A stretch of 21,040 nucleotides of DNA from the NCBI GenBank assembly GCA_026014495.1, contig JAOZIF010000079.1, positions 1-21,040 on the forward strand, read 5' to 3'. Below, one piece after another: positions 1 to 21,040 of this stretch. The translations under genes were made by a program, and so were the position numbers. The stretch is from Candidatus Bathyarchaeum sp. GTDB taxonomy: Archaea; Thermoproteota; Bathyarchaeia; Bathyarchaeales; Bathyarchaeaceae. Position 1 is the first letter of the stretch. Each line of letters begins with the position of its first letter. The notes beneath the pieces are model-generated. The model was not told the DNA's origin, did not search any database, and saw nothing but the letters and a program-made list of their open reading frames with translations.

Positions 1-307
1 CTCTAGTTATTTTCATTTTTGTGCAGGGAGCCTTTTCAGCCCCATTTTTTTGATGCGGTTTACTCCCACAAAAAAGGGGGAGGAAATTTTTTTTGCTTTT
101 TATCGTTTTCAACTTTCTTTTTTCTCCTTTAAATTTATGAAGGGTTACATTGGAGTGACGATGTTTAATTTTCATCATTATTTTGATATTTATTTATGGA
201 AATTAGTTAATATGGACAATATGAACTACATTTTATAAAAAAAACAATGCAAAATTGATAATGAATACAATATATGCACGCATGTTTAGAACAGATTTAT
301 CTATGAA

Positions 308-317
308 TTATGCATAA
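308..317. promoter_or_regulatory. Perfect palindrome TTATGCATAA upstream of the Lrp pair; possible operator
   Basis: 10-bp palindrome 21 bp before the TTG at 339. The context is AT-rich, so chance is plausible. Confidence 0.3.
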
Positions 318-338
318 CAATTAATTAAGTGATACCCA

Positions 339-827
339 TTGGGGGCCATAGTTGAAATCGACGAAATTGACAAGAAAATATTACACATTTTACTAAAGGA
401 TGCACGCTCAAGACTAAAAGATATTGCCAAAGAATGTGGTATTTGTTCTGTTTCAGCGCTAAATAGAATCAAACGCCTAAAAAAGCTAGGCGTTATAAAA
501 AAAGGAACAATTTTCACTAACATGAAACAAACACTTAACGCCGTAGTAGTGGCAATTATTGGAATTGAATTGGACTGGGATCAAAAACACGACATAAGCA
601 AGTTACTTCACGAGGAAACAGATTTAATAGAACTTTCATCATGCATCGGGAAATACGATTTATGTGCTTTAGTTCAAACTAGAAGTCTGAGTGAACTGGA
701 AAAACTTACTTGCAAAGTAAAGAAAAAGTTTGGAGCAAGAAAAGTAACTAGTCTCATTTGGTCTAATGCACATCTTGATTTTGGAAACGTTGACTTACAA
801 CCCTTGGACTCGGATGAAAATGGATAA
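339..827 (+). CDS. Lrp/AsnC family transcriptional regulator
   Basis: N-terminal HTH 'IDEIDKKILHILLKDARSRLKDIAKECGICSVSALNRIKRLKKLGVI' and a C-terminal RAM-like segment 'CIGKYDLCALV'; TTG start. Confidence 0.9.
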   Translation: MGAIVEIDEIDKKILHILLKDARSRLKDIAKECGICSVSALNRIKRLKKLGVIKKGTIFTNMKQTLNAVVVAIIGIELDWDQKHDISKLLHEETDLIELSSCIGKYDLCALVQTRSLSELEKLTCKVKKKFGARKVTSLIWSNAHLDFGNVDLQPLDSDENG

Positions 828-1293
828 ACTTGACAGACTAATTCTAAGTGAGCTATTTAAAGACGCTCAGATGTCTTTTGTGAAAATCGCAAAGAAGCTG
901 GGTACTACGCCTTATACTATTAGAAAGCGATACGAAAAAATGAAGACTAAAGGAATTATCGAAGGTTGCGTTGTGGGCGTTGACCTCTCGAAATTAGGTT
1001 ACCAAGGGAAAGCTTTCGTGTGTGTAAGTCTATATCATGGCGAAGATAAACTGGAAACAGTGTCTGAAATTCTGAAAATACAGAATGTGTTTGCAGCAAA
1101 CGAACTAGTTTCACCTTACGACATACTTGTTATGGCTGCAGTCACAGATGTGAACAGTGTTCGAAAAATAATTAACAAAATCAAGAATTTACCTAAAGTC
1201 CAGCAAGTTGAAATGGTGCTAATCAATGATACTTCTTTTCCAATTCACTCCAGTTATGGCGAAATATTAAGCCGAAAAATTCTCGAAGTGTAA
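820..1293 (+). CDS. Lrp/AsnC family transcriptional regulator (second of a tandem pair)
   Basis: 'MDKLDRLILSELFKDAQMSFVKIAKKLGTTPYTIRKRYEKMKTKGII...VDLSKLGY...PYDILV'. The ORF track begins at 766; the family-typical start is ATG 820 (or 814), overlapping the upstream stop in ATGGATAA. Confidence 0.88.
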   Translation: MDKLDRLILSELFKDAQMSFVKIAKKLGTTPYTIRKRYEKMKTKGIIEGCVVGVDLSKLGYQGKAFVCVSLYHGEDKLETVSEILKIQNVFAANELVSPYDILVMAAVTDVNSVRKIINKIKNLPKVQQVEMVLINDTSFPIHSSYGEILSRKILEV

Positions 1294-1412
1294 ACCACTT
1301 GAACCTAGTTGCCACTCAAGCGTGTTTTTGTTTGCAAAAAACGTAAGATATATGAACCAAAGCTGGTGATACTTAATAACCCCCGTTTAATTTACAATAA
1401 TGAGGAAAAAAC

Positions 1413-1712
1413 ATGCCAGTCAAACGTAAATCCAGAGGCAGAGCAAAAGGAAGCAAAGGAAAAGGAGCACTTGTTCAGTGCCAAGGTTGCGGTCAGCAGG
1501 TGCCCCGCGACAAAGCCAAACGTGTATCACGGAGAATATCATTAGTTGACTCGCTCCTCTACAAAGAACTCCGCCAAAAAGGCACATACATTGCCAGTAG
1601 CACCGAAACAAGATACTACTGTATTTCATGTGCAGTGCACCGTGGCGTAGTAAACATTCGTTCTAAAAACGAGCGAAGATCAGGTCCTCCTCCAAGACGC
1701 GGAAGACGTTAA
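1413..1712 (+). CDS. rps26e: 30S ribosomal protein S26e
   Basis: 'MPVKRKSRGRAKG...VQCQGCGQQVPRDKAK...YYCISCAVHRGVVNIRS' is the S26e zinc-binding signature; GAGGA precedes the ATG. Confidence 0.96.
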   Translation: MPVKRKSRGRAKGSKGKGALVQCQGCGQQVPRDKAKRVSRRISLVDSLLYKELRQKGTYIASSTETRYYCISCAVHRGVVNIRSKNERRSGPPPRRGRR

Positions 1713-1736
1713 ACCTACCAATCTTTTCTTTTTCTT

Positions 1737-2327
1737 TCAATTCACCGCTTTGCGGAAATAAAGTGCTCGCTGAACAACAGTCAAGTTTGTTATTATAGCA
1801 AGCAGTATAATGCTCCAGTTTAAAGCATCAATCCAAAAGTAACTGATTAAACTCGCAAACACCAAGATTACTATGCGTTCTGCGCGTTCAGCTAAGCCAA
1901 CCGACTCCATTTTTACTCCTGCTGCTTCTGCTCTTGCGCGCGCGTAGCTGACCAGCATGGAACCCATGAGTGCAGCGAGTCCCCAGTGAAGGTCTGTTAG
2001 TCCTCCAAGTATAATTCCACACAGGACAACCGCGTCAGCGTATCGGTCAAGCACAGAATCAAAGAAGCCGCCAAATGTTGTTGCTTTTTTGTGGATTCTA
2101 GCTATAACTCCGTCTAATGCGTCAAATAATCCAGAAATGAGCAACAAAACAGGTGCCAGTATCAAGAGCATATGATTAACTTGCCACTGTGAATAAGCGA
2201 CAGCAGCAAGTAAAGCAAAGATTATTCCAAATACGCTTACATGATTTGGAGTTAAACCTATGTTATGAAATAGCGTGGCTGTGGATGCTAACCCATTTTG
2301 GACGCGTTGTTTTAGTTTTGTTAGCAC
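1737..2327 (-). CDS. CDP-alcohol phosphatidyltransferase, probably archaetidylinositol-phosphate synthase-like
   Basis: Family motif DxxDGxxAR...GxxxDxxxD seen as 'FDALDGVIAR...FGGFFDSVLDRYAD', plus 'SMLVSYARARAE' and 'ERAERI'. Confidence 0.92.
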   Translation of the reverse strand: MLTKLKQRVQNGLASTATLFHNIGLTPNHVSVFGIIFALLAAVAYSQWQVNHMLLILAPVLLLISGLFDALDGVIARIHKKATTFGGFFDSVLDRYADAVVLCGIILGGLTDLHWGLAALMGSMLVSYARARAEAAGVKMESVGLAERAERIVILVFASLISYFWIDALNWSIILLAIITNLTVVQRALYFRKAVN

Positions 2328-2412
2328 ATCTCATAGCCTCTAAGTTTGGTTTTGGAATTAACTATTCTTGTCACCTTAATGGTGCTCATACCATATTAAA
2401 CAGCTTCGAACA

Positions 2413-3867
2413 CTAGTACGCTACCGCAACACGTACAACATTTACTGCCTGCTCTTCGCAGACAACACATTTTCCTTCAACTTTTTCTTTGGTATCTTCA
2501 GGAAATCCTAGCAGCCTAGCCTCAACAGCCTCTTCCAAGCTGTGACCACACTCGTCCTTACCACACCACGGAACCTCAACTATACCCGCTTTGCGTTTCA
2601 GTAAGCTTTTTGCTTCACCTAAACGGTTCACCCTGTAGACTCGTTTTTTCATCCAAGCCTCAGCGTTTGTCTTCAAGTCACAGGATATTTCTTCTGCTAA
2701 TTTTTGCACACCACAAACAACATCACTTGCATTGCATGTTTGCTTCTTCAAACTGTCCCGCCTAACAAGCGTCACAACCCCGTTGGCTAAGTCTCTTGGG
2801 CCAATCTCAACGCGGATGGGAACACCCCGAAGCTCCCAGTAATAGAACTTGTTTCCTGGCGTCAACTCGCTTCGCAAATCTAGCTCAACACAAAAACCAG
2901 CTTTTCGTAACGTGTCTGCAACATCTGAGCAGGCTTGGTTTACCTCTTCTTCTTTTCCTTTGTAAGGAACAGGAACAACCGCAACCTGTATTGGTGCGAT
3001 TCTCGGAGGCAAAACAATACCGTTGTCGTCTCCGTGGGCAATCAGAACAGCTGCGATTCCTCTTCCAGAAATTCCGTAACTGGTAGTCCAAATGTGCTCT
3101 TGGTTGCCTTCCTTTGTTTCGTAGGTTATGTCGAAAGCTTTAGCAAAGTTCTGCCCAAGATTATGCACAGTTCCAATCTGCAAAACCCTGCCGTCAGGAC
3201 ACAGCAAATCAAAAGCTGTTGTATACAATGCTCCAGCAAACTTGTCCCATTCAGGTCTACGAGAAACAACGTATGGAACCCCAACAGAATCAAAAAACTG
3301 CTTGTAGAGCCCAATAGCATCTTGCACCTGCTTTTCTGCCTCCTCTCCTGTTGTGTGGCATGTATGAGCTTCCTTGAATGTAGCAACTTCACGCATTCTT
3401 ATGATGGGACGAGTTGCCTTTGTTTCATGACGAAAAACGTTCACAACCTGATACATTTTCATTGGCAGGTCCGCGTGTGAGCGAATCCAAAGCTTAAGCA
3501 TAGGCGCAATAACTGTCTCGCTTGTGGGACGCAACGCATATCTGACCTTTAGTTTGTCGTATCCACCATGTGTTACCCAGAAACATTCGCCTTCAAAGCT
3601 TTTCACGTGTGCAGCTTCTTGGGCTAGGGAAGTTTCGGGAATCAAGAGCGGAAACAGTGTTTCGTCGTGTCCTGTATTATCCAGTAAATCGCGTATAATC
3701 TGAAGAACATTTTTTCGTATCTTAAAACCGTAAGGCATCCAAACTCCAGAGCCCTTGATGGGATATCTGTAATCCATTATTCCCGCGTTTATCAAAACAT
3801 CGCGGAACCACTCGCCAAAGTCTTCGTTCCATTTCTGTCTTTTTACAGGCAAACCTTGCACCTTCAA
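2413..3867 (-). CDS. proS: Proline--tRNA ligase, archaeal/eukaryotic type
   Basis: 'LRPTSET', 'FRHETKATRPIIRMREV', 'QIGTVHNLGQNFAKAF', 'TSYGISGR', anticodon-binding 'GVPIRVEIGPRDL' and a C-terminal Cys cluster. The exact start (TTG 3867 or slightly downstream) is uncertain. Confidence 0.97.
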   Translation of the reverse strand: MKVQGLPVKRQKWNEDFGEWFRDVLINAGIMDYRYPIKGSGVWMPYGFKIRKNVLQIIRDLLDNTGHDETLFPLLIPETSLAQEAAHVKSFEGECFWVTHGGYDKLKVRYALRPTSETVIAPMLKLWIRSHADLPMKMYQVVNVFRHETKATRPIIRMREVATFKEAHTCHTTGEEAEKQVQDAIGLYKQFFDSVGVPYVVSRRPEWDKFAGALYTTAFDLLCPDGRVLQIGTVHNLGQNFAKAFDITYETKEGNQEHIWTTSYGISGRGIAAVLIAHGDDNGIVLPPRIAPIQVAVVPVPYKGKEEEVNQACSDVADTLRKAGFCVELDLRSELTPGNKFYYWELRGVPIRVEIGPRDLANGVVTLVRRDSLKKQTCNASDVVCGVQKLAEEISCDLKTNAEAWMKKRVYRVNRLGEAKSLLKRKAGIVEVPWCGKDECGHSLEEAVEARLLGFPEDTKEKVEGKCVVCEEQAVNVVRVAVAY

Positions 3868-3912
3868 CTGTATTGCTGTATAATGTGACCTCTAATTAAA
3901 AACTGATGGATA

Positions 3913-5784
3913 TTAGGATATTGCGCAAAGTTTGTTTGCAGCCCAGCCAATATCCAACTCTTCTAATGCACTCTTTTTTGGTACTCCCTGCTCGGTCCAG
4001 CCCATCATCTCGTAGTAAAGAAGCTTTGCATTCTGCAAATCTTTGGCATTCACGGCAGTATCACTTAATGTGCCAGATGTTCTAGGTTTGAAGAATCTGG
4101 GCGGAAGCCAATCATCCTTTTCTGTGAAGCCTTCACGTAAGTTGAAGATTCTTGCAAGTGTGTTTCCTCGTTCCACGACTTTCATTAACTCAAAGGCTGT
4201 GGTGTTCCATCCAGTAACAGCGCGCACAATCTCAACTTTTTGTACCACATTCCATGGCGTAAACAGGCAAGTTACAAGAAAATTGTTAAGGGTACGCCAC
4301 TCGCCAACATACTTGTAGAGCCGAACCTTTTTTGGTCCAAAATCTTCTACTGGAACCGCTTCTAGGACGCCTAGACTGTTGTAGCTTTTGGGTAGCATAG
4401 GATACAAGAACGTGTCATGAATGTTGTGAACATGGTCTGCGCCTGTAGGAGAAACTGCGTATCCTAGGGCTTCGCCTCTTTTCAGTCTGGGGTCATGCAT
4501 GGGAACTTCTTGTCCCTTAACGTGAACTGCAAACTCTTCAGCCCCCTTTCCTATCTTTTGGGCAGCACGTTTTGTGCCCTCAGCCAACAATGCTCCTAAG
4601 CCCTGTTTTTCGCCAATTAGCTCAACCATTTTGAGCATAGCTTCTGCGTTTCCGAAACTTAGGTCTATGCCGTCTGTTTCCTTTGTTGTAAGTAAGCCCT
4701 GCTCAAAGCATTCCATGGCAAAACTGATTGTAGTCCCAGTGCTTATCGTGTCTATGCTGTATCTTTGGCACAACTCGTTTGCTTTACACACTGCCTTTAG
4801 GTCAGACACTCCACAGTTGGAACCCAAAGAAGCCAAAGTTTCATACTCTGGTCCGCCATACTCTGGGTCTACAGTCCATGGCTCAGTTACTTTGACCTCT
4901 TTTTTGCATGCAACAGCGCAAGCAAAACAGCTTCCCATACCAACACCGACAGTGTTCTTCATTGCCTCAGCAGAAATACTGTCAACCTCTGGAAAGTCGC
5001 CGTCCCTGAAGTTGCGAATCGGAAGATTACCCACCTCTACGCCAACATCCATTTCAGCGCCTGTTCCATACGTATGCAAAACGCGGGCAACACTATCCAC
5101 GTTTTGTGCCATCCAGCTTGCAAGTTTTGCTAGCCTTTTTGGTTTACTAACTGGAACTTTTGTGGTTCCTTTAATTGCAACCGCTTTGAGGTTTTTGGAG
5201 CCCATAACTGCTCCCATTCCGCCTCGACCAGCAGCGTGGTTCAGGTCATTTATTACACAGGCGTATCTGACCTGTTTTTCTCCGCCTGGACCAATCTGAG
5301 CAACTTTAACCGTTTTGTCGCCTAAATCTTTTCTAATCATTTCCTGTGTTTTCTTGATTTCAAGCCCCCACAATTTGGAAGCGTCTCTAATTTCCACTTT
5401 CTGGTCGCTAATCCACAAGTACACTGGGCTGGAAGCTTTGCCTTCAACAATTATGGCGTCTAATCCTGCCCGTTTTAGTTCTGCGCCCCAGTATCCTCCT
5501 GCTTCGGCTTCTCCGTATGCTCCTGTGAGGGGCGACTTTGCTCCTACGCTGTTGCGCCCACTGCCGCTGAAGGGTGCGCCAGTTACGGGTCCACCTGCGA
5601 AAATTAGTTTGTTATCTGAGCTAAGAGGGTCAGTTTTTGGTTTTAGTTCATTGAGCAGAATGTATGAGATTAGTCCTCTGCCTCCGAAATAGCGGCGGTA
5701 AAGTGTTTCTTCTAGTGTCTCAAATGATGTTTTCTGGTTGTTTAGGTTCACGCGTAAGATTTTGCCTGTAAAACCGTTTTTCAT
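3913..5784 (-). CDS. aor: Tungsten-dependent aldehyde:ferredoxin oxidoreductase family protein
   Basis: 'GFTGKILRVNL', 'KSPLTG', 'AAGRGGMGAVMGSKNLKA', 4Fe-4S motif 'CFACAVAC', 'PEYETL', 'GADH' and a late Cys in 'TCLF'. Confidence 0.95.
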   Translation of the reverse strand: MKNGFTGKILRVNLNNQKTSFETLEETLYRRYFGGRGLISYILLNELKPKTDPLSSDNKLIFAGGPVTGAPFSGSGRNSVGAKSPLTGAYGEAEAGGYWGAELKRAGLDAIIVEGKASSPVYLWISDQKVEIRDASKLWGLEIKKTQEMIRKDLGDKTVKVAQIGPGGEKQVRYACVINDLNHAAGRGGMGAVMGSKNLKAVAIKGTTKVPVSKPKRLAKLASWMAQNVDSVARVLHTYGTGAEMDVGVEVGNLPIRNFRDGDFPEVDSISAEAMKNTVGVGMGSCFACAVACKKEVKVTEPWTVDPEYGGPEYETLASLGSNCGVSDLKAVCKANELCQRYSIDTISTGTTISFAMECFEQGLLTTKETDGIDLSFGNAEAMLKMVELIGEKQGLGALLAEGTKRAAQKIGKGAEEFAVHVKGQEVPMHDPRLKRGEALGYAVSPTGADHVHNIHDTFLYPMLPKSYNSLGVLEAVPVEDFGPKKVRLYKYVGEWRTLNNFLVTCLFTPWNVVQKVEIVRAVTGWNTTAFELMKVVERGNTLARIFNLREGFTEKDDWLPPRFFKPRTSGTLSDTAVNAKDLQNAKLLYYEMMGWTEQGVPKKSALEELDIGWAANKLCAIS

Positions 5785-5935
5785 TATGTATCATCATTGA
5801 TTTTCTCGGCAAGCCTATTAAATTCTTACATTTTCTAAAAAATCGGCGACATGGTTGCATTTTCAGTTATCATAAATTTTAGATATGTTTATATCGCCGC
5901 CTTGAAGTTGCTATGAGAACTACGGTGGAATCTTC

Positions 5936-6886
5936 GTGGAAACTTTAGTATTAAGCATCCTCGCATTGGCTCTGAGCCTAGTGATACTCTACTGGGGCTC
6001 CAAACGAGTGGTTAAGGGTGCTTCTGGTCTATCTTCTTGCTTAAACATAAGCAGAGTCGTTGTGGGAACAGTTTTTGTGGCATTTGTGACCGCTTTGCCT
6101 GAACTATTAAGTTCCCTGTTCGCCGTAGGTTTAGGGTCATCCCATTTAGCTTTGGGAAACATCATTGGCTCTAACATCTACAATATTCCGCTCATTATAG
6201 GAATCTGTGGATTAGTAGGCGGCGGAATCACACTAAAGAATTCCACAATAAACAAAGAATGCATCTTCATGATTGGCTTAAGCGTATTGATGATTACTCT
6301 ACTTGCTGTAATTGGCAGTGTAACTTGGTGGATGGGCGCAATTTTCGTTTCATTTTATCCAATATTCGTTTACTACTCTATACGAAATGGAACTTGTAGT
6401 GCCGCTGAGGAATGCAAAGGACCTAAACCAAGCGGAAAAGCCATAATCAAAGACATCTTGTTAGGTGGCGGCGCTCTAGTAGTCAGCACATTTATGTTGG
6501 TATACAGCGCCCTTAACATATCCACAATTTTTGGTTTAGACCCATTTTTTGTTGGACTTACAGTAGTTGCGCTTGGTTGTGTTGTTCCAGAAGTAGCAGT
6601 TTCTGTGGCTGCAACTCTTGCTGGTGAACAGGACATAACAATTGGCAACGTAATAGGTGATAACATGCTAACACTTACTCTTGTGTTTGGGTCTGTTGCC
6701 TTAACATCATCGTTTAGTGTCTCATTATCTGAACTTTTGTATACCGCACCCTTCATGGTTATTGCAACACTCTTGCTCTTTACAATGAACAAACTAGGTC
6801 ACAACGTCAATAGAGCTTGGGGAGTTATGATGCTATCAACAGCCGTTTTAGCATTTGTTTTCCAAACTTCATTCTCTATCGTGTAG
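5936..6886 (+). CDS. Sodium/calcium exchanger (CaCA, YrbG/NCX_Mj-like) membrane protein
   Basis: About 10 hydrophobic segments with two alpha repeats, 'TALPEL...GNIIGSNIYN' and 'GCVVPEV...GNVIGDNMLT'. Confidence 0.88.
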   Translation: METLVLSILALALSLVILYWGSKRVVKGASGLSSCLNISRVVVGTVFVAFVTALPELLSSLFAVGLGSSHLALGNIIGSNIYNIPLIIGICGLVGGGITLKNSTINKECIFMIGLSVLMITLLAVIGSVTWWMGAIFVSFYPIFVYYSIRNGTCSAAEECKGPKPSGKAIIKDILLGGGALVVSTFMLVYSALNISTIFGLDPFFVGLTVVALGCVVPEVAVSVAATLAGEQDITIGNVIGDNMLTLTLVFGSVALTSSFSVSLSELLYTAPFMVIATLLLFTMNKLGHNVNRAWGVMMLSTAVLAFVFQTSFSIV

Positions 6887-7037
6887 CACAAAAGAGTTGA
6901 TTTTTACGAAACTTGGCTTTGTTTAGTCAAGAGTTTCTTTTTTTCGCAGGTGTTTTCGAAAAAAGTTAAAACATCCTTTGATAACATGAATGCCAGATAA
7001 CCCTGTTGGAGAGAGCGGCTGTTTGTTTGAAGATTGG

Positions 7038-7616
7038 ATGATGGAGTTTGCGCTTCAGTTTGGTTATTTTGGTGTGTTCTTAATAAGTTTCATTGGTTCT
7101 GTATCGGTCATCTTTCCGATACCCTACACGCTTGTAATTTTTGCTTTGGGTAGTGTTTTAGATCCACTTTTTGTCGCAATCAGTGGTGGATTAGGTGCTG
7201 CTTTGGGGGAAATGTCTGGGTATGCGCTTGGTTACTATGGACGATCAGTAGTTAGTAAGGAACGCCAAAAGAAGATGGATTATATGGTGAAACTATTTGA
7301 TAAATATGGGTCCGCAGCAATCTTTCTTTTTGCGCTAACGCCATTGCCTGATGATTTGCTTTTCATTCCGTTGGGTGTTATGCGTTACCCGTTCTGGAAG
7401 GCGTTTGTGCCTTCCCTTTTTGGTAAGATATTGATGACTTTTGTTTTGGCGTATAGTGGTCAACAGGCTATTGACTTAATTTTGACTGCGTTTGGAGGCT
7501 CTGGGTTGTTGGGAATGGTTGTTACGTCTGCTTTGCTGGTTGTTGTGATTGTGGCGATGATTAAGATTGATTGGGAGAAGCTTTTTGAGAAGCATGTTGG
7601 CGCAAAAGTTGAATAG
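7038..7616 (+). CDS. DedA/VTT (SNARE-associated) family membrane protein
   Basis: 'FGYFGVFLIS...IFPIPY', 'GAALGEMSGYALG', 'LFALTPLPDD'. The ORF track starts at 6990; ATG 7038 or 7041 is more plausible. Confidence 0.85.
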   Translation: MMEFALQFGYFGVFLISFIGSVSVIFPIPYTLVIFALGSVLDPLFVAISGGLGAALGEMSGYALGYYGRSVVSKERQKKMDYMVKLFDKYGSAAIFLFALTPLPDDLLFIPLGVMRYPFWKAFVPSLFGKILMTFVLAYSGQQAIDLILTAFGGSGLLGMVVTSALLVVVIVAMIKIDWEKLFEKHVGAKVE

Positions 7617-7788
7617 AAACTACAATTTTAGATGATAAACATTAAGTGCTGTAATATGCAAAGTTTAACCCTCCTTGTATAATATAGATTTGACCTGTGG
7701 TCAAAGTAGCGTCCTTGTAAGCCAACACCACCATAAAACCCTTAAATATTTGCACACTCCTCCCACTCCTGTTTGGCTGGTGGAAATT

Positions 7789-7977
7789 GTGGTAAACGCA
7801 GCAAAAGGAAGACTCTTCAAAAGAAAAGACGACAAATATCTAATCTACGTACCCGTAGACTTAGCTGAAGACAGCATGTTCCCGTTCCAAACGAAATCTT
7901 CAGTTCCAGTAAAAATCAGCTTCGATATAGGAAACAAAGAACTCAAGATACAAAAATGGAACGAGGAAACCGACTAA
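7789..7977 (+). CDS. Small hypothetical protein (62 aa), possibly AbrB/SpoVT-like swapped hairpin
   Basis: GTG 7789 is preceded by a GGTGG SD-like motif and a TATA-like CTTAAATA at 7741-7748. The sequence 'GRLFKRKDDKYLIYVPVDLAEDSMFPF...VKISF...ELKIQK' has beta-beta-alpha-beta-beta spacing; the fold is inferred. Confidence 0.65.
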   Translation: MVNAAKGRLFKRKDDKYLIYVPVDLAEDSMFPFQTKSSVPVKISFDIGNKELKIQKWNEETD

Positions 7978-8001
7978 ACTGCAGGCAAGCATAATCACGC
8001 C

Positions 8002-8015
8002 TTTTTTTAAAAAAA
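8002..8015. terminator. T7A7 tract between convergent genes; candidate bidirectional archaeal terminator
   Basis: TTTTTTTAAAAAAA gives an oligo-T run on both strands, 25 bp after the stop at 7977. Confidence 0.45.
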
Positions 8016-8138
8016 TATGCGCTTAATTTATTTTCTGCAGAACAGATTTTATGCTAAAATATTTTTTAGGCCCCGACAAAAAACGAGGCACCAGAAAGTT
8101 ATGAGTAACTGCTACACACTTAGTATCTAACTGTTTAC

Positions 8139-8465
8139 TTAGAATGGGGCTTGCGGTTTTTCGTATGGCAATTCAAGTGCTGACACTTCTAGTTCGTCGA
8201 ACACGTGGAGTGCATTGTTTATTTCTTTGACGTTTCGCAGCGCCGTTAATCCCATTTCTGTGATGGCATAGACTTTTCGTGTTTGCTTTCTTCTGTTAAT
8301 TGATTGTTCTTTGATTAGATTACGATCCATTAGAAAATCTAGGCACTCTTTTAGTGCGCTGCAGTTTACGTTAGCCTTGTATGTAATATGGGTCGGCTTG
8401 AGTTTTCCATGATATGCCAGAGCCCGAAGAATTGATATGTGAATTTCTAATTTTGAGCGTCTCAT
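8139..8465 (-). CDS. Winged helix-turn-helix predicted transcriptional regulator
   Basis: 'MRRSKLEIHISILRAL...KPTHITYKANVNCSALKECLDFLMDRNLI...YAITEMG' is a typical archaeal RRSxxEI-type wHTH. Confidence 0.88.
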   Translation of the reverse strand: MRRSKLEIHISILRALAYHGKLKPTHITYKANVNCSALKECLDFLMDRNLIKEQSINRRKQTRKVYAITEMGLTALRNVKEINNALHVFDELEVSALELPYEKPQAPF

Positions 8466-8860
8466 GAGCTTTTAACCAAGCCTATATACGCACGAATAGT
8501 TTATATCCTTTGAGAAGTGAAAATAAGAATCAACGTATGATTTTACCAATTAGCATTAACTCATAATACAGTTTCTATTGAGTAAAGATAAGTAGTATTC
8601 ATATTAATTCACATCGTATAGAGACACTAAACTAACACACAAAACATGTTACTTTCTAATTGATTTAGCCATCGATAACACTTAGATTATTCACTATGTC
8701 ACTTCTCTTCACCATTCAGTAACGATAAATTTGATACGCACCAACAGCCAATTATCCACCATAAAACTGCTACACAAACCTCAAGATCAATCAAAATATG
8801 CAACAAAACAACAACAGTTTCCAGAAAACCTTAATTCACTGTTATTCATCAAAATATCAA

Positions 8861-8969
8861 GCCGGGGTAGCCTAGCCTGGTTATGGCGCCAGACTCATGA
8901 TCTGGAGAGCAATCTCCTAAAAAATTAGGTGCCCAGAAGTCGCGGGCTCGACTCCCGCCCCCGGCACCA
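8861..8969 (+). tRNA. tRNA-Met(CAU), elongator type, intron-containing, CCA encoded
   Basis: Acceptor GCCGGGG/CCCCGGC, D arm GCCT..GGC, anticodon stem CCAGA/TCTGG with loop CTCATGA (CAT at 8896-8898), T arm GCGGG-CTCGACT-CCCGC, A73 and CCA at 8967-8969. G1-C72 argues against the initiator; Ile2(CAU) is not formally excluded. Confidence 0.92.
8908..8938 (+). other. 31-nt tRNA intron at non-canonical position 45/46
   Basis: Removing it restores the variable loop AG|GTC. It forms a relaxed bulge-helix-bulge with central helix CTGG/CCAG, bulges AGA and AAG, and upper helix GCA/TGC. Confidence 0.8.
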
Positions 8970-9071
8970 CCGTTATCTGATTACGTGTTTATGCCGATTT
9001 TTGTCGAAAAATGATGTCAAATTTTCTTGACAAAAAATCTTTTAAAGAAAATAACGAAGTTACTAAACATA

Positions 9072-11282
9072 ATGATAAAACAAAAACAATTATTTCTTTC
9101 ATTTGTGTTTCTTTCTGCGCTTTCAATTAGCCTCTTTGCTTTCCCAGTTAACGCATCACAGACAGGCTGGAAAAAAGCTTACGGTGGGGCATCAGACGAT
9201 TACGGTACCGACTTGATTGAAACAGCCGATGGAGGGTTTGCTATACTCGGTTACACTGAGTCTTTTGGTGCAGGTAAAAGTGATTTTTGGTTAATTAAAA
9301 CTGATTCGAATGGAAACATGGAATGGAACAAGACATATGGTGGACCAGATGTTGATTTTGCTCATTCTTTGATTCAAACTTCTGATGGAGGATATGCCCT
9401 AGCTGGTTCCACTCGCTTTTCTGGAGAAGATTTTTGGTTAGTGAAAACTGATGCTTATGGGAACATGGAGTGGAATCAAACATATGGCGGAGAAAAGCAT
9501 GAAGTAGCTTATGATTTGGTTGAAGCTTCTGACGGTGGTTATGCATTAGCGGGAGAGGTAGATCCCTTTACTCTTTCGGGTGAACCTGACTGTTGGTTAG
9601 TTAAGACTGATGAGTTCGGAAACATGGAGTGGAACCAAACCTATGGAGGAGAAGAACATGATTCGGTATCGTCTTTGATTCAGACTAGTGATGGAGGCTA
9701 CGCCCTAGTGGGGGAAACAACTGCTAGAAATTCTTCCACTAATCTGATACAGTCTGATTCCCTTTTAATCAAAACTGATTCGAATGGAATTATGGAGTGG
9801 AACCAAACCTATGGAACGGGATACTCTAATGATAATTCGCGTTCATTACTTGAAAGACCTGATGGTGGGTATGTTCTGCCCGTAATGATGGAAATGGTTG
9901 TTCAAGATGGCGTTGATGGATTTGGTATAGTTAAAACTGATGAAGTAGGAAATGTAGACTGGAGTAAAACATATCTGGAAACTTGGGTGTCTGAGCTAAA
10001 TTCGTTGATTAGGACATCCGATGGTGGATATGTAGTAACTGGATGGGCAGCCAGGTTATTGTTGATTAAAATTGATGTTCAAGGAAACGTAGAATGGACC
10101 CGCCAATACGGAGGCGCCAGAGTTGACAAAGGGGCATCTGTAGTGGAGACTTCTGATGGAGGTTTTGCAGCAGTTGGCAACACCGCATCATATGCTACTG
10201 ATTACGATTTGTATGGTAGTGATGTTTTCTTTGTTAAAACTGATGCTCAGGGATGGGCTCCATATTTTTATATGCGTATTAAAGAGGATGGAACAGTAGA
10301 AGGAACTGATAAAATTCAGAAGAATGGTAATGTCTACACATTTACTGATGACATTTTTGTTGATTATTTTTCTGTTGAATTAGACAACATAATAATTGAT
10401 GGAAACGGTTACAGTCTCAGTGGTTACGGAGTTTACGGTGCAGGAACTGGATTTGATTTAACAGACAGGCATAATGTTACAATTAAGAACACAACGTTCC
10501 ACAACTTATCTACAGCAATCCGTCTTCAAGACTCATTTTTCAACAATATCACTGAAAACGTCTTTACAGAAAACTTGGAAGCTATTTCCATGTCTGATTC
10601 ATATGACAATGTTATTTCTGGAAATATCTTCCAAGGTAACATTCGAATCGCCATTGACTTTTTCGCTGGAGCTCACAACATGATATCTGAAAACATCATA
10701 ACAGACAACAAGGAGGGGATTCAGATGTTTGGTTCTCATAATACAATAGCCAGAAACGTCATAGCAAACAACACCGACAACGGCTTTGTTGTTCGTGACT
10801 CTTCACAATATAACTTCATCAGAGAAAACACGATAGCAAATCAGCCATATGGTATTCACATTACACATTCTACGTATAATGACATCTTTTGGAACAACAT
10901 AACAGACAACGTGGTAGGCATGTATTTCTACAAATACTCTTCAAACAACACGATTTACTCCAACAATTTCGTCAACAATGAACAACAAATTGTAATTAAC
11001 TTGGAATATGCTACACAAGGAAGCATTAACACATGGGAAGACTCTGGTGAAGGAAACTACTGGAGTAACTATAACGGAACAGACGGCAATTCAGACGGAA
11101 TCGGAGACTCCCCCTACATCATAGACGAAAATAACCAAGACAACAATCCCCTAGTGAAATATTACAGTATTCCCGAATTCCCATTATGGACAATTCTGCC
11201 ACTACTCATCACCACAACCTTAGCGGCTGTCATCTATAGGAAGCGACTGGGCAACACCAGCCAATCTAGGCCTTCATATTAG
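9072..11282 (+). CDS. Secreted/surface protein: 7-repeat beta-propeller-like region, NosD-like parallel beta-helix and PEF-CTERM-like anchor
   Basis: Signal peptide ending 'FAFPVNA'; seven W..tYGG..D....li.T.DGGy....KTD..G repeats; Asn/Ile-rich beta-helix repeats; 'GNYWSNYNGTDGNSDGIGDSPY'; C-terminal 'IPEFP' plus TM helix plus 'YRKR'. ATG 9072 is preferred over TTG 9027. Confidence 0.85.
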   Translation: MIKQKQLFLSFVFLSALSISLFAFPVNASQTGWKKAYGGASDDYGTDLIETADGGFAILGYTESFGAGKSDFWLIKTDSNGNMEWNKTYGGPDVDFAHSLIQTSDGGYALAGSTRFSGEDFWLVKTDAYGNMEWNQTYGGEKHEVAYDLVEASDGGYALAGEVDPFTLSGEPDCWLVKTDEFGNMEWNQTYGGEEHDSVSSLIQTSDGGYALVGETTARNSSTNLIQSDSLLIKTDSNGIMEWNQTYGTGYSNDNSRSLLERPDGGYVLPVMMEMVVQDGVDGFGIVKTDEVGNVDWSKTYLETWVSELNSLIRTSDGGYVVTGWAARLLLIKIDVQGNVEWTRQYGGARVDKGASVVETSDGGFAAVGNTASYATDYDLYGSDVFFVKTDAQGWAPYFYMRIKEDGTVEGTDKIQKNGNVYTFTDDIFVDYFSVELDNIIIDGNGYSLSGYGVYGAGTGFDLTDRHNVTIKNTTFHNLSTAIRLQDSFFNNITENVFTENLEAISMSDSYDNVISGNIFQGNIRIAIDFFAGAHNMISENIITDNKEGIQMFGSHNTIARNVIANNTDNGFVVRDSSQYNFIRENTIANQPYGIHITHSTYNDIFWNNITDNVVGMYFYKYSSNNTIYSNNFVNNEQQIVINLEYATQGSINTWEDSGEGNYWSNYNGTDGNSDGIGDSPYIIDENNQDNNPLVKYYSIPEFPLWTILPLLITTTLAAVIYRKRLGNTSQSRPSY
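9165..10253 (+). repeat. Seven tandem intragenic repeats of about 45-56 aa
   Basis: Recurring DNA such as ATGGAGTGGAACCAAACCTATGG and AAAACTGATTCGAATGGAA, and recurring protein 'MEWNQTYGG' and 'KTD'. Confidence 0.85.
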
Positions 11283-11340
11283 GATACTAATAGAGGTACA
11301 TTGTTGAAAACAACCTTTTTCTGGAAAACTCAGAGCAGCA

Positions 11341-11907
11341 TTAGTTGTTGATTTTTTGGGCAACGTCTTTTGCCCAGCTGCGTATGACATTGAGGTCTCT
11401 TGTGTCGTAGAGTCCAGGCTCTGTTTCTGGGACGCCTGCTGCTTCTAGTTGCGGCTTAACTGCAGACAACGTTTTTCTGAAAAACCATCCCATCTTGTTG
11501 AAGTTGTAGACACCTCCAAACAAGCCATACGCAATTGGCGATAGGTTGTATTTGGCGGCTTTTTCTTCAAGATGATGTGTTCTGGCGTATTCGATTTCTG
11601 TTTTCACGTCTGCTTTTTCATCTAATGGATACTTGGCGCCACAGCAGATGAACATTGCAGTTTTCTTGTTTTTCAACTCTTTCTGAAACTTTTTGAGGAA
11701 TTTTTCGGGCTCTTTTGTCCATTTTTTTATTTTTATTCCGCTGCCGACTACCACAAGCTCGTAATCGCTTATGTCTTTGACTTTTTCGTTTTTGAGGTTA
11801 ACCACTTTAACGTCTAATCCTTCTTGACGAAATACATCCGCAATCTCCTTTGAGGTGCTCTCTGTTGCACCGTAACGCGTGCCATAAACAATTAATGCTT
11901 TAGTCAT
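11341..11907 (-). CDS. Flavodoxin-domain protein (HemG-like/Flavodoxin_5 type)
   Basis: FMN-binding 'LIVYGTRYGATES', 'YELVVVGSGI' and terminal 'DLNVIRSWAK'. Confidence 0.85.
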   Translation of the reverse strand: MTKALIVYGTRYGATESTSKEIADVFRQEGLDVKVVNLKNEKVKDISDYELVVVGSGIKIKKWTKEPEKFLKKFQKELKNKKTAMFICCGAKYPLDEKADVKTEIEYARTHHLEEKAAKYNLSPIAYGLFGGVYNFNKMGWFFRKTLSAVKPQLEAAGVPETEPGLYDTRDLNVIRSWAKDVAQKINN

Positions 11908-12014
11908 ACTAACTCCCCTTGTTTTGTTATAATGTCCATTTGTTTTGTAAAGTTTTCGACCAAAAACTCTGTCTTATGCCTCAAAGCTGGGTTGTCAAAA
12001 AAGTTTTCAAAAAT

Positions 12015-12614
12015 CTATGTTTTATGGGCAATACATAGGTAGAATCCGGGTTCATCTTTAATGCTTATTGTGCTAAATCCTGCCTGTTCCAGCAACTTTG
12101 TCATTTCAGCATTTTTTGGCAACATAGCATGTGCTACATGATGGGAAACTGTTTTGTGGTGAACTTTCAGTTCTTCACTGCTAAGGGCATGAGCTATAAT
12201 CAGTTTGCCGCTGGGTTTTAGCGTAGAATTAATGTTCTGCAAGACTTTCTGCTTGTTCTCTAGATGAGGAAAAACTCCAAAACAGGTAACAACGTCAAAA
12301 GTTTGTGCTGGAAATGTGTCTTCTTGGATGTTTCCAACTTTTATGGTGAGATTCTTTATGTGTGAATATTTTGCTTTGCATTGTTGAACCATTTTTTCTG
12401 AATAGTCAATTGCAATAACTGAGCCATTTGGGCCTACTGCTTTGATTAGGTATGGAATTAACACTCCAGTTCCTGTGCCGACATCCAAAACATTCTGTCC
12501 AGTTTCTATTCCAAACTGGGGCACAAGCTTCTCCAAAAAAGAGCAAAGCTTGGGAGTATGGAACTTTTCGTCCCATACGCTTGCTGCGTTGTTAAAGTAT
12601 TCTTTTGCACTCAT
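12015..12614 (-). CDS. Class I SAM-dependent methyltransferase
   Basis: Motif I 'VLDVGTGTG', then 'VIAIDYSEKMV', 'FDVVTCF' and 'LKPSGKLII'; starts 3 bp after the SBP stop. Confidence 0.9.
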   Translation of the reverse strand: MSAKEYFNNAASVWDEKFHTPKLCSFLEKLVPQFGIETGQNVLDVGTGTGVLIPYLIKAVGPNGSVIAIDYSEKMVQQCKAKYSHIKNLTIKVGNIQEDTFPAQTFDVVTCFGVFPHLENKQKVLQNINSTLKPSGKLIIAHALSSEELKVHHKTVSHHVAHAMLPKNAEMTKLLEQAGFSTISIKDEPGFYLCIAHKT

Positions 12615-12617
12615 TTT

Positions 12618-13586
12618 CTATCTCTTTTTCCTTGCTACATATAGTAGTACTGCCATAACTGCAACTGCTACAAGTGCCAGTGATGTGGTTGTCTGGAATA
12701 GGGTCACTTGGTTTTGTAAATCAGTGTTTTCTGCTTTGAGAGCAGATGTGGACTGCCATGTGTTTGTTGCATTGAAAAGCTGTTCTGCATTGTAGCTAAA
12801 CATTTTAGCCAATGTTTCGGTGTTTGGAATTGCTCCCGGAAAGTTTGTTAAAACTATGTGCTCAGCTCCTACTTGAGAAGCTATTCCTGCTCCAAACTCT
12901 GCATCAAGTTGAAGATTATCTACTACCAGCGCCACTCCCTCGTTTTGTGCGGTCGTTAATAGGTCTGTTATGTCGCCTGCTGACAGCGTTTCTGGCGAAT
13001 TGTATGTTGCTACAACATTGAAGCCAACAGATTCAATGAATGTCTTTAGCCATCCCATGCATATGACTTTCACATTTGCGGCATCCAAAGTTTCAGCTTG
13101 AGTTGTCATCCAGCTGGAAACAGTATCCACTTCAGTTAGCATCTCAGAAATCTTCGAATCCAAATCAACACCCAAAAGTTGGCTCAGGTTTCCTCCCACC
13201 CAGTTAATGTAGTTTTTTGCTCCCGAAGGCGTGTTGTATGCTCCCGGAATAACAACTTGAGTCAAGCCGTCGTTCCCTGCAGATTCAAGCAAATCATCAA
13301 GCCAGAACTCCCCTTGAATACCTTGCTTAAACAGTATCTCGGCGTTGCTTACGGCGTAGACGTCGCTGGGTTTCATGTCAAAATCGGCGGGACACAAACC
13401 TGGCTGAACCAAAACTACAATGTCTGCTGTGTCTCCTAAGCATTCTTCAACTATACTGCCAACCGCGCTTGTTGTGCACACTATTATTGGTTTTTCTGTG
13501 GTATCTTGGGCTTGTACTACCGACAAAAACAGTAGACTAAACATCATTACGTTAATGCTCAAAGTTAACAACTTTTTATTTTTCAT
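12618..13586 (-). CDS. Metal ABC transporter substrate-binding protein (ZnuA/TroA-like fold) with C-terminal membrane anchor
   Basis: 'IIVCTTSAVGSIVEECLGD...LVQPGLCPADFDMKPSDVYAVSNAEILFKQG..EFWLDDL' follows the cluster A-I N-terminal pattern. The real start is ATG 13586 with a signal peptide; the 13733 start overlaps the permease. Confidence 0.8.
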   Translation of the reverse strand: MKNKKLLTLSINVMMFSLLFLSVVQAQDTTEKPIIVCTTSAVGSIVEECLGDTADIVVLVQPGLCPADFDMKPSDVYAVSNAEILFKQGIQGEFWLDDLLESAGNDGLTQVVIPGAYNTPSGAKNYINWVGGNLSQLLGVDLDSKISEMLTEVDTVSSWMTTQAETLDAANVKVICMGWLKTFIESVGFNVVATYNSPETLSAGDITDLLTTAQNEGVALVVDNLQLDAEFGAGIASQVGAEHIVLTNFPGAIPNTETLAKMFSYNAEQLFNATNTWQSTSALKAENTDLQNQVTLFQTTTSLALVAVAVMAVLLYVARKKR

Positions 13587-14409
13587 TTCCGTTTTCCTCC
13601 TTTCTTCTTCGTTTTGGTGATAGAAGAAGTGCGACCGCAAAAACAATGGTTGATACAATAACGATACACGAGCCAACAGGCAAATCAAAAACCAAAGAAA
13701 CAAGAAGACCCGAAACAGTCGTAGCAGCTCCAATTAAAGGAGAAACAATCACTACTGTTCGCATGTCCTCAAAAAACTGCAGAGTCGTAGATGCAGGATT
13801 AAAAATAAGCGCATAGATAAGTAGTCCACCCACAAGTTTGAGTGAAAAAGTTATGACAACTCCAGACAACAAAATAATCATGTAAACAAAGGGCTTGGTG
13901 CGAATTCCATCTGCTTCAGCTAATTTTCTGTTAAACATTATGGCAAAAAGCTCCTTCCACGTAAAGTAAACTATGGCTACCGCCGAAGCAAACAATGTAG
14001 CAAGATAAACCAAGTCATTGTTGGTCACAGAAATTATGCTGCCCCAAAGCACGTTAGCAACTTGGCTGGTTAGCCCTATCTCTGGAGTTAACGTCAAAAA
14101 CACAAACGCCAAAGCCATGTTCAAAGGAAAAACTATGCTCGTTATTGTATCAACATGTAATCTTGCCTTATCCGCAATTGGACCTATCAAAAAAGCAGTG
14201 CCTGACGCAAAAGCCAATCCAGTTACAAGCGGGTCCATCGCTGTGGCTACACCTAACGCTGCACCTGCAAACGCTCCATGAGACATAGAGTAGCCTATGG
14301 CTGAAAGCCGCATCCTAACAACAAAAACGCCTATTAGACCCATCAAAAACCCTGCAAGAATACAGGCAATTAAGGCTCGTTGCATTATGACGTATTCAAG
14401 CCAAATCAA
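13576..14409 (-). CDS. Metal ABC transporter permease (ZnuB/PsaC-like)
   Basis: 'GLIGVFVVRMRLSAIGYSMSHGAFAGAALG', 'LLSGVVITFSLKLVGGLLIYAL' and 'FDLPVGSCIV'; TTGA overlap with the ATPase stop. Confidence 0.92.
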   Translation of the reverse strand: MIWLEYVIMQRALIACILAGFLMGLIGVFVVRMRLSAIGYSMSHGAFAGAALGVATAMDPLVTGLAFASGTAFLIGPIADKARLHVDTITSIVFPLNMALAFVFLTLTPEIGLTSQVANVLWGSIISVTNNDLVYLATLFASAVAIVYFTWKELFAIMFNRKLAEADGIRTKPFVYMIILLSGVVITFSLKLVGGLLIYALIFNPASTTLQFFEDMRTVVIVSPLIGAATTVSGLLVSLVFDLPVGSCIVIVSTIVFAVALLLSPKRRRKEENGNEK

Positions 14410-15161
14410 TGATGGTGCCCCTCCAACGGTGTTGTGTGTGGATGATTTTCTACAAGAGGCAACGCCTTCTCTGGAGTTCCATCAAACGTGATTCTGCCGC
14501 CAGTCACCACTATAACTCTGTTGCAGTGCTCAAGCATGTGGTGAATGTCATGAGTTACAATAAGGGTTGTTAAATCCTGTTTTTCATGAAGTTCTGTGAT
14601 TAATAATGGAATTTGTCCCCGTGAATCAGGGTCCAAATTGCTGAAGGGCTCATCCAAAAGAAGAATCCTTGGTTTTTTTGCCATTGCCCTGGCCAGCATA
14701 ACTTTTTGTTGTTGCCCGCCAGAAAGTTTACCCATTGGTCTTGACGCAAGCTCTTGGATTCCCAAAAGTTTCATGGCTTGTTCTGCACGTTTTTTGTCCT
14801 CTTCACTGGGACGGTTTAGAAAGCCTATTTGCCCATAACAGCCCATCAACACTACATCAAATGCTGTGTATGGTTCTCCGGGTTTAACCATAAAATCTTG
14901 AGGAACATACCCGATTTCGCGTCTAACTTCTCTTCCATGACTTTGGACGTCCAATCCAAAAACAGACACTTTACCATTGAATGGTGGGAGTAGCCCATTT
15001 ATTGTTTCAAGTAGAGTTGTTTTTCCAGACGCGTTTGGTCCCACAACATAAACTAGCTCGTTTCTGTTGACGGTTAGGTTTATGCCTTTGATGGCGGGTC
15101 TTCGTTCGCCCTCGTAGACGGTTGAAACGTTTTCAAGCTTGATTATTACGTCTTCGGTCAT
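14406..15161 (-). CDS. Metal ABC transporter ATP-binding protein (ZnuC-like)
   Basis: Walker A GPNASGKTT, 'IGYVPQ', signature LSGGQQQK, Walker B LLLDEP, H-loop VTHD and His tail 'HPH...GHHH'. Start is ATG 15161 or GTG 15182. Confidence 0.95.
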   Translation of the reverse strand: MTEDVIIKLENVSTVYEGERRPAIKGINLTVNRNELVYVVGPNASGKTTLLETINGLLPPFNGKVSVFGLDVQSHGREVRREIGYVPQDFMVKPGEPYTAFDVVLMGCYGQIGFLNRPSEEDKKRAEQAMKLLGIQELASRPMGKLSGGQQQKVMLARAMAKKPRILLLDEPFSNLDPDSRGQIPLLITELHEKQDLTTLIVTHDIHHMLEHCNRVIVVTGGRITFDGTPEKALPLVENHPHTTPLEGHHH

Positions 15162-15209
15162 TGTTTGTGGGCTCTCCTGCACGGGTATACGGTTTCAACC
15201 AACCCGCAA

Positions 15210-15237
15210 GTATTACCTTTTACGTTTTTCGTATTAC
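15210..15237. promoter_or_regulatory. 28-bp GTATTAC-N14-GTATTAC dyad; NikR-like operator over the ABC operon transcription start
   Basis: Two identical quasi-palindromic half-sites 21 bp apart, directly downstream (minus strand) of the TATA-like TTTAATAA at 15245-15252. Confidence 0.6.
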
Positions 15238-15244
15238 TTTGTAG

Positions 15245-15252
15245 TTATTAAA
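15245..15252 (-). promoter_or_regulatory. TATA box of the metal ABC operon
   Basis: The minus strand reads GATAAAGA-TTTAATAA, a purine-rich BRE-like segment followed by a TATA-like segment. Confidence 0.5.
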
Positions 15253-15300
15253 TCTTTATCCCACAACACAAAAAGTAGAGCCAGTTACGTCCTGACCGTT

Positions 15301-15792
15301 TTAGGGAGTCATCGGGAGAATATAGTGCCTTTTTTTACCTATCCAATCACCTATTAACGCGCCTAACCCAAAGCAAACTACAAAGCACAACACAGCAATA
15401 GGCCATGTCCCTGACTCGCCAATTAGCGCCGTTCTGTTTAGAACATAAATGCAGATTACCCATAAAACAAATCCAAGAGGCGTTATTCCCAGCAGTATGA
15501 ACAGTGCACGGTTTACTTTGAAAGAAGGTCTGACGCGGATATAGTATGCAAATCCCATGCACAGAAATGTTGCAACCAGTCCAATTACAGCTCTTTCCAT
15601 TGTTACGCCTGTAAAAAAAGGAAGAGCTAAACATAAAATGAGGGTCATTACCGCCGTAATTATCCAGTAAGGTTTCCACCACCTAGGCTTAGAACCTTTA
15701 CTTTCAGCCATTTTCAACTTACCTTTTGGCATGTTGCTTTCTTTGGGAAGCCAGCCCCGAATAAGCGATTTTAAACTGTTTTTTAGATTCAT
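15301..15792 (-). CDS. Hypothetical 4-TM membrane protein with N-terminal IRGWLPKE motif
   Basis: 163-aa ORF starting 4 bp after the upstream stop, with a basic N-terminus and four hydrophobic segments. Confidence 0.8.
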   Translation of the reverse strand: MNLKNSLKSLIRGWLPKESNMPKGKLKMAESKGSKPRWWKPYWIITAVMTLILCLALPFFTGVTMERAVIGLVATFLCMGFAYYIRVRPSFKVNRALFILLGITPLGFVLWVICIYVLNRTALIGESGTWPIAVLCFVVCFGLGALIGDWIGKKRHYILPMTP

Positions 15793-15796
15793 AATC

Positions 15797-16750
15797 TCAA
15801 CTCTGCAACAATTTCACGTTATCCTGTGTGGCTTGTCGTTTTTCCCGTATTTTGCGGCTTATGAACAATGCAACAGTTATGACTGCTGTAGCGACAACCA
15901 AAACCAGTTGGACGAAAAACCAGATGGTTGTCATGTTAACTCGAGCCCAAAAAATGTCCCAGTTAAAGAATTCAAGATTCAAGTTGTCTGAATACGAGCT
16001 TAACTCTAAACTTCCTCCAAGAAGTAAGACAATTCCTAGTTTTTTCAAGAGCACATCATTCAAAGAGTACCCCGAATACACAAGCATGCCCGTGTCGGGG
16101 TCGTAACCCAAAATCACGGACAGTGGCCAGCCTTCTTGTGTTCTTGTTAGATGCGACGAAACCATTACTGCAGTAACGCCGTACGGTTCAAGAGCTATCG
16201 AAGGATGCCCTGCTGTAGATTGTACATTTGCGGTTAACTGCCAATCTTGGGTTTCAGTTAACATAATGTATTGGTTTTTAGTTACGTTAGGATTAATCAA
16301 GAAAACTGATCGTGTAGAATCGACTACTAGATTACCGTCCACGATACTGCCGTCTATGGTTGCCTCTTTTGTAAATTTGTCACACTCCAGGGCGATTTTT
16401 ATGGTGCACTCGTTTCCGCTCTTTTCGGTAATCCAATAAGTCAGTGACAAATTTTTTGAGCTAATGTGGCTTCCGTCAGTTAAAACCATAATAAAAGAGT
16501 TGTTTTGTTGCAGTACGCCTTTTAATTCCACATAAGAAGAGTTGGGCGTGCTTTTGGCAATAGATGGCACGGATAATGGCGTCAAGGGGTTCATGAGCAA
16601 AACAACTGAAGAAAACAAAGCAACTGCTAAACTAGCCACAAGAAAGCCGACTACTGGAGTGGGTAGTTTTTTAAATTTAGTTTTTGGTATTTTTGGCTCT
16701 GCAGGAAGCCAGCCTCGGATGCTTTGCTCAAAAAAGTTTTTGAAGCTCAT
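15797..16750 (-). CDS. Hypothetical 2-TM membrane protein with N-terminal IRGWLPAE motif and large extracytoplasmic loop
   Basis: 317-aa ORF with an ATGA overlap with the HTH gene; TM near residues 31-53, about 220 aa of soluble S/T-rich domain, a second TM and a basic tail. Confidence 0.8.
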   Translation of the reverse strand: MSFKNFFEQSIRGWLPAEPKIPKTKFKKLPTPVVGFLVASLAVALFSSVVLLMNPLTPLSVPSIAKSTPNSSYVELKGVLQQNNSFIMVLTDGSHISSKNLSLTYWITEKSGNECTIKIALECDKFTKEATIDGSIVDGNLVVDSTRSVFLINPNVTKNQYIMLTETQDWQLTANVQSTAGHPSIALEPYGVTAVMVSSHLTRTQEGWPLSVILGYDPDTGMLVYSGYSLNDVLLKKLGIVLLLGGSLELSSYSDNLNLEFFNWDIFWARVNMTTIWFFVQLVLVVATAVITVALFISRKIREKRQATQDNVKLLQS

Positions 16751-17235
16751 GAACTCACCTCGGGCACAAGTTTGCCAAATATTATGTGAGCCAGTTTGGC
16801 GGGGTGCATTTCTGTTATGCCTTCTAATTCTATGCCCTGTTCTTTGGCGATGTCTAGGAGATAGTTTCGGGTCTGGTTGAGGAATTGTTTGTTTGTTATT
16901 TCTTCTGGGTTGTCGTGCCAGTACCAGACTTTGATTCCGTGGCTTGTGGTGTAGGTGATTATTGCTTTGCGTTTGAGTGCAGGGTGGTAGCCTAAGAGTA
17001 TGGCTTTTTTTGGGTATATTTTTGTTACTTGGAGGTCGTTTGCTCCTGCAACGTCTAGAAGGGTTGTGGATAGTTTTGCTTCTGCTGTTAGTCTTGTTTG
17101 GTTGATGTATTGTCGTGTGGTTTTGAGTTTAGTTGCTATTGTGGATACTGAGAATCCTTTGTTTAGTAGTGACCAGACTGTTTTTTGTTTTTGGCTTAGT
17201 GGTGATGCTAATGACTTTGTGTTCATAACAGTCAC
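16747..17235 (-). CDS. HTH regulator with sigma-70 region 4/LuxR-like N-terminus and uncharacterised C-terminal domain
   Basis: 'LSQKQKTVWSLLNKGFSVSTIATKLKTTRQYINQTRLTAEAKL' fits the LTxxQ...GxSxxxIAxxL...xAxxKL pattern. Start is GTG 17235 or ATG 17226. Confidence 0.75.
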   Translation of the reverse strand: MTVMNTKSLASPLSQKQKTVWSLLNKGFSVSTIATKLKTTRQYINQTRLTAEAKLSTTLLDVAGANDLQVTKIYPKKAILLGYHPALKRKAIITYTTSHGIKVWYWHDNPEEITNKQFLNQTRNYLLDIAKEQGIELEGITEMHPAKLAHIIFGKLVPEVSS

Positions 17236-17236
17236 G

Positions 17237-17258
17237 TGTAAATATCTGGATATTTACA
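17237..17258. promoter_or_regulatory. Perfect inverted repeat TGTAAATATC-TG-GATATTTACA; candidate operator
   Basis: 10-bp perfect arms lying between the minus-strand TATA-like TTTTAAATA (17261-17269) and the HTH start. Confidence 0.75.
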
Positions 17259-17367
17259 AATATTTAAAATTTGCTACACAACACAAAAAACAATACCTAA
17301 TTTTGGGTTAAACATTTAAACCGCCCCTACATCCAACATTCTAGAAACCTCAAGGAAGCTGGAAAAT

Positions 17368-18180
17368 ACGGTAAAGTGTCAACACTGTGGCGACGACGTT
17401 GTTCTCCCGTTCAAATGCAACTACTGTGGAGGCTACTTCTGCGGCGACCACCGAATCCCAGAAAGCCATAACTGCCCCGAAGCATGGAAAGCCAAAGCAC
17501 CACGAGAAGCCCCCCCACTAATAACCAACAAAGGCTGGTCTAAAACGCCATCATACAAATACACCATATCTTACACACCACAAACAGCCAGAATATTTGG
17601 ATTCAGCAAAATAGAACTCAAACATTTGCTCATTGGAACACTTCTAGTCCTAGGAGTTGGCTTAACATATTTCTTATACATCACAGATTCAACAGCAACT
17701 CCATTAATGATAGCCGGACTGACAATAGCCTTTGCCTTATCCTTTCTGCTTCACGAAATCGCCCACAAATTCACAGCACAACACTTCAACATGTGGGCAG
17801 AATTCAGGTTAACCCTGCAAGGAGCACTCATAACATTAGTCTCAGTGTTTCTTCCTCCACCATTCAAAATCATCTCTCCCGGAGCAGTAATGATTGTAGG
17901 CTCAGGAACAAGGGAAAGCATCGGAAAAACAGCCCTTGCAGGACCAGTAACAAACCTGTTACTTTCAACTGGATGCATCCTACTCGGAATGGCTACTCAA
18001 AATCTCTTCTGGTTTGTAGGCTTCATCAACGCGTTTCTTGCAGTTTTTAATCTCATTCCATTTGGCGTATTTGATGGCTTGAAGGTTTTCAGATGGAACA
18101 AAATATTTTGGGCTGCAGCGTTTATAGTAGCACTTGCGTTGACAATTTACAGTTATAGCCCTGCACTAGCAGCCTTTTAG
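17368..18180 (+). CDS. AN1-type zinc finger fused to site-2 protease (peptidase M50); apparent ACG start
   Basis: The frame is open from 17320. From 17368 it reads (M)VKCQHCGDDVVLPFKCNYCGGYFCGDHRIPESHNCP, then FSKIELKHL, HEIAH (HExxH) and NLIPFGVFDG (NxxPxxxxDG). The ORF track start at 17626 truncates the zinc finger. Confidence 0.85.
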   Translation, partial: TVKCQHCGDDVVLPFKCNYCGGYFCGDHRIPESHNCPEAWKAKAPREAPPLITNKGWSKTPSYKYTISYTPQTARIFGFSKIELKHLLIGTLLVLGVGLTYFLYITDSTATPLMIAGLTIAFALSFLLHEIAHKFTAQHFNMWAEFRLTLQGALITLVSVFLPPPFKIISPGAVMIVGSGTRESIGKTALAGPVTNLLLSTGCILLGMATQNLFWFVGFINAFLAVFNLIPFGVFDGLKVFRWNKIFWAAAFIVALALTIYSYSPALAAF

Positions 18181-18209
18181 AAACAGACTAGAAAAAGAAG
18201 AATAGACTC

Positions 18210-18518
18210 TTACATCAGTTCTATGCTGACGAAAACTTCTTCGGGCACACGAACCCTCATGATTCTTCGCATAACCCGTTCTTCAGCGTCAACTATGATA
18301 AGGCGTTTGTGTATTCGCAACTCCCACCTATCCCATGTTGCAGTTCCTTGACCACATGGAGTTTTGCGTACTGGAACTTTTAGATGCTTTGTGGGCAGAG
18401 GATGTGGTCCAGTGATTTTCACGCCAGTCTTCTCGGCGATAAGCTTTAGTTCTCCACATACGTTCTCAAGCTTTTTGTAATCTGTGCTTGTCAGCTTGAT
18501 TCTTGCTTTTCTTACCAT
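18210..18518 (-). CDS. rps10: 30S ribosomal protein S10 (uS10)
   Basis: 'KARIKLTS...GPHPLPTKHLKVPVRKTPCGQGTATWDRWELRIHKRLI'; ATG 18518 with GGGAGT upstream. Confidence 0.97.
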   Translation of the reverse strand: MVRKARIKLTSTDYKKLENVCGELKLIAEKTGVKITGPHPLPTKHLKVPVRKTPCGQGTATWDRWELRIHKRLIIVDAEERVMRRIMRVRVPEEVFVSIELM

Positions 18519-18662
18519 CGCCAAGATACTCCCTTTGATGTTGCCTTATCGTATTTCCGCGTTTTAAATACTTTTTCCCTATTACACCCGATTTAATGTC
18601 AGCACTTCAGAAATACCTTTGGGTTTTTGCGATATTAAGCCTACAAAAAACACGGTTTTAGA

Positions 18663-19589
18663 CTAAATTGGAAGGACTAAACCAGCCAACTCGCCAAACA
18701 GCAGATAGCTTGACACAACATAGCCCAGAATTGCGCCGCTGCACAGGTAAGGCAGTCCTGCTTGTGGTTTTCCTTTGATTACAACTGACATGAGAACTGC
18801 AAAGCCTACAAGTGTGCCAATCATCACTGACAGTGCTACTAAAAGCCCGTTGTCTGGAACGTTTTGCAGTGCAGAAACAACCAGAATTCCAGGCATAACT
18901 ATGTCTCCTAAGCCCAAGAAGAAGGCTTCTCGTTCTTCTTTGTCTTCAATTTTTTCTTTTATTCCCTTTGTTTGTTTGAGCAAAGAATACTGTCGCGCTT
19001 TTGGTACAACCAGCATGACTGGTAATTTGAGGTCCATGACTGCGTCTGCAAGGTCGATCATGTGTTTTGTTTTGTATACTGAGATTGCGTCGTATATTGC
19101 TAGGCCAATGAGTAGGACGATTACCAGAAATATGCTAAGGGAGATTCCGAAGATTCCGATTGCGCCTACGCCAACGATTATTCCTGTCAGGTCTATTACG
19201 TACCATTCAGGATATTTTATTAATGCCGCAACCAAGATTGCCGCCGCGCTTATCGAGATTAGCAGTGCCAAGTCGGCGGAGACAACAAAAGATAGTAGTG
19301 GATAGAAGACAAAGAATGATGTGTACGCGATTGAGCCTAGTATGATGACTTGTATGAACTGTTTTTTCCAGAATTTGGCGATTAGAAGTATTGTAAGTGT
19401 GACCACTAACATTGTTATGAAGAAGACAAGCAGGTTTGTGGGGTCGTTTGGGTTTTCGAAAACGTCTAGTCCTGTTGCTTCGAAGGGCTGAGTTATCAGC
19501 ATGGACAGGCTGTGGATTACGATGAACAGTCCGCCCATCAGAAACATGGGAAAAACAGATGAACCCCTTTCCTTTTTTTCGTTGGACAT
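18663..19589 (-). CDS. Presenilin-family intramembrane aspartyl protease (PSH-like)
   Basis: Catalytic 'YDAISVY' and 'LGLGD', C-terminal 'PQAGLPYL', multi-TM; ATG 19589 is preferred. Confidence 0.93.
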   Translation of the reverse strand: MSNEKKERGSSVFPMFLMGGLFIVIHSLSMLITQPFEATGLDVFENPNDPTNLLVFFITMLVVTLTILLIAKFWKKQFIQVIILGSIAYTSFFVFYPLLSFVVSADLALLISISAAAILVAALIKYPEWYVIDLTGIIVGVGAIGIFGISLSIFLVIVLLIGLAIYDAISVYKTKHMIDLADAVMDLKLPVMLVVPKARQYSLLKQTKGIKEKIEDKEEREAFFLGLGDIVMPGILVVSALQNVPDNGLLVALSVMIGTLVGFAVLMSVVIKGKPQAGLPYLCSGAILGYVVSSYLLFGELAGLVLPI

Positions 19590-19704
19590 TTTCTTCTTAA
19601 CAACACAGTTACTCACTTATAGAGTTTATTTAATGTCAAGAAGTTTTGTGGATACGTTATTTTGATATACGTGGTTTGCTGTTCTTGTTGTGTGGAGATT
19701 TGCT

Positions 19705-20751
19705 TTGAATTTTGTTGATGTTCTTGAGAAACTTTCGAACGCTAATGGAGTAACAGGACGAGAAGACCAAGTTCGAAACCTTATGAAGGAATACATGGCG
19801 CCCTACGTTGACGAGGTCAGCGAAGACAAGCTTGGGAACTTGATTGCTTTCAAGAAGGGAAAGAAAGCTGATGCGCCGACTGTTATGATTGCTGCGCACA
19901 TGGACGAGGTTGGGTTGATGGTAAAAAACATCAAGAAGAAGGGGTTTTTGCAGTTTACAAAGATTGGCGGGATTGATGACCGTGTTTTGTTGGCGCAAAA
20001 GGTTGTTGTTCACACGGATAAGGGGTCTTTATTTGGGGTTGTTGGCTCAAAGCCTGTTCATATACAAAATGAGGTAGAGCGAAAGAAAGTCATTGAGGCA
20101 GACAAGCTGTTTATTGATGTTGGAGCTAAGGATAAAGAAGAAGCAGAGCGGATGGGTGTTCAGGTTGGAGATGTTGTGAGTTTTGACACAACGTTTGCTA
20201 GGCTGAGCGATACTGTTGTTTTGGGGAAGGCTTTTGATGATCGTGTTGGATGCGCCGTGCTCATTGAGGTCTTAAAGCGGTTGCCAGAGGTTGACTGTAA
20301 CGTTTATGCTGTGGGGACAATCCAAGAGGAGGTTGGTCTTCGGGGTGCTACGATTGCTGCTTTTCAGATAAAGCCTGATTTGGGTATTGCTTTGGATGCA
20401 AGTGTTTCTGGGGACACTCCGGGCGTAAGTGAGGGAGAGGCGCCTGCGAAGATGGGGGCTGGTCCTGTGGTGACTGTGGCTGATGCGGGTTTGATTGCGC
20501 ATCCGAAGGTGCTTAGGTTGCTTATTGATTCTGCTAAACAGAACAGTATCGGTTATCAGTTGGAGACTGGAGTTAGGGGTGCTACGGATGCTGCTCGGAT
20601 TGCTTTGAGCAGGGATGGTGTGCCTAGTGGTGTGGTGTCTACTCCTGCGCGTTATATTCATAGTCCAGCCGCTATTTTGGATGTTGAGGATGCAAAGAAG
20701 TCTGTTGAGCTTGTTGTTGCGGCTATAGTTAATGCTTCAAAGCATTTCTAG
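19705..20751 (+). CDS. M42 family metallopeptidase (TET-like aminopeptidase)
   Basis: 'AAHMDEVG', 'KAFDDRVGC', 'QEEVGLRGA', 'GATDA' and 'RYIHSP'; TTG 19705 after GGAGA is the likely start. Confidence 0.93.
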   Translation: MNFVDVLEKLSNANGVTGREDQVRNLMKEYMAPYVDEVSEDKLGNLIAFKKGKKADAPTVMIAAHMDEVGLMVKNIKKKGFLQFTKIGGIDDRVLLAQKVVVHTDKGSLFGVVGSKPVHIQNEVERKKVIEADKLFIDVGAKDKEEAERMGVQVGDVVSFDTTFARLSDTVVLGKAFDDRVGCAVLIEVLKRLPEVDCNVYAVGTIQEEVGLRGATIAAFQIKPDLGIALDASVSGDTPGVSEGEAPAKMGAGPVVTVADAGLIAHPKVLRLLIDSAKQNSIGYQLETGVRGATDAARIALSRDGVPSGVVSTPARYIHSPAAILDVEDAKKSVELVVAAIVNASKHF

Positions 20752-20783
20752 TCAACGGGTTCCCCGAAGCGGTGGGGTTAGTC

Positions 20784-21040
20784 ATGAAGAAGCAGTTCAG
20801 GTTCTTGGAGCACACAGCCGACGCCTATATTGAGGCATACGGCGCCAGTTTAGAGCAAGCTTTTGAGAGTGCTGGGGCTGGGTTGGTTGATGTGATGACT
20901 GAGCTTGAAGCTGTTGACGCAAAGGTTGAGCAAAGTTTTGTGGTGGAGGCGCAGGATGAGCAGGCGCTTTTGTATAGCTGGCTTGAGGAGTTGCTGCTTG
21001 CGTTTGAGTTAACGGGCATGCTGTATTCTCGTTTTGAGGT
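20784..21040 (+). CDS. Archease (partial, runs off the window end)
   Basis: Translated by hand from ATG 20784: MKKQFRFLEHTADAYIEAYGASLEQAFESAG...ALLYSWLEELL, containing the archease 'EHTAD' motif. It is absent from the ORF track because it is truncated. Confidence 0.92.
   Translation, partial: MKKQFRFLEHTADAYIEAYGASLEQAFESAGAGLVDVMTELEAVDAKVEQSFVVEAQDEQALLYSWLEELLLAFELTGMLYSRFE

Follow-up and report, generated by a model that had tools for sequence, protein, structure and literature searches.

An HTH regulator and N-terminally tagged membrane proteins as a candidate regulatory module of Bathyarchaeia

Bacterial ECF sigma factors are held by the cytoplasmic N-termini of co-transcribed membrane anti-sigma factors. 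To our knowledge, archaea have no sigma factors; archaeal transcription uses TBP and TFB, and little is understood of how signals at the membrane reach transcription in these organisms. Among archaeal regulators with a sigma-like fold, we know of no Tfx protein with tagged membrane partners. Such partners are not mentioned in the paper on the Tfx family member EnfR (PMC10570040). In Bacillus subtilis, the autorepressor SdpR is sequestered by the co-transcribed membrane protein SdpI, which derepresses the operon (Ellermeier 2006, as summarised in PMC2910880). Finally, an N-terminal 'MGWCP motif' has been documented in the DUF1673 proteins of Methanosarcina (PMC4158269). A three-gene operon of Candidatus Bathyarchaeum sp. 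was compared with these systems. It lies in a stretch of 21,040 nucleotides of contig JAOZIF010000079.1, hereafter called the window.

The features of the operon are listed in Table 1. It had been described in the initial annotation as tightly coupled, and this reading was correct: the stop codon of the regulator gene and the start codon of memA overlap in ATGA (16747-16750), and a gap of 4 nt (GATT) separates the memA stop from the memB start. The longest open reading frame of the HTH gene extends over 16747-17235 with a GTG start. The ATG used here is the start shared with about 1500 homologues of 159-160 aa. No above-threshold family match was obtained for any of the three proteins in Pfam, NCBIfam, PADLOC or PHROGs, and the module was absent from the viruses of IMG/VR. 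The three-gene set is best explained as an accessory operon of a class-wide Bathyarchaeia module.

Table 1. Features of the operon and of the encoded regulator (nucleotide positions of the window unless residues are indicated).
Feature	Position	Strand	Remarks
HTH regulator gene	16747-17226	minus	159 aa; ATG start at 17226
memA	15797-16750	minus	317 aa
memB	15301-15792	minus	163 aa
memA tag, first 25 residues	16676-16750	minus	short amphipathic stretch, then RGWLPAEPKIPK
memB tag, first 25 residues	15718-15792	minus	includes RGWLPKESNMPK
TATA-like box TTTTAAATA of the operon promoter	17261-17269	minus	read directly
Perfect 10-2-10 palindrome TGTAAATATC-NN-GATATTTACA, putative operator	17237-17258	none	between TATA box and start codon
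13-mer TTTTTGTGTTGTG, downstream copy	15262-15274	minus	just after memB stop, before the znuC TATA-like box
13-mer, upstream copy	17277-17289	minus	7 nt upstream of the operon TATA box
N-terminal HTH, sigma-70 region 4 / LuxR / Tfx type	residues about 10-62 of the regulator		fold match
C-terminal alpha/beta domain	residues about 65-159 of the regulator		no solved structural relative found

The initial annotation had assigned a sigma-region-4/LuxR-like HTH to the first gene, an assignment now supported by a clear fold match and by weak sequence matches. The AF2 model of the regulator reached a pLDDT of 89. Its HTH matched EnfR (8hno_A) with Z 8.7 and an rmsd of 0.9 over 51 residues (28% identity), and the profile of the regulator matched 8hno with an E-value of 2.2e-4. 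After EnfR, many sigma region 4 domains followed, with sigma4/anti-sigma complexes at Z 7-8.4; DesR, DosR, NarL and GerE were found at Z 6.9-8.3. In sequence, the Tfx model TIGR00721 matched with E 1.7e-4 and 21.5 bits, over residues 12-46 only and far below its cut-off of 60.25, while the LuxR/GerE HTH (PF00196) gave E 0.05 and 13.7 bits against a cut-off of 23.5; the likeness to LuxR/GerE is at superfamily level only. No Pfam family matched the regulator at threshold. The Tfx family was the best match of the HTH in both sequence and structure. The regulator resembles its members, such as Tfx of Methanothermobacter (1NR3) and EnfR (TON_1525, 8HNO), in its archaeal origin, its size of about 150 aa and its basic, sigma-region-4-like HTH at the N-terminus. 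The C-terminal domain of the family (TFX_C, PF14601) had no match in the regulator, and the whole model aligned with 8hno over 148 columns in Foldseek at a TM-score of 0.35-0.40.

The C-domain of the regulator, modelled alone (pLDDT 92), consists of four strands and three helices and has no match to sigma-2. It gave zero Foldseek matches and no clear relative when compared with PDB structures, where the best Z was 3.9 and neither 8hno nor 1nr3 was among the best 50 matches. PH/EVH1-like domains were matched at Z about 3, which is a lead only. Judged from the model, a new alpha/beta fold is the best explanation for this domain. Homologues of the regulator are numerous (about 1528, the best 120 of which are 80-89% identical), and among 606 representative matches no convincing natural fusion of regulator and tag was found, the long matches being other fusions or frameshift artefacts.

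The two membrane proteins have different topologies by hydropathy, as had been noted initially. MemA has two TM segments (33-51 and 279-297) that enclose an outside domain of about 230 aa, followed by a short basic tail; memB has four TM segments after its N-terminal tag. The earlier claim that they are alike at the N-terminus alone was confirmed by BLASTP, in which residues 1-27 align (14/27 identical, E 1e-6) and nothing further. MemA had no sequence match in Pfam or PDB, and its structure gave a weak lead to DUF3108-like barrels. Of 24 genomes from the same genus, 7 contain orthologues of memA (44-58% identity), frequently two in tandem. When the same genomes are compared, the regulator is 76-89% identical and the partner bodies 40-58%.

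The shared N-terminus is referred to here as the tag. It measures about 19-25 residues, with a short amphipathic stretch before the motif GW(L/V/I/F)PxEPKxPK; a basic linker and the first TM come next. The consensus in close orthologous loci is (R/W)GW(L/V/I/F)PxEPKxPK. The motif stands at the very N-terminus, at a fixed distance of 12-13 residues from the initiator Met, and GWLP occupies residues 13-16 in both window proteins. By the positive-inside rule the tag is predicted to be on the cytoplasmic side. It is portable, as had been proposed: the bodies that carry it are unrelated, range in length from 103 to 803 aa, have 1 to 6 TM and include proteins with NosD/beta-helix, PD40 and bPH_2 domains. 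In the genome of 2.19 Mb, [RK]GW[LIVMCF]P near the N-terminus of an open reading frame was found in memA and memB only.

The association between regulator and tag was investigated in other genomes with a locus scan based on alignment A2, alignment A1 being too diverse. The initial annotation had proposed, as a test, to score how often genes with this start lie directly downstream of homologues of the HTH gene, and the outcome is strongly positive. In relatives, each of the 13 close orthologues of the HTH gene overlaps by 4 nt with a downstream gene for a membrane protein with a GWhP tag (h = L/V/I/F), and the bodies of these proteins vary. The recurrence of this arrangement in every orthologous locus, together with the presence of only two such reading frames in the genome, indicates that it is not due to chance. 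Searching 301 Bathyarchaeia genomes with a tag HMM (E<1e-3) produced 32 matches, 29 of which belong to co-oriented arrays headed by an HTH gene; the others are one further down the same strand, one adjacent but convergent and one orphan. In other Bathyarchaeia these arrays comprise up to ten tagged genes per regulator, and the 4-nt overlap was seen for 41 of the 89 tagged partners scored.

Sister regulators differ from that of the window by three cysteines (CxxC..C) and are paired with one-cysteine tags of the form [WYF]C[PRQ]xP, in which WCP stands within residues 10-17. The clade of cysteine-less regulators, to which the window belongs, is paired with GWhP tags. Among 101 unique regulator/partner pairs, a cysteine tag was found in the partners of 73 of 76 three-cysteine regulators and a GWhP tag in 15/15 for the intact cysteine-less ones; one extra cysteine-less row with a Cys tag corresponds to a frameshifted fragment (L139). 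Some genomes contain both types, which may even be neighbours (L108, L115), and each type is accompanied by its own kind of tag. Homologous bodies also bear the tag that matches their regulator: without its tag, memB shares 45% identity over 134 aa (E 1e-36) with a 158-aa protein at locus L071, which is WCRNP-tagged and lies downstream of a three-cysteine regulator, and the same holds for beta-helix bodies. On the model of the C-domain, the positions of the three cysteines fall in the loop and the initial turns of helix 113-129, a knuckle-plus-helix geometry that lacks a fourth ligand. In a third paralogue group, the regulator has three cysteines and a His and the N-terminus of the partner has no cysteine, so a shared Cys4 site is not universal.

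Upstream of the operon, a TTAAATA-type box was found at the same distance from the start codon in 18/18 orthologous upstream regions. The palindrome that follows it occurs once in the window against 0.01 expected, and its core GTAAA-N10-TTTAC is at the same place in 15 of these 18 regions; the remaining three have a near variant. The relaxed consensus TGTAAAyA-N6-TrTTTAC was found at this one site only in the 2.19-Mb genome, and a wider regulon was rejected on this ground; a loose form was present at the rate expected by chance (5 sites, or 10 counted on both strands, against 10.6). The palindrome is a candidate site for autoregulation by the HTH protein. Its location downstream of the TATA box points to an autorepressor rather than to a sigma-like activator; that the protein binds there, and that it represses, is inferred.

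Our preferred reading, to which we would give a probability of roughly 0.55, is that the HTH protein is an autorepressor with a docking site for the tags in its C-domain of new fold, a logic like that of SdpR/SdpI and, more loosely, of ECF sigma/anti-sigma pairs. The regulator would be a dimeric DNA-binding protein that most likely sits on the palindrome between its own TATA box and start codon and represses the operon. Its C-domain would dock on the cytoplasmic tags of the membrane proteins encoded downstream. Regulator held at the membrane would be taken off the operator, so that expression of the operon would respond to how much tagged protein is present or to the state it is in. The contact would probably include, in the ancestral sister modules, a shared metal or Fe-S site made of the three regulator cysteines and the one tag cysteine; in the clade of the window, all four are absent and a hydrophobic residue (Leu here) stands in place of the tag cysteine. 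Tag-regulator binding and the shared metal site are both inferred. The modelled C-domain has no recognisable peptide-binding fold, which counts against docking. Furthermore, up to ten tagged proteins per regulator combined with a repressor-type operator would lead to runaway derepression, unless the availability of the tags is itself controlled.

Such a circuit would be close to SdpR/SdpI, in which the gene of a small autorepressor and that of a polytopic membrane protein also share one operon, in this order; a cytoplasmic face of SdpI captures the repressor. An operator of the repressor type at the operon's own promoter is predicted in the present case as well. SdpR is, however, a wHTH of the ArsR type, whereas the regulator described here combines a new C-domain with an HTH of the sigma region 4 / Tfx type, and no Pfam match to the ArsR or SdpI family was obtained for the proteins of the window. 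The binding region of SdpI belongs to one dedicated family, in contrast to the short tag found here at the N-termini of many unrelated proteins, up to ten for one regulator. SdpI sequesters its repressor, while here the evidence that points to sequestration is comparative. The likeness to ECF sigma/anti-sigma pairs, including those with ZAS or short class II anti-sigma domains, lies in the sigma region 4 fold, the co-transcription and frequent translational coupling, a membrane partner in which a cytoplasmic N-terminal segment and one TM precede an outside domain that varies, the likely autoregulation and the cysteines of the ancestral form. The initial annotation had drawn this parallel, and as a sigma/anti-sigma module the operon does not qualify: it has neither a sigma-2 nor an anti-sigma domain, zf-HC2, RskA or any other anti-sigma Pfam domain being absent from the partners at E<=1. 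The tag has 19-27 residues and the helical anti-sigma domain about 45-90. Cysteines are split 3+1 between the partners in the Cys-type modules, whereas ZAS proteins have HxxxCxxC inside the anti-sigma domain. A single regulator has many tagged partners here, and the position of the operator suggests repression. A one-to-one sensor model is also a poor fit, given that there are up to ten tagged proteins per regulator and tiny 2-TM bodies that contain no sensor domain.

An alternative explanation is that the tag serves as an assembly or sorting handle among membrane proteins, either by tag-tag association or through a general insertion, processing or modification factor, and that the HTH protein is a local autorepressor that never touches it. 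The matching of types would then come from inheritance of the cassette as a unit. Indeed, the cysteine-less regulators form one clade (SH-aLRT 100), so the cysteine switch is a single evolutionary event on one branch, and the co-variation could be co-inheritance within a cassette. The module does behave as a cassette: within one genus, some genomes have it between the M50 gene and znuC and others lack it there, and elsewhere its contexts differ; the large number of tagged proteins per regulator suits a shared handle better than a one-to-one partner, and the cysteine-free partners of the third paralogue group, found next to a three-cysteine regulator, are in line with it. A generic signal would, however, be expected on many more membrane proteins, and hardly any tag occurs apart from the regulator family. 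No other candidate reader is conserved with the module, and the loss of the one tag cysteine coincided with that of the three regulator cysteines, whereas other paralogues in those genomes have retained their cysteines. On this evidence, a handle of this kind appears unlikely. It could also be asked whether the conserved element is a nucleic acid, in the form of an RNA or DNA motif that each gene carries at its 5' end and that acts in translational coupling or as a site for the regulator, with the shared 11-mer as functional unit. The identity of this 11-mer at both positions was confirmed: GGAAGCCAGCC, at 15746-15756 and 16704-16714, is the reverse complement of the G-W-L-P codons and sits within a 52-nt direct repeat of 71% identity formed by the two tag-coding stretches. 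Across 18 tags, however, G, W and P are invariant, yet all synonymous codons are in use at conserved residues (six for Arg, four for Gly, three to four for Pro), which shows that selection acts on the peptide; the palindrome consensus, moreover, is at the promoter only. We give almost no credence to the nucleic acid motif, and it was rejected on the codon usage.

Regulated intramembrane proteolysis was considered as well. RseP cleaves RseA in this way, and such cleavage is the standard release route for membrane anti-sigma factors. A site-2 protease of family M50 (17626-18180) and a presenilin-like SPP (18663-19616) are encoded within 2.5 kb upstream of the operon, both in the window and in its closest relatives, and one or both could cleave the tagged proteins and free the regulator or the tag. 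The arrangement of these genes speaks against it. In same-genus genomes that lack the module (G005, G010, G013), the M50 gene is still directly beside znuCBA, and in four other genomes (G016, G019, G008, G060) modules occur with neither protease nearby. The intramembrane proteases and the Znu transporter are thus a conserved backbone outside the module, present with or without it, and their adjacency is not linked to it. Proteolysis by the adjoining enzymes and a functional link to Znu were both rejected as parts of the module, the former being very improbable. A protease encoded elsewhere could act in trans on the tagged proteins.

Beyond the window, docking of an autorepressor on tags might be one instance of a general archaeal 'plug-in' system, in which any membrane protein that gains a tag of about 19 residues would be read and controlled by one cognate autoregulator. 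In the ancestral form, partner recognition would rely on an intermolecular metal or Fe-S site of three regulator cysteines and one tag cysteine; this site would resemble the CD4-Lck zinc clasp and could sense redox state or metal. A purely hydrophobic contact would have replaced it in the clade of the window. The MGWCP of DUF1673 may be the same device. This generalisation is tentative and rather doubtful at present. The initial annotation had noted a likeness to the 'GWCP' start of DUF1673 proteins. This motif is documented in the form MGWCP (PMC4158269), and the sister modules use WCP-type tags. The proteins do not belong to the family by its model: PF07895 (DUF1673) matched neither the proteins of the window nor five WCP-tagged partners at E<=1, and a genome-wide search found two other loci, both below cut-off. 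Both groups comprise expanded archaeal membrane proteins with a short N-terminal W-C-P motif, as [WYF]C[PRQ]xP in the sisters and as cysteine-less GWLP in the window; these motifs are too short to establish homology with MGWCP.

Bathyarchaeia are abundant and uncultured, and we know of no counterpart of sigma/anti-sigma or SdpRI-type circuits described for them. No published account of a regulator/tag system was found beyond the one-line MGWCP entry. Both partners are undescribed families, with a C-domain that has no solved relative and a portable tag, and their pairing has the look, judging from the sequences, of a connection between membrane proteins and gene control that has yet to be described. 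The comparative signal is clean to an unusual degree, and the prediction is directly testable, as it involves a 25-residue tag peptide, the 159-aa regulator and the 22-bp operator. If true, it would account for the common N-terminus on the unrelated membrane proteins of these operons, might account for the MGWCP motif, so far unexplained, in a large family of Methanosarcina, and would constitute a compact, modular tag-and-reader pair.

The 13-mer of Table 1 has three copies in the genome, two of them flanking the module, and these two may mark the boundary of an inserted cassette. T/G-rich stretches resembling the 13-mer were observed upstream in the closest relatives only.

The host of the module is a Bathyarchaeia genome of 2.19 Mb with 41% GC, and homologues of the regulator carry the names Bathyarchaeota or Bathyarchaeum. 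The regulator stop codon overlaps the start of memA (ATGA), and the memA stop is separated from the memB start by 4 nt. For the regulator, the ATG start was preferred because about 1500 homologues have 159–160 residues. Hydropathy analysis predicts two transmembrane (TM) segments about 230 residues apart in MemA and four in MemB. The outside domain of MemA (residues 52–278) has no named sequence relatives; a structure search of the ESM Atlas returned DUF3108-like/TapB-type domains and unnamed archaeal proteins at TM-scores of about 0.5–0.6, to be taken as a lead only.

Coordinates of the module and its promoter elements
Feature	Position	Strand	Remarks
memB	15301-15792	minus	163 aa
memA	15797-16750	minus	317 aa
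Regulator gene	16747-17226	minus	ORF finder start GTG 17235; ATG 17226 preferred
Perfect 10-2-10 palindrome	17237-17258		between TATA-like box and start codon
TTTTAAATA box (TATA-like)	17261-17269	minus	operon promoter

The similarity between MemA and MemB is confined to residues 1–27 (BLASTP, 14 identities, E 1e-6), here called the tag. The initial annotation had described three coupled genes, two membrane topologies, a shared N-terminus and a repeated 11-mer, all of which were confirmed, positions included. The 11-mer reads as the G-W-L-P codons in reverse complement and lies within a 52-nt repeat of 71% identity. Among the ORFs of the whole genome, only memA and memB encode the motif near the N-terminus. 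G, W and P do not vary among 18 tags, while the conserved residues are written with six (Arg), four (Gly) and three to four (Pro) synonymous codons. Tag conservation acts on the peptide and not on the nucleic acid.

A search of 60 relatives identified 13 close regulator orthologues (70–86% identity). In each of these 13 loci the following gene overlaps by 4 nt and encodes a tagged membrane protein, whose N-terminus has about 10 residues before (R/W)GW(L/V/I/F)PxEPKxPK. The bodies behind the tag are otherwise unrelated (103, 118, 163–174, 282, 310–349 and 803 aa; one to six TM segments), some with NosD/beta-helix domains outside the membrane. The association of such tags with the HTH regulator, proposed in the initial annotation, was clearly borne out by a 30-column tag HMM (A3) run on 301 genomes of the class (E<1e-3): 29 of its 32 matches lie in co-oriented arrays headed by a regulator gene, the longest with up to ten consecutive tagged genes (genomes G203, G259 and G271). 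The other three comprise one on the same strand 2.3 kb further down, one adjacent but convergent, and one orphan. Four loci (L052, L053, L054 and L056, in G023, G001, G006 and G009) have a second ABC ATPase, with about 28% identity to ZnuC, that lies between the tagged genes and znuCBA; in G009 the memA-like and memB-like genes stand on either side of it. Untagged transporter genes can therefore belong to the array.

More distant regulator paralogues (29–39% identity) contain CxxC..C after a conserved GIxVWY strand; when 185,579 species genomes were scanned with these paralogues, 78 loci were recovered, nearly all from Bathyarchaeia. The genes downstream of these three-cysteine regulators begin with [WYF]C[PRQ]xP, for instance WCPQP, WCRRP or YCPQP. 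Among 101 unique regulator/partner pairs, a cysteine tag stands beside 73 of 76 three-cysteine regulators and a GWhP tag (h, L/V/I/F) beside all 15 intact cysteine-less ones; the only other cysteine-less row, with a Cys tag, comes from a frameshifted fragment (L139). At L135 and L139 the regulator gene is seemingly split or frameshifted, with two HMM matches in different frames beside one tagged gene. Both regulator types coexist in the same genomes, even adjoining (L108, L115), each beside the tag of its own type. Homologous bodies occur with either tag: MemB without its tag shares 45% identity over 134 aa (E 1e-36) with a WCRNP-tagged protein behind a three-cysteine regulator, and beta-helix bodies show this pattern too. 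The match of tag and regulator types has two qualifications. First, the cysteine-less regulators (15 rows) group in a single clade (SH-aLRT 100) on a long stem in a quick ML tree, which makes the fourfold cysteine loss one event. Second, a third paralogue group (L039–L045, L049 and L050; same genus and family as the window) pairs a 167-aa regulator with three Cys and a His with a 245-aa membrane protein with bPH_2, whose conserved N-terminus (…KPPIKRVTSGKIFKPSKAF…) lacks cysteine and is unlike the other tags. Two loci with an archaeal regulator/WCP-tag module, L076 and L137 (DATLAV010000236.1, DATLAV010000230.1), are in a bin labelled 'Patescibacteria group bacterium', probably a binning error.

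The regulator was modelled with AF2 from a 16-sequence alignment (pLDDT 89). Helices 12–62 (HTH and a long helix), four strands (66–102) and helices 113–129 and 142–158 were predicted. The HTH superposes best on EnfR, a Tfx-family structure (8hno; Z 8.7, rmsd 0.9 over 51 residues), and also on LuxR-type regulators and many sigma region 4 domains from sigma/anti-sigma complexes. By sequence it is matched only weakly (TIGR00721, 21.5 bits where the cut-off is 60; 8hno, E 2e-4). Modelling the C-terminal domain alone (47 sequences, pLDDT 92) revealed no convincing solved relative: VIA was best at Z 3.9, Foldseek returned nothing, and several PH/EVH1-like rows at Z of about 3 are a lead only. The paralogues' three cysteines align with residues 110, 113 and 119, in the loop and initial turns of helix 113–129, where a site would have no fourth ligand. 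A profile search of 1.84 billion proteins (E<=1e-3) matched 606 representative clusters, none with a convincing natural fusion of regulator and tagged protein.

Of 18 orthologous upstream regions, 15 have GTAAA-N10-TTTAC at the place of the palindrome and the remaining three have a near variant; the operon's own site is the sole genome match to the relaxed consensus TGTAAAyA-N6-TrTTTAC. Archaeal sites just downstream of the TATA box are typical of repressors. The regulator is therefore most likely an operon-specific autorepressor.

Docking of the regulator's C-domain on the cytoplasmic tags of the co-expressed membrane proteins is the most economical reading, and direct docking is given slightly better than even odds (about 0.55); it would couple operator occupancy to the tagged proteins. 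The main rival is that the tags are a common handle recognised by another reader, the regulator being just co-inherited. The cysteines vary in concert in a 3+1 pattern, which suggests that the ancestral form had an intermolecular metal or Fe-S site, its tag position now being Leu, Val, Ile or Phe in the window's clade; this idea is attractive, yet a single evolutionary event underlies it and the third paralogue group does not fit it. For tag docking with operator coupling, SdpR/SdpI is the closest worked-out precedent (PMC2910880). The sigma/anti-sigma likeness proposed initially holds for the HTH fold and gene layout shared with ECF pairs, whereas the defining domains of those pairs are absent. 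The 'GWCP' start of Methanosarcina DUF1673 proteins, named in the initial annotation, is confirmed by a published 'MGWCP motif' (PMC4158269); the window's proteins gave no match to PF07895 (DUF1673).

The module is located between genes for an M50 site-2 protease, rpS10, a presenilin-like SPP and an M42 peptidase upstream and znuCBA downstream, surroundings shared by its closest relatives only; other contexts were found in G016, G019, G008 and G060. M50 directly adjoins znuCBA in same-genus genomes lacking the module (G005, G010, G013). The conserved backbone thus carries the module as an insertion/deletion cassette, and the neighbouring proteases, being backbone genes, were rejected as module parts. 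The 13-mer TTTTTGTGTTGTG has only three copies in the genome, two of them flanking the module (15262-15274 and 17277-17289), each located shortly upstream of a TATA-like box (znuC's and the module's own), and may be a promoter-proximal element duplicated with the cassette. Searches of IMG/VR, PADLOC and PHROGs gave no matches. The M50 ORF (17626-18180, plus strand) is 184 aa long when read from the first canonical start, against an open frame of 278–325 aa in five relatives; its true start is probably a non-canonical codon further upstream.
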